Origin: a virus
Lineage: Duplodnaviria > Caudoviricetes
Direction: 5' to 3' (one strand)
Length of the DNA stretch: 64,000 bases
IMG/VR virus record: IMGVR_UViG_3300025838_000022
Location: 58,798 to 122,797 of that record
Shown: positions 1-64,000 of the stretch, one piece after another
Layout of the letters: each line of letters opens with the position of its first letter
How positions within the stretch are numbered: the first letter of the stretch is position 1
Program-made: the position numbers and the translations under genes
Notes under the pieces: model-generated
What the model was told of the DNA's origin: nothing
Database searches by the model: none
What the model saw: only the letters and a program-made list of their open reading frames with translations

Positions 1-243
1 TACAATCAGATTAGTTCTTTGTTCGGTAAGTATTCTTACCTAGGAACAATCTCGTTTGCTAACTTAAACACAAACATTTTGAACGTTCCTGGCGTTGCCA
101 ACTCAAAAGTGACAAGCGTCTCTGTTGTTGCTTATGATGGCACGATTATCAACACGTTCACAAAAGACTTTAACCTTGCTAGTAACCAATTGCCACAACT
201 CAGCTCGATTAATTTTACGGTTAGAGGGGCAAGCAACTTCTAA
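1..243 (+). CDS. C-terminal part of a baseplate J-like protein (5' truncated by the window edge)
   Basis: Frame is open from base 1 to TAA at 241-243. The C-terminus 'LNVPGVANSKV...DFNLASNQLPQL' resembles baseplate J/wedge ends. Translationally coupled (TAATG) to the next structural gene. Confidence 0.55.
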   Translation, partial: YNQISSLFGKYSYLGTISFANLNTNILNVPGVANSKVTSVSVVAYDGTIINTFTKDFNLASNQLPQLSSINFTVRGASNF

Positions 244-1211
244 TGGCTGGCAACCTGTTCCCAATTAATCTTCACTCCACCTTTTTACAGAAGGTGTCTA
301 ATTTCCCTGAACAGGTATACAACTTCAATGACGGTGATAATCTCACTACATTAATGAAAATCCTTTTGGGTAACAGTGGGACAGGGCAGTTAAACAACAT
401 TCAACTTGTAGCAAGACTTAGTCAGCAACAAATTGAATTTAGTAACTTGGACAACATTCTTGGTATTATTCTTGATATCAGCAGATCTTCTTCTGAAATC
501 TATAAGTTTTCTACCAACCCATTTATTGACCAACTGTTACAAACTCAATGGCAAGAAGTAATTACTAAGGATGCTAGCTACCGAGAACGCCTCCTTGGTG
601 CCGCCGAAGCTTTTCAAATTGGTTGTACGCTTTGGGGGATCCTTACCCTGTGTGAAGCATTAACACAAATGAATTTTTACGTTGTAGAATCCTGGAGAAC
701 CCCCGGGTATGGGCGAGCAATCAACAGCCAAAAAGAAATCGTTTTAATCCCACTAGTTGATAACAATAGTTTTTTTACTTGGGATCAATCAAAAGCTTAT
801 TTAATTCTACAAACAATACAAAAAATTTTATTTTTTGATATGCAAATTAGCTTTGGTACGCCTATTACAACTTTTACTACGTACTCAGGTGCTAATGTAA
901 CTGTTACTACATCAGGCGTCACTGCAGTGCCGAGTGGGTATTGCAATTATTTTTATCTGCAACCAACAGTTAATAGCACACAAATTTCTACGCCAGCAAT
1001 CATTACTCCTGGTGCAAATACACGATACTGGGTGCAAAACAATGCTAACACGCAAGCCCCATGGTTTGCTCACTTGCAAACACAAGAAACATCTATTGAT
1101 TTAACTGGTAATATTATTTCTGCTACTTCATCTGACAATGCACCTAGTGTTAACCAAAGCATTGCTAATTCTTTGATGGAAGTAACATCTACTATGTATG
1201 GTGCACAATAA
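243..1211 (+). CDS. Baseplate wedge/tail structural protein
   Basis: 322 aa; 'LDNILGIIL..R...D.SYRERL' pattern typical of P2 gpI-like wedge proteins; follows the J-like gene. Confidence 0.5.
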   Translation: MAGNLFPINLHSTFLQKVSNFPEQVYNFNDGDNLTTLMKILLGNSGTGQLNNIQLVARLSQQQIEFSNLDNILGIILDISRSSSEIYKFSTNPFIDQLLQTQWQEVITKDASYRERLLGAAEAFQIGCTLWGILTLCEALTQMNFYVVESWRTPGYGRAINSQKEIVLIPLVDNNSFFTWDQSKAYLILQTIQKILFFDMQISFGTPITTFTTYSGANVTVTTSGVTAVPSGYCNYFYLQPTVNSTQISTPAIITPGANTRYWVQNNANTQAPWFAHLQTQETSIDLTGNIISATSSDNAPSVNQSIANSLMEVTSTMYGAQ

Positions 1212-4200
1212 TGTCTATTATTCCTAACAATACAGATCCATTAAAAGATTATGTAACACCAAATGTTAACCCACCATTAACTATTAATGGTTTAGTTTTT
1301 AATAAGATCTACGGTTACACCGGCGTTGTTGATGCATTAAACAATACTACTTCATCATATTATAATGATCCAACAGTTAATACTGTAAGCACAAATAATG
1401 GTTTAATTAGTCTAAATAAAAACATTAACACGTATTGGATTTCTAATACTGATTTTGGTGGTAATAATAGTGCACCAGTTGTTTTAACGTATAATCTTGT
1501 TAATACAATTTACTACAATAATATTTCTTTTGATATTCTTAACGTGCCATGCTACGTAGAACTCTTGGATAATAATGGCAATAATCTACCAGGAGCTTCT
1601 ACGTTCACAATTGTTGGTGGCGATGATATTTTTACCAGAGACAACTGGATCAGATTAAACTATGACGCACCTACCAACCCTTATCCGGCAACAGTTTCGG
1701 GTACTGGTGGCACAAGCACTTTCTCATACCCCTTGACTGGCTTAACAAGTATTAAAGTCAGAATCACCCGAAACAAGCAGGTGCAGACTAGCAGCGCCGC
1801 ATTTGGTCTTGCAAATGTAGCATACTCTGTTGGCCTGCAAAACTTTAGAGTAAAACTAAACGTAAAAGGTTTGTCAGATATCCCATCTGCAGTGGTTAGC
1901 GGAACTCAAAATATTATCACACAAAACGGTTTTGGGTTTGTAGAAAGCTACGCTTACACAGCCAACAACCAAAGCAATATTTTTGTCAACGACTCAACGT
2001 ATTGGAAATCTTCACCGCAACCGACTAAAGACTCTGTTGTTTTCTTTTATGCAAAGATCAGCGACCCCACACCAACTGTTGTAAACCGCTTGTACATCGA
2101 TCCTATTTACAGTGGTTGTAAGTTTAACGTTTACTATACGACGCAAAGTACATCCAGTGGGACTGTAGACCCTGGAACTTTTACATGGACACCAATCCAA
2201 AGAGATTTTTCTCTGCGCAAAGGTATTTATAAAATTCCTAAAATTTCATGCACGTATTTGAAGTTTGAATTTACCTCTTTGGTGCCAGAAGCTTATGATT
2301 TGCCTTTTGACTCTGTGAATAGAACCATCAATGTTTTCCCATATGATGTTGAGCAGTACTACGACAACCTTGAACAGGATATCGCCAATGCCAACGCGGT
2401 GAAGTACTCAACATATGGGAACGCAAACCTTAGAACGCAACCACAGAACAGCAATCAGCTGAGTGCTTCTACCGTTTTTGGTGTTTCTAACAATACAATT
2501 GGGTCACAGAGTAATTGGCAAAGCCTTAGTCAACTTAATACGACACAACTTGGTAGCTTTACTACAACTAGTTTATCAACTAGTTCTCAAATTTTTGATC
2601 CAAGCATTAGTTACAAATTGTTAGATTCCAATGGCAATTATAACCAAACTTCTTATACGCAATTCTTGCAAAGACGCTTTTACAATACAAGAGTTCATAG
2701 CTATGCATCTATCAGTATTAATCAAACATGGCACCAGGCTTACTACGTTGGCATTAGATTTTTAAACTTTTTCTATGAGCAACGGTACGATGACCTACAA
2801 GCAATCCCAGGCCAGTTGATAGCAAAGAATGCTACAACCAGTGGATTTGTTTCTCAGGATGTTAATTACGTCGGTTTGAACCCTGACGATACGGCAACAA
2901 CACCTTGGTTTTCCACAATTGATACTTTTACCAGCTTTAATATCGCTGGACTTACAACTGACTGGAAAAGTTTTATTACACAGGGTGCTCCATTAAGCCA
3001 GGATCCAACCATCCTAAATGGTCCAGTCAATGGGAATTTATCTACAGCACAAATTGCCAGCATGGTCGTTGGCTACGGAACGACTCCACAGTACGTCGGG
3101 AATCTTGGCTCGAGCTCAATTTATTCTGTTTCTGGCACTACAAGTGGACAAACGTATGGTATTAAATCAATCGGGTATAACACAACAAATAATTTGCTAA
3201 ACTACTACGATGCAAACTTCTTGTCTACCAATGGTAACTGGTATGGGTTGGCATCAACAAGCGTAACTGGAACGTCGGTCAACTGGACCCAGACAATCAG
3301 TGGAGCAACCTACAGTGGCACCGCAAGCGGCATTACGGTGAGCGGAGGATCATACGTTGCTGCTTACAACTTTACTTTGCCCAATGTTTACAGCCCAAGC
3401 GGTACAACGCCATGGACTACGCAACTTGGTAGCTCATCGTTGGGTGTTGTTGGATTCGCCAGTTATGTACCAGCAACAGGCATTAATTATTACTTCTTAA
3501 CTAATGTGCAATCTACTGGAACACAAAGTGTAACAATGTACACGCGTTTTATTAACGCTTCTACAAGCGGTGTTATCGCAAACACTACGGTTACTGGTAG
3601 CACAGTATCCCTGTCCGCTGCATCTGGGTCTACTGTTATTACAGCAACTGGTACAAACTATAACTCAAGCATTCCAAGCAATACAATCCAGGTTGTGTTG
3701 AGTGGCTCTGCTGCTGTTCCGTATCAGGTATACCAAGCTGGTGTTTTTTCGACGCCAACCACTCAATGGATAAGCCCTTCTGACCGCACAAATATGCGTG
3801 TTAGTGGTGTTGCAAGAATGTTCTTGCCAGTAACAAACTATGGAACATACCGAATTAGTTTGTATGCAGTAAACACAACAGGAACAACAGTTGAAATTGC
3901 TTACAGAGTGTATCAGGGTAATCAACTGCCTTTGAATACTTGGTTTGATATAGAAGTTTTTAGTTACACGACAATTAACTACACAAGTTTTTATGCTCAA
4001 GTTCAGCAAACTAATACAGCTGTCAATGAGCAATTCTATGTTGCAATGTTGGCTCCTTTCTACCACCCTGTTCGTTATGAATACATCACCCAAAGCGGTG
4101 CTACTAACTGGCAACCCGTTATCTATGGTGTAAACAACCCGAATGTGTTTATCTCGACTGCCTCAGGATTGCCAGCAAGCGGCATTCAGGTACGCATGAC

Positions 4201-4435
4201 AGCATTGGACCCAAATGTCTACATTTCTGGAGTCAGTGTTGTCCCATACTACAAGCAGAACGCTTATTACGCCGGTCTCGATATCAACTACCTTGGAAAT
4301 GGTAAGACAAACGAATGGGAATCGCGTGTCAACGTCGCTAATAAACCATACTTCCAGCTAAACAGCAATTATTACCCGACAAAGTTTGCAATCAACAACA
4401 TTGCCAGTACGGTGACACCCTACATCCTGCATTGA
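1211..4435 (+). CDS. Large Ser/Thr/Asn-rich virion protein (baseplate/tail, beta-sandwich carbohydrate-binding-like domains)
   Basis: 1074 aa, very S/T/N/G-rich; two discoidin-like segments ('YWISNTD..PVVLTYNL', 'YWKSSPQP..VVFFY..VNRLYIDP'); tail-module context. Confidence 0.6.
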   Translation: MSIIPNNTDPLKDYVTPNVNPPLTINGLVFNKIYGYTGVVDALNNTTSSYYNDPTVNTVSTNNGLISLNKNINTYWISNTDFGGNNSAPVVLTYNLVNTIYYNNISFDILNVPCYVELLDNNGNNLPGASTFTIVGGDDIFTRDNWIRLNYDAPTNPYPATVSGTGGTSTFSYPLTGLTSIKVRITRNKQVQTSSAAFGLANVAYSVGLQNFRVKLNVKGLSDIPSAVVSGTQNIITQNGFGFVESYAYTANNQSNIFVNDSTYWKSSPQPTKDSVVFFYAKISDPTPTVVNRLYIDPIYSGCKFNVYYTTQSTSSGTVDPGTFTWTPIQRDFSLRKGIYKIPKISCTYLKFEFTSLVPEAYDLPFDSVNRTINVFPYDVEQYYDNLEQDIANANAVKYSTYGNANLRTQPQNSNQLSASTVFGVSNNTIGSQSNWQSLSQLNTTQLGSFTTTSLSTSSQIFDPSISYKLLDSNGNYNQTSYTQFLQRRFYNTRVHSYASISINQTWHQAYYVGIRFLNFFYEQRYDDLQAIPGQLIAKNATTSGFVSQDVNYVGLNPDDTATTPWFSTIDTFTSFNIAGLTTDWKSFITQGAPLSQDPTILNGPVNGNLSTAQIASMVVGYGTTPQYVGNLGSSSIYSVSGTTSGQTYGIKSIGYNTTNNLLNYYDANFLSTNGNWYGLASTSVTGTSVNWTQTISGATYSGTASGITVSGGSYVAAYNFTLPNVYSPSGTTPWTTQLGSSSLGVVGFASYVPATGINYYFLTNVQSTGTQSVTMYTRFINASTSGVIANTTVTGSTVSLSAASGSTVITATGTNYNSSIPSNTIQVVLSGSAAVPYQVYQAGVFSTPTTQWISPSDRTNMRVSGVARMFLPVTNYGTYRISLYAVNTTGTTVEIAYRVYQGNQLPLNTWFDIEVFSYTTINYTSFYAQVQQTNTAVNEQFYVAMLAPFYHPVRYEYITQSGATNWQPVIYGVNNPNVFISTASGLPASGIQVRMTALDPNVYISGVSVVPYYKQNAYYAGLDINYLGNGKTNEWESRVNVANKPYFQLNSNYYPTKFAINNIASTVTPYILH

Positions 4436-4460
4436 TTTTTAACGAGTTTTGTGCTAGACT
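4432..4460 (+). promoter_or_regulatory. SigA/sigma70-type promoter with extended -10
   Basis: TTGATT-17 nt-TAGACT, with TGC before the -10, directly upstream of the helicase GTG start. Confidence 0.6.
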
Positions 4461-4466
4461 TAGCAC

Positions 4467-6329
4467 GTGGCTTCGGACAAAAAAATCTACATACAGAAAA
4501 GCAAGTTGCTCAACGGGGTGTTGAGGTACAGCTCGCTCAATGACGATTTCAAAAAACTATTCCCTCTAGATGGCTACGGAACGCTTAGAAACCGTGACAA
4601 CATCGATCAATTCCACCAGGCTGCTCAGGACAACGGCTATTCGTTAATCTTTGAAGACGACGCTGCTGAGCAAGATTACAACGAACTACGTGAATGTAGC
4701 ACAACCCCATATGAGGTACGTAGCCCGTTCCTGGATGATCACCAGCTTTTCCCATTCCAGCATGTAGGGCTTAATTACGTATGGAAAAGGCTTCACTCAG
4801 ATAACCCACGCGTTTTGGTGCAGTGGGACACTGGTGCCGGTAAGACTTTGCTGAGCTGCTTGACAAGCCAAAAATTATATGATATGAGCGACGTCGATCT
4901 CATTTTGGTGTTCTGCAAAAAGATCAAGCAGTACGACTGGGAGCAAGAGTTCCGTCGGATGACACACCTTGATGTGACCCGTGTGCCAGAGAAGATGACT
5001 CGTCGCAACCGTCACATGTTCTACAAACAAACCAAGGCCAATGTGCTCGTCCTCAACTACGAGAAGGTTAGGAATGGTAGCCTGACCAGGGTAAAAGGAC
5101 AGAGAAAAAAATCTATGTCTTACGACCGCACGGACCTTCTCCAAGTGCTAGAATTAGTTAAAAACAAAAAAGTACTAATCATCATCGATGAAGCACAAAA
5201 GATCAACAGCGGAGCAAGTCTCCTCGGTGAAGGATTCTTCGAACTAATAAATAAGTCCGAAGGACAGATGATGGCGTTAGCCCTAACAGCTACTCCTTAT
5301 ACCACAAGTCCTCTTAACATTCGTAACATCTTCTCAGTGGTTGATCCAAACATCCCAGAAGTAAGTGACATGAAACGTGATGTATTCAAACGTTTCTATG
5401 GCAAAGAGTTTGGTATGTTCAACAACGGTTTTGTCCAGGAACTGTATGTAAAAGAATGGGATAAAGCAAAGCTACCCCTCCTTGGCAAAAAACATGAGAA
5501 CTGGACTCATATTGCTATGAAGAGTGACCCGATCATCTCTGCTCAGTTCCCAGAAAGTATCCCAAAGAAGATCGTTTACGAGCTCTCAGAGGTGGACCGT
5601 GCAATCTACGATTGGGCTGAAGAACAAGCTCGAGAGCGTTACAACCCAGATAATCCTGTAGCTAACTGGGCATATATTGATACCCTCCGTATGGTATGCA
5701 ACACCTCAGCTGGTTTAAGAAACAGCAACGGTAAGTTCGCTAAGGAAATCGTAGACATGTTTGGTGCTGACATCAGTATTGAACACAGTGCAAAGTACCA
5801 GCTCATTGAGAGCAACCTCGAGGCTTATATCGAAGCCGGTGACAAGGTGGTTCTGTTCACTTTCTGGACCAATGGTACCTTGTTCCCATACCTGGAAGCT
5901 CTTCAGAAAAAGTTCCCAGATATCCCAGTGCTACCTATTTGGGGTGTTGGCATGGATAGTGACACCGTTACAAACAACATTAAGACTTTTAACACGGTCA
6001 AAGGACCGGCCATTCTGATCACTAGTGACGTTGGCCAAGAAGGACTAAACCTTTATGCCCCGTATCTATGGAATATTGAAGTACCAAGAACTTACTCGGA
6101 CTACAAGCAAAGGGCTAATAGAATCAACCGAGCAGACTCTAAAAGCAAGGGAATTAGCCACACTTGGATTTATCGAGCGGTGGCTGCTAACACGATTGAA
6201 GAGCGAGCAGATGCCAAAATCTTGCGCCGACGAGACGAAGCAGAAGCAATTCGCGGAGTAGTTGACGAGAACGTCGACATGTATGATACAATTGACCTAA
6301 CCCCACGAGGGTTTCTATTTGGAGACTGA
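4467..6329 (+). CDS. SNF2-family (SF2) helicase
   Basis: Motifs: WDTGAGKT (I), IIIDEAQ (II), LTATP (III), SDVGQEGLNL (V), QRANRINR (VI). Confidence 0.9.
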   Translation: MASDKKIYIQKSKLLNGVLRYSSLNDDFKKLFPLDGYGTLRNRDNIDQFHQAAQDNGYSLIFEDDAAEQDYNELRECSTTPYEVRSPFLDDHQLFPFQHVGLNYVWKRLHSDNPRVLVQWDTGAGKTLLSCLTSQKLYDMSDVDLILVFCKKIKQYDWEQEFRRMTHLDVTRVPEKMTRRNRHMFYKQTKANVLVLNYEKVRNGSLTRVKGQRKKSMSYDRTDLLQVLELVKNKKVLIIIDEAQKINSGASLLGEGFFELINKSEGQMMALALTATPYTTSPLNIRNIFSVVDPNIPEVSDMKRDVFKRFYGKEFGMFNNGFVQELYVKEWDKAKLPLLGKKHENWTHIAMKSDPIISAQFPESIPKKIVYELSEVDRAIYDWAEEQARERYNPDNPVANWAYIDTLRMVCNTSAGLRNSNGKFAKEIVDMFGADISIEHSAKYQLIESNLEAYIEAGDKVVLFTFWTNGTLFPYLEALQKKFPDIPVLPIWGVGMDSDTVTNNIKTFNTVKGPAILITSDVGQEGLNLYAPYLWNIEVPRTYSDYKQRANRINRADSKSKGISHTWIYRAVAANTIEERADAKILRRRDEAEAIRGVVDENVDMYDTIDLTPRGFLFGD

Positions 6330-6336
6330 TACAACT

Positions 6337-6567
6337 ATGAACAAGTATGAACTAATCAAACATGATGTCGAAAAGTTCCTGATCAGCGGTAATATGCACA
6401 GCACGCTTGTTGGTAAACAGATTACTCTTGGCGGATCAGAACAAAGCACTTTGCAGCAGGCAAAAGAATTTGCTGAATATATTGCTGATTTGATTGAAAA
6501 AGCAGAAAATTACAAAAAAACTTTCAGAACTTCTAGAAAGGGTAATGTAAAACTTAAGGGAAACTAG
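6337..6567 (+). CDS. Hypothetical protein
   Basis: ORF; the ATG at 6337 is the likely start. Confidence 0.5.
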   Translation: MNKYELIKHDVEKFLISGNMHSTLVGKQITLGGSEQSTLQQAKEFAEYIADLIEKAENYKKTFRTSRKGNVKLKGN

Positions 6568-6603
6568 CTCTAGACAGAGAAGAGAGCTATTGTAAAGCTC
6601 CTT

Positions 6604-6678
6604 CCTGTAGGGCCTGGTCTTCCTCGGGGGTCGTAGTCGGCGTTCGTCCTTGACTCCCCCCGAGGCCCTACTGGTTTT
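6604..6678 (+). terminator. Long GC-rich stem-loop followed by a T-tract (terminator-like or structured leader of whiB)
   Basis: GTAGGGCC/GGCCCTAC and CCTCGGGGG/CCCCCGAGG helices, then TTTTG. Confidence 0.5.
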
Positions 6679-6689
6679 GTAAAAAAATC

Positions 6690-7127
6690 ATGGCAAATTC
6701 CATCGACTTAAGCTGGCAACGAGAAGCAGCTTGTAAAAACACCTCATTAGTCAACTATGAGTCGTATTACCCATCCCGTGGCAGAACCTCCGAAGGCAAA
6801 GCAAAAGCTTTGTGCAACACGTGCCCAGTACAAAAAGCTTGCTTAGACCACGCTCTAAAATATGAAGACTATGGCTTCTGGGGTGGTGTAAGTGCTAAGG
6901 GCAGAGAGCGTATGCGTAAGGAATTGGGCATTGAATTGATTGATATTAATTACGAATCAATTATCAAATACGCAAAAGAACGCGAAAAAATTCAAGAAGC
7001 TATACAAAATAACAAGATGAAGCGTGGCCCCAAAAGGAAGCCAAAAAACGTTGACAACAGCTTGACATTTGATCCAACAGCTGAATATAATGACATTGAT
7101 TTAACCATTGATGAACTGGAGTATTAA
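6690..7127 (+). CDS. whiB: WhiB-family Fe-S transcription factor
   Basis: W..EAAC...C..CPV...C..HAL....GFWGG: four Cys plus the G[FV]WGG turn. Confidence 0.92.
   Translation: MANSIDLSWQREAACKNTSLVNYESYYPSRGRTSEGKAKALCNTCPVQKACLDHALKYEDYGFWGGVSAKGRERMRKELGIELIDINYESIIKYAKEREKIQEAIQNNKMKRGPKRKPKNVDNSLTFDPTAEYNDIDLTIDELEY
7062..7091 (+). promoter_or_regulatory. SigA-type promoter for the glycosylation cassette
   Basis: TTGACA-18 nt-TATAAT inside the 3' end of whiB, upstream of the GT4 gene. Confidence 0.65.
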
Positions 7128-8413
7128 TGTCTAATAAGATTCGCGTATTGGCTTGGGGTGACTACGCTTGCGGTACTGGTTTTGGTACTGTGATGAAGAA
7201 CATCATGGGAGAGATTCACAAGACCGGCAAGTATGACATCGACGTTGTCGGTGTTAACTACGATGGTGGTCCATATGACACAAAGCTGTGGCCTGGCAGA
7301 CTGTGGCCAGCTATCAGTGCTCTTCGCACCCAAGGCCCATACGGTGACGTGTTTGGTAGACAGGTATTCCTAGACCTGCTTGCACAGGGCGACTATGACC
7401 TCGTGTTCGTTGTGCAAGACACCTTTATTGTTTTGCCAATCGTTCCACAGATTCTCGAGCTGCAGCGCAACAAGCCAAACAGCTTTAAGACAATCTACTA
7501 CTACCCATTTGACTGCACACCGCGTGAAGAATGGGTCACCCAGTGTGTTGCCAACTTCGACTATCCGGTTGCTTACACCGAGTATGCAAAGAACGAGAGC
7601 CGTAGCTTTATTGGCGCGTTTGCTGACAATCAACACGTTATTTACCATGGTACGAACACAAAGGACTTCCATCCTTTGACTCCAGAGCAGCGTGAAGAAG
7701 CACGTAGAAGTATCTTCCCACAGATGCAGGACCGTTTTATCATTACGAACGTGAACCGCAACCAGGGTCGCAAGGATATTTCACGTAGTTTGATGATTCT
7801 TAAAGAGCTTCGCAACCGTGGTTTGGACAAGCCATTCTTGTACATGCATATGCAGGAAACCGACTTCGGTGGCAGTGTCATGCAAATGGCTAGATCAATT
7901 GGCCTGGACCCATCAAAGGACTTCGCCCTTCCAGACCCTAAGCAATTTGGTGCTCACAGTGGATTCCCAATCGAGTTCCTCAACGGTATCTATAACGCAA
8001 GTGACGCTTACCTCACTACCACCCACGGTGAAGGCTGGGGCCTTAGCATCACAGAGGCAATGGCTGTCAAGCTACCAGTGATTGCACCAGACAACACGTC
8101 TGTACCAGAAATCCTTGGAGACGACCGTGGCTGGAGAATTCCAAGTGGTCACACACCTTCTCACTGGATCATCAAGGAAAACGACAATGAGCGTATGCGT
8201 CCTTTGATGAGTGTTGAAGATGCTGCTAGTGCAATCGAATACATCATGAACAACCCTGATGATGCTGCTAGACGTGCCGAGAATGCATACCAGTGGATCC
8301 AGAAGACTACCTGGGCTGACGTTTGTAAGCAATGGAAGAACTTGTTCGAGGAAGCAAAGGCTAGCCTCGACAAGAAGCGCAGTTTCTTGAATACGCTTAA
8401 TCAAAGCAAGTAA
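7127..8413 (+). CDS. Glycosyltransferase family 4 (GT-B)
   Basis: TGFGTV, 'VNRNQGRKD', 'YNASDAYLTTTHGEGWGLSITEAMA' (E-x7-E motif). Confidence 0.9.
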   Translation: MSNKIRVLAWGDYACGTGFGTVMKNIMGEIHKTGKYDIDVVGVNYDGGPYDTKLWPGRLWPAISALRTQGPYGDVFGRQVFLDLLAQGDYDLVFVVQDTFIVLPIVPQILELQRNKPNSFKTIYYYPFDCTPREEWVTQCVANFDYPVAYTEYAKNESRSFIGAFADNQHVIYHGTNTKDFHPLTPEQREEARRSIFPQMQDRFIITNVNRNQGRKDISRSLMILKELRNRGLDKPFLYMHMQETDFGGSVMQMARSIGLDPSKDFALPDPKQFGAHSGFPIEFLNGIYNASDAYLTTTHGEGWGLSITEAMAVKLPVIAPDNTSVPEILGDDRGWRIPSGHTPSHWIIKENDNERMRPLMSVEDAASAIEYIMNNPDDAARRAENAYQWIQKTTWADVCKQWKNLFEEAKASLDKKRSFLNTLNQSK

Positions 8414-8415
8414 AC

Positions 8416-9183
8416 ATGACAGGGTGTTTTAAGATCTTTCACCTTGATTGGATGAAAGAACGACAGCAGCTTTTTGACAATGCCAGAGAGGTGTTGAGCA
8501 AAGAGTATGAAGAGCTGAATAGCCCTAACTTTTATGTAAACTCGCTTGGCGACATCCCAGGTATGCTTGCACAAACACCTGGGCTCAACTTCCACCCAGA
8601 TGGTTATTGGGATACAGGTAACCCAGCTATTGGTTGGACTAAGGGTGAGATTCCAATCTTTGTTGCTAACTACGTAGCATGGAAAAACTTCCTAGAAACA
8701 GATCATGATTTCTTGATCCTGTGTGAAGACGACATTGTATTCCACAGCTACGGTGTGCCGCTGCTAAAGCACTACATGGCCATGCTTCCAGAAGACTGGG
8801 ACGTATTCTCCTTCTATTGCCCAACTGGTCAGTACTTTAAGTACCGTGATGAAGAGCACAAAATTGGTGACGGGCCAATCAGTCGTGCTTATCAGGATCA
8901 CCATCTTTTATGCTACGTTGTAAGCCGTAAGGGTGCAGAAAACCTTATTAAAGACGCTGAATCTCACATCATCATGGACCCAATCGACTGGTTTATCTTT
9001 TACCAGAACGACATCCTGAACGTCTACACTGTTAAGCCAAGAGAAGAGCATGGTGTTATGAGCGTTGAGCTTGACAGCACCGTAGGCCATAGTGTAAGGT
9101 GTCCTCTGCCAGAGCTTGAACCAGACACTAGCCTCCCACTTGTATCACACTGGCAAAGATGGCACGCGAAAAGGGTTAAGTAA
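8416..9183 (+). CDS. Glycosyltransferase family 25-like
   Basis: 'TKGEI......AW..FLE....LILCEDD', 'LPEDWD', 'CYVVSRKGA..L', 'PIDW'. Confidence 0.75.
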   Translation: MTGCFKIFHLDWMKERQQLFDNAREVLSKEYEELNSPNFYVNSLGDIPGMLAQTPGLNFHPDGYWDTGNPAIGWTKGEIPIFVANYVAWKNFLETDHDFLILCEDDIVFHSYGVPLLKHYMAMLPEDWDVFSFYCPTGQYFKYRDEEHKIGDGPISRAYQDHHLLCYVVSRKGAENLIKDAESHIIMDPIDWFIFYQNDILNVYTVKPREEHGVMSVELDSTVGHSVRCPLPELEPDTSLPLVSHWQRWHAKRVK

Positions 9184-10055
9184 TGAAGATTGCATACAAC
9201 GGTTTTTGGCCACTATTTGATCCAAGTCACAACTGGTTTAACCAAATGTTCCGTGAGTACTTTAAGGGAGAAGACATTGTTTTTAGTGGTGACCCTACCG
9301 ATGCTGATATTCTTGTAAACAGCGTGTTCGGCCCAGCTATCACGGATGGTCCAGCTCGGAAGATACTTTACACGGGAGAGTCATTTAAGCACGGCTATAC
9401 AGATGATCAAATTCTATTGGGGTTTGATAGAACCGACGTAGCTAAGCAAAAGTACCGTTTGCCGATCTGGATTGTATTCACTAATTGGTGGCCTGAAACA
9501 TACACTCCACCATATTATGTTGGTGGGCCAAACTATGTTGTTGACGCTAACAAATTGGTTCTACCACGCACCGAAAAAGAAGTTAATGAGATACTAGGCA
9601 GAGAAAATTTCTGTTGTATCGTTGCGTCTAACCCTGTTGAGAACAGAATCATTGCATATAACCAGCTTTCCGACATTAAACCTGTGGACGGTTATGGCCA
9701 CATCTTTAGGAACCATATTCAAAATCGAAAAGAAGACATTCTAAAACACTACAGCTTTAATATTTGTTTTGAAAATACTATTGTTGATGGCTATGTAACT
9801 GAAAAGCTTTACGAAGCACTGCTCGCTGGTACAATCCCCATTTATTGGGGTGACAAAATGAGCAAAGAAGACTTTAACGAGAAGGCTTTTATTGACTATA
9901 CTTCGATGGACTCAATGGATGATCTCGTTGACCACGTAAAAAAGGTTTATGCGTCCAAAGACCTAATGGCAGAATACCTATCACAACCTATTTGCAATGA
10001 AGTACCAAGCCTCGATGGTCTTTATGAGTTTTTTGATCAAGTTAAGTTAAAATAA
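9183..10055 (+). CDS. Glycosyltransferase family 10 (alpha-1,3/4-fucosyltransferase-like)
   Basis: GT10 motif 'YSFNICFENTIVDGYVTEKLYEALLAGTIPIYWG'. Confidence 0.9.
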   Translation: MKIAYNGFWPLFDPSHNWFNQMFREYFKGEDIVFSGDPTDADILVNSVFGPAITDGPARKILYTGESFKHGYTDDQILLGFDRTDVAKQKYRLPIWIVFTNWWPETYTPPYYVGGPNYVVDANKLVLPRTEKEVNEILGRENFCCIVASNPVENRIIAYNQLSDIKPVDGYGHIFRNHIQNRKEDILKHYSFNICFENTIVDGYVTEKLYEALLAGTIPIYWGDKMSKEDFNEKAFIDYTSMDSMDDLVDHVKKVYASKDLMAEYLSQPICNEVPSLDGLYEFFDQVKLK

Positions 10056-10068
10056 TATAAGGTATATA

Positions 10069-10569
10069 ATGGATAGCAAAGTTTTTAAGAAGTATAAATT
10101 TGATGCAACCGTTTTTTTTGAAACGGGAACGTATCTGGGTAATGCAATTTTGGAAGCCGCTGTAGCAGGGTTTGATGAATTTTATTCTATTGAATTCCAC
10201 CCACCATTTTATGAAGAGACCAAAGAACGTTTTAAGAACAATGATAAAGTGCACCTGTATCAAGGCTCATCAGACAAGGTAATCGCTGAGGTGCTTCCCA
10301 CTATTGAAAAGCGTTGCTTGTTCTGGCTTGATGCTCACGACACATTCCATGTAACAGATGGCAGCTTGCCTACATTTGGTGAGCTTGACATCATCAAAGA
10401 ACACCCTATTAAGAATCACACGATCATCATTGACGACACGCCAGTGTTCTTTGGCGATGGTGTCGAGCTGAACAAGAAACTTCTAGAGATTAATCCTGAT
10501 TATACAATTGAACGCATTCCAAATGCGACTGTTGAAGATTATATTACTGTCGCTTATATCAAGGAGTAG
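10069..10569 (+). CDS. Class I SAM-dependent methyltransferase-like protein
   Basis: 'VFFETGTYLG', 'YSIE', 'LYQGSS', 'FWLDAH', 'IIIDD'. Confidence 0.65.
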   Translation: MDSKVFKKYKFDATVFFETGTYLGNAILEAAVAGFDEFYSIEFHPPFYEETKERFKNNDKVHLYQGSSDKVIAEVLPTIEKRCLFWLDAHDTFHVTDGSLPTFGELDIIKEHPIKNHTIIIDDTPVFFGDGVELNKKLLEINPDYTIERIPNATVEDYITVAYIKE

Positions 10570-10571
10570 TC

Positions 10572-11399
10572 TTGAAAACCAGTATCGTAGTGACATCAAA
10601 AAATGATAACTATGGTGGTTATCTAAATCTTCGCGCTGCTTATGCGTTGAATCAAATGCTTAAGGTCTTTGATGAAGTCGTATACGTTGACTGGTGCTCG
10701 GATGATGACAATAGCTTAATCCACGATGTTAATCTTGATAAAACTGGTCGCCTAAAGCACATCCAGGTTACCAAGAAGGATGTTGCTAATATCAATCCTG
10801 ATCTTCTTGAGATACCAATCGTTGAAGTGCTTGGTAGAAATATTGGCGTTAGAAGGTCTAGTGGAGATTGGATTGTGTCAAGCAACATTGACATTCTCCC
10901 TGATAAACCTAACGTTTCTACACTGAACAAAGACATGATGTACGCAGCGCAACGCAGGAACGTACCACTTGATGTCACATTGAACGCACCAGAAAATTTC
11001 TTTAATTTCCTTCAAGAGAACCGTAACATGTTTGTGCAGGCTCAACGAATTTACGATACACATGCTGGAAGATACGACCCATGGTCTCTTACGGTGTGCT
11101 GTGGAGATTTCCAGCTGGCTCATAAAGATCTATGGCACAAAATGAAGGGCTTTGAAGAGACGCTTCTCTATAGAGATTGCGGTGATAGTAACGTCCTAAA
11201 AAAGGCTACTATTTATGGCAGCGGAGCAGATTTAATCTACTTAGATGTTTTTCACCTTGACCACGATGGTCACTTCTTAAACGTCGGTGGCGTGTCAAAA
11301 AAGAACGATTGGGATGAATCTGTAGGAAACTTTGAGTCTACAACAAATCCTGACACCTGGGGGCTTTCTGATTATCAATTCCATGAGGAGACATTGTGA
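10572..11399 (+). CDS. GT-A fold (GT2-like) glycosyltransferase
   Basis: 'SIVVTSKNDNYGG', 'YVDWCS', 'RNIGVRRSSGDWIVSSNIDI', 'GDFQL', 'GFEE'. Confidence 0.7.
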   Translation: MKTSIVVTSKNDNYGGYLNLRAAYALNQMLKVFDEVVYVDWCSDDDNSLIHDVNLDKTGRLKHIQVTKKDVANINPDLLEIPIVEVLGRNIGVRRSSGDWIVSSNIDILPDKPNVSTLNKDMMYAAQRRNVPLDVTLNAPENFFNFLQENRNMFVQAQRIYDTHAGRYDPWSLTVCCGDFQLAHKDLWHKMKGFEETLLYRDCGDSNVLKKATIYGSGADLIYLDVFHLDHDGHFLNVGGVSKKNDWDESVGNFESTTNPDTWGLSDYQFHEETL

Positions 11400-12301
11400 A
11401 AAAAGTAATTGTAACAACAACTATCAATAGCCCAACGCTAGCTACTAAGAAATTTGCTAAAAAAGAGGGCTGGGAACTTGTAGTCGTTGGTGACACTAAG
11501 ACTCCTCACGAAGAATACAAGAACATTAATTGCACGTATTTAAGTCCAAGCGTTCAAGAAGAATTGTATCCGGAGCTGAGTGAAGCCATTGGTTGGAAGA
11601 CTATTCAGCGTAGGAACATTGGGTTCGTATACGCGTATAACATTGGCGCAGATGTAGTAGCCACAGTGGATGACGACAACATTCCTTACGACAGCTGGGG
11701 CGAAGACATCCTCGTCGGCAAAACAATTGAATGTGACCTTTACGAGCCAGTAAACGACGTGTTCGATCCCTTATCAGTTACCAAGGATAATTATGTATGG
11801 CATAGGGGTTATCCCATTGAATACGTGCCAACAAGACACCGTGTTGAGTACAAGGGTAAAACCCATAGAAAAGTGCTGGTACAGGCAGACCTATGGGACG
11901 GTGACCCTGACATCGACGCACTGGCAAGATTGTCGCACAAGCCAATTGTAAAATACGATATCACACAGCCATATTGTTCTAACAGAATCTCACCCTTCAA
12001 TAGCCAGAATACATTCATCGCCAGGGAAGCACTACCGTACTACTCTGTGTTGCCATTTATTGGTCGAATGGACGATATCTGGGGAGGTTACATCCTACAG
12101 CACCACTTCCCAGGTTCTGTGGTATACAACAGGGCTTCTGTGTACCAGGATAGAAACGTGCAAGATTTAGTTACCAACCTAGAGAATGAAATCGTTGGCT
12201 ACCGAAACACGCTAAGCCTATTAAACGATCTTGAAAACTATAGGAATTACTTGCCAGAAAAATCACTTAATTTCTTGCGCGAGTACGAAAAGCTATTCTA
12301 A
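11396..12301 (+). CDS. STELLO/DUF288-like (RGP-related) glycosyltransferase
   Basis: 'IVTTTINSPT', 'LVVVGDTKTP', 'RRNIGFVYAY', 'VDDDN', 'GDPDIDA', 'PFNSQNT', 'RMDDIW'. Confidence 0.8.
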   Translation: MKKVIVTTTINSPTLATKKFAKKEGWELVVVGDTKTPHEEYKNINCTYLSPSVQEELYPELSEAIGWKTIQRRNIGFVYAYNIGADVVATVDDDNIPYDSWGEDILVGKTIECDLYEPVNDVFDPLSVTKDNYVWHRGYPIEYVPTRHRVEYKGKTHRKVLVQADLWDGDPDIDALARLSHKPIVKYDITQPYCSNRISPFNSQNTFIAREALPYYSVLPFIGRMDDIWGGYILQHHFPGSVVYNRASVYQDRNVQDLVTNLENEIVGYRNTLSLLNDLENYRNYLPEKSLNFLREYEKLF

Positions 12302-13020
12302 TGAACCTGTTGATTCATCAACCATTGGGCCTTGGAGACATCCTGTGGCTGCAACCAATGGTAAATGTATATATTAGCCTTGGTTATGAAGTTTACTTCC
12401 CCGTATCAGACGTATACTATGACATGGTATCTGATTACATTGAGAAGGATCATCTCAACTGGGTAAGGGAATCAGATGAATTCCCAATGAAAAAGTATTA
12501 TGGTTCACCATCGCCGGAATTCATTGGGAATGATGTTTACCTGCCAATATCATTCTCAGATAAAATTTTACCCAACTCAGGCATCATGGCGTCTAAGTAT
12601 TTTTGGTTAAACATGCCCATTGTAAACTGGCATGATAGCTTTAATATCAATAGAAACTATGAACGAGAAGAGTTGTTGTTAAGAAAATACAATTTGTACG
12701 ATGAGTATATTCTTGTCAATAAATCGTTTGCTACAAACCCTATTCATAGAGAAATAAAATTTGTAGAAAAAGCTCCTGTTCATGCGATGAATGTTCAACA
12801 GGATAAAGATAACGGTTTTCACTTGTTTGACTGGATCGGTGCATTGCAAAGTGCCCAGGAAATTCACACGGTAGAGACCTCTATCTGCTATCTTATTGAT
12901 AAGTATTGTACTGAACCAAGCCTTCACATGTATGAGCGTAGGCATGAGGATGGGCAAAGAACTTATTTTAATTCTGTTAACCTAGTTTATAGAAACCCAG
13001 GGTGGATATATGAAAATTGA
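12301..13020 (+). CDS. Putative GT-B-like glycosyltransferase
   Basis: N-terminal 'HQPLGLGDI' and 'LFDW...LQSAQEIHTVETS', in the glycosylation cassette. Confidence 0.5.
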   Translation: MNLLIHQPLGLGDILWLQPMVNVYISLGYEVYFPVSDVYYDMVSDYIEKDHLNWVRESDEFPMKKYYGSPSPEFIGNDVYLPISFSDKILPNSGIMASKYFWLNMPIVNWHDSFNINRNYEREELLLRKYNLYDEYILVNKSFATNPIHREIKFVEKAPVHAMNVQQDKDNGFHLFDWIGALQSAQEIHTVETSICYLIDKYCTEPSLHMYERRHEDGQRTYFNSVNLVYRNPGWIYEN

Positions 13021-13408
13021 AGTGTCTAATGGCGAAGTCTTTGACAAGATCGGCATCCTCAAGATCAAGCAAAGAAAAAACGCAGGCAAAGATAAGATGA
13101 TGGATTATAATATCGAGCAGGAACTAAAAGAACTTCAACAAATTGAACCGCCCATCAACGTATGGGCACTTAAGTACATTGAAGAGCTCGAACAAGTCAA
13201 CGAAAAGCTTTGGGACGTTGAAGACGAGTTGAGGATTTGTGAGGCAAACCAAGACTTCTCAGAAAAATTTATTAATCTTGCTAGGTCTGTATACATTCTC
13301 AACGACAAACGTGCTAAGTTAAAGTATGACATCAACATGCTTACAAAAAGTAAGTTTGTGGAGCACAAAATCCTACCTAATTACGAAGGAACATCCTATG
13401 ACGTTTGA
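13010..13408 (+). CDS. DUF6165-family protein
   Basis: 'IEVSNGE..DK..IL.IK...N..LWDVED.LR..E...F.E.F..LARSVY..ND.RA.LK..IN'. Confidence 0.75.
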   Translation: MKIEVSNGEVFDKIGILKIKQRKNAGKDKMMDYNIEQELKELQQIEPPINVWALKYIEELEQVNEKLWDVEDELRICEANQDFSEKFINLARSVYILNDKRAKLKYDINMLTKSKFVEHKILPNYEGTSYDV

Positions 13409-13589
13409 AGAATGGCTAGAGTTCGGCATCAAGAACGGGTATTGCTCAGAACAGTTTTGCGATACTCACGATGGCCCGCCAATGCATGAGAGCGAAGAAA
13501 AAGCCTGGGAATATGGCGGAGATCCTTGCATGCATATGCTAAGATTGGGTACAATTGAAGACTGGAATATATCTACGGAGGAAGAATGA
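13398..13589 (+). CDS. Hypothetical protein
   Basis: MTFEEW...C..HDG.P...DPC; coupled to neighbouring genes. Confidence 0.55.
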   Translation: MTFEEWLEFGIKNGYCSEQFCDTHDGPPMHESEEKAWEYGGDPCMHMLRLGTIEDWNISTEEE

Positions 13590-14581
13590 AAAAGGCATTA
13601 GTTCTTGGAGCAGGTGGTTTTATTGGTAGCCACATGGTTACTCGTCTAAAGAATGAAGGGTATTGGGTGCGAGGCGTAGACCTCAAGCGTCCGGAGTTCA
13701 GCGAAACAACAGCAGACGAATTCGTAATTGGTGATCTTACAGATCAGAGCACTGTTAGCCGTGTGACGTTGGTTAGCGCGATGGAACCATTCGATGAGAT
13801 TTATCAGTTTGCTGCCGACATGGGCGGTGCTGGTTACATCTTTACCGGTGAGCACGACTCTGCCGTTATGTACAACTCAGGTATCATCAACCTTAACGTT
13901 GCAGAACGCGTACGCAAGATCAATAGCTTTACTGACCAGAACAAGACCAAGATATTTTACAGCAGCAGTGCTTGCATGTATCCAGAGCACAACCAGCTCG
14001 ATCCAAACAACCCTAACTGCACAGAAGACAGCGCATATCCTGCATCCCCTGACAGTGAGTATGGTTGGGAAAAGCTTTTCAGTGAGCGTCTTTACTTGGC
14101 GTACAACCGTAATTGCAACATCCCTGTTCGCATTGCACGCTTCCACAACATCTACGGCGTAGAGGGCACATGGAAGGGTGGTAAGGAGAAGGCTCCTGCT
14201 GCTATGTGCCGTAAGGTTGCCGAGGCTGTTGACGGTGGTACCATTGAGATCTGGGGTGACGGTGAGCAAACCCGCAGCTTCCTCTATATTGACGAGTGCA
14301 TTGAGGCTGTGCGCCGTTTGATGAAGAGCGAATTCATGGGCCCTGTCAACATTGGTAGCGAAGAGATGGTTACTATTAATCAACTTGTCGAAACCGTTGC
14401 AAAGGTGGCCGGTAAGAATATCAATGTTAAGCACATTGACGGCCCCCTTGGTGTGCGTGGGCGTAACAGTGACAACACTCTCATCAGAGAAAAGTTAAAC
14501 TGGGACTACTCGATGTCACTTGAAGAAGGCATTACTAAGACTTACGAATGGATTGAGAGCCAAATCAAACGCAATGCATAA
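13586..14581 (+). CDS. NAD-dependent epimerase, GDP-mannose 3,5-epimerase-like
   Basis: GAGGFIG, AADMGG, SSSAC (catalytic Cys), YGWEK (YxxxK), KEKAPAA: residues diagnostic of the GME subgroup. Confidence 0.85.
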   Translation: MKKALVLGAGGFIGSHMVTRLKNEGYWVRGVDLKRPEFSETTADEFVIGDLTDQSTVSRVTLVSAMEPFDEIYQFAADMGGAGYIFTGEHDSAVMYNSGIINLNVAERVRKINSFTDQNKTKIFYSSSACMYPEHNQLDPNNPNCTEDSAYPASPDSEYGWEKLFSERLYLAYNRNCNIPVRIARFHNIYGVEGTWKGGKEKAPAAMCRKVAEAVDGGTIEIWGDGEQTRSFLYIDECIEAVRRLMKSEFMGPVNIGSEEMVTINQLVETVAKVAGKNINVKHIDGPLGVRGRNSDNTLIREKLNWDYSMSLEEGITKTYEWIESQIKRNA

Positions 14582-14587
14582 GGAATG

Positions 14588-14659
14588 GCTCCTATAGCAT
14601 AGCGGTAGTGTACGGGACTTTTAATCCTTGAGGCCCTGGTTCGAATCCAGGTGGGAGCA
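14588..14659 (+). tRNA. tRNA-Lys(UUU)
   Basis: Acceptor GCTCCTA/TGGGAGC, anticodon loop CTTTTAA, T-loop TTCGAAT. Confidence 0.85.
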
Positions 14660-14680
14660 CCCGAACGAAGCAAACCAAGA

Positions 14681-14708
14681 ACACCTGAGCAAGTGTAAAA
14701 ACTGCTCA
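14681..14708 (+). ncRNA. H-type pseudoknot element between tRNAs
   Basis: ACAC-C-TGAGCA-A-GTGT-AAAAAC-TGCTCA; same architecture as the copies at 54593 and 56936. Confidence 0.6.
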
Positions 14709-14709
14709 A

Positions 14710-14783
14710 CGGGATGTGGCTCAGCTTGGTAGAGCGCCTGGTTTGGGACCAGGATGTCGTCGGTTCAAATCCGGCCATCCCGA
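14710..14783 (+). tRNA. tRNA-Pro(UGG)
   Basis: CGGGATG/CATCCCG acceptor, CCTGG-TTTGGGA-CCAGG anticodon arm. Confidence 0.93.
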
Positions 14784-14790
14784 CACAGTA

Positions 14791-14862
14791 GCCCTTGTAG
14801 CTCAGTGGCAGAGCATCTGTTTTGTAATCAGAGGGTCGGGGGTTCAAATCCCTCCGGGGGCA
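14791..14862 (+). tRNA. tRNA-Thr(UGU)
   Basis: GCCCTTG/CGGGGGC acceptor, loop TTTGTAA, T-loop TTCAAAT. Confidence 0.88.
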
Positions 14863-14905
14863 CGTAGTATAGTATGTACGTACATACACAGAATGAGAGT
14901 GCACT

Positions 14906-15133
14906 ATGAACTTAAAACAAGCAGCAACAATTATGCTAGAGTTGTGCAAGATTCCAGCTGAACCAAAACTGGTAGCGGCGTTTAGTAATTACTCAGCTAA
15001 TAGTATGTGGATTAAGAGTGTGCTAAAGGGTGCAGCCCCTTCGGCAAACACTTTGAATAACCCCGCTTACGAGCAAGCACTCACCGTGTTGCGCGAAAAC
15101 GGAATTGATGTTAATATCTTTGATACCAACTAA
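14906..15133 (+). CDS. Hypothetical protein
   Basis: ORF inside the tRNA region. Confidence 0.55.
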   Translation: MNLKQAATIMLELCKIPAEPKLVAAFSNYSANSMWIKSVLKGAAPSANTLNNPAYEQALTVLRENGIDVNIFDTN

Positions 15134-15146
15134 GTAAGGAAAAGAA

Positions 15147-15443
15147 ATGAAGAGTAGGAATAAGTTCTTACTGGCAGTGCCAGTAATCGTAATTATTATT
15201 GTGTTGGCCATCATCGGCTTCGTGCACATCATTTACCCACAGTGGATCGGTGAGCAAGCAGGTGAATCTGGTTACTTCCAGAAGGCTGTTGGTCTGATCA
15301 CAGACGCACCACACGCAACCGCAGAATTGTTTTACTCAACGGTTGAAGACCTGGTAATCTTGGCCGTAGGTCTTGCCTGGGGTAAGCGACTCTGGCGTAA
15401 GGAACACAAGAAGTTCGATGAGGAACACGACATCAAGCATTAG
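15147..15443 (+). CDS. Membrane protein
   Basis: N-terminal and C-terminal hydrophobic helices; good RBS. Confidence 0.6.
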   Translation: MKSRNKFLLAVPVIVIIIVLAIIGFVHIIYPQWIGEQAGESGYFQKAVGLITDAPHATAELFYSTVEDLVILAVGLAWGKRLWRKEHKKFDEEHDIKH

Positions 15444-15449
15444 TGCCAA

Positions 15450-15522
15450 GCCCTAGTAGCTCAATGGATAGAGCATCGGAGTTCTAACCCGCAGGTTGCA
15501 AGTTCGAGTCTTGCCTGGGGCA
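15450..15522 (+). tRNA. tRNA-Arg(UCU), atypical anticodon arm
   Basis: GCCCTAG/CTGGGGC acceptor, D-arm GCTC/GAGC, loop GTTCTAA, T-loop TTCGAGT; the anticodon stem has two mismatches. Confidence 0.78.
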
Positions 15523-15547
15523 CGCAGTTGACAAGTAAGGAGAAAGT

Positions 15548-15898
15548 ATGGCAGGATTAGGAACGAAATTAGCTAAGCGTGGCGTAGGCTTTGCTGCTGG
15601 ATATGAGCTTTATCAATTCAGCAAACGAATGAAAAAAGAAAGAGAACGCATGAACGAAGAAGAAAAAAATCCAGTTATCGATGGGGAAACAGTAATTGAT
15701 TATCAGTTTATTTTCTATGAGAAGGCTGTTCTAGAAATTCTAGACACAGTATCAAAGCTCATTGAAAAAGTAATTGAGAATGAAGTCGTAATCGAGGATG
15801 AACTTTACGCCAAGGCAAGCAAGATCATCAACGTTATGAAGCATGTATTAAAAACAAAAGAGGAAGGGTTAAAGGTTCAAAATGGAACTGAAGCTTAG
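15548..15898 (+). CDS. Hypothetical protein
   Basis: ORF with an AAGGAG RBS. Confidence 0.6.
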   Translation: MAGLGTKLAKRGVGFAAGYELYQFSKRMKKERERMNEEEKNPVIDGETVIDYQFIFYEKAVLEILDTVSKLIEKVIENEVVIEDELYAKASKIINVMKHVLKTKEEGLKVQNGTEA

Positions 15899-16205
15899 TG
15901 TAAACATTGGTGCAACACTTCAAGTGAAGAATGCACGCGGTGAATGGGATTGGATCAAGCCCGAGGTTGGTTGTGAGATCAAACTCGTTGACGGTGAAAT
16001 CAAGGTGGAATCATTGCCTACGCAGTTCGCTGTCATGTGGGATGAAGTCGTAGGACCTCAGTTCGCAGCTGTAGTGCAGGAGCTTATCAACGAACAGACT
16101 CCAAAGAAGGAAGAAGTCGAAGAGACTACGACTGAAGAGGTTACGACTGAAGAGACTCTCGTAGAAGAAGAGAAGCCAAACGTAGACGAGGATGACTACT
16201 ACTAA
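15882..16205 (+). CDS. Hypothetical protein with acidic tail
   Basis: ORF coupled to neighbours. Confidence 0.6.
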   Translation: MELKLSVNIGATLQVKNARGEWDWIKPEVGCEIKLVDGEIKVESLPTQFAVMWDEVVGPQFAAVVQELINEQTPKKEEVEETTTEEVTTEETLVEEEKPNVDEDDYY

Positions 16206-16329
16206 TGTTTGATGACTTCGATGCATTCGTCGAGAAGCATGGCATCAAAGATGATGAGATTGGTGCAGCATTCGCTGCCTGGATGTCAGGTGCAACTGGA
16301 TGGGATGGAGACTTTGAAAAGGTGGAAGA

Positions 16330-16884
16330 ATGACAGTAATTGCTGCAGCACTAACAACTGATAATGGCATTGTTATTGTCGGTGACTCGGAGCTATCCAC
16401 ACAATTCACTCGTGACAATGATGGATACAGCAAGGTGTGGGTGGATGAGGTAAACGAAGGTTACATTTTTGGTGGAGCCGGTAACCTCAGAGAGCTACAG
16501 ATTATTAAGTACCATGTCGCTTGGCCCTACTACCGTGACATCTACCCTGTAGAAGAGTTCATTGTCAAAGAGGTAGTGCCAAAGATGCGAGATGCATTGG
16601 TTGACAATGGCGTTAAAATGGAAGACTATGAGAGTTCCTTTATAATGGCGTGGGGCGATAACCTCGTGGTCATCGACGAGGACTTCGGTGTCACTATTCC
16701 TCTTAGCGCAAGGTATGCTATTGGCTCAGGCCAGAGCGAAGCTTTCGGTGCCCTTGGCAACGAAGGTGGTTGGACAAAGAATGACGTTATCGAGGCAGCT
16801 CACCGCGCCACGGTTACAGCAATTGGAGTCGGCGGTCCTTTGTACGCTGTAGATACCATCGATTTGACAGTGAGACAAGTATGA
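16330..16884 (+). CDS. Ntn-hydrolase (HslV/proteasome-beta-like) protein
   Basis: N-terminal M-T-V-I (Thr nucleophile), 'GDS', 'GGAG', 'YAIGSG', 'VGGP'. Confidence 0.75.
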   Translation: MTVIAAALTTDNGIVIVGDSELSTQFTRDNDGYSKVWVDEVNEGYIFGGAGNLRELQIIKYHVAWPYYRDIYPVEEFIVKEVVPKMRDALVDNGVKMEDYESSFIMAWGDNLVVIDEDFGVTIPLSARYAIGSGQSEAFGALGNEGGWTKNDVIEAAHRATVTAIGVGGPLYAVDTIDLTVRQV

Positions 16885-16892
16885 ACTACTAT

Positions 16893-16921
16893 TTGACAAT
16901 CCCGTCCCGGGATGCTAGCTT
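16893..16921 (+). promoter_or_regulatory. SigA-type promoter with extended -10
   Basis: TTGACA-17 nt-TAGCTT, preceded by TGC. Confidence 0.65.
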
Positions 16922-16950
16922 TTACATAACAACAAGTAAGGAGACTGCCA

Positions 16951-17640
16951 ATGAAGCAGAACTACATTATGCCCCAGCGGAAGCAACCCGCTACTACCCC
17001 ACTCCGGGAAGTAACGGAACCTACGTTTGGGGAACCTACTAAGCCAGCTACTCGTGCCGAGACTCGTCGCAACAGTGCGAATGAGGCTGGCATTATCGAA
17101 GCTGCCGAGACGTTCAGCCTGCTCAACGAGGTCATGTACACCACCGAGATTGGTGAGGTGCGCCCTCTTGAGCCTGTTGAGGTCGACACACTTGCCTCTG
17201 AGCTCGTAGCTGTCCGTAAGGCTAAGGACATCGTTGAGGGACGTGAGTCTGCTCTCAAGACATTTGCCACCGAGGTGATCAACCTTAAGATCGCCATGGA
17301 TGGTGAGAGCGCAGCCTCTACCAGCGGATACCTGGTTAGCCCAGAGAACGGCATCAAGTTGTCCAAGGAAGTCTCTGGTGGCAAGCTCACCGTCGACATC
17401 GATTTGCTCGAGCAGGTGCTTGATGAGGATCAGTTCCGTTCAGTTGTAAACTTTGTTGAGACCCAGATCACTACTACTCGTCCTGATGGCAGCAAGATGG
17501 TAGAAGCAACCAAGGCATACGAGCTGAACGAAGAAGCTCTTGAGAAGGAACTCAAGCTTGGTAACATTGGCATGGAGCAGGTAGTCAAGGCAACCACTCC
17601 AGGCAAGGTACGGTCAGCCTTCTATGTCCGAAGCCTCTAG
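16951..17640 (+). CDS. Hypothetical protein
   Basis: 229-aa ORF with a strong RBS and phage-like codon usage. Confidence 0.7.
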   Translation: MKQNYIMPQRKQPATTPLREVTEPTFGEPTKPATRAETRRNSANEAGIIEAAETFSLLNEVMYTTEIGEVRPLEPVEVDTLASELVAVRKAKDIVEGRESALKTFATEVINLKIAMDGESAASTSGYLVSPENGIKLSKEVSGGKLTVDIDLLEQVLDEDQFRSVVNFVETQITTTRPDGSKMVEATKAYELNEEALEKELKLGNIGMEQVVKATTPGKVRSAFYVRSL

Positions 17641-17971
17641 AGGACCAAGGAAAAAGCTTCCTCTACGTGACGACGAACTATTGTTCACGACAGCAATGGC
17701 TGCATCATTCTTTGATCTCACCGCAGACTCGTTAAGGAAAAAAGAAAAATACCTTTACGATGTCTCCGGTGGGGTCATGGAATTTGCCAGGACTGAAGGC
17801 GGTAGACGTAGATATAGTCTAAATGACATACTTAAAATAGCTCATTCGTTGCGTAGAGCTAATAAGATGACAGACAGACAGCTTCGTCTAATCGTATTGC
17901 GAGTAGATGCTTTCAAAGAACCTGTGCTTAAGCATAGGAGAAAGTTCCGAAAAGGTAATAATCCATCATGA
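17624..17971 (+). CDS. MerR-type HTH DNA-binding protein
   Basis: 'FTTAMAASFFDLTADSLRK.E...RTEGGRRRYSLNDI'. Confidence 0.75.
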   Translation: MSEASRGPRKKLPLRDDELLFTTAMAASFFDLTADSLRKKEKYLYDVSGGVMEFARTEGGRRRYSLNDILKIAHSLRRANKMTDRQLRLIVLRVDAFKEPVLKHRRKFRKGNNPS

Positions 17972-18918
17972 AAAAATGTTTATTAGTATTTGATGGACAC
18001 AACATATTCATTCGTAGCTTCAGCGGTTTGATGAGACAAGGTCTTACAGCTCCTGATGGATCAGGCACGTGGGGTATCTTTGGTGCGTTTAACGTGGTGG
18101 CTAGTCTTATTAGAAAGTACGAACCTTCTCATGTTCTTATCGCGTTTGACAAAGGACGTAGCGCAAAAAGATTAGCTATTGATCCAGAGTACAAAGCAAA
18201 CCGCAAGCGCAACGAGAACAAGCCAACAAGTCCTGTTAATGATGCATTCTCACAAGACTTCAAACCACAGCTGGCCATGTTCCAGCACCTATGTTCGAAG
18301 AATGGTTTACCATATATGCAGATTCAAGACGTTGAGGCTGACGACATCATTGCTACGGCTGCATTGAGTTTCCAAAACATCTTTGATGACATTGTTATCG
18401 TAAGCGCAGACCACGACTTGCACCAGTTGATTAGAGAAAACATAACGGTTGTCAAGCCAAGCATTAGCTACCGTGACATTGAAGAAGAAGTTTATAACGT
18501 AGAAACGGTAATGGCTGAATGGGGTGTAGAACCCTGGAGGCTGCCTGAGATCTGGGCGTTAATGGGTGACAAGGGTGACAATGTTAAGGGGATCCCAGGC
18601 ATTGGACCTAAGAAAGCTACCAAGTTAATAAGCGAACATGGTGATTTAAGCACAGTGCTTAATTTGGATGATCCTAAAATTTCTGAACATGTAGACACAG
18701 TGCTTAAGGCAAAGCGTTTGATCGAGCTTGGTGTAGACGATGAATTGCCATTCCCACCATTGGGTAACTTACAATTCAATCCAATTTCTCAAGGCGATAA
18801 AGAATCAAAAGACCTAGAGAGGCTGTTAGATTTGCTCGGGTTTGTTCAGGTGAAAGATCGTTGGAAGCAGAATGCACTGTGGCATGATTCACCAAAGTTT
18901 GGCAGGAAGTTAAAATGA
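17968..18918 (+). CDS. 5'-3' exonuclease / flap endonuclease (PolA N-terminal-like)
   Basis: 'FDGHN', 'YKANR', 'EADDII', 'SADHDL', 'LMGDKGDNVKGIPGIGPKKA'. Confidence 0.93.
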   Translation: MKKCLLVFDGHNIFIRSFSGLMRQGLTAPDGSGTWGIFGAFNVVASLIRKYEPSHVLIAFDKGRSAKRLAIDPEYKANRKRNENKPTSPVNDAFSQDFKPQLAMFQHLCSKNGLPYMQIQDVEADDIIATAALSFQNIFDDIVIVSADHDLHQLIRENITVVKPSISYRDIEEEVYNVETVMAEWGVEPWRLPEIWALMGDKGDNVKGIPGIGPKKATKLISEHGDLSTVLNLDDPKISEHVDTVLKAKRLIELGVDDELPFPPLGNLQFNPISQGDKESKDLERLLDLLGFVQVKDRWKQNALWHDSPKFGRKLK

Positions 18919-19985
18919 CAAACTGGGTAATCAACCCTGAGGTTGACATGGTAACCATCCTGGCAGAGTACGGTAGGTTCTTGGAGAACGATTACCGTAT
19001 GATGATAGAGCACCTGGAAGTGCCAAAAGTTTTCCAAGAGTACCCAGAGTCAACAGAGCGTAAGTTTGTAATCGTTGGTGGCAAAGAGACACCGTGGATG
19101 TTATCCAAGAGTGTATTCTTATGCCTAAAGCTAGCTGGTGCTGAAAGCGTTGTTGTAACTACGCCTTTTATCGACGAAAGCTTTATGGTACAGAACGTAC
19201 TAGACAACCACTCCAATGGCATTAGAACCAAGTTATTTACTGCTAACAGTGAAGAATTGATTACAAATATGGAGTGGCGTGATGAAATTGAAAACGCTAC
19301 TGACATCGTTGTATTCGGTGACAAGAAGACCATGGAATTCTTCCGTGAATATGAAACCGTTGATAGGCATGTATGGGAACATGGAGAAAACTTTAGCTTC
19401 GGTATCGTAAGGGAAGAGCACTTAACTCCAACGGTTATCAACCAAATATGTTTTGATTTCTTCTCGTTCTACGGACAAGGTAGTCTTGCACCAAAGTTTT
19501 ACTTCGTGCTGGGTCGACTTAAGAAAAGTATTATCAAACAGTTCAGTGCAAACATGCAAAGCCTTTACGCTCCACTTGTCAATGAGTACCGTGAGAAGCT
19601 AGAGCTCACAAGGAAAAGCGACCTCGTCAGCAACATGCTCAACGCCAACTATGCTGCCAAGTATGTCAAGGTTGGTGATTTGCACTCGGACGTTTTGCGT
19701 GATAACCTCTACGGTGAAGTCTGCCTAATCCCCGTAAATGACCTGGACCAAATCCAAGACTTTATAGATAAATGGCACGACAACATTAGCACAGTAGCTA
19801 TTAACAACAGCGACGATCCCGATGTCTTGGATTTCCTGGAGGATAATCTTATCCTTAGGATCTGTGATGTTGGTGATATGCAGTTCCCAGATTTCTTTGA
19901 GCAATATCATTCAGTAGACGATTACATTGTTTACGTGAAGATGAGCGAAGAAGAAGAATATGAAGACGATCCATTTTATTGGTAG
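18915..19985 (+). CDS. Acyl-CoA reductase (LuxC)/ALDH-fold-like protein, catalytic Cys apparently replaced
   Basis: 'DIVVFGD..T', 'HGENFSFGIV', 'DFFSFYGQGSLAPKFYFV', 'ISTVAI', 'RIC.VG.MQ.P' parallel LuxC motifs. Confidence 0.5.
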   Translation: MTNWVINPEVDMVTILAEYGRFLENDYRMMIEHLEVPKVFQEYPESTERKFVIVGGKETPWMLSKSVFLCLKLAGAESVVVTTPFIDESFMVQNVLDNHSNGIRTKLFTANSEELITNMEWRDEIENATDIVVFGDKKTMEFFREYETVDRHVWEHGENFSFGIVREEHLTPTVINQICFDFFSFYGQGSLAPKFYFVLGRLKKSIIKQFSANMQSLYAPLVNEYREKLELTRKSDLVSNMLNANYAAKYVKVGDLHSDVLRDNLYGEVCLIPVNDLDQIQDFIDKWHDNISTVAINNSDDPDVLDFLEDNLILRICDVGDMQFPDFFEQYHSVDDYIVYVKMSEEEEYEDDPFYW

Positions 19986-19999
19986 TAAGAAAAGGAAAA

Positions 20000-20266
20000 A
20001 TGAATAATAAAATTAGACAAAAAATAACAAAGCATGCTGACTCTTTAACGTTCAGAGTCGTTTTAACAATCGGCGTGTTCGTAGGTCTTATCGTATCAAT
20101 CCCATTTGTTGTCGTCGGTTACCCATTTGTGTTATCATGGAACATCGCGACAACGCTGCTGGATTACAAAAGCGATGAAGAAACAGTCAAGACGACCTTT
20201 GACTTCTTTAATAAGTGGGGCCGTTTCGATGAAAATTTTAACAGTTGGAAGAAGGAAGCAAATTAA
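20000..20266 (+). CDS. Membrane protein
   Basis: Long hydrophobic segment; ATG at 20000 after an AGGA RBS. Confidence 0.55.
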   Translation: MNNKIRQKITKHADSLTFRVVLTIGVFVGLIVSIPFVVVGYPFVLSWNIATTLLDYKSDEETVKTTFDFFNKWGRFDENFNSWKKEAN

Positions 20267-20646
20267 TGAGTGATACACTTTTGTCACAGTCGGGTGATTC
20301 AATGTTCGAGAGAAACATTGCTATCATTGCGAGTAGAAAGCACGAAGTGCAAGTGTTCAGTGATGGGTTCGTCTACGAGGGTTTCCTCTGTGGCATGGAC
20401 ACTAACTGGGTACAGATCTATGGCCACGAAGAGAACGACAAAAACAACATTGACACACAATGGAGATTCTTGTTGCTAGCCAAGACCAACGTGTCAGCTA
20501 TCGGCCCAACTGGCCGTACCTTGCACGACATCGACGAGGTTACTCGTGAATGGATTAGTAAGAAGATCCAGGTTTTCTCAGACGTTTGTGAAAAGTTCTT
20601 GTCAACGAGAGGAATCAAGAATGACAGTAGAAGAGAAAAGCTTTGA
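20266..20646 (+). CDS. Putative Sm/LSm (Hfq-like) fold protein
   Basis: Helix, then 'EVQVFSDG-VYEGFLCGMD-WVQIY...LLLAKTNVSAIGP', matching the Sm1/Sm2 pattern of Hfq. Confidence 0.5.
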   Translation: MSDTLLSQSGDSMFERNIAIIASRKHEVQVFSDGFVYEGFLCGMDTNWVQIYGHEENDKNNIDTQWRFLLLAKTNVSAIGPTGRTLHDIDEVTREWISKKIQVFSDVCEKFLSTRGIKNDSRREKL

Positions 20647-21088
20647 TGGACCTCTAGAGAACTACGACGACGACGATTACGATGTCGTTGTTGAAGTGCA
20701 AGAGATAACCAGCAAAGAAGAGTTAGTAAAAGAGCTAGACTTAACCAGAGCAGATGCCAGGCAACTTCTGTTGTACTTCTGCAGCCGTTTCAAAGAAACA
20801 CATGGCTACGATTACAACGTAGACTGGGTTAAGGAGACATCAATCCTTAAGTCATTCAGGGAACGTTATGGCATTGATGCTGGTCCAATGATCAGACACT
20901 TGTTCGATAAGCACAAGGGCAAGATCAACGATCAGGTTATGACTCTCACAGCCTTTAGCAAAGGTAGCAAGTGGATTCAAGATACCTTGTATATTGAACT
21001 GCAGCAAGATAAGATCAAAGAAGAAAAACGACCAAGTTCAGAAGGGTTAATGAGTACAGATGACTTCCTTAAGCGATTCGCTGTTTGA
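20621..21088 (+). CDS. Hypothetical protein, possible replication initiator/loader partner
   Basis: Immediately upstream of and overlapping the DnaC-like gene. Confidence 0.5.
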   Translation: MTVEEKSFDGPLENYDDDDYDVVVEVQEITSKEELVKELDLTRADARQLLLYFCSRFKETHGYDYNVDWVKETSILKSFRERYGIDAGPMIRHLFDKHKGKINDQVMTLTAFSKGSKWIQDTLYIELQQDKIKEEKRPSSEGLMSTDDFLKRFAV

Positions 21089-21860
21089 TTGGCAAAAAGA
21101 TTACGTTGATCTCAAGTATGAGTTCTTAGACGATGACGAAATCGAATACCTAGAGCAGAAGTACCCACAGTTTGAATCGTTCAACAAGCGTGGTTGCCCA
21201 ACGTGTGATGACCACACATGCGGTGACTGCAAGATTCAGCTGCAGTTGTACAAGCACTACCTGCGTGCAGGCATTGGTCTAAACTACCAGAAGCTTGATT
21301 GGACAGACTTCAATGGTGACGAGAAGGCATCTGACCTTGCTCGCATTTATCTGGGCCAGCACAAAGATTTTGTCAAGGGTGGTATGGGCTTGCTCTACCA
21401 CGGTACATGGGGCACAGGTAAGACGCTGCTCACTAGTCTTGTTGCCAAAGAGTTAGTCAAGCTGGGATACAAGGTGTACTTTGCTACATTTACCCAGATG
21501 GTTGACGAGTTCACCCGTGGTTGGGGAAGCAACGAAGACAAGGCACGCTTCGAGAGCAAGGTCGTTAAGAGCGACGTGTTCTTCCTGGACGACATTGGTA
21601 AGGAGTTCCGCACCAAGAACAACCTCAGTGAAGCAACCTTTGACCACGTGCTGCGTCAGCGTGCGTTGGACAACCGCCCAACCTTCATCACCACGAACAT
21701 GACGATCGAGGAGTTGAACGAGGGCTACGGTAGTGCTATATTCTCTTTGCTCAAGGAACGTATGATTGTGCATGAGATGACCGGCATTGACTACCGTGAG
21801 TATGCACGGAACCGCACTCTTGATGAGATCAAGAACGGTACCACCCGCAAAATTATCTAA
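21060..21860 (+). CDS. dnaC: DnaC/IstB-like helicase loader ATPase
   Basis: Zn motif CxxC..CxxC, Walker A GTWGTGKT, Walker B FFLDDIG, 'PTFITTN'. Confidence 0.88.
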   Translation: MTSLSDSLFDWQKDYVDLKYEFLDDDEIEYLEQKYPQFESFNKRGCPTCDDHTCGDCKIQLQLYKHYLRAGIGLNYQKLDWTDFNGDEKASDLARIYLGQHKDFVKGGMGLLYHGTWGTGKTLLTSLVAKELVKLGYKVYFATFTQMVDEFTRGWGSNEDKARFESKVVKSDVFFLDDIGKEFRTKNNLSEATFDHVLRQRALDNRPTFITTNMTIEELNEGYGSAIFSLLKERMIVHEMTGIDYREYARNRTLDEIKNGTTRKII

Positions 21861-21874
21861 TAGAAAGTAAGAAA

Positions 21875-23155
21875 ATGGACATTGAAAAGTCATTGGTAGC
21901 ACACTTCAGCGACCTCGAAAGCTTTAACGAAATTTGGAATAAGGGTATCCGTAGCGAGCACTTCTTCGACCCAGGCGTCCGAGAGCTGTTTGAATACAGC
22001 CTGGACTACTACGTGCGCAGTGAGTTCAAACAAACGGTTACGCAGGACTTTCTTGAGTCAAAGTTTGATGATTATTTTGCTCGTAACAACTGGCCAGACG
22101 AAAAGTATTTGGTCGGTGTGCTCATTGAAGAGATGGTCACAAAGTATCGGAAGTCCACCACACAGAGTATTCTGCTCAAGGCAGCTAATGCTCTTGAAGA
22201 AGATCCAGAGGCTGGTATCTCACTAGCTTTGAGCAGCTTGTCAAAGATTCAGAGCGACACTAGCACTCGTGAGCGCATTGAAATCTATGGTGAAGGCTAC
22301 GAGCGTCGTGTCAACGATTACATCGATGAAGTGGCTAACCCCATGCGAGACAAGAAGGGAATCTACCTGGGATGGGACCAGCTAAACGATCACATGTACG
22401 GCATCCAGAAGGGTGAGCTTGCTGTGGTAGTTGGTATCCCCAACGTAGGTAAGTCATGGATTGGTTCGGTGATTGCGCTGGAAGCAGCACGACGCAAGAA
22501 CAAAGTGTACTTTGCATCGCTTGAACTTCGTAAAGAGCTGACCCTGATGCGCCTTGACTGCCTTGCCAGCGGTGTGCCTTACAGCCGTTACGAACGTGGA
22601 CAACTGACCCCCAATGAGCTGAAGCGTCTCAAGGAAGCACGTGAAGAGATCATGGAGTTCGGTGAGTACTTGCTTATTGACTCGCCTAGCAAGAAGTCTG
22701 AGCGTACTGTGCTCGAGCTGTACTCCAAGGCTAAGCACTGGGGTGCTGACCTCATGGTGGGTGACCAGTTGTCATGGATTACCAGCGAGAAGAACTTTGG
22801 TTCATCGAGCAACTACCAGTCTCTTCAGATGGCTGAAGTCATCAACGACGTTGCCTCTGTCAACCGTGAGATGGGCATGGCATCCGTGTGGCTGGCACAG
22901 TTCAACCGTGAAGCTACCAAGAGCAAGAAGGGCCGTGGTGGCCTGGGGAACATTGGTCTGTCATCACAGATTGAACAAGTGGTCGACATCGCCCTTGGTA
23001 TCGGTTGCACGGCTGAGATGAAGCGCCAGGAGGCACTGGTTATGGACATCATGAAGTCACGTCGTAGCGACCTCAAGTCATGGATGATGGGGTTCGAGTT
23101 GCGCGACCGTACCAGCTTGAGTATAGTTAGAGAATACGAAGAAGCAGGAGAGTAA
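21875..23155 (+). CDS. dnaB: DnaB-like replicative helicase
   Basis: GIPNVGKS, 'FASLE', 'VGDQL', 'LAQFNR', 'IEQVVD', 'KSR'. Confidence 0.9.
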   Translation: MDIEKSLVAHFSDLESFNEIWNKGIRSEHFFDPGVRELFEYSLDYYVRSEFKQTVTQDFLESKFDDYFARNNWPDEKYLVGVLIEEMVTKYRKSTTQSILLKAANALEEDPEAGISLALSSLSKIQSDTSTRERIEIYGEGYERRVNDYIDEVANPMRDKKGIYLGWDQLNDHMYGIQKGELAVVVGIPNVGKSWIGSVIALEAARRKNKVYFASLELRKELTLMRLDCLASGVPYSRYERGQLTPNELKRLKEAREEIMEFGEYLLIDSPSKKSERTVLELYSKAKHWGADLMVGDQLSWITSEKNFGSSSNYQSLQMAEVINDVASVNREMGMASVWLAQFNREATKSKKGRGGLGNIGLSSQIEQVVDIALGIGCTAEMKRQEALVMDIMKSRRSDLKSWMMGFELRDRTSLSIVREYEEAGE

Positions 23156-23157
23156 GA

Positions 23158-23583
23158 ATGCAAACATTTGTTCCATACGCAAATTTCAGTCAGACAGCAA
23201 AGGTGCTAGATATGAAGCGTTTGGGGAAGCAAAGGGTAGAAACGCTGCAGATCATGAAGGCACTGCTAGACCCATCGTACGGTTGGCAGAACCACCCAGC
23301 TGTAAAAATGTGGCGTGGTCACGAGATGTATTTGTTCATCTACCAGGAAGCAATCTGTAACGAGTGGACATCACGTGGTTACAAGGACACTTGCCTTGAG
23401 AAGACCCGTGCGCTGATTGAACAGCAGAACGTTGGCATTGGCAAGCCATCGTGGTTGGGTAGAGAAGATATTCACGAAAGTCACCGTAGCAACTTGACTC
23501 GTAAGTTCCCTGAATGGTACAGTCAATTTTGGGACGAGTCAGAAGACCTCCCTTACGTATGGCCCGAGGAGGTCTTGGTATGA
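23158..23583 (+). CDS. MSMEG_6728-family (pyrimidine-dimer glycosylase-like) protein
   Basis: 'MQTFVPY...LD.KRLGKQRVETLQI...GW.NHPAV.MWRG...H.SH.SNL.RK...Y.WP'. Confidence 0.88.
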   Translation: MQTFVPYANFSQTAKVLDMKRLGKQRVETLQIMKALLDPSYGWQNHPAVKMWRGHEMYLFIYQEAICNEWTSRGYKDTCLEKTRALIEQQNVGIGKPSWLGREDIHESHRSNLTRKFPEWYSQFWDESEDLPYVWPEEVLV

Positions 23584-23969
23584 TTGTTTGTTCAGACTGC
23601 ATGCAGCCAGTAGGTTTGCACAAAGACAATAGAAGTTACTACCACTTGCCACCAATGAAAGATCACTGCGATGTAAACTTTGTCTTTGGTCTCGACCTCG
23701 GTAAAACGCCTAAAACTACTATCAAGATCCTAAGGGAAATTGCAGAAGAAAATAGACAGTTGATTGATCGAATTGATCGTGCCATGGTTCACCTTGAGAA
23801 AAAAGACATTAGCAGTGCAATGGTTACGCTTGAGGGTAAAGATTCACAGCACTGCATAGATTGCGGTGGAAGTTTCTATTTTGAAGATGAGAAACACTAT
23901 CCAACTCATTGCCCCAACGGTTGCTGTTGGCATGGTGTTGATGAAGTATACGAGGAGTGTGAACGATGA
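23580..23969 (+). CDS. Cys-rich hypothetical protein
   Basis: Several CxxC motifs; coupled start at 23580. Confidence 0.5.
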   Translation: MIVCSDCMQPVGLHKDNRSYYHLPPMKDHCDVNFVFGLDLGKTPKTTIKILREIAEENRQLIDRIDRAMVHLEKKDISSAMVTLEGKDSQHCIDCGGSFYFEDEKHYPTHCPNGCCWHGVDEVYEECER

Positions 23970-24039
23970 ATATACAGCTAGCCCATGTTTTGTTGGCATT
24001 TTCTGCTGGTTATTTTTTACGTGCTTTCATTTCAAGACG

Positions 24040-24192
24040 ATGACAAGAGAACAACTATATGAAAAGCACCAACCTATCTTCCAGAACCAAGGTAGGAAAG
24101 GTAACGTTAATTACTGTTTTGGCTGCAAGGGACCAAACAATACGTTGATCCAAACGTGGCCATGTGATGTTATAAGGGCTCTCGATGCGTAA
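24040..24192 (+). CDS. Small Zn-binding protein (paralog of 35442-35693)
   Basis: EKHQP...CxxC...WPCDVI..LDA. Confidence 0.55.
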   Translation: MTREQLYEKHQPIFQNQGRKGNVNYCFGCKGPNNTLIQTWPCDVIRALDA

Positions 24193-24327
24193 GAATGAAA
24201 AAGGTTTCTGGGAATGTAGACTACCCATTAACCCAATGAAACACCCAAGTAAGTTGTATGAACAGGCATTAAACGACCTAAGCCCAAGGGATCGTGAGTT
24301 CATGGAAAAAATTAAGGACGATTTGAA

Positions 24328-25347
24328 ATGGCTGAAGGACAGCTAAAAGAGATCTTCGCAGGCCTCGATGCACACGTAGTGCTCCAGGACATGCTTGGCG
24401 TGGGAGAAATCAACGAGAACGGCGATGAGCTGATCCACCGTTGTCCTCTACCATTTGGTAACCACCGTAACGGTGATGCCAACCCTTCATCAAGCCTGAA
24501 CAAAGAGACGCTGTTGTTCAACTGCTTTACCTGCGGTGGCGGTAGCGTCATTTGGCTTGTACAGCACTGCTTAAACATAACCCGTGAAGAAGCCATAGCC
24601 AAGCTCATGGGCGAGGTGCGTGGCACAAACATCATCCATGTAGAGGATTTCATCAAGCGTCTAGAAGGCATCTTTGAAGAAGACCACATTGAGCGCAATG
24701 ATATCCCTGTATACAGTGACACGCTCCTTCGTCGTTGGGAGAGAGTGTGTGGCTACCTCACAGACAGAGGTGTGTCAGAGGCGGTGCAGCGGGAGATGCG
24801 CACGGGCGTGGAGGAGAATCGGTCCGAATTTTCTAAATCCAGCACAGGCGAGCACATGGTGACCCTTGACAGGGTCGTACTCCCTCACTTCATGAATGGC
24901 AATCTCATTGGTTGGGTAGCTCGCAAGATACAAAACGTCGATGGGGTTCCCAAGTACCGTAATTCCAAAGGGTTCCCTCGTGGAGCATGGCTGTATAATT
25001 TGGACAACGCCAGGGCGTACGATGAGGTGTACGTTGTTGAGAGCCCCATGAGTGTGCTCGTGCTGAAGAGTAGGGGCATTGACAATGTGGTGGCCACGTT
25101 CGGCGCAAAAGTTGACAAGCAGCAGCTCAACCTGCTCCGCAATTTTTCGAGAGTTAATATCTTTATGGACGGTGACACTCCTGGTCGGATGGCTACGCAG
25201 CACCTTATAGAAAGTTTAGGAACTTATACAAAATTGTCTATAATTGAGACACCTGACGACGAAGATCCTGCTACACTTACTTCTATCCCCCAACCAATAA
25301 GTTCTTTTGAGTACCAGTTACAGCACTGCTTGACTCGCAGTAGTTAG
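24328..25347 (+). CDS. dnaG: DNA primase (Zn finger plus TOPRIM)
   Basis: CPLPFGNH..D..PS...FNCFTC; 'PKY.NS', 'VVES', 'VATFG', 'MDGD..G'. Confidence 0.92.
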   Translation: MAEGQLKEIFAGLDAHVVLQDMLGVGEINENGDELIHRCPLPFGNHRNGDANPSSSLNKETLLFNCFTCGGGSVIWLVQHCLNITREEAIAKLMGEVRGTNIIHVEDFIKRLEGIFEEDHIERNDIPVYSDTLLRRWERVCGYLTDRGVSEAVQREMRTGVEENRSEFSKSSTGEHMVTLDRVVLPHFMNGNLIGWVARKIQNVDGVPKYRNSKGFPRGAWLYNLDNARAYDEVYVVESPMSVLVLKSRGIDNVVATFGAKVDKQQLNLLRNFSRVNIFMDGDTPGRMATQHLIESLGTYTKLSIIETPDDEDPATLTSIPQPISSFEYQLQHCLTRSS

Positions 25348-25359
25348 AGCTGCTACACT
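25330..25359 (+). promoter_or_regulatory. SigA-type promoter with extended -10
   Basis: TTGACT-18 nt-TACACT, preceded by TGC, upstream of the SSB gene. Confidence 0.65.
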
Positions 25360-25422
25360 CATTAGAAGCAGTACCAAAACCAAAAATACAGCCCTAGGGC
25401 TTCTGAACAGAAAGACACTAAA

Positions 25423-26277
25423 ATGGCATTAGCTAAAGGCATGGCTGCCGTAAAAGCCAGCATTGAACGCTCCCAGCAGGGTAGCGGAGGTCCCAAGACG
25501 TACGACCAGACCAACTGGTTCTACTGGACCGCAGGAGAGGCCAAGGCCCTCCGATTCCTCACGGACAGCAACGACATCTTCGTTGTGCCAGTTCACGAGA
25601 ACGTCCCCACCCACGACGGTAAGAAGAAGACATTCGTCTGCCGTTCGGTGTTCGACGCTAAGTGTGAGCTCTGCGCTCGTGAGAAGGGTACCCCTGGTGC
25701 CTACCGTCGTGACGTGGGCTACGGCGTTGCCGTGCTCCGCGAAGAAGTCAAGGTTGAAGGTAAAACCACTGGCTACCGTGACGTTACGTCTGAGTACACC
25801 GAGGTTGTTGACGGTAAGACTGTCACCAAGAAGAAGCCATACGTGGGTATTGTTGCCCAGGGCATGCGCAACTTCTGGAACCAGATTGCCGTGATCTCCG
25901 AGAAGTACGGTTCACTCCGTGACCGTGAGATCGAGATCCTTCGACAGGGTGCCGGTACTGACACCACGTACATGGCGTTTGCTCTTCCCGAGATGGTCAT
26001 CACGGACAAGAATGGTAACCCCAACATCGATGAGCGTTACGCTAAGTTCATGCCAGATGTTGAGGCATTCCTTAACCGTATCGGTAGCCAGGAGTACTAC
26101 GATGCTCAGCTGCACGGTATCGTGAAGGAAAAGAGCGACAATAAGTCCTTCACCAACACCAGCTCGTCTGCTAGCTTTGAGTCAGATGACGACGAGTACG
26201 GTGAAGACGAGTACGTCTCGATTGATGAAGAGACCACTGCTGACCGCCTCAAGCGCAAGCTTGCAGCTCAGCAATAA
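25423..26277 (+). CDS. Single-stranded DNA-binding protein (gp32-like)
   Basis: 'LRFL', H..C...CxxC Zn site, 'R.GAGTDTTY', acidic C-terminal tail; lies between primase and polymerase. Confidence 0.75.
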   Translation: MALAKGMAAVKASIERSQQGSGGPKTYDQTNWFYWTAGEAKALRFLTDSNDIFVVPVHENVPTHDGKKKTFVCRSVFDAKCELCAREKGTPGAYRRDVGYGVAVLREEVKVEGKTTGYRDVTSEYTEVVDGKTVTKKKPYVGIVAQGMRNFWNQIAVISEKYGSLRDREIEILRQGAGTDTTYMAFALPEMVITDKNGNPNIDERYAKFMPDVEAFLNRIGSQEYYDAQLHGIVKEKSDNKSFTNTSSSASFESDDDEYGEDEYVSIDEETTADRLKRKLAAQQ

Positions 26278-26364
26278 GTTTGCTTAATACCCTCCTCAGG
26301 TAAGCAAATGACTGGTACACCCAGGGTGTTCTCGATGACACTCTGCACCCTGGGTGTGCTAGTC
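26278..26364 (+). other. Tandem intergenic hairpins (8-bp and 19-bp stems) between ssb and dnaE
   Basis: TTTGCTTA/TAAGCAAA and GACTGGTACACCCAGGGTG/CACCCTGGGTGTGCTAGTC, with G.U pairs on the + strand. Confidence 0.65.
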
Positions 26365-26384
26365 GACTATAGTAAGGACTCGTT

Positions 26385-29300
26385 ATGACAGACAATCTTG
26401 TTCACCTTCACGTTCACACCGAGCACTCATTTTTGGACGGTCTCTCTACCGTCGATCAATTGGTCAACCGAGTGGTGGACCTTGGCCAAAGTGCAGTGGC
26501 CATTACCGACCACGGCGAATGCTCTGGTCACCTGCGCCTACAACACGCTGCCGATAAGTCTGGCATTAAACCCCTGTTCGGTATGGAGGGATACTTCACC
26601 GAGAACCGTTTCGACAAGAGCGGTAAGAAGGGTGAGAACTACGACCACATGACCATTGTGGCCATGAATAACCAAGGCTTGGAAAACCTCTGGGCGTTGT
26701 CAAGCTTGGCGTACATTGAAGGTAGCTACTACGGCAATGCTCGCTTTGACTGGGAGCTCCTTGAGAAGTACAACGAAGGGCTTATCGTTACCGGTGGCTG
26801 TATGGGTGGATGCATTGGCAAACACCTTAAGGATGATGGCAACTACTCCAAGGCTGTAGAGCGCATTGGTCGTTATCAGGCCATCTTTGGTGACCGCTTC
26901 CACCTTGAACTGCACACCTACCTCGACCCTGAGAGCAACGAATGGAACATGCGAGTGGCAGAGGCTGCCCTCGACTTCAGCGTGCCCATGATTACTGTGA
27001 GCGATGCACACTACGCAGCACCCGACCAGTGGTATGCGCACGAGCTGATGACTGCTGTGCAAATGGGTAAAACCATGAACGACCCCACACGGTTTAGTTA
27101 TGGCCCTAACCAGTTGTGCTTGTTCTCAGAAGAAGAGACACGTAGCCGTTTGAGCTACTTGCCAGAAAGCATCGTTGATCAGGCAATTAAGCGTACGTCA
27201 GAGATTGCTGACATGTGCGATGCTCGAGTTCCTGGCGCACGCAAGATGCCAGTGTTTTACAACACCGCCAAGATGGACGAGCGCAAGCTACGTGAGACTG
27301 CCGAGGAAGGTTTTAATCGAAAGATCGTTGGCCAAGTGGCCGATGATATTCTACAAAAATACCGTGACCGTCTTGACTACGAGCTAGATGTTGTTATCAC
27401 CCGTGGATTCCCGGGGTACTTCTTAACCGTACAAGACATTATTAATTGGAGTAAAAATGAAAACTTTTTGGTTGGTCCTAGCCGCGGTTCAGTCGGCGGA
27501 AGCCTTCTTGCTTACGTTATGGACATCACTGAAGTCGATCCGATCCCCTCTGGCCTTATTTTTGAGCGGTTTCTTAATCCTGAGCGCGTCTCTATGCCTG
27601 ATATTGACATTGATATGCCCAAGCTAGAGCGGGGCATGGTACGTGATTATCTTGAACGAAAGTATGGACGCTACAACATTGCCTCGATTGGCACGCTTAA
27701 CACACTAGGACCAAAGCAATCAATCAAAGATGCTTGTCGTGGCCTGGGCATTAACAAGGATGACACGCAAAAGATGTGTGACATCATTGACGACGACTGG
27801 AACATCAAGAACCGTGGTGCAACATGGGATGATGTCATGGATAAGTATGGTCCTGACTACTCACCATGGATTGCACGTTATCCAAAGCTGTTTGAGAACC
27901 TGCCAGAGTTTGTTAACCACATTCGCCACGCTAGTGCTCACGCTGCAGGTATCGTTGTCAGCAAAGACTCGCTTATTGGTGCCATGCCACTGCGTTACAA
28001 CCCAAGCAACGATGATATCCGTACGCAATTCGACATGGGTGACGTTGATGAGCTTGGTTTTGTAAAGATTGACTTGCTTGGTCTTCGTACGCTGAGTACG
28101 CTCATGGCCGCATTAGACCTAATCAAGGAGAACAACGGTGGCACCTTACCTTTCCGTCATTTCTATGAATGGAATTACGAATGGTCAAAGTATTACGACG
28201 ACCCAGCTGTCTGGGACTCAATCGGCACCGGTCACAATATTGGGCTATTTCAAATCGAGACAGGTTCCCTTAGAAGTTTGGTTAAGCGGTTCCAACCACG
28301 AAGCATAGAAGACCTGTGCACCATGATTGCCATCTACCGCCCTGGCATCACCAGAGCTGTGGACTCCGAGACGGGGTTGAACCTGCTCGAGATGTACATG
28401 CAGAAGCGTGAGGGAAAGCGCCCCGTCAAATTTAAACACAGTAAGCTAAGTGCAATACTTGGTGTATCGTACGGAAGCTTTGTTTACCAGGAACAGATCA
28501 TGGAAACGTGCGTAGCACTAGCTGGTTACACCATTGTGGAGACTGACCGTGTGCGCAAAGCTGTGGCAAAGTCTAATTATGAAGACATGGTGGAAGAGGC
28601 CGAGATCTTCGTAAAGAAGTGCGTGGAGAACGGTGTCGACGAGGACACAGCAAAGTCTATTTTTGATGACATGCGTGCATTCGGTATGTATGGGTTCAAC
28701 AAGAGCCATGGTTATGGCTACTCCATGCTTGCCTACTGGACTGCTTGGATGAAGCACTACTACCCACGTGAATACATGACTGCGTTGTTCCGCACCAACC
28801 CATCTGACAACGTGGTGTACACACGGGAAGCTCGACGTATGGGTATCCAGGTGCTTGGACCAGACATTAACGAAAGTGGTAGCAATTTTACCTTGACAAA
28901 GAACGGTAGTATCCGTTATGGTCTGAACAGTGTTAAGTATGTAGCTAACGCTGCAGCCGAGATACAAAAGCTTGGGCCGTTCAAGAGCATGGAAGACTTC
29001 ATCGCTCGTGTTCCTACCCGTCGAATTAACAAGCGTGTTATTATCTCTATGATTCGTGCTGGTGTATTTGACAGTATTTGTGGTGACCCCAGGACTGCGC
29101 TGTATGAATATTGTAAAGACCGTAAAGAGTTCAAAAAGAAAATAAATGAACAATGCCCTGAAGACTGCCCTTATTGTGCTGGACGCGATAACTTTTTTGA
29201 TTGTTATGCGACCAACGAAGAAAAGATTGACGATAGAGGAGCAAATGAACAAGAGCTCCTTGGCACTATGGTTAGTATCGATCCCCTGGCTGATTATATT

Positions 29301-29678
29301 GATGTAATCGAAGAGGAACACAACTTCCCTGGCGAGAAGAAGATGTTCAAGGGTGAGAAGGCTATGATTGGTGGCATTCTCACTCAGGTGAAGCAATTGG
29401 TCACCAAGAAGGGTAAGAACCCGGGTTCAGAGATGTGCCAGCTTTGGGTAGAGCTTCCTATTACTACCACAGAAGAGGACTTGTTGCTTGATGAAGAAAT
29501 CGAAGAGGTCTCTACGAAAGATGAAAGCGTTCAAATCGTGGCTTTCCCCGATACGTACAAAAGAGTCCGAGAAAGCCTTGAGATCGGCACGCCGGTCCTG
29601 GTGGAAGTAGAGAAGCTCAAGGACGGTCTCAGCCTCCGCAACTTGTTCCGGCTTGACAAGCTCAAAGAGACCTGCTAG
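26385..29678 (+). CDS. dnaE: DNA polymerase III alpha subunit
   Basis: PHP 'HLHVHTEHSFLDG', 'AITDHG', 'SRGSVGGS', 'PDIDID', 'KIDLLGL', 'YQEQ', 'FNKSH'; no intein seen. Confidence 0.97.
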   Translation: MTDNLVHLHVHTEHSFLDGLSTVDQLVNRVVDLGQSAVAITDHGECSGHLRLQHAADKSGIKPLFGMEGYFTENRFDKSGKKGENYDHMTIVAMNNQGLENLWALSSLAYIEGSYYGNARFDWELLEKYNEGLIVTGGCMGGCIGKHLKDDGNYSKAVERIGRYQAIFGDRFHLELHTYLDPESNEWNMRVAEAALDFSVPMITVSDAHYAAPDQWYAHELMTAVQMGKTMNDPTRFSYGPNQLCLFSEEETRSRLSYLPESIVDQAIKRTSEIADMCDARVPGARKMPVFYNTAKMDERKLRETAEEGFNRKIVGQVADDILQKYRDRLDYELDVVITRGFPGYFLTVQDIINWSKNENFLVGPSRGSVGGSLLAYVMDITEVDPIPSGLIFERFLNPERVSMPDIDIDMPKLERGMVRDYLERKYGRYNIASIGTLNTLGPKQSIKDACRGLGINKDDTQKMCDIIDDDWNIKNRGATWDDVMDKYGPDYSPWIARYPKLFENLPEFVNHIRHASAHAAGIVVSKDSLIGAMPLRYNPSNDDIRTQFDMGDVDELGFVKIDLLGLRTLSTLMAALDLIKENNGGTLPFRHFYEWNYEWSKYYDDPAVWDSIGTGHNIGLFQIETGSLRSLVKRFQPRSIEDLCTMIAIYRPGITRAVDSETGLNLLEMYMQKREGKRPVKFKHSKLSAILGVSYGSFVYQEQIMETCVALAGYTIVETDRVRKAVAKSNYEDMVEEAEIFVKKCVENGVDEDTAKSIFDDMRAFGMYGFNKSHGYGYSMLAYWTAWMKHYYPREYMTALFRTNPSDNVVYTREARRMGIQVLGPDINESGSNFTLTKNGSIRYGLNSVKYVANAAAEIQKLGPFKSMEDFIARVPTRRINKRVIISMIRAGVFDSICGDPRTALYEYCKDRKEFKKKINEQCPEDCPYCAGRDNFFDCYATNEEKIDDRGANEQELLGTMVSIDPLADYIDVIEEEHNFPGEKKMFKGEKAMIGGILTQVKQLVTKKGKNPGSEMCQLWVELPITTTEEDLLLDEEIEEVSTKDESVQIVAFPDTYKRVRESLEIGTPVLVEVEKLKDGLSLRNLFRLDKLKETC

Positions 29679-29681
29679 TCT
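29653..29681 (+). promoter_or_regulatory. SigA-type promoter with extended -10
   Basis: TTGACA-17 nt-TAGTCT, preceded by TGC. Confidence 0.65.
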
Positions 29682-29706
29682 GACTTCCAGTAAGAAAGGA
29701 GTGCGA

Positions 29707-29850
29707 ATGTCTCGCAAAATAAACTTAAAGAAGTGGCAATGCCCAAAGTGCAAAGACGAAGTACAGGCGCTAGCCAGTGCAGTTGCACACCGTTGTCCAA
29801 GTAACAAAACAGCTTTCACCGCATATGTGCTCATCGAGGAGGATGAATAA
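29707..29850 (+). CDS. Small Zn-ribbon protein
   Basis: WQCPKC...HRCP; AGAAAGGAG RBS. Confidence 0.55.
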   Translation: MSRKINLKKWQCPKCKDEVQALASAVAHRCPSNKTAFTAYVLIEEDE

Positions 29851-30155
29851 TGCAGTACGCAGACCTAGAGAACAGCAACATCAAGCTGCTGGCCCACGAA
29901 GAAAACGAGTGCATGAGCCCCAGTGCCTGCACGATCCACAACCGCACAGACCACCACATGAGAAGCTTTAAACAGTTTTACCGTTTTGATCGTGGTATCA
30001 TGGAGCGGATCTGCAGCCACGGCATTGGCCACCCAGATCCAGATGATTTTAAGATCATCAACGGCAACGACAAAGGTGAGCACGGATGCGATGGTTGCTG
30101 TATTAGATTTGCAACCGAAGAAGAATACCTTGATTCACAAAAGCATGGTGAGTAG
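29850..30155 (+). CDS. Cys/His-rich hypothetical protein
   Basis: CTIH...ERICSHGIGHPDPD...HGCDGCC. Confidence 0.65.
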   Translation: MQYADLENSNIKLLAHEENECMSPSACTIHNRTDHHMRSFKQFYRFDRGIMERICSHGIGHPDPDDFKIINGNDKGEHGCDGCCIRFATEEEYLDSQKHGE

Positions 30156-30269
30156 TGCAGATTACAATTGACATTGACCCAAGAACGTATGCTAATATGA
30201 TGCGTGAAGCTGTGTATTATAGAATTAACGACCCAGAAGAATTTATCGAAACAAAATTGGAGGAGCTAT

Positions 30270-30641
30270 ATGGCTAAGGATGATAAGTACCAGTACGAAA
30301 AGAATCCGTGGAAGGATCCATACAAGGACATCTGGAAGAAGGACTGGCACGAGAAGAAGTGTGACTGCAAGAAGTGCTCGCCCGAATGCGAGAGATGCAA
30401 ATCAATGTCTGCGCACCCCAGCTCACAGCCAGTTGTAGAGCCAGTGCTCACCGTAGAGGAAGCTCTCGAAGCGTACCGTAAGGCTAAGCTTGCACACATT
30501 ACCGCTCAGAACAATGCACGTAAGGCTAAGGAAGCGTTGGCTGCTCTTGATAAGGAGACCATCGACACTTACTCCGCAGAGATTTTGGCTAAGGCTGCTC
30601 TCGAGCGTGCACTGAGCGAAGAGGCCAAGAACAATGGCTAG
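30270..30641 (+). CDS. Hypothetical protein (Cys cluster plus coiled coil)
   Basis: GGAGG RBS before the ATG at 30270. Confidence 0.6.
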   Translation: MAKDDKYQYEKNPWKDPYKDIWKKDWHEKKCDCKKCSPECERCKSMSAHPSSQPVVEPVLTVEEALEAYRKAKLAHITAQNNARKAKEALAALDKETIDTYSAEILAKAALERALSEEAKNNG

Positions 30642-31749
30642 AGGTACAGACGCAATCGATAAGCTGATTGCTGACCTGAACAAGTTTACCCCTGAGGGAT
30701 CAACCAAGCCGTTGGTCCTTCGGGGTAACAACATTGAAAAGGTCAATGCCATCCCCTGCTTTACTCCTGCCCTGGCATACCTGCTTGGTATCGGTGGGTG
30801 GCCCGAGGGTAAGCTCATTGAGTTCTTCGGTAAGGAGCACTCGGGTAAGACTTCGTTCGCCATCATGGCACTGAAGGACTGCTACGACTATTACAAGGGC
30901 GAGAAAATGGTTGCCATCATCGACCTCGAGCACCGCTTTAACCCTGAGTGGGCAGAGAAGCTTGGTCTGAAGATCGATGAGAACCTCATCGTGGTACAAC
31001 CACCAGACGCCGAGACCGGTACTGATATGATGGTTGCACTTATTAAGAGCAAGCAGATTGGTGCCATTGTCTGGGACTCCGTTGGTGCAGCAGCTACCAA
31101 GCACAGCATGCAGCAGCTCACAGACAAGAACGACAAGATGGGTGGCAACGCTGCAGTGATGAAGCGTAACGTCCAGACGGTTGCTCCGTTGGCCAACCTC
31201 TACGGTGTTACCTGCTTCTACTTGAACCAGCTCCGTGCTGACATGGATGGATACAACCGTCCTATGACCCCAGGTGGCCACGCAGTCAAGCATGCTATGA
31301 GCGTACGCATCTACCTACGCCCAGGAAGTGAAAAGTACTTTGACAAGATCAATGGCGAGAACACTCAGGTTGGCAATCCTATCGTTGTTAAGACGGTGAA
31401 GAACAGCTACGGCCCTCCCTTCCGTGAGGGTTGGACTGACTTCTACAGCCAGCCATGTGTCTACTTGGACCACCCAGGTATTGACACGCGTAGAGACCTT
31501 GCACGTATGGGTATCCTCTTGGGGGTAGCTAACCGTGCAGGAGCATGGTTCACCTGGCGTGACATCAAGGCGCAAGGCCGTGACTCGTTCTTCGAGCAGA
31601 TCTGGAACAGTGGTAAGGCAGACGAGTTCGAGGCAGAGATCATCGATGCCATCAAGAAGGGTTCAGGCATTACAGAGGTTGAAGGCGATGAGTTCTTTGG
31701 TCGCCCTTTGACCGCAGACACTGACGACCTACATGATCCTGAGGTCTAA
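30634..31749 (+). CDS. recA: RecA recombinase
   Basis: 'GGWPEGKLIEFFGKEHSGKT', 'IDLEH', 'VWDSV', 'NQLR', 'TPGG.A.KH', 'KN', 'GAWF'. Confidence 0.95.
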   Translation: MARGTDAIDKLIADLNKFTPEGSTKPLVLRGNNIEKVNAIPCFTPALAYLLGIGGWPEGKLIEFFGKEHSGKTSFAIMALKDCYDYYKGEKMVAIIDLEHRFNPEWAEKLGLKIDENLIVVQPPDAETGTDMMVALIKSKQIGAIVWDSVGAAATKHSMQQLTDKNDKMGGNAAVMKRNVQTVAPLANLYGVTCFYLNQLRADMDGYNRPMTPGGHAVKHAMSVRIYLRPGSEKYFDKINGENTQVGNPIVVKTVKNSYGPPFREGWTDFYSQPCVYLDHPGIDTRRDLARMGILLGVANRAGAWFTWRDIKAQGRDSFFEQIWNSGKADEFEAEIIDAIKKGSGITEVEGDEFFGRPLTADTDDLHDPEV

Positions 31750-31906
31750 GAACAGTGAAACAAGAAACAGCTAACGTCATGGTCCGCATCGTGATTGAAG
31801 CTATGCAAGAAGTTGGCGTTACAGACGAGCAACTCGAAAAGATGAGTGAGATTGTGCCAAGAAAATTTAAAGAAGCAACCCTTATTATGAAAGCAGGTAT
31901 GTTGTA

Positions 31907-32107
31907 ATGCAAGTTGGAGACACTGTAGTAGACATTAGATCAGTTGGCACCATCGTTGGGGTGTCTAAAGCTGGTAATCCCGTTGTTGAATGGGAGCAAG
32001 GCACCATTGATTACAGGGATTTCGAAGAAGTCACACCAGAACTATTGGTTCTTGTGAACATGCCAAAGCCGAATGAGGAGCTTGACCCATCAAAGGACAC
32101 AGAATGA
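31907..32107 (+). CDS. Hypothetical protein (SH3/KOW-like)
   Basis: 'MQVGDTV....GTIV..' beta-rich small ORF. Confidence 0.45.
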   Translation: MQVGDTVVDIRSVGTIVGVSKAGNPVVEWEQGTIDYRDFEEVTPELLVLVNMPKPNEELDPSKDTE

Positions 32108-32448
32108 TTGAGCACGAAGAAGAATACGAAGGCGTAACCATTTACGTTGATGCTAACGATAGCTGGCCCAGCAACCTTGCTGGAGTTCGTATCCTAGAGC
32201 AGACAGCTATGCGAATGGAAGACGGTCGAGTTAAGATTATTGGTGACCCAGTGTGGAGTCTTGAGGCCAATGACTGATTACGTACCCAAAAAGTCTACGT
32301 GTAAAAACTGCTTTAGAAAATTTGCCAACACAAACGAAATTATGCAGGGTGCTGATGGCACATGGGTACACACATTTATTAACGGTCAGCACTACCCTAC
32401 CAAGTGCAACCTATGGGAAAATTGGGTAGCAGAACCTATGGAGGAATC

Positions 32449-32808
32449 ATGAGCAGTATCGGTAAAGGCAAAGAATCTTTGCTATCAAAATATGAAAAGC
32501 CGGTTGAGCCTACAGAGTTTGAAAAGGTGCTGCAAGAGATCCATGATCTCCACACCAAGAAACAGTCTGATTACGGTCGTCCAGAAGAGGGCGACCCCTT
32601 TGCTAACGTACGTGCCAGCGAAGACTTTGGCATCCCTGGATGGTTGGGCGCCGTAATCAGAGCAAACGATAAGGTTCGCCGCATCCAGAAGTATGCTCGT
32701 GGCGGTACCATGGTAAATGAATCAGTAGAAGATTCATTACTTGACGCAGCTGTTTATTTTATGATAGCCTTATGCCTGTTCAGGGAGCACAATGGAATCA
32801 ACACGTGA
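32449..32808 (+). CDS. DUF1599 / nucleotide-modification-associated domain 1 protein
   Basis: 'KKQSDYG...DPFAN...IRANDKVRRI...NESVEDSLLDAAVY'. Confidence 0.78.
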   Translation: MSSIGKGKESLLSKYEKPVEPTEFEKVLQEIHDLHTKKQSDYGRPEEGDPFANVRASEDFGIPGWLGAVIRANDKVRRIQKYARGGTMVNESVEDSLLDAAVYFMIALCLFREHNGINT

Positions 32809-33055
32809 GAGCATAGAAAAGTGGCTCAAAGAATTTAGAGCTAGAGATAAAGAGCGCACGTCTGTCATTGAACTCGATTTGTCTGATGAAGAGCTTGCGC
32901 AGCTTACTAGAGCCTCAGAAGCACTTGGTATGAGCATTGATGAATACTGTAACTATGCTCTAGAGAAGGCTGTGTTCTCAAAACTTTGCCCAACCTGTCG
33001 TCAGTACCGGCCTGAACGTGATTCTATCTGTAATAAATGTGGTGAGGTTGACTAA
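32792..33055 (+). CDS. Hypothetical protein (ribbon-helix-helix-like plus Zn ribbon)
   Basis: 'ELDLSDEELAQL..A....GMSIDEY', followed by CPTC/CNKC. Confidence 0.45.
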   Translation: MESTRESIEKWLKEFRARDKERTSVIELDLSDEELAQLTRASEALGMSIDEYCNYALEKAVFSKLCPTCRQYRPERDSICNKCGEVD

Positions 33056-33194
33056 TGGAATATACGACAGGGTACTTGCTTAACCGGATTGGTGAGCTCA
33101 ACGATAAGCTAAATAGGATTGAAGAGATCCTTCTGCTTACTGAGATCAACCCATTGCTAAAGCTCTCAATGATTAATGGCGTGATTGATAAGAA

Positions 33195-33620
33195 ATGAAA
33201 CGCAACCTTTGGAAGAAAGTAAAGCGAGAAGGTGACTGCTGGGTGTGGACCGGTAGCACGGCTAACCGTGGCTATGGTAGCATCCACCACAACGGCAGGA
33301 ACGGCTACTTGCCTCACCGTTTGTCATGGGAGCTTTTGCGTGGGCCTATCCCTGAAGGACTAGTGCTCGACCACATGTGTCAGAACCGTCGATGTGTGAA
33401 CCCAAACCACCTCGACCCAGTGACAAACCGTGTTAACATTCTGCGTGGTAAGAGTATTGCAGCGCAGAACTTCATCAAGACTGAGTGCGTCAATGGCCAC
33501 CCATTTGACAAGAAGAACACAAAAATCAGGAAGGACAATTCTAGATCATGTCGTCAGTGCGAGAGAGATCGTCTAAAGAAATTTCGAGAAAACCAAAAAC
33601 TAAAAAAGCATCAAAGGTAA
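33195..33620 (+). CDS. HNH homing endonuclease
   Basis: 'CWVWTG...GYG...HRLSW...IPEGLVLDHMCQNRRCVNPNHL..VT...N..RG', C-terminal C..GH..CxxC. Confidence 0.9.
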   Translation: MKRNLWKKVKREGDCWVWTGSTANRGYGSIHHNGRNGYLPHRLSWELLRGPIPEGLVLDHMCQNRRCVNPNHLDPVTNRVNILRGKSIAAQNFIKTECVNGHPFDKKNTKIRKDNSRSCRQCERDRLKKFRENQKLKKHQR

Positions 33621-33622
33621 AG

Positions 33623-33802
33623 ATGGGCAAAAAGCTAGATAGAGCAATCGATAGCATTTATGCTTTAACTGTTGAAGCATACGGTAAAGTAGAGCACCAC
33701 GGTAGCGAGCATGACTTCGGGTACGCTCAGGGATTGACCGAAGCAATGAAAATCTTACGTGAAGTTCAAAGAGACAAGACTATAAAGTTCCCAAGGTTCT
33801 AA
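33623..33802 (+). CDS. Hypothetical protein
   Basis: Small ORF in operon context. Confidence 0.45.
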   Translation: MGKKLDRAIDSIYALTVEAYGKVEHHGSEHDFGYAQGLTEAMKILREVQRDKTIKFPRF

Positions 33803-34131
33803 TGGAAACTGAAGGTTATTGGCACAACGAATGCAAGAAGCTCCAGGATGAGCTTCGTCAAGTGTATCAACAGGTTAATTATTATGTTGTTGAGAATACA
33901 AAGCTACGTGAAGAGAATGTAGAGTTAAGGAAGAGCCTAGATGGATTGCAAGAATTGCAATAAAGAATTGAAGCTGGGTTCTAGATGGTTTATCCATAAG
34001 GATAGCAACGACTCATGGTGCTACCCATTGATCAATCAGTTCTCATGGGAATACAAAATGGCTACACCAAATGAATAGTCCGTGCGTAACCTTGGTTATG
34101 CTGTTAACGTTATAAGGGATAAGGACTTTTA

Positions 34132-34569
34132 ATGTCACTATTTACGCAGCGGTTTAGTCAACGCCAAGAGCGAGAGCTCGAAGAGCAATGGCCTCTTGCA
34201 CGTCGCACCGTAGGATCTGGTAACAAGTGGGAGAAGGGTGACCTCTCCACTAAAGAGCAGCACATGATGGAGTTTGTTATCGAAGCAAAGTCCACCCAGG
34301 CTGCATCTTTCAGTATCACCAAGAAAATCTGGGATACTATCAAGGGGCAGGCACAGGATCGTAGCTGGTTGGCTAGGCCAGTGTTAGCGGTACGCTTATA
34401 TGGTGCAACCAACCAGAAGGCTGAGTGGGGTGGAGAGATTGCTCATACCCCTGAGACACTCCCGGTAGAATTAGATCTTATCTGTATGGACAAGGATGAC
34501 TTTCTTGAGCTATACTATGACTACATACGTTTGAAGGAGCAAGATGCTAGTAACGATGCTAACGAATAA
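34132..34569 (+). CDS. PD-(D/E)XK nuclease, Holliday-junction resolvase-like
   Basis: 'SQRQE..L......GSG....KGD....IEAKST...SFSI'. Confidence 0.75.
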   Translation: MSLFTQRFSQRQERELEEQWPLARRTVGSGNKWEKGDLSTKEQHMMEFVIEAKSTQAASFSITKKIWDTIKGQAQDRSWLARPVLAVRLYGATNQKAEWGGEIAHTPETLPVELDLICMDKDDFLELYYDYIRLKEQDASNDANE

Positions 34570-34689
34570 GATCGTTGACCTAGTATTTATGGTGCTCGCA
34601 GCTTTTCTTATTGAACGAGTAACTAAAAGGAGAAAGAATGGATGAGCAGCAATTGCAGTTTGATCTAAGATTTGATGACGAGCAAGAAG

Positions 34690-35442
34690 ATGAGTAGTTT
34701 TCTTGAGCGTACGCTAGCTGCGTACCAGAACGACGAGCCTATTACCAAGTACATCGAAGAAGCATTGATGCTTGGTGACGTGTTCCCTGAAGAGTACCCT
34801 GTTAAGGTATTTAACAAGGAACGAAAATTTGATAACATGTATCACCCTTCTTCAGACGTAACAGCGGGTGAGTTGCGCTTATATTATAGGTTCCATCCCG
34901 AAGAAAGGTTAAAATGTCAAGAAGAAAGAATAACACCCACCCTCGCTATGACTTTCCAGGTTGGCTCGGTTTTTCATTCAGTCATTCAGAATTTGCTAAT
35001 TCACATGGGCTTTACTTCGCTAGACAAGGTAGAAGTGAAGTTCAGAAACGAAGAGCGGATGATTGCTGGAGCAGTGGATGTATTGGAGCTCACAACTCCT
35101 GAGGGCACGTTCCTAGTAGACATCAAGAGTACCAACCAGCTTCCCAAGGAAGCGAGCGAGCAATACGCCATGCAGCTCAGAGTGTATCAGGACAACTGCC
35201 CTGGTGCGCCTGACCGCATGGCTTTGCTATTTATTCAGAAGGCTTACCCTCACAAGATCAAGACGATCGAGGTCAAGAAGGACCAGGAAGCCCTGGATAA
35301 GCTATATGACAAGTGGTCACGTGTGCGCGTAGCCATCAGTAAGAATGATCCTTCTGAACTTAAGCATTGTTGTAATGGCCCTACGGATGAAGTATACTTA
35401 GGTTGTCCCGCACGTAAGATCTGTCACTACTGGAATAAGTAA
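34690..35442 (+). CDS. Cas4/RecB-like PD-(D/E)XK exonuclease
   Basis: 'HPSS', 'G..FH', 'E', 'G.VD', 'VDIKS', 'QL.VY', C-terminal Cys cluster (CC...CP...C). Confidence 0.8.
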   Translation: MSSFLERTLAAYQNDEPITKYIEEALMLGDVFPEEYPVKVFNKERKFDNMYHPSSDVTAGELRLYYRFHPEERLKCQEERITPTLAMTFQVGSVFHSVIQNLLIHMGFTSLDKVEVKFRNEERMIAGAVDVLELTTPEGTFLVDIKSTNQLPKEASEQYAMQLRVYQDNCPGAPDRMALLFIQKAYPHKIKTIEVKKDQEALDKLYDKWSRVRVAISKNDPSELKHCCNGPTDEVYLGCPARKICHYWNK

Positions 35443-35693
35443 TGACCGCCCAAGAACGCCAAGCCCTACGAGAGAAGCACCAGCCTCAACCGCACACGGA
35501 ATGGTTTCCGGTGTGCGCCACCTGCAACACCCAATCACCCTGCGACGTAATCAAGGTATTGGACGCGCTCGATGAGGCAGACCGGCGAGCAGTGGCAAAC
35601 TACGAACGTGGATACGATGACGGTTATAAGGGGTCTGTTGCCGACGCCGAATGGGATCACTGGGCTGATGGAGTGGACGATGACCAACCCTAA
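35442..35693 (+). CDS. Small Zn-binding protein (paralog of 24040-24192)
   Basis: EKHQP...CATC...PCDVIKVLDA. Confidence 0.6.
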   Translation: MTAQERQALREKHQPQPHTEWFPVCATCNTQSPCDVIKVLDALDEADRRAVANYERGYDDGYKGSVADAEWDHWADGVDDDQP

Positions 35694-36021
35694 TAAGGCC
35701 AAGGGTAGCAAGTGGGAGCTTGACGTTGCTAGATACTTCAATGAGCGTGGTTTCCCAGAAGTAGAACGTCGCTACGGCGCGGGAGCTACCCTAGACAAGG
35801 GTGACATCAATGGTGTCAAGGATACTGTTGTAGAGGCTAAGAACTGGAAGAAGATCGAGCTGTCCACTATCATGGATGAGGCACTAGTAGAGCAGAATAA
35901 TGCTAAGAAGCGGTTCGGCATCAGTGTCATTAAGCGACGCAACCGCAACGTTAAAGACGCTTACGTGGTCATGACTTTAGAACAATGGATCGATTTATAT
36001 TCTTTTTTCGTGAATAATTAA
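35680..36021 (+). CDS. Holliday junction resolvase (archaeal Hjc-like, actinophage type)
   Basis: 'NKAKGSKWE..VA.Y....GF...ERR...G..DKGDI.G.....EAKN'. Confidence 0.85.
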   Translation: MTNPNKAKGSKWELDVARYFNERGFPEVERRYGAGATLDKGDINGVKDTVVEAKNWKKIELSTIMDEALVEQNNAKKRFGISVIKRRNRNVKDAYVVMTLEQWIDLYSFFVNN

Positions 36022-36092
36022 TCATCCAAAGTTATTGATACATTAAATTAATGTAATATATACTAGTATTGATACAAGAGATTGGATGACGA

Positions 36093-36665
36093 ATGAGTTC
36101 AAATAGTGGTCTGCGCCGTGGCTTAGACTCGCTTACAGAGCCAGAGATGGATGCACCCCATGACGATAAGTTTGGGGATCTTCACCGATTCGTTGTACGG
36201 TCTTTTCGTTGGGAAGGCAAGCCCGAAGAGAAGGAAATGCTCGAGAGTATCGAGCAAGTTGTGGATAATTTCATCGACGAATACATCCAACCGGCTGAAG
36301 TAATCATTGCCAGATTTAATACAGATAGTGGCCTTACTGGTGCCGAAGGCGACCGTCTATTCCTCAACCTCCAGAGCGCAATCGTTGCAATCGAGGAAGA
36401 GGTTACTAGACGTTATTTAAAGGCACAATTCTCCTACTACATGTTGGATGATAAGTATAACGCAGCTTATGTTAAGCATGCGAAAGGAACAACAAACGAT
36501 TTGAATGCGAGAGCCCGTATGGAAACTCGTGATGATCGCTTGTTCTACTTTGTTCAGTATAGCGCATGGCGGATTATTAACGACAAGGTTAATAGTCTAA
36601 AGGCTACGCAAAGACATATACAAAACCAACTGTATCGTAGGGGTAACGGTGGGCAATACTCCTAG
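36093..36665 (+). CDS. Helical hypothetical protein (possible UvsY-like recombination mediator)
   Basis: Long amphipathic helices; recombination-gene neighbourhood. The function is an inference. Confidence 0.4.
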   Translation: MSSNSGLRRGLDSLTEPEMDAPHDDKFGDLHRFVVRSFRWEGKPEEKEMLESIEQVVDNFIDEYIQPAEVIIARFNTDSGLTGAEGDRLFLNLQSAIVAIEEEVTRRYLKAQFSYYMLDDKYNAAYVKHAKGTTNDLNARARMETRDDRLFYFVQYSAWRIINDKVNSLKATQRHIQNQLYRRGNGGQYS

Positions 36666-37011
36666 AAAAAGCAGAAAACAAGAAGTCATCCGTGGAAAGA
36701 TGACCTGGCAGATACTCGAGCGTCTTCTCAATAACTACTGGGAATGGCAAGAGGTATACCGCACAACAGGTAACCCGGAATTACAGCTTCTTAACGGTGT
36801 CACCGTAAACATTTATGACATCCTCAAGGGGATTGACAAGCTGCCGCCGAGACAAAAGCAGGCAGTTGTATTATCATGTTTAGAAAACCGTAAAGAAGTT
36901 GAAGTAGCTAGAATCATGGGCTTTACCAAGTGGTCATCTCAGGTTGGTATGTACAAGAGAAAAGCCCTACAACAACTATGTAACACGATATGGGCTAATG
37001 AGAATGACTGA
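36649..37011 (+). CDS. Sigma-70 region-4-like HTH protein
   Basis: 'IDKLPPRQKQAVVL.......EVARIMG......V.....KAL..L'. Confidence 0.78.
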   Translation: MGNTPRKSRKQEVIRGKMTWQILERLLNNYWEWQEVYRTTGNPELQLLNGVTVNIYDILKGIDKLPPRQKQAVVLSCLENRKEVEVARIMGFTKWSSQVGMYKRKALQQLCNTIWANEND

Positions 37012-37360
37012 CGATGGCAGACCTAATCCAGAGCAAGACTTTATTGATTTAGAAGAAAAATATAAGGATCGACTCCCACAAAACTGGGAGGAGATGAGTA
37101 GACCCTCAAAGCTGGACTGGTTTGCTCACCGTATCCTGCTCGATTTGCGCGAAGAAACTGGTCGAGAAGGCTCAAAAGACTGGGGATTCCTCAGCGATTA
37201 CCAGCTAGAACGACGCCGACGCCGAGAGGTGCAGAGCAAGCTCAATGGTTGGGACGACATCCCACCAAGGCAGGGTGTCTTCAGACGTGTTTACGTAGAC
37301 CAAAATAGGCTATTGATTAACAGAGAGGACGGGGATCAAAATGGACAGAAGAACCCGTGA
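37004..37360 (+). CDS. Hypothetical protein
   Basis: Coupled ORF. Confidence 0.55.
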   Translation: MTDDGRPNPEQDFIDLEEKYKDRLPQNWEEMSRPSKLDWFAHRILLDLREETGREGSKDWGFLSDYQLERRRRREVQSKLNGWDDIPPRQGVFRRVYVDQNRLLINREDGDQNGQKNP

Positions 37361-38057
37361 ATACAAAGATCTAGTTAAGATGACCCCTACCACCGAGGAC
37401 CTCCTAAGCGAGGAAATCGATGGTGAATTGTTTCTTTACAAGTCATCCCCGCTGTGTAAGGTATGTAACACAAGCGATGATCTAAAGAACATCATCGACT
37501 CATTGCTGCTGTTCCCAAAGTCTTATAAGGAAGTGTTGTTGGCGATCCAACCACTCCAGGACAAGCTTGGGTTGACAGAGAGTGAGCGTATCAACTATGA
37601 AAACATTCGTAACCACCAGAAGAACCACTTGCCATTCGAGAAGAAGCTTGTGCGTGACATCGTAGAGAAGCGTGCGAGAGAAAAGAACCGCAGCATTCTG
37701 GATGCCGGTGAGCGTTTGCTTACAGCTGAAGCTTTTTATGAAGTGATTGTGGCCAAAGGCTGGGAAGATATTGCCCAGGGCTACGAGAAACCAACGTTAA
37801 CACAGACAATGCACGCTATGGAGATGCTCCAGAAGCTCGAGAAGGAAGGACAGGACAATTACAGGCCAGAAGACCTTATTAATCAGCTTGACATTATTCT
37901 ATTGGCTATCCGTGATGTTCTTCCACCAGCTATGAAAGAAGAGCTTTTTCTCAAGATCGAAGAGTATCAGAATGGCAATGTCACTTCAAAAGCAAAGAAA
38001 ATTAAGCCAGCTGAGATTGAAGCTGAGTATATTGACGAAGATTTCCTGGAAGAATAG
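37341..38057 (+). CDS. Zn-binding HTH protein, possible terminase small subunit
   Basis: CKVC...IRNHQKNH followed by long helices; upstream of the late/packaging region. Confidence 0.4.
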   Translation: MDRRTREYKDLVKMTPTTEDLLSEEIDGELFLYKSSPLCKVCNTSDDLKNIIDSLLLFPKSYKEVLLAIQPLQDKLGLTESERINYENIRNHQKNHLPFEKKLVRDIVEKRAREKNRSILDAGERLLTAEAFYEVIVAKGWEDIAQGYEKPTLTQTMHAMEMLQKLEKEGQDNYRPEDLINQLDIILLAIRDVLPPAMKEELFLKIEEYQNGNVTSKAKKIKPAEIEAEYIDEDFLEE

Positions 38058-38129
38058 CCATAAAATACGTTGGTTTTATGTAAAGAACACTGTAAAACGC
38101 AGCAGTTATTGTAACTATAGGGGTATATT

Positions 38130-38678
38130 ATGGCACGCAGACCTTGGATGAGAAGATTTATTCAGGCCAGACCTGATGAATACGAAGACTACATCCCTTA
38201 CATTGATCAATACCGTGAGCGCAAGTACGGCTTCAACGACCCCAATGCTGCTGACCCTTTTGACGCTAGTAAATATGATCGCAATGCCACGCAAGACCTT
38301 ATGCAATTGACTGAAAGCCCAAGCCTTTTCTATAAGCAGAAGAAACTGCGTGATACAAACGACCAATCAAACCGTGGTAAGGTCCAAGGTAATATCACTG
38401 GTGCTCCTGCTGTCTATTCATCCATCCCTGATGCTGTCATCGCACCATATGGTGGTACTGGTAATGATTTGATTAAGTTTAAAGGTAATACACGAAGCGG
38501 TGCTGTCATGTGCAGACGATGCGGTTGTGACGTTTCCCCTTCTAAAACTAAAGCTATTAAAACTGATATCAATGGTCAGACTGTTTACTGGAGAGTATGC
38601 AAGGGTGGCTGTGAAAATTACAACATGGAAAATAACCCCAACGGTGCGCAGAGAAGAAACAAGCCTAGGGGTGAATAG
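38130..38678 (+). CDS. Hypothetical late protein with Zn ribbon
   Basis: CRRC...CKGGC. Confidence 0.6.
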   Translation: MARRPWMRRFIQARPDEYEDYIPYIDQYRERKYGFNDPNAADPFDASKYDRNATQDLMQLTESPSLFYKQKKLRDTNDQSNRGKVQGNITGAPAVYSSIPDAVIAPYGGTGNDLIKFKGNTRSGAVMCRRCGCDVSPSKTKAIKTDINGQTVYWRVCKGGCENYNMENNPNGAQRRNKPRGE

Positions 38679-38680
38679 TT

Positions 38681-39550
38681 ATGTCTTCTAAAGAATTAAT
38701 CCTTAAAACTGCTGAGAAGTATGAGGCTTTAAAAGATAAGATCCTTGATTACACCAAAAGTCCGGGTGACTACAGCATCAAGTACCTTTACTCAAACCTG
38801 GCTAAAAATGCGCACATGGTTGCAAATTCCAATGATTTCCCAAACATTGGCGTAAACAAAACGTCTTCCACTGACCCAAAGACCAACAAAATTTCTACTT
38901 CTTTTAACTTTAGTAATTCACCAGAATTCAGCAAGGCTTTTAATCAGAACCGTGGTGCTTTATCTCAGCTGGCAAACATCCCATTGAACATTAAAGACGA
39001 AGCAGCCCGTAAAAATTACACACCGTGCTTAAAACTTATGGCACACCCGAACGAGGGTGAAACTCTTACTGATTATTTGAATAGAAAAAAGGGTAGGACG
39101 CCATCGTACAAAGACAGACTGTCAAAAGGCATTGACAGTGAAAACCTTCAGCGTTGTCAGAGTGTTTATTGCAGAAATTGCAAAGAATGTAAGCCTCACC
39201 AGGAAGAACTTGTCAAAGCTATCAATGGTATCCTGGATACAAAGCCAGGCAGTGACGACAGACGCCAAATGCACATTAAGAATTTGTTTACAACGCTTGA
39301 CAGCTGGGCTGCTCACCAAGACTCCCGTGGTAACGACAAGGATACATGCAAATCATCTGGAACATTGGAAGGTGATCCATACTTCAACGATGCAAAGGCC
39401 CACAACATGGCCGCATCTGAGATGAGAGTGCTCAAAATCAAGCTACAAAATGCTTATGAAGACGACTATATGAAAAGCGACCAGAAGGGTGGCGGGATCC
39501 ATCGTGACTTCTTTGGTGAAACATACGGTAAGAACAGGGATGTTTACTAA
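38681..39550 (+). CDS. Hypothetical late protein (possible head-internal protein)
   Basis: Charged 289-aa ORF; N-terminal 'ILKTA'. Confidence 0.55.
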   Translation: MSSKELILKTAEKYEALKDKILDYTKSPGDYSIKYLYSNLAKNAHMVANSNDFPNIGVNKTSSTDPKTNKISTSFNFSNSPEFSKAFNQNRGALSQLANIPLNIKDEAARKNYTPCLKLMAHPNEGETLTDYLNRKKGRTPSYKDRLSKGIDSENLQRCQSVYCRNCKECKPHQEELVKAINGILDTKPGSDDRRQMHIKNLFTTLDSWAAHQDSRGNDKDTCKSSGTLEGDPYFNDAKAHNMAASEMRVLKIKLQNAYEDDYMKSDQKGGGIHRDFFGETYGKNRDVY

Positions 39551-42078
39551 TGAAACTAACTGAAATTTTTCGCAAGAAGCAAGCCTCTGCATTTTCTAGC
39601 GAGGTTGACCCGTTTACAACGCTTAATCACTGGGTTAATCCCGGATCGCTTATCGGTAAAGGCTATGAACGTAAGACAAGAAGCACTGAAGATGACCAGG
39701 GTGTTTTTAGAACAACAAAAGAAGTTCGTCCATTTGACAGAACTTTGCCACCAATCTCCCTTGCTAGCCCTAGCGAGTGCAACTGTTCACAAATTCTCGG
39801 CATCCAGGACAAAACCACTAAGGGATTGCGAGTAAACCCAAACGATACCCCAGAAGATGTTGAAGAACGATTAAAGGGTATTAAGAATCTTCACGAAAAA
39901 ACATTCAGCCCAGACATTTTGCGAGATGCTGACGCGTACCGTGATGGTTGGACTCCAGATAACATCGAGACAACCAAGCAATTCCACAAGGAAGTGGTAG
40001 ATAAGTGGCTTGGATTGATGAGAGAACCAGACGATACAAAGCGCCTTAACAACGTTAACATTCTTGCTAAGCTTACAAGAAAGCAGCCTCTCGCTGACTC
40101 GGGAGACGAGTTCAATAACCACTTCTTGATGCACCTTTACAACGCTGGTGATGCTAGCGAGCGCATTACCAAACCAGTCGAAGAGGGCGGCCTTGGCGTT
40201 GAACACCTCGGTAGGAATTTCCGTGAGAGCCAGGGCGTGGCACAACGTGCAGAAGTTGCAGCACGTAAAATGCCAAACTATAACAAGGATAACTGTGGTG
40301 TTTGCGAGCAGTACAAGAACATGTATCAGAGCGACATCCTGAAGTACAAGCAGGAGAACGAGAACTCAAAGGCTAGTGGCGAAGGCGGCAAAGCTTTATT
40401 CCCTGACGACGAGAACAAGTCTGCCATGGAAATCTACCGTGATGTGTACCATGAATTTATGACTAGTCAACGTCGTAAGACTGCCGACAACCCCACGATT
40501 GCTTCTGCTTACAACACGCTGGAAAAGTTTAACCAGCACCAGAAGGAAGCACACAACGTAACGTTTAGCAACATGTACGACAAGTACACGCCTGTTGCTG
40601 ATGACAATGACACCAGAACATACGCAAAGAACCTCTTTGAAAACATTAGAGGTCTTGGCAATGGTTGGAAGCTGCGTGACCGCACCCGCACCCCTAGAGA
40701 GAAGACAAATCCTTTTTCAGATTCAGACAGCAGAAACCGTCCTGGATTCTGGGGGCCTGAAGTTTCTGATGTTGAAAAAGCTGTTGCTAAGAAGATGAAT
40801 TACCCAACAACTACAAACCTTACTGGTATAGGTCTCAATGTAAAAATGGAGACAGAGGCTGACGGTAAGATTCTTAGCCTTATCAAGCCTGAGGGTACAC
40901 CGGCTGGTGAAGGTTCTTATTTCACAAAGTCACCAGCATACGAGCGCACAATTGGTTTGCAGGAATACGATCCATCGGCAGACCCACGCCGTAAGTTGTT
41001 TGATAAGCCGCTTGAAGACGTGGAGCACCCAGAGATCACAAGAGAAGACCTACGCAAGCTTGATATCCCACGTTTCCACAAGTATGTATTCCAAAAGGCT
41101 GGGTTCTACCCAAGAATGAAGTCGCAGGAAGACTATCAAAGCTCGCTTAGCCGTGCTGGTTTTGACCTTAAAATAAAATTTGAAAAAGAACGCAAAAAGA
41201 CTAGACCAGATGTAACCCCATATTCATGGGACCAATTTATTAATCTTCTTGGCAACGAGCACGATAAAGCAGCTACCGAAGCGGAGAAAAGAATCAAGAG
41301 AAGCAGACTGCCAGGTATGGTAGGCCCAACAGCATCAAAGAAAAGAGACATCGAAATGCCAACTTTTAATTCAAGAAATAGCAAGGAAGCACACGTTCCT
41401 TTTGATCCCAATGCAATCGACTTCCATGGTATTGGCGGAGCAATGTGGCATGGTATCAAGGATGTTGGCCACATGTTGAACACACCAATTAACCAAGTCA
41501 GAGACTTGCTGCACTATAAGAATGAGTTTGGTAGTGCTAATGGTCGTGCACAGGATGCAGCATACCAACTTCTTGGTGAAGGTATCGCTGCTGACCAATT
41601 GTTGAAAAGAAAATTTGATACTAGCCTCAGAGAGCAGGCTGGACGACCTCTTGACTTTGCAAAGCGTAAGCTCTATGACCGCAGAGATCTCAATACAAGA
41701 AAGCGTATTTGGGACGCTTGGCCGCAAGAAACAAAAGCGATGATGGTTGATACCCATGGCCGTTCGGCTAACCCCTACCACCCGAACCACGATTTGTCAC
41801 TTGGATATTCATTGGATGAAGATGGCGGTATTACAAGAACATCTAGCATTATTGCATCGTTATCTGATAAAATTGCTGGTGGCGACACAAGAGGCAAGGC
41901 TAAAGACCCAAAAAGCTTTACATACTATGATGCGTTCTCAAGCAACACACCAGTGTATAGAGGCCCTGACATTAACAAAGAATGCGAGCGTTGTGGTATC
42001 CCAATCACAGGCAACAAGAGCGTTAAGTTGTGCAGAGACTGCCGTGATGTGTTGTCAGCCAAACCATCAGAAGACTAA
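39550..42078 (+). CDS. Large charged hypothetical protein (possible head-internal polyprotein)
   Basis: 842 aa; KQA/KTA/KEA/KIA sites; internal 'MPTFNSRNSKEA'; C-terminal Zn ribbon. Confidence 0.6.
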   Translation: MKLTEIFRKKQASAFSSEVDPFTTLNHWVNPGSLIGKGYERKTRSTEDDQGVFRTTKEVRPFDRTLPPISLASPSECNCSQILGIQDKTTKGLRVNPNDTPEDVEERLKGIKNLHEKTFSPDILRDADAYRDGWTPDNIETTKQFHKEVVDKWLGLMREPDDTKRLNNVNILAKLTRKQPLADSGDEFNNHFLMHLYNAGDASERITKPVEEGGLGVEHLGRNFRESQGVAQRAEVAARKMPNYNKDNCGVCEQYKNMYQSDILKYKQENENSKASGEGGKALFPDDENKSAMEIYRDVYHEFMTSQRRKTADNPTIASAYNTLEKFNQHQKEAHNVTFSNMYDKYTPVADDNDTRTYAKNLFENIRGLGNGWKLRDRTRTPREKTNPFSDSDSRNRPGFWGPEVSDVEKAVAKKMNYPTTTNLTGIGLNVKMETEADGKILSLIKPEGTPAGEGSYFTKSPAYERTIGLQEYDPSADPRRKLFDKPLEDVEHPEITREDLRKLDIPRFHKYVFQKAGFYPRMKSQEDYQSSLSRAGFDLKIKFEKERKKTRPDVTPYSWDQFINLLGNEHDKAATEAEKRIKRSRLPGMVGPTASKKRDIEMPTFNSRNSKEAHVPFDPNAIDFHGIGGAMWHGIKDVGHMLNTPINQVRDLLHYKNEFGSANGRAQDAAYQLLGEGIAADQLLKRKFDTSLREQAGRPLDFAKRKLYDRRDLNTRKRIWDAWPQETKAMMVDTHGRSANPYHPNHDLSLGYSLDEDGGITRTSSIIASLSDKIAGGDTRGKAKDPKSFTYYDAFSSNTPVYRGPDINKECERCGIPITGNKSVKLCRDCRDVLSAKPSED

Positions 42079-42089
42079 GAAAGAAGACA

Positions 42090-42590
42090 ATGACTACTAA
42101 TGCAAACGATCTGCCCGGTATTAGACCAGAGGATGTAAAGCAGACACCTGAACAACAGGCACAGATTGCTGCGTTCCTTGCTGATCAGAAGCGTGAAGAA
42201 GAAGAGCTCGGCAAGGAACAACCGATTGAGCTTATGGAATCAGAGCTTATGGACGTATGGCATCTGCTCCAGGAACTACAGTACAAATATGGCAACCGTC
42301 CTGGCACCTTTGCTAACCTCACGTCGCTTCGCAACGAGGCAGATGAAAAGTTTGCTGCGCTTGGATTCCAGGTTGTAGTCGACTGGGTTATGCCTGGCCT
42401 GATGCAGATTAATGGGCAGAACCGCCCAGAGCCACCAACTATTACCATTGTTGGCCGACTCGACGGGTCAGAGTACAACCCTGAGCAGAACCGTTACGAG
42501 ACGGGTGCAGGTGTTGCTGACGCATACTATGATGCTAAGCGTCAGTCTCTTGGCATGAGCAACAAGAAGCTCATTCTTCCTGGGAAATAA
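42090..42590 (+). CDS. Hypothetical protein
   Basis: 166-aa ORF with phage-like codon usage. Confidence 0.65.
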   Translation: MTTNANDLPGIRPEDVKQTPEQQAQIAAFLADQKREEEELGKEQPIELMESELMDVWHLLQELQYKYGNRPGTFANLTSLRNEADEKFAALGFQVVVDWVMPGLMQINGQNRPEPPTITIVGRLDGSEYNPEQNRYETGAGVADAYYDAKRQSLGMSNKKLILPGK

Positions 42591-42592
42591 TC

Positions 42593-43753
42593 ATGTCTAT
42601 TGTTGATGATGGTGAAGACTTTTACAATTTGTTTTTAGCATCATCACGCATTGACGACCACGTTCTTGACTATGAAGACGAAGATCACCCAAACGTTTTA
42701 GCTTTCAAAGATGCTAAAGACAAAGATCATCAGTTAACGTTTGATGCAAGCGATGGTACGCATGAGTTTATCCCACGATCTTTTGGCGGTTATGGCAATA
42801 GCAGAAAAAAGATGGTCACATCCTGCAATGGATATTGTTTAACACACGAAACTTATGAAGGCCATTCACCTGCAAAAGTTGACAATATCAGAGATGTTAA
42901 ACCAAAAACATTAAAAGACGTTCCTCTTTCTCGTTTTGAACAAAGCATGAAAGACTACTACGATAGTAAATATTTTTTTACGCCTAATAGCCAAGTTACG
43001 CCAAGCAAACGAGACTATGATGATGCTCGATCTGCTGACATTGATTCGCAAACGTTTGATAACGCTGCTTATAAACGTGTGATGATGCTTGGTGCCTCAA
43101 AAGATAACGTTGTTGAAGCTTTGAAGAAACACGTTCCTATTGAAGACTATGAAAAAGCTTTGCTTGGCAATGGCTATGATCATGAAAAAGCTATGAAAGA
43201 TACTGCTTACCGTGATAAAAAAGAAGACGGTACGCCAGATATTAGCCCCTATCACAGCCATTATGCAAAAATGGTTAAGGTAAATAAAAAGATTACTGAG
43301 AGCGCGCCAGTTGTTCTAGATAAAAATAGAATGTTTTCAGACAGCGATTACAACAACGAAGTGCAAAAGCTTTTTAAGCATCACCTTGCTAGGTTAAACA
43401 GTGGCAATGACACTATGGACCCACAAGATAGAAAATGGATGCTAAGCGAATGCACAAAACTAAACCCAGATTTAAAAATGGACTACGATGGTCCAATGGC
43501 TGATCCTATCTTAGATGCGAACAGCTACAACAGGATTGTTAAAAATCTTATGGCTCATCATTCTTTGAAGAACTTTCACACCACTAGCATTGGTGGGCAA
43601 ATCATTAACAATAGAAAAATGAATGCTGTCCTAAATCTTGCTAGCCACAGGGACTATGCGTTTGAATTTAGTGGCATCGATGACAAGCATGAAAAAGAAA
43701 GAATTGGGTTGAACCCGCCGCAAATGCAGATCAGATATGAAGAGGGCAAATAA
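42593..43753 (+). CDS. Hypothetical late protein
   Basis: 386-aa D/K-rich ORF. Confidence 0.6.
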   Translation: MSIVDDGEDFYNLFLASSRIDDHVLDYEDEDHPNVLAFKDAKDKDHQLTFDASDGTHEFIPRSFGGYGNSRKKMVTSCNGYCLTHETYEGHSPAKVDNIRDVKPKTLKDVPLSRFEQSMKDYYDSKYFFTPNSQVTPSKRDYDDARSADIDSQTFDNAAYKRVMMLGASKDNVVEALKKHVPIEDYEKALLGNGYDHEKAMKDTAYRDKKEDGTPDISPYHSHYAKMVKVNKKITESAPVVLDKNRMFSDSDYNNEVQKLFKHHLARLNSGNDTMDPQDRKWMLSECTKLNPDLKMDYDGPMADPILDANSYNRIVKNLMAHHSLKNFHTTSIGGQIINNRKMNAVLNLASHRDYAFEFSGIDDKHEKERIGLNPPQMQIRYEEGK

Positions 43754-44514
43754 TGAGTGAGTTCGCATCAGGCTGGGACGACAGCGAGTTCGATAGACCA
43801 GAGGGTGAGCGCATTCACCGTGTTGTTCCGCCGCTAATGGTTGGATTCGACCTTGAAACAACTGGCTTGGACGTTAAGCATGACCAGCCAATCTCTTATG
43901 GTTTTACAGAGTACCGCGACGGTAAGCAGACGGGCGTCAAGCATCACTTCATTGTCAAGCCAACCGTGCCAATCCATGAGAAAGCATCAGCTGTAAACGG
44001 TTGGACAGCGGAAAAGCTAGAGAGAAGCCACAACGGCGAAATCGTTGAGGACTTTAACGGTAACAAGTATGCTCCTGCGCTAGACCCAAGAGTCGGCGTT
44101 CAAAAGGCAGCGAGCATCTTGGCAGATTACCAGAAGCAGGGCGCAGTTATTGTCGGTGCTAACCACCACAAGTTTGACTTCCCTATGCTCTCTAATACAT
44201 ATAAAACGCTCAACGCATTCCCTATCGAGACAACTGGCCTGGTGCCACCACGTGTAACCGATGAGAAAAAGCCAAAGGTTATTTACGACCCAACGGCTAT
44301 TAAAACAATTGACGTTATTGAGCACGATAGAAGACTAGACCCAGAGCAGTACCCTTCTAATCACCCATCGTACCGTAGTCGATCACTAGAAAACCTTACA
44401 AAATACTACGGCGTTGAGCCAAGTACCCACATTGCTAGCGATGACGCCCGCGCATCAGTCGACGTGTACCTTAGGCAGGTTGAGAGAAATAAAAAAGGGA
44501 TTATGAACCTATGA
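43753..44514 (+). CDS. DEDDh (DnaQ-like) 3'-5' exonuclease
   Basis: ExoI 'FDLETTG', ExoII 'N..KFD', ExoIII 'HIASDD'. Confidence 0.88.
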   Translation: MSEFASGWDDSEFDRPEGERIHRVVPPLMVGFDLETTGLDVKHDQPISYGFTEYRDGKQTGVKHHFIVKPTVPIHEKASAVNGWTAEKLERSHNGEIVEDFNGNKYAPALDPRVGVQKAASILADYQKQGAVIVGANHHKFDFPMLSNTYKTLNAFPIETTGLVPPRVTDEKKPKVIYDPTAIKTIDVIEHDRRLDPEQYPSNHPSYRSRSLENLTKYYGVEPSTHIASDDARASVDVYLRQVERNKKGIMNL

Positions 44515-44792
44515 GCGATTGGAACCTCCGTTACGCCACTGTTGGTGAGAGTGGCATCGATTATGCACAGGCTGTCCCATGCACAAAGGATAGTAAATGC
44601 GGTTTTTGCAACCATTTAAACAAGGTTGAGGCTGCTAATAAGGATGAAAACGGCAGAGCTGTTGATAAAGATCACGCCAGCATCATTAAAATGATCAAAA
44701 AGTTGCATAAAGATGGTGTATACGTAAATAATGAGCCATATTTTACACCAATTTTAACTAAGGCTGCCAGCAAAAGGAGCAAAAATGCGTAA
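44511..44792 (+). CDS. Small protein with WNLRYA leader
   Basis: MSDWNLRYA-; CxxxxxCxxC. Confidence 0.65.
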   Translation: MSDWNLRYATVGESGIDYAQAVPCTKDSKCGFCNHLNKVEAANKDENGRAVDKDHASIIKMIKKLHKDGVYVNNEPYFTPILTKAASKRSKNA

Positions 44793-45066
44793 GGTATCTA
44801 GAGCAGATGAGTCATACGATGTTAACTTCCGCACAACATTGAAAGATGATGTTGTTGAAACTGTAGTTAAGACAGCTGGCGTGTGGCCTAATCAAAGAGA
44901 TTACGATGTTCACAAAGAGCACCTCAATGAACTGTTGCAACATAACATCGATGGTGTCAAGTGGCACACAAAACAAGGTGACCACCGTGCTGCGCAAAAG
45001 CATGCTGCCGTTGTTGGTGCTATCACTGGCACGCTTGCTGCGATTGATCAGCTTGAGAAACAATAA
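44785..45066 (+). CDS. Hypothetical protein
   Basis: Coupled ORF; internal 'VKTAG'. Confidence 0.6.
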   Translation: MRKVSRADESYDVNFRTTLKDDVVETVVKTAGVWPNQRDYDVHKEHLNELLQHNIDGVKWHTKQGDHRAAQKHAAVVGAITGTLAAIDQLEKQ

Positions 45067-45239
45067 TGTCTTGGTTAGAGCGTTACGCTAGCGATAAGCC
45101 ATGGGACGAAGAGGATCCCGATCACGGTGAGCACAGCAAGCTAACACCAAAACAAAAAGCAAAAGCAAAGGCTCGTGCAAAAGCGCATGGTCGTCACTAC
45201 CCAAACTGGGTGGACAATGCTTGGGCCTCTAAACAATAG
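45066..45239 (+). CDS. 57-aa protein with WLERYA leader (below the ORF-track cutoff)
   Basis: ATG 45066 to TAG 45239: MSWLERYASDKPW...KAKAKARAKAHGRHYPNWVDNAWASKQ. Confidence 0.7.
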   Translation: MSWLERYASDKPWDEEDPDHGEHSKLTPKQKAKAKARAKAHGRHYPNWVDNAWASKQ

Positions 45240-45248
45240 GAGATAATT

Positions 45249-45800
45249 ATGAATTGGAACCTCCGTTACGCTAAGGACAAGGAAGAAAGCAGCAAGGGAT
45301 TCAAGCCACCGGCAGGTGTGCAATCAGCTGCTCGCCATGCTCTTAAGCTTATTGAAGATGGTAAAGCTGGTGATGGTTTTACTAGCGTTGGCCGTGGTCG
45401 TGCCCACCAACTTGCTAACGGTGAGACGCTTAGCCTAGCTACAGTTAAGCGTATGCACTCATACTTTTCACGTCACCGTGTTGACAAGAAGGGTAAGGAC
45501 TGGAACAACGACAGTCCCGGTAAGGTTGCATGGCTTGCATGGGGCGGTGACGCTGGTGCATCATGGGCTGCAAGCATTGTAAAGAAGCATGGCGGTGGTG
45601 ACAACAAGAAGGAAGCTGCCAGGTACAGAGATGAGAAATGCTTAGAATGCCGAGAAAAAAATCGGCAAAAAGACAGCCCCTTTTGTGGCCAAGAATGCCA
45701 GAGCGAATATACATTTCACAGAGAGTTTGGACCAGAAGGGTGGCACGAAACTCGTTACCCTGGACCACCAGAACCTCGTAGAGAACCAGAAGAACTCTAA
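45249..45800 (+). CDS. Head-associated protein with WNLRYA leader
   Basis: Domain 'PP.GV..AA..AL...G.T.VG..RA.QLA.GE.LS..TVKRM.SYFSRH..DK...AW.AWGGDAG..WA', which I recall from phage head-morphogenesis proteins. Confidence 0.65.
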   Translation: MNWNLRYAKDKEESSKGFKPPAGVQSAARHALKLIEDGKAGDGFTSVGRGRAHQLANGETLSLATVKRMHSYFSRHRVDKKGKDWNNDSPGKVAWLAWGGDAGASWAASIVKKHGGGDNKKEAARYRDEKCLECREKNRQKDSPFCGQECQSEYTFHREFGPEGWHETRYPGPPEPRREPEEL

Positions 45801-46045
45801 TGAACTTCAACGAGCGTTACGCTAAAGAAAAAAATAAAAAGAAGGATCACTACCAGTATATCAAGAAGCGTGGTGACCAATGGGTCATCATCCAAAAGGG
45901 TACCGGTAAGGTGCTCTCTCACCACGACACGCGTGAGAAGGCTATTGCTGCATTCCATGCAATGATGGCCTCTAAGCATGGTAACATTAATTTAGACCCA
46001 AGTGACTGGCGCAACGATTACATGGATCTCGACGCAGACTGGTGA
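45800..46045 (+). CDS. Small basic protein with FNERYA leader
   Basis: 'IKKRGDQWVI..K.TGKVL..H.T.EKA'. Confidence 0.65.
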   Translation: MNFNERYAKEKNKKKDHYQYIKKRGDQWVIIQKGTGKVLSHHDTREKAIAAFHAMMASKHGNINLDPSDWRNDYMDLDADW

Positions 46046-46048
46046 TAC

Positions 46049-48046
46049 ATGCCAAAGATTACAAAGAATAGTAATGCTAACATCCTGCGTGGACAGCAAG
46101 ACTTCTTTGAGATAGCCAAGAAAAGCCTCAAAGAAAAGGCTGACCTACCTGATATTGTCACGTTTGCTGAGCACTCGAGCTTCCTGGGTGGTAGCAAGCT
46201 TTTCCCACGTCAGCGAACGCTTCTTAAACTTATCATGCTTGAGACAGAGAATCTCACAGACTATGACTACGAAGTCATTGATAAGTGGACAAAGAATTTT
46301 GATTTCAACGGTGATAGAATAGGCGTAAGCCCGGACATCCTTGACCGGATCGAATACTTGAAAGAAAATGGTTACAAGCATTTCCGTGAAGTGGTAAACA
46401 TCACGGGTCGTCGTGGTGGTAAGGGCCACATCGGCGGAATCCTGGGTGCATATAAGAACTGGGAACTGCTTATGCTTGACGACCCCCAGTATTACTACAA
46501 CATTGACAAGTCTAAGGACCTTTACCTTTTCTGCGTTGCTACGAACATTGAACAGGCTAAGAAATATCAGTTTGCTGACCTTGCGAACACGATCATCAAT
46601 GCTCCATGCTTCCAGCCATATATCGCTGACGCTAAGGAACACTTCCTAGCTTTGCGTACGCCTGCTGACATCAGACGCATCGCTGCATTTGAATCGAGAG
46701 ACATCAGACCTAGCCGTTTGATCGCTAGTATCCGTAACATGGCTGTGACGAGTAACTCTAAAGCCTCGCGTGGTGCTGCTGCCTTCGGCGTTATGTTTGA
46801 CGAGTTTGCACACATGTTGGTTGGTACGGGTGGTGCAAGAACGTCTGACGAAGTATACAACGCTATTACTCCTGCATTGGACCAGATGGGTAAAGATGGT
46901 TTGATTTACGTGCCGACGTCGCCATTTACCAAGGTGGGTAAGGCATACAGTCTATACGAGGCTGCGCTAGAAAAAGATGAAGATGGCACTCCAAAGTATC
47001 CAAACATGATGATGGCACAGCTACCATCGTGGGGGCCATATGAAGACTGGGATGACCCAAGATTTGTATCGTTCTACCGCCGTGCACCTCAGAGCTACGA
47101 CGAACAGATGAAATCCATGGAAAAGCGTGAGCCTGACACGTTTAGGGTTGAGCGTTTGAGCCAATGGGCTGAAGTTACCAACGCCTACCTCAATCCAAAA
47201 ATGGTTGAGCGTATGTTTGATCCGTTTATTGATGCTAATGGTGAGCTTCGAGAGCTTGAGCTACAGCACGAAGGCAAATTTAGTATTGTTTACACGGGCC
47301 ACTGCGACCCATCAAAATCTGGTGCTAACACAGCAGCCATGATTGGTCACGTAGAAAAGATCGCTGACCCTGAAGATGGTGAAGAGTGGTACCATGTTAT
47401 TATTGACTGGATCAAGGTATGGGACCCAGAAAATTACCCTGATAATCAGATCGACTACGAAGAAATTGAAGAAGAATTGGTAGATACGTTGTGCAATTTC
47501 CGTACAACTAAAGTATTCTCGTTTGACCAGTACGGTGCGTTTGTTACATTGCCACGTTTGAAAAAGCGTTTGCAACAGGTTAGACCTGCCCACCAAGTTA
47601 AAGTGCGTGAGGAAAAATTTACCAAAGAAAGTAACATGCGCCGTGCTGAGCGGTTCAAATCTGCATTGGGTATGAATTGGGTACACTCGTTCCGTGATGT
47701 GTATGGCCCTAATGGTAGCAGTTTGCTGGAACAAGAGCTAAAGTTCTTGCAAGAGGTCAATGGTCGAGTTAAGAAGCAAGATATTGGACCTATCCGCACA
47801 GAAGACTTAGCAGACTGCCTCATGGTTATTGTTGATTCTCTGCTCGAAGATAACTTCGTTAAGCTAGAGATGCGAGATAAACTTGGTCAGACACAGTTGT
47901 TGTCTGGTTCTCAGGGTGGTTATCACACCCGTAATGCAAGCGATATGCAACCTGTCTCTGCTAGAGATAGGCTACGTGTGTTTGGTGCTCAACGTGCACA
48001 AAGAGATTACGGGGGTATGTCCCGTGGAAGGTCAGGTAGACGATGA
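46049..48046 (+). CDS. terL: Terminase large subunit
   Basis: Walker A GRRGGKG, Walker B VMFDEFAH, 'TSP' coupling motif, nuclease acids (HCDPS, FDQ, EDLAD). Confidence 0.9.
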   Translation: MPKITKNSNANILRGQQDFFEIAKKSLKEKADLPDIVTFAEHSSFLGGSKLFPRQRTLLKLIMLETENLTDYDYEVIDKWTKNFDFNGDRIGVSPDILDRIEYLKENGYKHFREVVNITGRRGGKGHIGGILGAYKNWELLMLDDPQYYYNIDKSKDLYLFCVATNIEQAKKYQFADLANTIINAPCFQPYIADAKEHFLALRTPADIRRIAAFESRDIRPSRLIASIRNMAVTSNSKASRGAAAFGVMFDEFAHMLVGTGGARTSDEVYNAITPALDQMGKDGLIYVPTSPFTKVGKAYSLYEAALEKDEDGTPKYPNMMMAQLPSWGPYEDWDDPRFVSFYRRAPQSYDEQMKSMEKREPDTFRVERLSQWAEVTNAYLNPKMVERMFDPFIDANGELRELELQHEGKFSIVYTGHCDPSKSGANTAAMIGHVEKIADPEDGEEWYHVIIDWIKVWDPENYPDNQIDYEEIEEELVDTLCNFRTTKVFSFDQYGAFVTLPRLKKRLQQVRPAHQVKVREEKFTKESNMRRAERFKSALGMNWVHSFRDVYGPNGSSLLEQELKFLQEVNGRVKKQDIGPIRTEDLADCLMVIVDSLLEDNFVKLEMRDKLGQTQLLSGSQGGYHTRNASDMQPVSARDRLRVFGAQRAQRDYGGMSRGRSGRR

Positions 48047-48453
48047 ATTGGAACACTCGCTACGCTAAAGATGATGCAAAGAAACGCATCATGAATGAAT
48101 TAAAACAAAAATATCCAGGTAAAAGAGTAATCGATGACGCGGGTAGCTATTTTGCCTTGTTAGAAGAAGCTAGTGATCACCCTGAATATGATAGAGCTAC
48201 TCAGGTTGTGACAGCACCTACCCCTCCGCACAAGCACGAACACACTACACACATTTATAAAGCAATTGATACTCCTTTTAATGTTCATGTAGATAAAAAA
48301 GTTGTTAGAGTTAATCCTGGTGAAAGTTTTACTGTTAAACCCAATACTGTTCACTGGTTGTCTAACGACCCTGGGACAGAATGCTGGTTGGAAGTAATGT
48401 CAAGCCCGGGCATTCCTGATAAGAACCCAGACGTTGTTAAGGTTAAGCAATGA
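48043..48453 (+). CDS. Cupin-domain protein with WNTRYA leader
   Basis: 'PPHKHEHTTHIY' and 'PGESFTVKPNTVHW' cupin motifs. Confidence 0.75.
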   Translation: MNWNTRYAKDDAKKRIMNELKQKYPGKRVIDDAGSYFALLEEASDHPEYDRATQVVTAPTPPHKHEHTTHIYKAIDTPFNVHVDKKVVRVNPGESFTVKPNTVHWLSNDPGTECWLEVMSSPGIPDKNPDVVKVKQ

Positions 48454-48773
48454 ACTGGAACTTACGTTACGCTAGTGAAAAAACAGCCGGAGAAATTTGG
48501 GATCTGTTTAAAGATGTAGGCGTTGGTTTTAGAGATGCATTCTCGCCCAACCGCGATGCTTTTGGCAATCTAAGAAAAAACCCTTCACAATGCAAAAAAT
48601 GTGATAAAGATTTCTTTGATGCAAAAAAGCCTAAGCACAATATGTCAGACAGAGAATACTGGACTCTTTTTCAAACAGGTCAACATCACCTAATACCGAT
48701 GCAGCAACGCAGTGATAAGCATGACGATCTTTGTGTAGATTGCGATGAAAAAAGCAGTTGGATGGACAAATAA
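48450..48773 (+). CDS. Small Zn-binding protein with WNLRYA leader
   Basis: MNWNLRYASEKTAG; CKKC...CVDC. Confidence 0.65.
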   Translation: MNWNLRYASEKTAGEIWDLFKDVGVGFRDAFSPNRDAFGNLRKNPSQCKKCDKDFFDAKKPKHNMSDREYWTLFQTGQHHLIPMQQRSDKHDDLCVDCDEKSSWMDK

Positions 48774-48774
48774 G

Positions 48775-48969
48775 TTAGTCTAACATAGCATGAACGGTGA
48801 TGCACCAATATTGATCGCCCGTGATAGCTTCCCACATAGCTATATTCTCATGCTTTTTCCACTCTGCACCTAGCACAGCAGCTTTAGCCTTATCTAAATT
48901 TGCATAGAGACCTGAGATTTCCATGCTATTGTAGCTTGTATCGTAGAGTAAAGCGTAGATTAGTTGCAC
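48775..48969 (-). CDS. Hypothetical protein (last gene of the leftward arm)
   Basis: Converges with the + strand late operon, with a 1-nt gap. Confidence 0.55.
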   Translation of the reverse strand: MQLIYALLYDTSYNSMEISGLYANLDKAKAAVLGAEWKKHENIAMWEAITGDQYWCITVHAMLD

Positions 48970-48970
48970 A

Positions 48971-49657
48971 TCACTCCTTTAGCTTGGTTTGTAGTAAGTC
49001 TGCTTCGTTACCTGCTTCCCTACCGTGCTCATAACCTGATTCTGAGCTGAGATTACGGCGGTAGCCGGGGTCACGATCAATACCCTGATAAAATTCTTCT
49101 ATAGCGTGTTCTTTGTCGCGTATCATTAGGCTAACCGAAGAGTCAACCTTAACTTGATCTGCTATGGTTTTGTCTTTGATAGTTTTAAGACGCTCTGAAA
49201 TTGATAAACAATAACCGCCAAAGAAACTTGTAATCCACGTCCGCTTATGGAACGTAGTATCACTATTCTGCTTAGCTTTAGCTAGCTTGGCGGGCATTTC
49301 GCTAATCATATGCACCACAAGCGTATTGTACAATGCTAAACATAGCTGAATATCATCTTCAGTACCATACAGGTAACAGTAACCGTCACCTCGTAGCACT
49401 CTACAGAAGTTATTCTTAGCTATAGCATTGAGTAAGACACTTTTATCCACATCGTACGGCGCTGGAGTGTCGACCTTCCTACTACCTATGCCGGAACTGG
49501 TATCGCGGTTGTAAAGTCGACTCTGCTCGATCTGATATTTAGTAATCAGTTCTTGAGCCAGTGCCTGAGCTGCTTCTGCTTCGCCAGGGAATGGGGAGCG
49601 ACCGGCTAAGGTCAACAGCTTTTCAATGCGGGACACAATGTCTGATAAATCACTCAT
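48971..49657 (-). CDS. DUF2786-domain protein
   Basis: 'RIEKLL.LA......EAEAA...AQELITKY.I'; C-terminal 'GY..G..AG'. Confidence 0.82.
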   Translation of the reverse strand: MSDLSDIVSRIEKLLTLAGRSPFPGEAEAAQALAQELITKYQIEQSRLYNRDTSSGIGSRKVDTPAPYDVDKSVLLNAIAKNNFCRVLRGDGYCYLYGTEDDIQLCLALYNTLVVHMISEMPAKLAKAKQNSDTTFHKRTWITSFFGGYCLSISERLKTIKDKTIADQVKVDSSVSLMIRDKEHAIEEFYQGIDRDPGYRRNLSSESGYEHGREAGNEADLLQTKLKE

Positions 49658-49744
49658 ACTAATATCCCTTCTTGTTGTTAATCTACCATCGTCAATTAGA
49701 GGACAACAACCTCCCCTAAGACCCCTATGCGGGGGTTTCGGCGT

Positions 49745-49984
49745 TTAATGCTCTAATGTCTCATCAAGGCAGTTAGCTACAGCATGTAACAGCTTACACT
49801 GCTCTTCCATAGCGTTCATAGCCTTGCGATACAACTCGAGAACCTTCTCGTACACGTCGATATCTAAGTTGCCCTTGTACTCGTCATACAACCTGAAGCC
49901 ATCAAGCAACTCATCAAACCGACCTGCTAGTTCATGCAACTGAACCACTGCAGCGTGTGCTTGGAACAACTTACTATCTTCCAT
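49745..49984 (-). CDS. Hypothetical protein
   Basis: ORF preceded by the GCAGTAAATAAACA element. Confidence 0.55.
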   Translation of the reverse strand: MEDSKLFQAHAAVVQLHELAGRFDELLDGFRLYDEYKGNLDIDVYEKVLELYRKAMNAMEEQCKLLHAVANCLDETLEH

Positions 49985-50083
49985 ATATTTACTTTCTACT
50001 TGTTTATTTACTGCGATTTATAACACTTAGCAGGCACCAACTTTTGTGCAATACTTAGTGTATGTAATGATAGGAGTTAGTTT

Positions 50084-52248
50084 TTATACTTCTACTGTTG
50101 CATCCTCCATGTTGATAAGGTTGAGACGTTTGCCACAAGCGGGGCACCATGCGAACATGAGTTCCTTTTTGCGGGAGGTTGCTTCGACAAGCGTATCACA
50201 CTCATCGATGTCGTCGCAAACGTAGGTAAACTTGGTCCATTTATCCATTACTCTTCCTCCTTGTTTCCGGTTACACTGTAACCCTTCTCTACTACAAACC
50301 AGTCGTCGTTCCATCCGTCGACCCATTCTGGACTTGACTCATCCGGCTCAGGGTGGTTGGCATACAACCAATCCCACCCTTCCTCAAAGCTGTCAAACTC
50401 AATACCATCGAACAGGATGTTGTTCATCCAGTCACGGATAAGATACTTACTCATTGTGCTCCTTATCTTGTTTCTACATCATTGTTTAAGATCCACTCAC
50501 GAACATCATCGTATGTTCCTTCTGGATCTTCTGCCATTGCTTGATAAAGATCTTCAGGTAGATCATGAACATTGAAGATAAGCAAGTTAGTTGCGTCTCC
50601 CCAATTGCCATCAGCAGCTAGATAGATCATCTCTTGATCCATTATTCTTCCTCTTCTTTTTCTAACTCAAGGGTAAGCTCAAACCACAGCTCACCAATGT
50701 CTACGCCGAGACTGCACTCGTACCATTCTACTGCATCTGACCACTCTGGAAGAGTGAGCCCACGACTCTCGCAGAACTCAGTGAACTGGCCTTGATCCCA
50801 CCAGTCTACCATGAGCTCTTGCTCGGGTTGGTATCGAGATTGCAACACCTCGATAATCTTACTTACTTGCACTATATCTCCTCTTCTGCTTCTGTGATAG
50901 TCCATTCATCCCAATCGATATTGTCCCACCAGAAGTCAGACTCTGTTGACTTGTCAATCAGTTGCTGACGATCCAGCCAATCATTTAATTTCTCATTTGC
51001 TTCTTCAGGACTGTTTGCCTTAATAGCAATGTCCATAGAAACTCTTGTGTAATACTCTTTCATTATACCTCCCAGCATTCATCGCACGTACCATCATCAC
51101 ATTCGTCACATGGGTGCTTTAATGGAGTATCTAACTCCATACCACATGTTAAACAAATAGGATATTTCTTACTCATTATGCCTCCTCTACTTGTTCAAAG
51201 CGCCAGTCAGCAAACTCCCAATAATATGGTGATGTTAAAGACGCATCAGCCTCAGACAAATGATCCATCATATCTTGAGCTGCTTGTTCTAACTCTTTAG
51301 GGTCAGTTGAATCAACGTGGAACTCAATCTCTACCGTTATTCTAGTTACTGTTCCTGGTTTTTCCCATTCTTCAATAACCTCTTCAACATCTTCTACTGT
51401 TTGTATTGCTTTCTTCTTAGATGCGTAAGCCACTATTCCTCCTCAGTATGTGTACAACATGAACCACAATCGCCACAGTCGCCACAACGACCATCACGGC
51501 TTGCTAGCTCATAAGCATCACCACAGGTGTCACACTCACCTAGTTCTTCAATGTCATCCATCATGCTTCCTTCCCTTCTTCTATTGTGAACTCTTCGTCC
51601 GCCAGGAATGCGTAAACGCGTTTGAGATTATGGATAGCGTGTTCAAAACTACCATTTCTCTCCGCATCTTTAATGCACCACCTAGTTAAGACAATTGCTG
51701 TTTCTAATGTTTCTGCATCCATTATTCCTCCTTTAGGAAATTAGTTAGTGGTTCGCCTGCAAAGTCCTGCATTGCTTCTTCTGTACCACAAGGTGAACAG
51801 ATACGTGATTTGTTGTCTAACCTAGACAAGGCGGGAAACCCTGTGTAGATTTGCTTACAACGCGGGCAGTTCTTTGGCTCATTGACCTTGTCATACAATG
51901 CTGCTTGCATTTGTATGTGTAGATCACCGAGGAACCCACGGAGCTCCATGTCCGCAGTCATCTCAGCATCTTCCATGTCAGCTTCTATAACCTCTAGAAG
52001 ATAACGCAATTGTTTCTCACTCAGATTCATTATTATCCTTTACTTGGTACCACATCATCTTGCCTACTTGGCTACCCAACTCACTATAAACTAACTGGCG
52101 AGCTGTTTTCTCAGCATCTTCCTGAGTCTCTGCTTCCAACACTACGGTTAACCCGCATGTTACTTCATATACTTTCATAGTTCTTCCTCCATCATATCGA
52201 TTACTTCATTGAGTTGGTCACAACGATCTAGTAATTTCTCAATCACTA
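50084..52248 (-). other. Cluster of about a dozen small, mostly acidic early-type ORFs
   Basis: Tightly packed ORFs (e.g. 50248-50454, 50872-51063, 51176-51433, 51722-52030, 52017-52178) with GGAG/AAGG RBSs. Confidence 0.55.
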
Positions 52249-52304
52249 GCATAGCTTCCATCATGTTTGTTGGCAGTGTCATACCATAATCACTTAATTG
52301 TATT

Positions 52305-52556
52305 TTAGACATACTTCATTCCTTTCTCTCGCTTGCGTTTAGATATGCGTCGTTCTTTGGGAGCCTGACCCCCATAGATACCATCCTTAATGCTGTTATC
52401 TAATGCATAGTCAAGACATTGTTTCTTAATTATACAAGCATTGCATATTTCCCTAACTGCTTTCATGTTTGCAATAGCAGTAGGACCTTTCTCGATAAAG
52501 AACATGTTTACATCTTTACCTCGACAGTTGGCTTGCTCACGCCATTCTTCACTCAT
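52305..52556 (-). CDS. whiB: Second WhiB-family transcription factor
   Basis: WREQANC...MFF...CNAC...C..YAL...GIYGG...ER. Confidence 0.9.
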   Translation of the reverse strand: MSEEWREQANCRGKDVNMFFIEKGPTAIANMKAVREICNACIIKKQCLDYALDNSIKDGIYGGQAPKERRISKRKREKGMKYV

Positions 52557-52565
52557 ACTTGCTCC

Positions 52566-52907
52566 TTAATTTCCATAGATACTTACAAACTCATCGAATG
52601 TAAGTTCAGGGCCGGAATGTCCATTGTCTACAACAGTAATTGTGCTGTCGTTATAATCAACACGTACTAAACGCCATGTGTCACCACGCTCACCAAGGCT
52701 AATACCATAGCCAGTTTCTTCCATGACTTCATCTTTGATCATCTGTGAGAAGATAATGCGGTTGAGGTACTCGTCGTCATCCCAACGACTACGACCCCTG
52801 TCCAAAGCTTTGGCTACAACCCAAGGCAATCCTTCAGCGCCCCAATGCGTATACAGAAAGATACTACCTTCTGACATAACTAGCTCTACTTGTCCACGGT
52901 CACCCAT
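52566..52907 (-). CDS. Conserved phage hypothetical protein
   Basis: 'MGDRG....IFLYTHWG...RWDD.EYL.RIIF..M...G.GI'. Confidence 0.65.
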   Translation of the reverse strand: MGDRGQVELVMSEGSIFLYTHWGAEGLPWVVAKALDRGRSRWDDDEYLNRIIFSQMIKDEVMEETGYGISLGERGDTWRLVRVDYNDSTITVVDNGHSGPELTFDEFVSIYGN

Positions 52908-52961
52908 GTTCTTACTACCTTTCTTGTTTGTTTACTGCGTGTTAGCTATTTGCTAACGTTT

Positions 52962-53510
52962 CTACCACGAACTGCGGTAGTAGACATCAACCCCATGCCT
53001 AATAGCATCACGGGCAATTTCAATAACTGCTAAATCTTGTTCCTTGTACTCATCACTAGAGTCATCACCAAAGAAGAACCCTGTTGTTGGTGGCAATTCA
53101 CCTAATTTAACTGCCATCTCTAGTTGGTCAAGGTCACCCATGTTCAACCTTATATACTGGTTGTTGAACATACGTTTCTTATTAAGAGATGCAGCAGCAG
53201 AGATGTACTGTTGTTCAAGGATTAATTGTTGCATTTGATCTTCCATTGTTGCTTTCTCAAGCAGTTCAGGAGTAGCCTTATCCTTATCAACCTCACCAAC
53301 AACCTTAGCAACTACAGAGTCAGGGAAATCTGTCTGACCTTTATAGCCTTGAGCATCAGCCTTGATATTGAATAGTTTCTCCATCCAACCTTCAAGGTTA
53401 GGATGCTTACGCCAAGTGCAGATACCAAGGTAACCAGCTTCTGGTGATACATCAAAATCGGTGTTATCAGGGTGCGCCTGCACACCGTATAGGTACTGGT
53501 CAAGTCCCAT
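52962..53510 (-). CDS. Conserved phage hypothetical protein
   Basis: 'MGLDQY...WRKH..L.GWM...LP.T.GFFFG...YY.SSW'. Confidence 0.7.
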   Translation of the reverse strand: MGLDQYLYGVQAHPDNTDFDVSPEAGYLGICTWRKHPNLEGWMEKLFNIKADAQGYKGQTDFPDSVVAKVVGEVDKDKATPELLEKATMEDQMQQLILEQQYISAAASLNKKRMFNNQYIRLNMGDLDQLEMAVKLGELPPTTGFFFGDDSSDEYKEQDLAVIEIARDAIRHGVDVYYRSSW

Positions 53511-53515
53511 AATGT

Positions 53516-54157
53516 TTACTTACTTTCTTCTGGTCGAGGGCAATCCCCAAACCAATCATCCATGTCGTCTACAAAGCTACAAAGACAGTTGTCTGCTATG
53601 TCTCGTGATTCGTAGTCGGCATGGCTCGCGGGTATATCCCACTCTCCGACAACATTTAACGTGTTGCCATCGTAATTAAGTTCACCACCCCATCCTTGTT
53701 CTTCTTCATAAAACCAATCAAACGTAACTTTTAGTTTAAGTTCTTCGATCTTATTAGCAAGTGCTTCAATGATTTTATCTGGTGGTGACCAAGCAGTATT
53801 AAAGTTGTAAGTAATACTGTTTAAATCGTCATCGATATCATCCATATCAAATGTATCTGATTGCTCAACATTATAAGCGTTCCACTTGGTACCCCAGTTG
53901 CGGATATTCCAATCGTACCAATGATTAGTAGAATGAAGCAATCTATCTTTAAAGTCTTCATACTTAGGTTCTACACCATAGTATTCATCCCATACAGATT
54001 TATCTGGTGCTATTAAACTGTAAAAATTAAAGGATGAAATACTATTATCACCATTAATGTGTTGGCATTCATGAGGCATGTTAAGCAGCAACTTTAATTT
54101 TGTAAGGTCTCTAAAGTTGCCAGTTAATGTTACTGTGTTATATACATGATTGGGCAT
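53516..54157 (-). CDS. DUF1281/YubB-like protein
   Basis: 'MPNH..N', 'WYDWNI.NWGTKWN', 'F.TAWSPP'. Confidence 0.75.
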   Translation of the reverse strand: MPNHVYNTVTLTGNFRDLTKLKLLLNMPHECQHINGDNSISSFNFYSLIAPDKSVWDEYYGVEPKYEDFKDRLLHSTNHWYDWNIRNWGTKWNAYNVEQSDTFDMDDIDDDLNSITYNFNTAWSPPDKIIEALANKIEELKLKVTFDWFYEEEQGWGGELNYDGNTLNVVGEWDIPASHADYESRDIADNCLCSFVDDMDDWFGDCPRPEESK

Positions 54158-54170
54158 GCATATTCCTTTC

Positions 54171-54563
54171 TTACTCGGTTACAATCTCAATTACGTCATC
54201 ACCCGCAATTGCTTTCTTCATAACATCGTTGGCTCGTTTAAGAACCATAGCAGCCTTATCAAACGTAAGACCAAGCGTGTGGCCTTTGTTGTCAACACCA
54301 CCAGTGATGATAATGTCACCAACAATAAGATCAGTCATACCATATGAGTCAACCCATAGAGCAGAACCAAACGCATTGATTTCTGGTTCATTAACCAACT
54401 TACCTTCATCGTCAATCCACATGTCGACATCCAATGATGGCAGGTGAATGCATTGGATTGTACCTCCTCCAATGGCTGCCTTAATTGTCTCATATGATTT
54501 AGACTCATCAAAGTCAACAACATCAAGGTTGTTGTCTGAGGTAACGGTAATTGCATACTTCAT
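54171..54563 (-). CDS. DUF3846-family protein
   Basis: 'IGGGTI..I.......MWIDDEGKL...N......D.IVGDIIITG'. Confidence 0.78.
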   Translation of the reverse strand: MKYAITVTSDNNLDVVDFDESKSYETIKAAIGGGTIQCIHLPSLDVDMWIDDEGKLVNEPEINAFGSALWVDSYGMTDLIVGDIIITGGVDNKGHTLGLTFDKAAMVLKRANDVMKKAIAGDDVIEIVTE

Positions 54564-54592
54564 TTTGTGTCCTAACTGTTTGTGGGTTTAAT

Positions 54593-54622
54593 GGAGCAGT
54601 TTCACCACATGCCCCAGGTGGT
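54593..54622 (-). ncRNA. H-type pseudoknot leader element
   Basis: - strand ACCAC-CT-GGGGCA-T-GTGGT-GAAAC-TGCTCC. Confidence 0.65.
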
Positions 54623-54632
54623 TACTACATTA

Positions 54633-55262
54633 CTACTGAGGCCAACCGATTTGAATTTCCTTACCATTGATAACAATGGTCTTAGGCTGCTGAACAACTA
54701 CAGGTTCAACAACCTCAGGTTCCTTAGCTGCCTCATCAGTCATACTAGACGCCTGAGCAATAATGTTAATCATCTCTTGAACATCATCTCTTGTTGGCGT
54801 CGTTGGCCAACTAGGTGTTGATACAACTGGAACAGTTGCAACTGCTGGAGTGATAGCAGTTAATGGTGGTGGAGTAGCAGGCGGAGTGTATCCCATCTTG
54901 CCTACTCGCACACTGCTAGTGTTGCTAGCGTTAGGCATCCATACCTCTGCACGGCCATCGTCAACACACCTAGCAAGCATGCTTTCCAAGAACCATTTAC
55001 GCGCTTCAGTCTGTGTGTCAAAGCATTCACGCACCGTATTAACTAGGTGCTCAATGGTTGCCTTAGCGATCTCAGGCGTTTCAAATGTCAGGGCGGCGAA
55101 TGTATGATTAGCTCGACCCTTTGGATGCCATGATTTTCGTATCTCAACTTTGCATGGTACCTTGTTACTCACCGTGAAAGCGTAGTCAATCACGTCACGG
55201 GTGCGGTTGGAGTTCCAACCACGACCGTCCTTTTTCTTAAGCCAAACCATGTCTTTTGACAC
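54633..55262 (-). CDS. Hypothetical protein (paralog of 56078-56491) with P/T-rich tail
   Basis: Shared 'RK....AN......F.....AK......FDT..E...WF' core. Confidence 0.6.
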   Translation of the reverse strand: MSKDMVWLKKKDGRGWNSNRTRDVIDYAFTVSNKVPCKVEIRKSWHPKGRANHTFAALTFETPEIAKATIEHLVNTVRECFDTQTEARKWFLESMLARCVDDGRAEVWMPNASNTSSVRVGKMGYTPPATPPPLTAITPAVATVPVVSTPSWPTTPTRDDVQEMINIIAQASSMTDEAAKEPEVVEPVVVQQPKTIVINGKEIQIGWPQ

Positions 55263-55459
55263 AGATTACCTTCCTACTTGACCTGTTAATAATAGCAGGC
55301 GGTCAATTCTGCCTACGCTACTTGCGTATTAATACTCACCATCTTTAATTGCTTTGAGCAATACATGTGTGTATGACCATGCTTCCTGGTCTTGCATTGC
55401 AAGCAAAAGCATCTCAATATGCGTAAGCATATCAATTACTTCTTGACGTGGTATATCAC

Positions 55460-55645
55460 TCATACATTCTCCTTACTTGGGGTGCAGTCACCATTCTCAA
55501 TGAGCGCCATTGCCATACGACCGTAATGCCCTTGCAAACGCCAGGCCATACCGTTATTAATAAGCTCTTGGAACAGCTCAATGATTTCTAGTCCATTGAG
55601 TTCATCCTGCTCATAAGCAATAATTTTACTAGTTAAATCAATCAT
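55460..55645 (-). CDS. Conserved small phage protein
   Basis: 'IIAYE..EL......LFQELI..G.AW.LQGHYGR.A..LIE.G'. Confidence 0.65.
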   Translation of the reverse strand: MIDLTSKIIAYEQDELNGLEIIELFQELINNGMAWRLQGHYGRMAMALIENGDCTPSKENV

Positions 55646-56031
55646 TCGGTCTCCCAACCATACTCACGTAATACTTTCTTTTGTAAATCTTTATGCATTA
55701 CTTCATTCATACTTTTAAACTCTTGCTCATTGTTTGGTAGTTGTGATATAAAATCAATATCAAACACACCTGCCAAGTTATTGGTAAACACAACAAGGTT
55801 ATTAAGGATCTCGTTGCTTGCATTAATAGCAAGAGGAATAGACTGTTTATATGCATCTGATTCAATAAATGATTTAAACTGCTCAGGAATTTCACCTAGT
55901 AACTCTTGCCTGTGTACCTCAAGAGTTGTGTTGACAGTAAAGAATACTTTAACAAGGTCAACTAGCTTTAGTAGTTCTTCCTTGATAATAGCAAGCTTTA
56001 CTTCATCTGACAATTGGATTTCATTATCCAT
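55642..56031 (-). CDS. Hypothetical protein
   Basis: ORF with an AGAAAG RBS. Confidence 0.55.
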   Translation of the reverse strand: MDNEIQLSDEVKLAIIKEELLKLVDLVKVFFTVNTTLEVHRQELLGEIPEQFKSFIESDAYKQSIPLAINASNEILNNLVVFTNNLAGVFDIDFISQLPNNEQEFKSMNEVMHKDLQKKVLREYGWETE

Positions 56032-56077
56032 GATATTCTTTCTGACCTTGTTGTTTTACCTGATAAGCGGTCAATTA

Positions 56078-56491
56078 TCAGATTGGGTAACCAGCATGGA
56101 TTGAACTTGGCAAAGAAGTTCTTTGTTCTGGTAAAGGAGCATCTTTATAGTCATTTAATTGTTTAATAAACCATTCTTCTCCTTCTTTAATAGTATCAAA
56201 CATAATAGTTGAAGCATATAATAAAGAATCTAAAAAAGATTTTGCAACATAACTGCTTCTAAATTCTTTTCTCATAACAACAACGTTAGCTACTTTCTTA
56301 CCTTCAGCACATTTTCTGACTATAAGAACAGCGTTCTTATTGATAATGCCACCATGCTGACCAGCTTTTAAAGTAAAAGATAAATCTACTTGGTGTGAAT
56401 ACCAACGGTGATTTGGTTTGGTCCTTGCTGTCCAAATCAAATCATCATACGCATAAGAACGTCTCCATTGTAATTGTCTACCTACCATCAT
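56078..56491 (-). CDS. Hypothetical protein (paralog of 54633-55262)
   Basis: Shares the paralog core motif; AT-rich coding sequence. Confidence 0.55.
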   Translation of the reverse strand: MMVGRQLQWRRSYAYDDLIWTARTKPNHRWYSHQVDLSFTLKAGQHGGIINKNAVLIVRKCAEGKKVANVVVMRKEFRSSYVAKSFLDSLLYASTIMFDTIKEGEEWFIKQLNDYKDAPLPEQRTSLPSSIHAGYPI

Positions 56492-56720
56492 TCTCCTTGG
56501 GTACAAACATATTGATTGCTTCTTCAATTGCTCGCTTAGCTATTTGCTTATTAACTTCTCCATTCTCTGAATCAATAGCCATCATCATGCCATCCATGTC
56601 ATTGGCTAATCCCTGAAGTAACTCTTCAAACTTTTTGTGAAACAACTTTGATTGTTCAGGGTCATCAAACGTAATGTTAATTTGCAAGTTAGGTCCTTGT
56701 TGGTTGCATTCAATCTGCAT
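56478..56720 (-). CDS. Hypothetical protein
   Basis: ORF immediately downstream of the putative large ncRNA. Confidence 0.55.
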   Translation of the reverse strand: MQIECNQQGPNLQINITFDDPEQSKLFHKKFEELLQGLANDMDGMMMAIDSENGEVNKQIAKRAIEEAINMFVPKENDGR

Positions 56721-56739
56721 AATACTTCTTTCTTACTAG

Positions 56740-57497
56740 TGGATTAGGTGGGCCCGTTGGACGTTCGGGTGGAGCCCATACCCTACACACCGTAACCTCG
56801 GTGTCTCAGTCCAGCTCAGTGCTGGCAACCCCGTCTATTCAATAGGCTTCAGGTTACCTACATAAGCTTCCCCTTATGTTGAGTCCGTGTCTGCATCACA
56901 TCGCGCATATGCTGTCCATGCAGACACAAGAAAGGGGGACAGTTTAACCACATGTCCCAGGTGGTTTGAGCGTCTTCACCGGTACTCGCGCTCACTAGCA
57001 CAATGGTTCCTATCTCTACCTACCAATAAGTATAGATTCTCACGCTCCTCTGCGTGTGTTCTTTAAGGCATCCACTAATCTCCTGCACCGGCTTCCCCCA
57101 TGTGCTGAGTGTGTTAACTTATAATCTCGTAGGATCATATTCCGGTACATCATAAGCTAACAACAGTTCCCGTACACACAATAAAGCATGTACGGGATCG
57201 CCAGTTAAGCTAGCGCAGCTACCACTTTAAAGCCGGTGGCCATGGCATAAGTGGACAGGTTTAAGGAGAGCCTCCGATCCTATGCACACTTCCTTATGCA
57301 CTAAGCATTCTTTAACGCAGTTTTTGATCTGCGAGTACATAGTTCTCTGACCATAGCACCATCCAAGCAACCATACTCCGTATCAATGGCCTAGCAGCCC
57401 CGTCTTTTCAAGAGGTACGGCTGTCTCCGGATAGGGTTTTGACGATAACCCTCCACATCGTCTTACTACTAACTACGCTTGTGAGAAACGCGTGAAG
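56740..57497 (-). ncRNA. Putative large structured non-coding RNA (about 750 nt)
   Basis: No ORF of 60 aa or more on either strand; more than 12 helices, long-range pairings and 3 pseudoknots; G.U pairs favour the - strand. Confidence 0.65.
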
Positions 57498-57665
57498 TTA
57501 GTCGTTAGAGCTAGTGCCCAATACTGCGCGGGCATTGTTGATCATGTCGTCGTAGCTAGGCATTGAAGACAAGTCAATGCCCATAGGCTTAAGCGCATTA
57601 GTAATCTCTTCGATTACATAAAGCAAGTTCAAGCCAAGCTTTCGATAACCTTCTGCTTCAGTCAT
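57498..57665 (-). CDS. Hypothetical protein
   Basis: Probable ATG at 57665 after an AGAAGGTGAG RBS. Confidence 0.45.
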   Translation of the reverse strand: MTEAEGYRKLGLNLLYVIEEITNALKPMGIDLSSMPSYDDMINNARAVLGTSSND

Positions 57666-57666
57666 G

Positions 57667-58044
57667 TTACTCACCTTCTTTCTCGAGCCAGTGGTCCTGG
57701 TGACCACAGCCATCCTTGGTGCCATCACACTCAGGGTGGTGCTCATTGTGGATAGCAAACGGCGCACCAAGAACCTTGATGGCTTCCTTCTGCATCATGT
57801 CATACAGAATGTTGACCTGGTTAAGCGCAAGGCGCAGACCCAGAGGGAACACAACGGAGAGCTTCTCCAAGTCTTCCTTGGATACCTCATCCTCGGTAAG
57901 GATGTTGGCTACACCAATGAAAGGCTGAAGCACAGTACCCATCTTGGTACCCCAATCCTTGATGGCATTGAGGAACTCTGCGTGAGCAACACGTGCAAGT
58001 GTTGCATCGTCAAGTGCAATGTCACCGAAGTTAAAGTCTTCCAT
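57667..58044 (-). CDS. Hypothetical protein
   Basis: ATG at 58044 after AAGGAG. Confidence 0.6.
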   Translation of the reverse strand: MEDFNFGDIALDDATLARVAHAEFLNAIKDWGTKMGTVLQPFIGVANILTEDEVSKEDLEKLSVVFPLGLRLALNQVNILYDMMQKEAIKVLGAPFAIHNEHHPECDGTKDGCGHQDHWLEKEGE

Positions 58045-58160
58045 GATATCTCCTTGTTGTTTATTGTTGCACCTATTTGGTGCATCTGGGTGTAGCCACA
58101 CCTCATACGTGTGTGACTACACCCAGGCACTTGGGTATCTAGTTACCCAAAGACTTCGTG

Positions 58161-59624
58161 CTACAGACGACCAAGAAGCGCCTTGCGGATAGGACCGGCA
58201 GGCTTGTTGATAAGCTTACCAGCCTTGAACATCTTGACCGCTTCCTCGACGGAAGGGATCATGATGATCTTGTGCTTCTTGACCAGCTGAGCGCACTGGA
58301 GGATAATGTCGTCGTTCTGACCGCCACCGTCAGAGGTGACTTCACCATCTGAGACCCAGACGATTGGCTCGTTGGGGTGACGGTTCTTGATACCCCACAC
58401 CAGAGCAGGACCGTCGACGCCGTTGCCAGCACCACCGATATTTGGGATCTCACGTACACGCCAGCCACGTTTGGCGAGGAGCCACGCATTGGCAGAGGTG
58501 TAGTGAGTCTGACTGTATGCGAGGATGGTCGCAGCAGGCGCTGCCTCGACAATCGCTTCGATGTCTTGCTGTGACAGAGACATAGAACCTGAGATGTCGA
58601 CGATGACCATGCCACCCTTGACGCGTACCTTATTGGTAAAGATACGACGCTCGGGGTCAGTGTACCAACGGCTAACGTTGCCGAGCTTACGACCGACCAA
58701 GGCAGGCTTGCGCTTACGATTCATGAACCCCTCGACCTGGACAGACAGTGGAAGCGTGTCGTCAATGACAAGCTCCGCAAAGTCTCCATCCTCGTCGTGT
58801 GGGAACTCGTAGTCGTCAGGCAAGTCGTCCTCGAGTGGAGTCTGGTCAGGGTCAAGACGGTTAGCATCTTGCTCCGCCTGACCATACTCCTCAAGGATCT
58901 TGTCTTCCTCCTCCTGGCGCTGTTGGGCAACGCTGCTAGGAGAACGCCTACCGTTGGCATAGTTGGCAATCTCAGAGGCTGCAACAAGAGTGTTGTTGTA
59001 ACCCCTCGGACCCACTACGTCGCTGCTGTAGTGGTATGGCATGGTAGAGCCAAGGTCACCCGGTGTACCGTCAAAGATACTAGTGAGACGACCAGCAAGC
59101 TTACGCAGCATGTCGCTCCAATCTGGGTTCACAGAGCGTACGCCAGCAGCAAACGAATCGAATGCTGACTTGTTGGCGTAGTTACGCACGGTGAATTCAA
59201 CTGCATCTTCCCAGTCGTTAGGGCTGCCAGCAGTTGCCATACGGATACCTGACTTCTTCTCCGCACCGGTGGAGTCAAGCTCAAGACCCTTGATCTTGGC
59301 AAAAGGCTCAGTAACAGCGTTGATACGAGCCTCCTCCGCAAGATTGAGAAGAGCCCTGGTGACACCATTGTGCTTGTAAGACTCAGCCACTACCTTGGCA
59401 ACCTCCTCAGTCTGAAGACCGACGCGGGCGCGGATGAGCTCACGCAGCTGCGTACGACGGGACCAGTCGTCCCCCCGAAGGGGGACGGCCAGTACCTTCG
59501 CAGCCCAGTCGACACCTACACCCATCTGGCCCGTAGTGGGCTCGACAGTCCAGGTAGTCGTCTCGGCTATGTCGTCACGGAACGCAGTGATTGCCCCTAC
59601 AAGGGGCTTCTGCTCGTCAGCCAT
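58161..59624 (-). CDS. VWA (MIDAS) domain protein, partner of the MoxR ATPase
   Basis: 'IVDISGSM' (DxSxS), 'WVSDG'; N-terminal peptidase-like region with 'EEARIN'. Confidence 0.8.
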   Translation of the reverse strand: MADEQKPLVGAITAFRDDIAETTTWTVEPTTGQMGVGVDWAAKVLAVPLRGDDWSRRTQLRELIRARVGLQTEEVAKVVAESYKHNGVTRALLNLAEEARINAVTEPFAKIKGLELDSTGAEKKSGIRMATAGSPNDWEDAVEFTVRNYANKSAFDSFAAGVRSVNPDWSDMLRKLAGRLTSIFDGTPGDLGSTMPYHYSSDVVGPRGYNNTLVAASEIANYANGRRSPSSVAQQRQEEEDKILEEYGQAEQDANRLDPDQTPLEDDLPDDYEFPHDEDGDFAELVIDDTLPLSVQVEGFMNRKRKPALVGRKLGNVSRWYTDPERRIFTNKVRVKGGMVIVDISGSMSLSQQDIEAIVEAAPAATILAYSQTHYTSANAWLLAKRGWRVREIPNIGGAGNGVDGPALVWGIKNRHPNEPIVWVSDGEVTSDGGGQNDDIILQCAQLVKKHKIIMIPSVEEAVKMFKAGKLINKPAGPIRKALLGRL

Positions 59625-60382
59625 TACAGCGACACTTCCGTGCTAAGGGTGCCGATACGGATGGCGTCGATGATGGGCTCAGCCATCTTACCGAACACCA
59701 GCTTGGCAGCACGCTCAGTGGTGAACAGAGGGCTGTTACGCAGCGTCTGGAATTCCTTCCAGGCACGGAGCGAAGCACGCTCACCGGGACGACCAGCGAC
59801 GATGGTGGCAGCCAGCATGCGCAACTCTGGCGGCAATGCAGAGACCAACGCAGCTGGGTGAGCAGCGTCAATCTTGATTGCAACCGGGAAGCGGTCACGC
59901 AGCGGACCCTCAATCTCGTTGGGGTCCTCGAAGTTGGTGGTCATGATGGCAGAGAAGCCCTCACGCGGTAAGTGAACCTCACCGGTGTAAGGGTTCTTCC
60001 AGACCGCCGACTCCGGGCTGTCAAGGAACTTCATCAGCGTGGTGACAACGTCACCGCTGGCACGGTTGATCTCGTCAACAACGAGACGACCGCCAACAGT
60101 ACCGTCACCATCCCAGGTGATTGGCCCGATGCCCTTGACGTAGTTGAAACCACCACGCTCGTTGGGAAGCATAGAACCAACGATGTCAGCGTTGGTCATG
60201 TCCTCGGAGCAGAGGAGGGTCTCGAACCCAGCTGCATTGATGTGCAGGGTCTGGGCTGAATACGTCTTGCCAGTGCCGGGGGGACCGTAGAGGATGACAC
60301 GCTTGCAACCTGCAGCGAGCACATCGTTAAGGTCAATGAAGCACTGGGGAATCGGGATTCCCTCGATGAATTCAGTGGTCAT
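59624..60382 (-). CDS. MoxR/CbbQ-like AAA+ ATPase
   Basis: GPPGTGKT, 'VVDEINRA', 'MTTN', 'LRDRF'; coupled (TAATG) to the VWA gene. Confidence 0.88.
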   Translation of the reverse strand: MTTEFIEGIPIPQCFIDLNDVLAAGCKRVILYGPPGTGKTYSAQTLHINAAGFETLLCSEDMTNADIVGSMLPNERGGFNYVKGIGPITWDGDGTVGGRLVVDEINRASGDVVTTLMKFLDSPESAVWKNPYTGEVHLPREGFSAIMTTNFEDPNEIEGPLRDRFPVAIKIDAAHPAALVSALPPELRMLAATIVAGRPGERASLRAWKEFQTLRNSPLFTTERAAKLVFGKMAEPIIDAIRIGTLSTEVSL

Positions 60383-60452
60383 AATATGTTTCTCCCTGTG
60401 TTTAACGGTGCTTGGGAACACCGGGCACATACCTGGGTTGGTATGTGAACCG

Positions 60453-60523
60453 TACTGCAGGTGGGAATTGAACCCACAACCTACCTGGTTAACCAGGTTG
60501 CTCTACCATTGAGCTACTGCAGT
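60453..60523 (-). ncRNA. tRNA-like RNA with a non-canonical 6-nt palindromic anticodon loop
   Basis: ACTGCAG TA GCTC AATGGTA GAGC A ACCTG GTTAAC CAGGT AGGTT GTGGG TTCAATT CCCAC CTGCAGT A. Confidence 0.8.
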
Positions 60524-60529
60524 GACCTA

Positions 60530-61003
60530 CTACTTGGCTATAGCCTGGATCAGCATGGCCTTCGACTTGTTGTCGAATGAGATGGTTGCTGTCTTGTAAC
60601 CACGCTTGATAGCTTCACGGTACATTCGAGTACGCATGTTGTCATGTCCGAACTTCTTGAATGGAATCAACGATTCAAGGTCGGAGTACGGGACAACATG
60701 GGTCTGACCGTCAAGGATGGCGTCGAGCCACACCTTGTGCTGCTTCCAACGGATGTGCGTTGCTGCACGCATTGGCTTCTTGTGAGTAGCCTTGACTGCG
60801 TTGACTGCCTTGACAATCTCGTCAACAGCAATCGCCCGTGGAGCTGGTGTTGGTGCGGGAGTCTCGTTGTGACTGCTCGTCTTGAATGATTCGATGAGCT
60901 CGATCACCTTGATAACTTCACCGCGAGTGGCAGGACGCTCAAGTACCGTGTCAGTTGCAGCCAACACGCTCTTGATTGTCTCACTCATCTTGTTAACGCT
61001 CAT
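60530..61003 (-). CDS. Hypothetical protein
   Basis: ORF with an AAGGAG RBS. Confidence 0.6.
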   Translation of the reverse strand: MSVNKMSETIKSVLAATDTVLERPATRGEVIKVIELIESFKTSSHNETPAPTPAPRAIAVDEIVKAVNAVKATHKKPMRAATHIRWKQHKVWLDAILDGQTHVVPYSDLESLIPFKKFGHDNMRTRMYREAIKRGYKTATISFDNKSKAMLIQAIAK

Positions 61004-61149
61004 GGATTTCTCCTTGATGTTTGCCCTTACTGGTTTACTACAGAGTAGCAGGGGTGATGACTACTCCGATGCACACACGAATAGCCATGATACTCGTGTG
61101 TACATCGCAGTAGCCGGGCAATACAACACCCGGCCCTGCTTGTTGCTAA

Positions 61150-61467
61150 CTACAAGAACTCGACGGGGTCACGGTCCTCAAAGATTGCTTCGAGGTCAGC
61201 GTACGTATAGTCCTCAGGGTTCTCCTGATAACGCTTGAGTGCAGCCTCAATGCGTTCATCCTGGTTACTATCTCCGTCATCTTCCTCGTCATCGGAAATG
61301 TTCTCGAAGATAGGAACAGCCCAGTCAGGAACCCATACTTCGTCCTGACCATAAGCAATTGATTCCTTAGTTGCTTCGTGCAAGCACTCTAGAAGCGCCC
61401 TCTGGACATTGTTCCAACGTTCAGCAAGTTCCTTACTGATCGGTGGGTTGTCAACTGGTTCACTCAT
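61150..61467 (-). CDS. Acidic hypothetical protein
   Basis: ATG at 61467 after AAGGAGG. Confidence 0.6.
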   Translation of the reverse strand: MSEPVDNPPISKELAERWNNVQRALLECLHEATKESIAYGQDEVWVPDWAVPIFENISDDEEDDGDSNQDERIEAALKRYQENPEDYTYADLEAIFEDRDPVEFL

Positions 61468-61523
61468 TGCACCCTCCTTAGGTGAGTGGGCCCGTTTCGG
61501 TGGAACCCATACCGCCTGTGTTG

Positions 61524-62075
61524 TTACAGGTTGCAAACGTACTCGTCTGCACTCCACTCGGGAGTAAAGCCGTTGTTACGTTTGTAATACCACATCGCTA
61601 CCTTTGACTGTTCATCACCGGTAGCCTGTGAAGCTAACGCTGGTAAACCAGGTATGTTCGCCCGTGCGTAGTCCCAAATGTATGGGACGAACTGATACCA
61701 ACCAGCAGCACCACTGTGTATCTCAACAGAGTGCAGATGGTTACGGCTCTCCTGATAACGAATGCAGTCAAACTTTTCTTGCACTGTCATCGGCAATCGC
61801 CGCAACGGGTCAGTTGCATCGGGCCATGTGGCTGTTGGATCGCTGGATTCAGTGTTCCATCGCTGTAAAGGTCGAGCTACCACATGTGGTTGGCTCATCA
61901 CATACGCTTGAAGATTTAGCGGTGTGACATCCTGCACCTGAAATGCTGGGGCAGGTAACCTTGGTGTCACAAAACTAACAACGCGTTGGGTATGACCCGC
62001 AGCGTGTACGTTATTGATGTAGACACCTACAACAATAAAAGCACTGGATAACAGCAAACTTGTCAGTTTACGCAT
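61524..62075 (-). CDS. Secreted Rpf-like / lytic transglycosylase
   Basis: Signal-peptide-like N-terminus (MRKLTSLLLSSAFIVVGV...HAA); 'CIRYQES', 'GAAGWYQF...W', 'A.QAT..EQ..VA', 'W...C'. Confidence 0.75.
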   Translation of the reverse strand: MRKLTSLLLSSAFIVVGVYINNVHAAGHTQRVVSFVTPRLPAPAFQVQDVTPLNLQAYVMSQPHVVARPLQRWNTESSDPTATWPDATDPLRRLPMTVQEKFDCIRYQESRNHLHSVEIHSGAAGWYQFVPYIWDYARANIPGLPALASQATGDEQSKVAMWYYKRNNGFTPEWSADEYVCNL

Positions 62076-62189
62076 GTACCCTGTACCTTTCATGTTAGTT
62101 GGTGGGATTCTGTGCTGGCTCCCACCGGGCCAGTTTACATCACGTGCGTGAGATATGTGTGGAGTTAGGTTCCACACACAGGGGCGGGG

Positions 62190-62486
62190 CTATGCCCACT
62201 CCTGTTTCTCACCCACGTAACGAGCATAGATGGTGTGAGTACCGTCTTCCATACGTCGTGATGTCACCTGGTAGGGCAACAGCTTACGGTTGATACCCTT
62301 CAATGCTTTGATGTTGATTCCACAAAGAGTGCAAAGCACAGTGGGGCTGGTAGGTGATTTGAGTTGAGTTGAGTACTCGAACCAGACACCTGGGTTGCTC
62401 ATGAGCACCTCACGACGCTCTTGAGCATTGTTGCGTGAACCACGCTTGATTGGGCCGGGCGCAGCCTGCTTCATTGTAATGGCCAT
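62190..62486 (-). CDS. Hypothetical protein
   Basis: 'L.SNPG.W.....YARYVG'; strong RBS. Confidence 0.6.
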   Translation of the reverse strand: MAITMKQAAPGPIKRGSRNNAQERREVLMSNPGVWFEYSTQLKSPTSPTVLCTLCGINIKALKGINRKLLPYQVTSRRMEDGTHTIYARYVGEKQEWA

Positions 62487-62578
62487 GATAACTCCTTATC
62501 AGTTGGCAATCTGTAGCTTACTTAGCTACGTTCTCAACCCCACCACTCACTATGGAGTGGTGAGGCCTTTGAGAATTG

Positions 62579-62854
62579 TTATTCGGCGTCACCGTCTTCT
62601 AACATCTGTGCCCAGATGCCAAACATCTCGTCGACGTCCTGTCCGATGGGCCGCTTGTACGCCTTGATGCGATCGAGAATCTCTCTCGAACGCCCCATGG
62701 CTTGATCCATTATCTCGTCGCTGAATGGAAGTTCGCTATCCATTGATTTGATTGCTTCGTTCATGGCAGACATCGTTGTCTCAAACGTACCCAGGATTGT
62801 ACGAATATCTTCATCCGTAAATCCTGCGTCAATTAAACGTTGGGTGTTAAGCAT
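62579..62854 (-). CDS. Hypothetical protein
   Basis: ATG at 62854 after AGGAG. Confidence 0.55.
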   Translation of the reverse strand: MLNTQRLIDAGFTDEDIRTILGTFETTMSAMNEAIKSMDSELPFSDEIMDQAMGRSREILDRIKAYKRPIGQDVDEMFGIWAQMLEDGDAE

Positions 62855-63314
62855 GTTGTCTCTCCTGTATTGCTTTGATGTCACCCCAGCCGTAAAGGTC
62901 TGGGTGGTACAGTGCTTGTCCTTGATTGAACATCACATGTTTGAATGACATCCCAATCTTGCCCGGTATGTCCTGACAAGTCGGAAGTTGTATGATGTCG
63001 AGGTTAAGTTGCTCCTCGCGTACCACACGCTTGAGATTGTGTAAGTAGCCCATAACAATCTCAAGAGGATTACTTACAGCGCAGACATTCAGTGCTGGAA
63101 TGTCCTGCTTGAGAACTGGTAGGTTGTGCTCCATAACCCAGGTACCACCTGAGTCTGCAGCCTTCAGCATGATTGCTGTGTAGACGTCCCAGCAGTCGAT
63201 GATTGCTAGATGGAAGTGGTACAGCTTGTCGAACCGGTACTTGAAACAAGTTGGTTCGAGCATGTCTGTGCCCTCTTCCATGGATATGTCATGTATAGTT
63301 AATTCATCACTCAT
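62847..63314 (-). CDS. Hypothetical protein
   Basis: 155-aa ORF. Confidence 0.6.
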   Translation of the reverse strand: MSDELTIHDISMEEGTDMLEPTCFKYRFDKLYHFHLAIIDCWDVYTAIMLKAADSGGTWVMEHNLPVLKQDIPALNVCAVSNPLEIVMGYLHNLKRVVREEQLNLDIIQLPTCQDIPGKIGMSFKHVMFNQGQALYHPDLYGWGDIKAIQERQHA

Positions 63315-63368
63315 GGCGTGACTCTTTCTTACTAAATGTGTAGCTATTTGCTACGGGTACTGCTTTTG

Positions 63369-63665
63369 TTACTGCACCTTGCGCTTTGAGATACGCACTA
63401 AATGCGCTTCTTGACCCATCTTCTCACCGTCGATGATGTCATACTCGATGAATGAAGCGACGTAGTCACCATCTTCATCAAGATCCCACCCCCTGCTAAT
63501 GGGCAAGACTTCCTTGCCGGGCCGGGGGGTTGAGTACCACTTCTCCACCGCAATTTGGGCATCCTTCAATTCCTTGAATAGACCAAACCAATGGATGGAC
63601 AAGATATTGATACCCTGTTCGTGAGCGTGGGCGCTAACCGTTGTTTCTACTGCCCATACCTTCAT
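63369..63665 (-). CDS. Hypothetical protein
   Basis: ORF after AGGAGG. Confidence 0.55.
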   Translation of the reverse strand: MKVWAVETTVSAHAHEQGINILSIHWFGLFKELKDAQIAVEKWYSTPRPGKEVLPISRGWDLDEDGDYVASFIEYDIIDGEKMGQEAHLVRISKRKVQ

Positions 63666-63871
63666 CAGCATTCCTCCTGTTCAATTGTTTCATCATCAGT
63701 GCAACAACAAGGCGTTATCGTACCATCTTCAAGCTTGTAGTACTCACAGTCACAATAACTGCAGTAATGTTTTTCTACAGCATCAGGATATGGATGAAAT
63801 GGTTCTTTCTCATCTGGCATTGACAAACCACCGAACGAATCCGGGGCACTGCTTGGTTTTACTACTTCCAC
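63665..63871 (-). CDS. Small Cys-rich protein
   Basis: GTG start after AAGGAG; CSYC...CCC. Confidence 0.5.
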   Translation of the reverse strand: MEVVKPSSAPDSFGGLSMPDEKEPFHPYPDAVEKHYCSYCDCEYYKLEDGTITPCCCTDDETIEQEEC

Positions 63872-64000
63872 AGGGATCTCCTTGTGTTTGTTTACTGCTA
63901 CCCTACTTGGGTATTGTTACTTCTTCCATTGTATTTCTCCTTGTTTGTTTGAGGTGGGTTAGTCCTCGTTTGACCCATGAGACCCACGAACAAATGTTCC

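Follow-up and report, generated by a model that had tools for sequence, protein, structure and literature searches.

Genomic setting of the ORF-free gap

What does the longest stretch without open reading frames in this phage DNA give rise to? In the window (the whole stretch of 64,000 nucleotides analysed here), positions 56721-57497 hold no ORF of at least 60 aa on either strand; these 777 nt form the longest such gap, the runner-up measuring 329 nt, and the preliminary description was right to single it out as the only gap of its size. Folding of the gap gives an MFE z-score of -3.9 for the minus and -3.5 for the plus strand, and its G+C exceeds that of the downstream flank. Gene order and orientation around it are identical in the 26 loci compared: AAA_5 ATPase, vWA protein, F2, the RNA described below, F3/F8 and F0. 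In the window these neighbours are:

59624-60430, minus strand: AAA_5 ATPase (Pfam AAA_5)
58161-59624, minus strand: F1, 487 aa, with a C-terminal vWA domain (weak vWA fold matches)
57667-58101, minus strand: F2
ending at 57498, minus strand: small ORF upstream of the array
56478..56720, minus strand: F3, 80 aa, acidic (pI 4.5), its start codon directly 3' of the RNA
56081..56488, minus strand: F0, about 136 aa, basic (pI ~9.8)

The MIDAS motif of F1 (DxSGS) is invariant in 37 homologues, and a fold search with its N-terminal ~300 residues gave no match. F3, without a Pfam or PHROG match, follows the array immediately or as the second gene in the loci compared (synteny, 26 loci), and F0, which has a longer paralogue at 54636-55262, comes one to three genes after it wherever the sequence of a locus extends that far. 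Searches of Pfam, PHROG and structure matches revealed no recognisable RNA-binding domain in the neighbouring proteins, and Pfam and PHROG gave no metabolic annotation for the downstream genes. We found neither a terminator-like site between the RNA and the next gene nor a promoter or terminator signature bracketing the array.

Comparison with catalogued RNA families

The gap RNA is a previously uncatalogued family, outside Rfam 15. At the gathering score, cmscan of the full window against Rfam 15 returned tRNAs only; a permissive scan (E<=10) of 56400-57800 gave no match within the gap, and five other arrays of the family (see below) had zero matches at E<=1. The suggestion that the gap holds a divergent GOLLD or ROOL element is not upheld: the covariance models of GOLLD (RF01998, for which a match to the model, that is to the conserved 3' half with its pseudoknots, was the criterion tested) and of ROOL (RF03087) are unmatched in the window, in the gap (E<=10) and in the five other arrays (E<=1). 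The alternative offered at the same time, a new large ncRNA class, agrees with a minus-strand RNA that falls in no Rfam 15 family. Models of tmRNA, RNase P RNA and group I/II introns gave no match, and ARAGORN found five tRNAs, no tmRNA and nothing in the gap, in line with the lack of tmRNA, RNase P and group I hallmarks remarked on before.

Type III toxin-antitoxin RNAs are arrays of tandem near-identical repeats of ~34-45 nt beside an endoribonuclease toxin gene. We rejected a relationship to them (ToxI, CptI, TenpI): the units described here are 165-310 nt long, with diverged sequences and differing architectures, and a Pfam toxin domain is absent from all ten neighbouring proteins. In the GenBank phage collection there was no DNA match, near or distant, and no match to the F1 protein. 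The bioRxiv preprint 10.64898/2026.10.21.760802 contains nothing pertinent to the array.

Organisation of the array

Alignment of homologues shows an array made of a 5' domain followed by three tandem pseudoknotted units of ~200 nt, each of which would fold independently. A unit begins with its core, in which CUCA is followed by a hairpin of 7 bp capped by GGGAAG, a second, short hairpin and UAA; H-type pseudoknots and hairpins come next. The unpaired CUCA, GGGAAG and UAA are invariant and framed by covarying helices. In the list below, paired segments are separated by a slash, and R1 denotes the model of the core.

57486..57512, minus strand: 5' boundary box AGCUCUAACGACUAACUUCACGCGUUU, 27 nt, near-identical in four divergent members (alignment A7)
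57309..57485, minus strand: 5' domain, an H-type pseudoknot and further hairpins (alignment A7), the hairpins outside the pseudoknot being predicted
57457-62/57441-46 (stem 1) and 57447-52/57433-38 (stem 2), minus strand: pseudoknot of the 5' domain, also in L015
57107..57308, minus strand: u0 (type A), R1 match of 23.6 bits, E 0.007 (alignment A3)
57295-301/57282-88 and 57278-81/57264-67, minus strand: u0 HP1 and HP2
57244-46/57231-34 (stem 1) and 57236-40/57221-25 (stem 2), minus strand: u0 pseudoknot
57210-15/57199-204 and 57186-97/57168-79, minus strand: u0 HP3, with a CUUAA loop, and HP4
~57113-57161, minus strand: u0 long 3' hairpin, predicted from the sequence only
56881..57112, minus strand: u1 (type B), R1 match of 48.5 bits (alignment A4)
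57098-105/57085-91, minus strand: u1 core HP1, with the GGGAAG loop
57052-54/57043-45 and 57022-25/57004-07, minus strand: u1 small hairpins
56989-93/56968-72, minus strand: u1 GAGCG hairpin
56961-64/56948-51 (stem 1) and 56954-58/56936-40 (stem 2), minus strand: u1 CUGGG-type pseudoknot
within u1, minus strand: invariant pyrimidine tract CCUUUCUUGUG
56918-27/56887-96, minus strand: u1 terminal hairpin
56721..56886, minus strand: u2 (terminal type), R1 match of 65.2 bits (alignment A5)
56873-79/56860-66 and 56856-59/56844-47, minus strand: u2 core HP1 and HP2
56822-25/56811-14, minus strand: u2 hairpin
56780-83/56767-70 (stem 1) and 56772-77/56750-55 (stem 2), minus strand: u2 3'-terminal pseudoknot

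The core of u0 is degenerate (CUUAG, AGGAAG loop). The pseudoknots of the array carry A-rich linkers, and the 3'-terminal one, ~30 nt ahead of the next start codon, is followed by an unstructured linker, the RBS AAGAAAGAAG (56726-35) and ATG; some 15-30 nt separate this RBS from the last pseudoknot, which does not sequester it. At the other end, the boundary box overlaps the stop codon of the upstream small ORF and occurs once in the window, and is thus not a recurring phage promoter. The extent first proposed (56740-57497) is largely retained, the start moving slightly farther upstream, to this box.

Covariation and strand

As judged from compensatory changes among homologues, the gap is shown to encode a strand-specific, conserved structured RNA on the minus strand. 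About 100 base pairs of the array are backed by such changes, being 95-99.5% paired as against 19-55% in slid controls, which bears out the large structured phage RNA proposed earlier. The core hairpin is 99.4% paired over 47 copies, with covariation at 7/7 pairs, and is recovered independently by RNAalifold. For u0 (A3, 16 sequences), 38 pairs are 99.5% paired and 25 have changed on both sides (slid controls 25-45%); for u1 (A4, 8 sequences), the figures are 37 pairs, 95% and 20 (slid controls 26-48%), and for u2 (A5, 7 sequences), 25 pairs, 96.6% and 7; across the three alignments the slid controls span 19-48%. The covarying helices contain 109 G.U cells versus a single A.C cell, which settles that the RNA is read from the minus strand, as the flanking genes are; on the opposite strand, pairing in the array helices drops to 84-90%. 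These are firmer grounds for the minus strand than those given originally, whose example (GGUAACC/GGUUGCC) is broken in L003, L017 and L026.

Several helices of the preliminary description are recovered: 56887-96/56918-27 shows covariation in homologues (A4), 57168-76/57189-97 belongs to a stem of 12 bp, of which 9 covary (A3), and 56967-72/56989-94 covaries at 4/5 pairs. Of its three pseudoknots, that at 56936-66 covaries in both stems and that at 57433-62 has stem 1 changed from GACGAU/AUCGUC to CAUGAU/AUCAUG in L015; the one at 56749-83 is recovered with a nearly invariant stem 2, but a nested alternative partner of stem 1 pairs equally well. The GCATAAG helix (57245-51/57293-99), for its part, competes with the conserved core hairpin, its two sides lack complementarity in L021, and the long-range pairings 57086-94/57230-38 and 56982-89/57331-38 have no counterpart in L003. 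What had been seen as a single ncRNA of ~750 nt is a structured RNA, but not a monolithic fold closed by long-range helices: it consists of tandem, separable units of ~200 nt.

Other pairings were considered. A putative helix that would close the core by joining CUCA to a UGAG farther on is 60% paired, which shuffles equal; an ACUC/GGGU pairing was suggested by RNAalifold in the terminal unit only. Neither the invariant pyrimidine tract nor the downstream RBS is, as judged by eye, a consistent partner of the GGGAAG loops across members, and both were rejected.

Distribution among phages

The core pattern matched 7 IMG/VR and 31 metagenome stretches, mostly with 2-6 copies on one strand, and ~20 distinct metagenomic phages (lake relatives) bear 2-6 units at the same locus. 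The terminases of the carrier phages are nearest to those of large Rhodococcus, Gordonia and Mycobacterium phages. Within the searched data, pattern and model matches show an RNA family that appears confined to a clade of metagenomic phages with an actinobacterial-phage-like terminase. Eight matches in bacterial genomes, all single and in diverse taxa, and five single metagenome matches (L020, L022, L033, L036, L045) were judged to be due to chance, since R1 recognises none of them. The window carries both marks by which we delimit the family: the CUCA/GGGAAG core (three R1 matches) and at least two tandem gene-sense units between the vWA-protein/F2 genes and F3/F8.

When R1 was run on the window's whole genome, it matched the three units only, and in five other phage records one array per record only, so that all units lie in a single array of 2-6 units in 6/6 phage records searched whole. 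Between phages the unit types are shuffled and their number ranges from 2 to 6; in L015, for instance, six units stand ahead of a single gene, and in L015 and L026 what looks like a leftover RBS, AAGGAG, lies between units. Compensated pairs and the invariant core are retained by all units of all arrays, and all the close relatives examined, with an F1 sharing 51% identity or more with that of the window, have an array; together these facts argue for sustained purifying selection.

Units also occur outside arrays. L058, whose F1 is 45% identical, has three single cores in three separate intergenic gaps, each with a pseudoknot, then an SD, then a start codon at its end. Single units in leaders are absent from the clade of the window itself (six records searched whole). 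The terminal pseudoknot precedes an F0-like gene in L063, and the CUGGG-type pseudoknot of u1 is also found ahead of other genes and tRNAs. For the latter, the evidence consists of the pairs that the exact-pattern scan did not itself constrain; stem pairs collected by regex were excluded because the regex demanded pairing. Common in phage metagenomes and sited precisely before genes and tRNAs is a small CUGGGUAU...AAACUGCCC pseudoknot, which is absent from Rfam; seven pseudoknot loci searched against Rfam gave no match.

Possible function and alternative explanations

What might such an array do? Our preferred reading, to which we give a probability of roughly 0.45, is that of a leader or intercistronic RNA embedded in an operon and offering repeated recognition sites and protective pseudoknots. 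The array would be transcribed within the leftward operon and, in that transcript, serve as a leader or intercistronic RNA of several modules. In each unit the invariant core would be one copy of a recurring site recognised by a single shared factor, protein or RNA, while the pseudoknots, foremost the 3'-terminal one, might shield the downstream cistrons from nucleases or from misfolding with the RBS. Extra units would add binding or protective capacity, which would account for their variable number while each remains under selection. The single units of L058, the L063 pseudoknot and the placement of the CUGGG-type pseudoknot suggest leader-like behaviour; on the other side, the neighbouring proteins show no recognisable RNA-binding domain, F0 does not strictly co-occur with the core and singleton leader units are lacking in the window's clade, all of which count against this reading. 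A comparable arrangement is the autoregulatory leader of T4 gene 32, described as a 5' pseudoknot, an unstructured tract and the RBS (PMC10690425). In both, an early mRNA of a phage has an H-type pseudoknot tens of nucleotides before the RBS, the linker being rich in A/C or A/U; in the array, however, this pseudoknot comes at the end of a multi-unit RNA of 0.8 kb, and no gene for an ssDNA-binding protein follows.

It is possible, though rather unlikely, that the array is instead a free-standing, trans-acting large ncRNA, excised or separately transcribed into a stable particle that serves as a multivalent decoy or scaffold for a factor of host or phage, or self-assembles through its invariant loops in the manner of GOLLD and ROOL. 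Its size, the density of covarying structure and the invariant loop nucleotides would fit such a particle, as would the confinement of core matches to one array in each of six records and the conservation of each of the 2-6 units even where no gene comes after it; six units before one gene in L015 exceed the need of a simple leader and favour an RNA with a function in its own right, and the conserved 5' box could be a start or processing site. However, that box, being unique in the window, is no recurring promoter, the array lacks a promoter or terminator signature around it, its 3' end continues directly into the RBS of the next gene, L058 has single units in ordinary gene leaders, and there is no likeness to the GOLLD/ROOL models. 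Since it lies inside an operon and no terminator precedes the next gene, the array may be a leader or intercistronic RNA in place of a free-standing one.

A bolder idea, which we hold to be a long shot, is that the array gives bacterial viruses their first counterpart to the nuclease-resistant or decoy RNAs of other viruses. The xrRNA and dumbbell elements of flavivirus 3' UTRs are duplicated junction-plus-pseudoknot modules in series (cf. PMC11702639). They share with the array conserved junction nucleotides, covarying stems, a copy number that varies between viruses and a location at the border of regions needing protection, but differ in virus type, sequence and fold, and a ring-like topology would be conjecture for the array. 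The modules might stall or titrate a host RNA-decay enzyme (at a guess, actinobacterial RNase J, a 5'-3' exonuclease) or an RNA-binding defence factor; downstream early mRNAs would be protected, and a stable multi-unit RNA would remain and soak up the factor. In a variant, the basic F0 would bind the GGGAAG hairpins and form a repetitive RNP. The AF2 model of F0 (pLDDT 87), a beta-sheet with two helices, is weakly like the RNA-hairpin-binding coat proteins of ssRNA phages: Foldseek gave nothing significant, and in VIA-align the best match was PsiB (Z 5.2), levivirus coat proteins scoring Z 3.3-3.8. Since it has no clear structural relative and its occurrence is not strictly tied to the core (F0 is present in the core-less L062 and was not found in the examined part of the core-bearing L058), a coat-like, hairpin-binding role of F0 is a low-odds lead only.

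Improbable, too, are tandem riboswitch-like aptamers, in which the core junction would bind a small molecule and either tune F3/F0 expression or soak up the ligand. Invariant unpaired nucleotides within covarying helices, pseudoknots with A-rich linkers as in preQ1-I and SAM-II, and a position directly upstream of a gene speak for them. Yet H-type topology with an A-rich linker is all that the array has in common with those aptamers; riboswitch models (preQ1-I, SAM-II etc.) are unmatched in the gap, the five other arrays and the seven pseudoknot loci; the unsequestered RBS leaves no evident expression platform; up to six serial aptamers of differing architecture would be unusual; and the downstream genes are without metabolic annotation. 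Even less probable is an evolutionary relic, a functionless pile of gene leaders left by the loss of intervening small genes. The similar unit that stands singly before three genes in L058 and the AAGGAG remnants of L015 and L026 are what such a history would leave, but the compensated pairs and invariant core kept by all units and the presence of the array in every close relative examined point to selection. A DNA-level element (replication origin, packaging site or recombination hot spot) with hairpins in DNA is hardly tenable: a long non-coding stretch rich in inverted repeats would suit it, but the pairing is strand-specific, the linkers of the pseudoknots are A-rich, apart from the core we noted no recurrent motif of a binding site, and the G+C is above, not below, that of the downstream flank. 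Several short proteins encoded in the gap are barely credible, for its ORFs of 30-59 aa are not conserved even in the closest relative, L003, and substitutions in the stems are compensatory, the pattern of an RNA and not of codons.

Relation to known systems and significance

Operons of Rsr (Ro60) and Y RNA occur in bacteria and mycobacteriophages. Like the locus described here, they place tandem structured ncRNAs in an operon just 3' of the gene for a vWA-domain protein. We nevertheless rejected this identity: TROVE (PF05731) is absent from a six-frame search of the 122.8-kb record, with control genomes positive, the F1 model matches vWA domains only, and weakly, and the Y RNA models are unmatched. 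A catalogue of structured RNAs mined from IMG/VR, the same data source and with the same type of evidence, lists 8,495 unnamed short candidates with a mean of 67 nt (PMC10690425). Single hairpins or pseudoknots of the array family may be among these candidates; the modular array of 0.6-1.4 kb is not described in the main text of that paper, which reports short motifs.

GOLLD and ROOL (PMC12286853) resemble the array in being phage-borne RNAs of several hundred nucleotides, dense in structure and pseudoknots and found by metagenomic covariation, and this phage also has tRNA genes. They differ in that the array matches them in neither sequence nor structure and is composed of separable ~200-nt units, variable in copy number and shuffled in type, inside a protein-coding operon. 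To our knowledge, large intricate RNAs of unknown function are rare, and each well-studied one has brought new biochemistry. The array adds a different building principle, in which a few kinds of self-contained pseudoknotted modules with one shared invariant core are strung in varying number and order at a fixed site of an early phage operon. With ~100 supported pairs and 47 independent copies of the core, it is ready for structure probing, cryo-EM and pull-down. If its modules bind or block nucleases, actinobacterial phages would manage host RNA metabolism or defence by means of RNA, and not by proteins alone.

Results

A conserved non-coding gap in a phage operon

The longest gap of the window (56721-57497; 777 nt, the runner-up being 329 nt), which is devoid of open reading frames of at least 60 aa on both strands, as a preliminary description had stated, encodes a conserved, strand-specific and modular structured RNA that constitutes a new family with a fixed operon position. 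The window is the final 64 kb of a 122.8-kb IMG/VR record (completeness estimate 82%), whose large terminase is nearest to those of large Rhodococcus, Gordonia and Mycobacterium phages (41-44% identity); the label "actinophage" previously given to this virus is thus reasonable. Around the array, the minus-strand (leftward) arm consists of small, tightly packed genes. The G+C content is 0.45-0.52 in the gap versus 0.31-0.38 immediately downstream, and the sequence folds better than dinucleotide shuffles by 3.9 SD on the minus strand and 3.5 SD on the plus strand. No Rfam 15 family was found inside the gap, either at gathering score or at E<=10, and ARAGORN predicted nothing there, in agreement with the earlier statement that hallmarks of tmRNA, RNase P and group I are absent. 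The family is described neither in Rfam 15 nor in the literature searched; fragments of it may be present in a 2023 catalogue of short structured RNA candidates from IMG/VR (PMC10690425).

Six related IMG/VR loci, retrieved via the neighbouring 487-aa gene, each have a 570-710-nt non-coding gap at the equivalent position and orientation, and nhmmer connects these gaps to that of the window. A core motif recurs in every copy and invariably lies on the gene-sense strand; it consists of CUCA, a GGGAAG-loop hairpin, AGG...CCU and UAA. An exact-pattern scan for this core returned 7 stretches in IMG/VR, with no stray matches, and 31 in metagenomes, most with 2-6 copies; eight single matches in bacterial genomes were rejected by the later core model. 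Removal of duplicates left about 20 distinct arrays, in which the strict core occurs 2, 3, 4 or 6 times. The core covariance model matched the complete 122.8-kb record at three units only, and its matches in five other phage records were confined to single arrays of 2, 4, 2, 6 and 3 units.

Modular anatomy of the arrays

Cut at the core, the arrays resolve into units of 165-310 nt, arranged back to back without spacers. These belong to a few recurring types, which are shuffled between phages.

Recurring unit types
Type A: core, H-type pseudoknot, CUUAA-loop hairpin, 12-bp hairpin, then a 3' hairpin or second pseudoknot
Type B: core, small hairpins, GAGCG...CGCUC hairpin, CUGGG-type pseudoknot, invariant CCUYUCUUGUG tract, closing hairpin
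Terminal type: core, hairpins, strongly conserved 3' pseudoknot

The window array comprises a 5' domain followed by one unit of each type.

Elements of the window array
57486-57512, minus: 27-nt box, kept in four divergent members
57309-57485, minus: 5' domain, carrying a further pseudoknot
57107-57308, minus: first unit (u0, type A), with a degenerate core (CUUAG, AGGAAG loop)
56881-57112, minus: second unit (u1, type B)
56721-56886, minus: third unit (u2, terminal type)

All type-B units carry the single-stranded CCUYUCUUGUG tract 3' of the pseudoknot; in the window it spans 56925-56935 (minus). The window copy shows complementarity to the RBS of the next gene, which is unusual (AAGAAAGAAG, 56726-35), but other members do not share this complementarity. 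Between two units of the six-unit array of L015 (1195-1215, minus), and at the homologous position in L026, the sequence AAGGAG resembles an RBS and precedes a very short, unconserved ORF; this may be the remnant of a lost gene.

Covariation and strand

In the alignment of 47 core copies, 99.4% of the cells are paired and all 7 pairs of the hairpin changed on both sides (slid controls, 15-55%); RNAalifold, unaided, predicts the same hairpin. The 16 type A sequences, including u0, support 38 pairs with the pseudoknot counted (99.5% paired, 25 changed on both sides; slid controls, 25-45%). The corresponding values are 37 pairs, 95% and 20 for type B (8 sequences), and 25 pairs, 96.6% and 7 for the terminal type (7 sequences). 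Since these alignments mix within-genome paralogous units with between-genome orthologues, the significance derived from shuffle controls is somewhat overstated, and more reliance can be placed on the slid controls and on how many independent pair types occur. A nested alternative to stem 1 of the terminal-type pseudoknot pairs equally well, which leaves three options for this 3' element: a pseudoknot, an extended hairpin or a switch.

G.U cells number 109 versus a single A.C cell in the core, type A and terminal-type alignments (type B was left out of this tally), and pairing drops to 84-90% when the same helices are read on the opposite strand. These figures point to a minus-strand RNA, as previously proposed, and argue against a DNA structure; that the gap is a DNA element appears very improbable.

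The three local hairpins initially described (56887-96/56918-27, 57168-76/57189-97 and 56967-72/56989-94) and all three H-type pseudoknots were recovered. The helix 57245-51/57293-99 competes with the conserved core hairpin, the two proposed long-range helices are absent from relatives, and the pairing of GGUAACC with GGUUGCC is not preserved in them. On this comparison, the array RNA would resemble beads on a string more than a single, globally closed fold.

Operon context and distant relatives

The gene order is constant and co-oriented in 26 loci: AAA_5 ATPase (F4), F1 (~490 aa), F2, an optional small ORF, the RNA, an optional F8, F3, F0 and F6. The DxSGS MIDAS motif of F1 is invariant, and its confident model (pLDDT 87.6) weakly matches vWA domains, including NorD of NorQ-NorD complexes; on these grounds F4 and F1 resemble the pair formed by a MoxR-type ATPase and a vWA protein. 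On a bacterial-looking metagenome contig of 255 kb, lexA and nrdR flank an AAA_5/F1 homologue pair (L061:4306-6887) with 31% identity; this placement suggests a cellular, possibly SOS-linked, origin for the phage pair. No TROVE/Ro60 protein was found in the phage record. F3 is acidic and F0 basic; two paralogues of the F0 family lie downstream of the array (56081-56488 and 54636-55262, both minus). In the AF2 model of F0 (pLDDT 87), two C-terminal helices back a beta-sheet, and the fold has no clear relative; PsiB ranks first in the structural comparison (Z 5.2), and scores of Z 3.3-3.8 were obtained for several ssRNA-phage coat proteins. Just before the AAA_5 ATPase gene, within the operon shared with the array, ARAGORN reports a tRNA of undetermined identity (60452-60523, minus; "tRNA-???", two-base anticodon "ta"; Rfam tRNA, 59.9 bits).

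More distant relatives were gathered through F1 homologues. In two loci at 48% F1 identity, the expected position is occupied by gaps of 616 and 734 nt. L058 (45%) has three single core copies in three separate intergenic gaps, each of which closes with a CUGGG-type pseudoknot followed by an SD and start codon; L062 (44%) has an F0 homologue and neither gap nor core; and L063 (39%) has a 378-nt leader before an F0-like gene, with the terminal pseudoknot and a core-like hairpin bearing a different loop. Arrays are the rule in the clade of the window, and the arrangements in L058 and L063 indicate that units can exist as ordinary gene leaders. One unit-containing leader (L058:9530-9570, plus) opens with a tRNA-like minihelix, in which a 6-bp acceptor-like stem surrounds a T-arm with the loop UUCGAUU.

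The CUGGG-type pseudoknot

The small H-type pseudoknot of u1, S1-CUGGGUAU-S1'-UAAAC-UGCCC, is a motif in its own right.

Copies of the CUGGG-type pseudoknot in the window
56936-56964, minus: inside u1
54592-54622, minus: upstream of a gene whose start is at 54563
14680-14708, plus: 3 nt before tRNA-Pro

Rfam 15 has no entry for this motif, which is widespread in IMG/VR phages: exact matching of the pattern gave more than 120 stretches (a lower bound), against a roughly estimated chance expectation of ~5. In 100 non-redundant copies among the matches listed, the pattern leaves two stem pairs unconstrained, and these are formed in 100 and 97 copies, respectively, using all four Watson-Crick types (slid controls, 24-40%). 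Among these copies, 8 lie 3-7 nt upstream of a tRNA gene, 37 are followed within 60 nt by an SD and start codon, and only 2 have a core upstream.

Discussion

We favour, with a probability of roughly 45%, the view that the array RNA is an operon-embedded leader or intercistronic RNA, for which we infer a mode of action: each unit would offer the invariant core to one common factor, and the pseudoknots would protect or insulate the downstream cistrons. This preference is due to the absence of flanking transcription signals in a search around the array, to the last pseudoknot abutting the next RBS and to the presence of the same modules ahead of genes in L058 and L063. The main rival, a free-standing non-coding RNA that is multivalent or self-assembling, is consistent with the large arrays (as many as six units), their single-copy placement and the conserved 5' box; we consider it rather unlikely. 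A tandem-aptamer array seems improbable, and a relic of lost genes even more so. That the gap encodes small proteins is the least credible reading of all.

The location of the CUGGG-type pseudoknot before genes and tRNAs suggests that it may serve generally as an upstream element in processing, end protection or insulation, and this upstream placement colours the reading of the large array RNA.

Follow-up and report, generated by a model that had tools for sequence, protein, structure and literature searches.

Organization of the locus

The window, i.e., the whole 64,000-nt stretch of viral DNA (Caudoviricetes) that was analysed, is part of a 122.8-kb contig. On its minus strand, a tRNA-like element is located between a short upstream gene and a pair of genes that encode an ATPase and a vWA-domain protein. 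In the order of transcription, the locus contains the following features.

60530..61003 (-): upstream gene, 157 aa, with its stop codon 6 nt before the element (ORF list; homologous upstream genes in 6 relatives)
60453..60523 (-): tRNA-like element of 71 nt, full cloverleaf with a sealed anticodon arm (ARAGORN, Rfam RF00005, syntenic homologues)
60424..60451 (-): hairpin 1, CGG..CACAUACC-AACCCA-GGUAUGUG.CCG (MFE; C-G/U-A covariation 5:5 at one pair)
60406..60423 (-): hairpin 2, core CGGUG-UUCCCAAG-CACCG (MFE; G-C/A-U covariation 6:4)
60392..60396 (-): Shine-Dalgarno sequence GGGAG of the ATPase gene, aligning with AAGGA of relatives
59624..60382 (-): AAA+ (AAA_5, MoxR-like) ATPase gene, 252 aa, ATG at 60382 (Pfam PF07728, 6.5e-15; homologues)
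58161..59624 (-): 487-aa partner with a helical N-domain and a C-terminal vWA domain with a DISGS MIDAS (alignment, model, weak vWA fold matches, phrog_33218)

The ATPase gene and the gene of its 487-aa partner overlap by one base. The DISGS (DxSxS) MIDAS motif is invariant in the alignment of the partner protein, and the matches of its model to vWA-domain folds (Foldseek) are weak but consistent. An earlier reading of this DNA, made from the letters alone and here referred to as the sequence-only reading, had placed the element in the leader of a MoxR-VWA operon. This is a fair description because of the AAA_5/MoxR-like match of the ATPase, the invariant MIDAS motif, and the weak, consistent fold matches of the partner. 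The N-terminal domain of the partner comprises ~200 residues that are all-helical in the model (residues ~50-246, pLDDT 70-90), and neither Pfam nor Foldseek gave a match to it.

The ATPase gene most likely begins at ATG 60382 and not at the listed position 60430, judging from the alignment and the ribosome-binding site: GGGAG precedes ATG 60382, and this start is aligned in all relatives. In the longer ORF from 60430, the first 16 codons overlap hairpins 1 and 2. With the start at 60382, the leader that follows the element is 70 nt long, with two conserved hairpins in it. Folding of the 150-nt leader of the window gave the cloverleaf and the two hairpins (MFE, z = -3.4). Across relatives, hairpins 1 and 2 are 92% paired with both-side changes in 5 of 13 pairs, and hairpin 1 starts 1-3 nt past the discriminator among the carriers (1-2 nt past it in the window). 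All carriers of the element share one cassette order, namely, stop codon, element, hairpin 1, hairpin 2, an unstructured A-rich spacer, the Shine-Dalgarno sequence, and the ATG. In every carrier, the element starts 6-16 nt past the upstream stop codon, including those in which the upstream genes are unrelated (L194, L202/203). No promoter was detected in the gap between the upstream stop codon and the element, which is too short to hold one.

The loop of hairpin 2 in the window (60406-60423) contains UCCC, which is complementary to GGGA of the Shine-Dalgarno sequence (60392-60396). A conserved pairing between the two was considered and rejected, as the loops of the relatives (e.g., UCACCAAG and AUAACAAG) have no more than 2-3 bases that could pair with their own Shine-Dalgarno sequences in the alignment, inspected by eye. 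Other structured leaders were observed in the same region. The 146-nt gap upstream of the 157-aa ORF (60998-61155, minus strand) adopts a highly stable branched fold that is not tRNA-like (-64.6 kcal/mol for 158 nt), in which a 17-bp hairpin is nested within an outer helix. Hairpins with AAGUA/AAAUA pentaloops recur in the leaders of the window at 62481-62585 and 63309-63374 (both minus strand); such a hairpin is also found right after a minihelix of the relative L204 (362-380) and as the 'anticodon arm' of the relative L206. It is possible that these represent a shared protein-binding (boxB-like) hairpin.

Structure of the tRNA-like element

The element is built from the following parts.

60517..60523 (-): acceptor stem, 5' strand ACUGCAG, pairing with 60454-60460 (7 bp; double changes in 6/7 pairs across relatives)
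60500..60514 (-): D arm GCUC-AAUGGUA-GAGC with G18 G19 (GG invariant among 12 variants, stem 100% paired)
60483..60498 (-): anticodon arm ACCUGG-UUAA-CCAGGU, a palindrome (5 bp and a 6-nt loop, or 6 bp and a 4-nt loop)
60461..60477 (-): T arm GUGGG-UUCAAUU-CCCAC with the GGTTCRANYCC motif (double changes in 3/5 pairs; G-U wobbles that fit the transcribed strand only)
60454..60460 (-): acceptor stem, 3' strand CUGCAGU (covariation across relatives)
60453 (-): discriminator A (CGG next, no CCA)

Read from 60523 to 60453 on the minus strand, the order is ACUGCAG, UA, GCUC-AAUGGUA-GAGC, A, ACCUGG-UUAA-CCAGGU, AGGUU (the variable loop), GUGGG-UUCAAUU-CCCAC, CUGCAGU, and A. The sequence-only reading had described the acceptor, D arm, variable loop, and T arm as canonical, and the sequence itself, ARAGORN, and Rfam all agree with it. 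With the Rfam tRNA model (RF00005), the element scored 59.9 bits against a threshold of 29 bits (E=1.9e-10 for the 64-kb window); it has the 7-bp acceptor, the G18G19 D arm, and the UUCRANY T arm of this family, and only the anticodon loop is 1 nt short in the alignment. The GGTTCRANYCC motif that is known from t-elements is present as GGTTCAATTCC (60463-60473) inside the T arm (60461-60477).

A decoding loop of 7 nt with U33, a purine at position 37, and a 3-nt anticodon is lacking. Instead, the 16-nt palindrome at 60483-60498, ACCTGGTTAACCAGGT, which as DNA contains GTTAAC, leaves either the 6-nt loop GUUAAC or, when the closing G-C pair forms, the 4-nt loop UUAA, exactly as the sequence-only reading had it, and a G occupies the U33 position before UUA. 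ARAGORN, from which an undetermined call had been expected, returned 'tRNA-??? anticodon (ta)', i.e., a 2-base 'anticodon'. Likewise lacking is what would mark a frameshift or nonsense suppressor, namely, a loop of canonical size or expanded to 8-9 nt whose anticodon is conserved and matches a target codon. CCA is not encoded, as had been stated: the discriminator A is followed by CGG.

The best database matches of the element are ordinary phage tRNA-Asn and tRNA-Met genes. The window itself contains four ordinary tRNAs on the plus strand at 14.6-15.5 kb (ARAGORN), and the earlier statement that the element lies about 45 kb from this cluster and on the opposite strand is accurate. The whole contig encodes eight ordinary tRNAs (four of them outside the window) in addition to the tRNA-like element, and a strict scan of this genome gave no tRNA-like or minihelix module besides these nine.

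Comparison of the anticodon arm among relatives

Loci with homologues of the ATPase were gathered from IMG/VR, JGI metagenomes, and public assemblies. Most loci with an ATPase identity of 55-77% hold a tRNA-like element at the same site. The comparison covered 14 cloverleaf versions, 13 located upstream of the ATPase/vWA gene pair and one at a second site in the relative G002. None of the 14 has a U33-NNN-R37 loop. Comparing the loop among related phages was the test that the sequence-only reading had set beforehand, and the result favours a real, non-decoding element over an ordinary tRNA. The loops of the relatives are 3, 4, 5, 7, or 8 nt long with unrelated sequences, while the anticodon helix of the cloverleaf versions is perfectly paired and often lengthened. 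The arms found include CUACACC-(CAU/AUU/AAU/AAC)-GGUGUAG (7 bp and 3 nt), UCUAGU-UCA-GCUAGA, CACAGU-AUUA-ACUGUG, UCUAC-UUA-GUAGA (in a 67-nt element that ARAGORN missed), AUACACU-AAGUA-AGUGUAU, and GCGAAC-GUAU-GUUCGU, as well as two arms with 8-nt loops and one with a 7-nt loop that has C33. Arms of the CC-NNN-GG group retain the canonical length of 17 nt; their middle triplet varies freely, yet both C-G pairs that close the loop are maintained, a pattern indicative of selection on loop closure rather than on an anticodon.

The comparison bears on further proposals of the sequence-only reading. The perfect palindrome is limited to the window and its relative with a 97% identical ATPase; the other arms are non-palindromic (e.g., CAU, AUU, UCA, AAGUA), which speaks against self-dimerisation as a feature of the family. 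Ochre suppression or frameshifting did not withstand the comparison, as UUA is not conserved, U33 is missing in the relatives, and the loops range from 3 to 8 nt. The 97% relative (L002) comes from a different sample and has the same palindromic arm together with one different T-loop base, and therefore the short loop is not an assembly error.

A version from a 60% relative (L292:556-630) was observed to have the 7-nt loop GCUAGGG with C33; it is called tRNA-Leu(UAG) by ARAGORN despite having no long variable arm, and it is the only version that encodes CCA after the discriminator.

Selection on the acceptor, D, and T parts

For the remainder of the cloverleaf, 12 distinct element versions were aligned with MAFFT, and 16 pairs of the acceptor, D, and T stems were scored. 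These stems are 96.9% paired, and double (compensatory) changes were found in 11 of the 16 pairs. Covariation as high as that observed was reached in 0 of 500 shuffles, and slid controls were 36-52% paired. The claim that the intact pairing argues against simple decay is hereby substantiated. G18G19 and the UUCRANY T loop are kept, and the L-shape determinants U8 and A14 are maintained. The acceptor sequence and the discriminator are variable (A or G; A1-U72 or U1-A72). One variant, in L206, has a degenerate T loop. Because of the stem covariation and of G-U wobbles that fit the transcribed strand only, pseudogene decay and a purely DNA-level palindrome are regarded as ruled out. The window element is a genuine and conserved feature other than a decoding tRNA.

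Reduction and loss of the element

In a tree of the ATPase, all carriers of the element fall in a single clade (support 95/92). Within it, the subclade of L210, L202, and L203 (98/92) has lost the D and anticodon arms, and a minihelix of 42-45 nt that consists of the acceptor and the T arm, joined by a linker of 10-13 nt, is left. The T stems of these minihelices still covary (GUGGG/CCCAC, UCAGG/CCUGA, and UCAAG/CUUGA), and their acceptors are ACUGCAG and UCCCCGA. Three close relatives contain no recognisable element, namely, L205 and L211, which lie inside the carrier clade, and L293, which the tree does not include. One gene tree hence displays a graded series of sealed cloverleaf, 42-nt minihelix with a UGGU linker, and absence, and the coaxial acceptor/T helix is the part that is always retained wherever the element exists.

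Upstream of the ATPase in L293 (56% identity), the leader at 2040-2183 has no T loop and folds into a three-way junction with the outer stem CCCUGG/CCAGGG; two hairpins lie inside, the second of which abuts the 3' strand like a T arm. This junction may have arisen from the tRNA-like element by further change. Among ATPase homologues below ~55% identity, no tRNA-like element was found upstream, and some have plain promoters. In L131 and L132 (46-49% identity), for example, near-consensus TTGACA-N17-TATAAT promoters without a tRNA-like element were observed directly upstream of the ATPase gene.

Modules in other leaders and the putative host

In several relatives, the element is not restricted to the ATPase leader. 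L204 carries tRNA-like modules in four consecutive intergenic leaders (296-410, 805-958, 1702-1850, and 2336-2505): three D-stem-less modules of ~50-60 nt with a UGGU-containing linker (310-360, 832-881, and 1717-1776) and one full cloverleaf (2351-2424). Folding showed one or two hairpins downstream of each of these, and then an A-rich spacer and an RBS of the AAGAAGGAA type. In the early arm of G001 (116 kb; L291, minus strand), minihelices are found at 3819-3859, 4300-4340, and 10702-10745, i.e., within 7 kb and on the strand of the ATPase; their linkers include UGGUCGUAGA and AUGGUUGUAA, and the one module that was folded has a hairpin, an A-rich spacer, and an RBS downstream. G002 (132 kb) contains, in its early arm, a second sealed cloverleaf with the arm GCGAAC-GUAU-GUUCGU at 111452-111521 (L290:3453-3522), 5.8 kb upstream, and a further tRNA-like unit is present in L202 (78-135). 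GG occurs in every minihelix linker and UGGU in most of them, and it is plausible that the UGGU linker acts as a stand-in for the docking of the D-loop G18G19 on the T loop.

Beyond these relatives, little related sequence was retrieved. Among cultured phages, megablast with 12 kb of sequence found nothing similar, and tblastn with the ATPase found a single weak match, to an Actinomycetia phage. A pattern search for the acceptor plus the D arm returned known relatives only, and one with a 14-mer pattern hit mainly coding DNA that is unrelated. The Rpf-like (PF06737) genes in relatives and the weak Actinomycetia-phage match are no more than a hint of an actinobacterial host.

A possible role as intercistronic punctuation

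RNase P, RNase Z, and the CCA-adding enzyme recognise their substrates through the acceptor/T minihelix, and a hairpin at the 5' end of an mRNA is a classic protection from 5'-end-dependent decay. We propose, with a probability of about one half, that the element is a non-decoding, tRNA-like 'punctuation' signal for the host RNase P and RNase Z, with the adjacent hairpins shielding the new 5' end. Processing by these enzymes was among the functions suggested by the sequence-only reading, and the comparative data favour it, the cleavage itself being a prediction. It is favoured because the intercistronic position is conserved, selection is seen only on the acceptor, T arm, and elbow, the element has been reduced to a minihelix, and similar modules are present in other leaders.

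To the observed conservation, covariation, loss of decoding features, position, and repeated use, the proposal adds cleavages, the responsible enzymes, and stabilisation by the hairpins, which would operate as follows. The element would form part of an early, polycistronic transcript. Its 5' end (+1), a few nucleotides past the upstream stop codon, would be the cut site of RNase P, so that the upstream mRNA would be left almost without a 3' UTR, and RNase Z, or an equivalent 3' pathway (endo- or exonucleolytic), would cut after the discriminator. The two cuts would separate the upstream cistron from the ATPase-vWA mRNA, whose new 5' end would lie at the foot of hairpin 1. Hairpins 1 and 2 would then protect this end against 5'-end-dependent decay, to be followed by the unstructured A-rich spacer and the ribosome-binding site.

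Certain findings do not sit easily with a punctuation role, i.e., the lack of the element in the close relatives L205, L211, and L293, and the degenerate T loop of L206. Moreover, the sealed, lengthened anticodon helix and the D arm exceed what a cut site needs and would be unexplained if the element were a cut site alone. Their upkeep could be due to robustness of folding, to the avoidance of charging, ribosome entry, or anticodon nucleases, or to a role in trans.

Comparison with known systems

In mitochondria, tRNAs that are located between coding regions are excised by tRNA-processing enzymes, a principle known as tRNA punctuation. These tRNAs also decode, whereas the phage units cannot. 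The mascRNA/MEN-beta modules and the TMERs of murid herpesvirus 68 are non-aminoacylated tRNA mimics that recruit RNase P or RNase Z to a longer transcript, and TMERs carry one or two stem-loops behind the tRNA mimic, similar to the phage cassette. However, these systems are eukaryotic and nuclear, and the downstream hairpins of the phage cassette precede an mRNA and are not miRNA precursors. The mascRNA-menRNA model (RF01684) gave 19.3 bits for the window element and did not reach its threshold of 42.5 bits.

A closer likeness may exist to the t-elements of plant mitochondria, which are non-canonical cloverleaves with a GGTTCRANYCC motif that are cleaved by RNase P and RNase Z and whose ends match the termini of mRNAs (Forner et al. 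2007, PMC1920247). Like these, the phage element is a non-canonical cloverleaf with the same motif at a cistron boundary of a (presumed) polycistronic transcript (PMC1920247); in the window it lies on the same strand as both neighbours, 6 nt past one stop codon and 70 nt before the next start codon. The creation of mRNA 3' and 5' ends through RNase P/Z cutting is established for t-elements (PMC1920247) and would have its counterpart in the phage. In plant mitochondria, simpler acceptor-like stem-loops do the same job (PMC1920247), which may be compared with the phage minihelices. The likeness is one of functional analogy only, as t-elements belong to an organelle and not to a bacterial phage and there is no homology. 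Unlike t-elements, the phage element belongs to a cassette of fixed layout, in which one or two hairpins come immediately past the discriminator, and it forms a graded reduction series.

RNase P is known to cut non-tRNA transcripts of phages and bacteria, e.g., the precursor of the C4 antisense RNA of P1/P7, the phage M3 RNA, and operon mRNAs, including their intercistronic regions (PMC11143913). Those substrates are hairpin- or pseudoknot-like and mostly isolated, whereas the phage element belongs to a conserved cloverleaf family with a T loop and an elbow that occurs in several leaders. YrlA-type Y RNAs, which act with Ro60/Rsr, likewise place a tRNA-mimicking module beside the gene of a vWA protein in bacteria and phages (RF02553; PMC4201824). 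Their topology is opposite: the phage element ends at the acceptor stem and its anticodon end is closed. A Ro60/Y-RNA reading was rejected, since the YrlA model (RF02553) gave 13.7 bits for the window element against a threshold of 69 bits, and no TROVE/Ro60 domain was found in the nearby vWA protein by Pfam, NCBIfam, or PDB sequence search, with Foldseek giving weak vWA matches only.

Alternative explanations

The conserved U8, A14, G18G19, and T loop, together with the paired and often lengthened anticodon helix, go beyond the needs of RNase P/Z and would also suit an excised RNA of ~71 nt that acts in trans, either as a regulator or as a decoy or sponge for host factors that bind the acceptor, T arm, or elbow. 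Candidate targets would be tRNA-targeting toxins, defence proteins, and CCA-adding or modification enzymes, and the intergenic site would be a mere means of expression. We consider such a product possible but rather unlikely, as one subclade does without the D and anticodon arms, the variable acceptor sequence and discriminator imply no single sequence-specific partner, and the invariable order of the cassette (stop codon, element, hairpin, spacer, RBS) favours a role in cis. The anticodon arm, at which tRNA-directed nucleases usually act, is less conserved than any other part of the element. The decoy for anticodon nucleases in the sequence-only reading is made improbable by this lack of conservation, while a decoy for acceptor- or elbow-binding factors could still be at work. 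A role in cis may, in turn, be exerted without cleavage, through blocking Rho loading or polarity between the cistrons, insulation of translation, or the binding of a phage protein for autoregulation, for which an N-like factor or the ATPase/vWA pair might be candidates. The constant association of the element with the ATPase leader and two further hairpins would agree with this, as would the abundance of conserved hairpins, including AAGUA pentaloops, in the leaders of this genome arm. It is nevertheless improbable, for it requires neither the T loop nor the GG elbow of the tRNA shape, relatives also have this shape in front of unrelated genes, and no conserved single-stranded motif is available for a protein.

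A formerly decoding tRNA gene that has lost its function and is now drifting would agree with the best database matches of the element, which are ordinary phage tRNA-Asn and tRNA-Met genes, with its loss in some relatives, and with the damaged T loop of L206. Among ATPases that are only 55-77% identical (the 97% strain aside), however, the stems remain 96.9% paired with 11 of 16 pairs doubly changed, and even the minihelices covary. Neutral decay breaks stems and does not repair them. The covariation test that could refute a dying gene was run and went against it, with a signal far above the shuffled and slid controls, so that this reading is very improbable. A working tRNA with an odd loop, i.e., an ochre suppressor reading through UUA, a frameshifter, or a 2- or 4-base decoder, is barely credible: UUA is present in the loop and two relatives have 8-nt loops as in frameshift suppressors, but neither the length nor the sequence of the loop is conserved among syntenic relatives, which implies no shared decoding function, and identity elements of the acceptor are not conserved either. 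The chance that the arm reflects a 1-nt deletion in the assembly, or a palindrome that functions at the DNA level as an operator or restriction site, is negligible. The arm is indeed a perfect 16-bp DNA palindrome with GTTAAC; however, the independent contig L002 has the same arm with differences elsewhere, including the one T-loop base, the palindrome is absent from other lineages, and the G-U pairs of the T stem fit the transcribed strand only. Lastly, a scar of a mobile element in the anticodon loop was considered and rejected, as no insert, repeat, or nuclease gene was found at the site in any relative, and perfect helices would not survive as a scar.

Implications

The element is best filed as a phage analogue, by function, of t-elements and tRNA punctuation. 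On a wider scale, it is tentatively proposed, at slightly under even confidence, that freshwater uncultured (probably actinobacterial) phages may run a mitochondria-like tRNA punctuation, in which sealed cloverleaves and ~42-nt minihelices with a UGGU elbow mimic would stand between early cistrons, each fused to a 5'-protective hairpin, and the host RNase P/Z would do the cutting and bring about differential mRNA stabilisation. A literature search, which was incomplete in coverage, found no description of such a punctuation system in phages.

Phage tRNA genes are usually read as devices for codon supply or against defence. Here, the tRNA shape is under clear selection while its decoding part is sealed, resized, or discarded, and the case contributes a clear positional logic and a reduction series. 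If the elements are RNase P/Z cut sites, these phages would punctuate their polycistronic RNA in the manner of mitochondria and some eukaryotic viruses. In that event, some of the tRNAs counted in phage genomes would be mis-annotated, processing sites would have to be added to the operon maps of such phages, and the compact module of 42-71 nt with its hairpin would serve, as it stands, to set how stable cistrons are relative to one another in bacteria.
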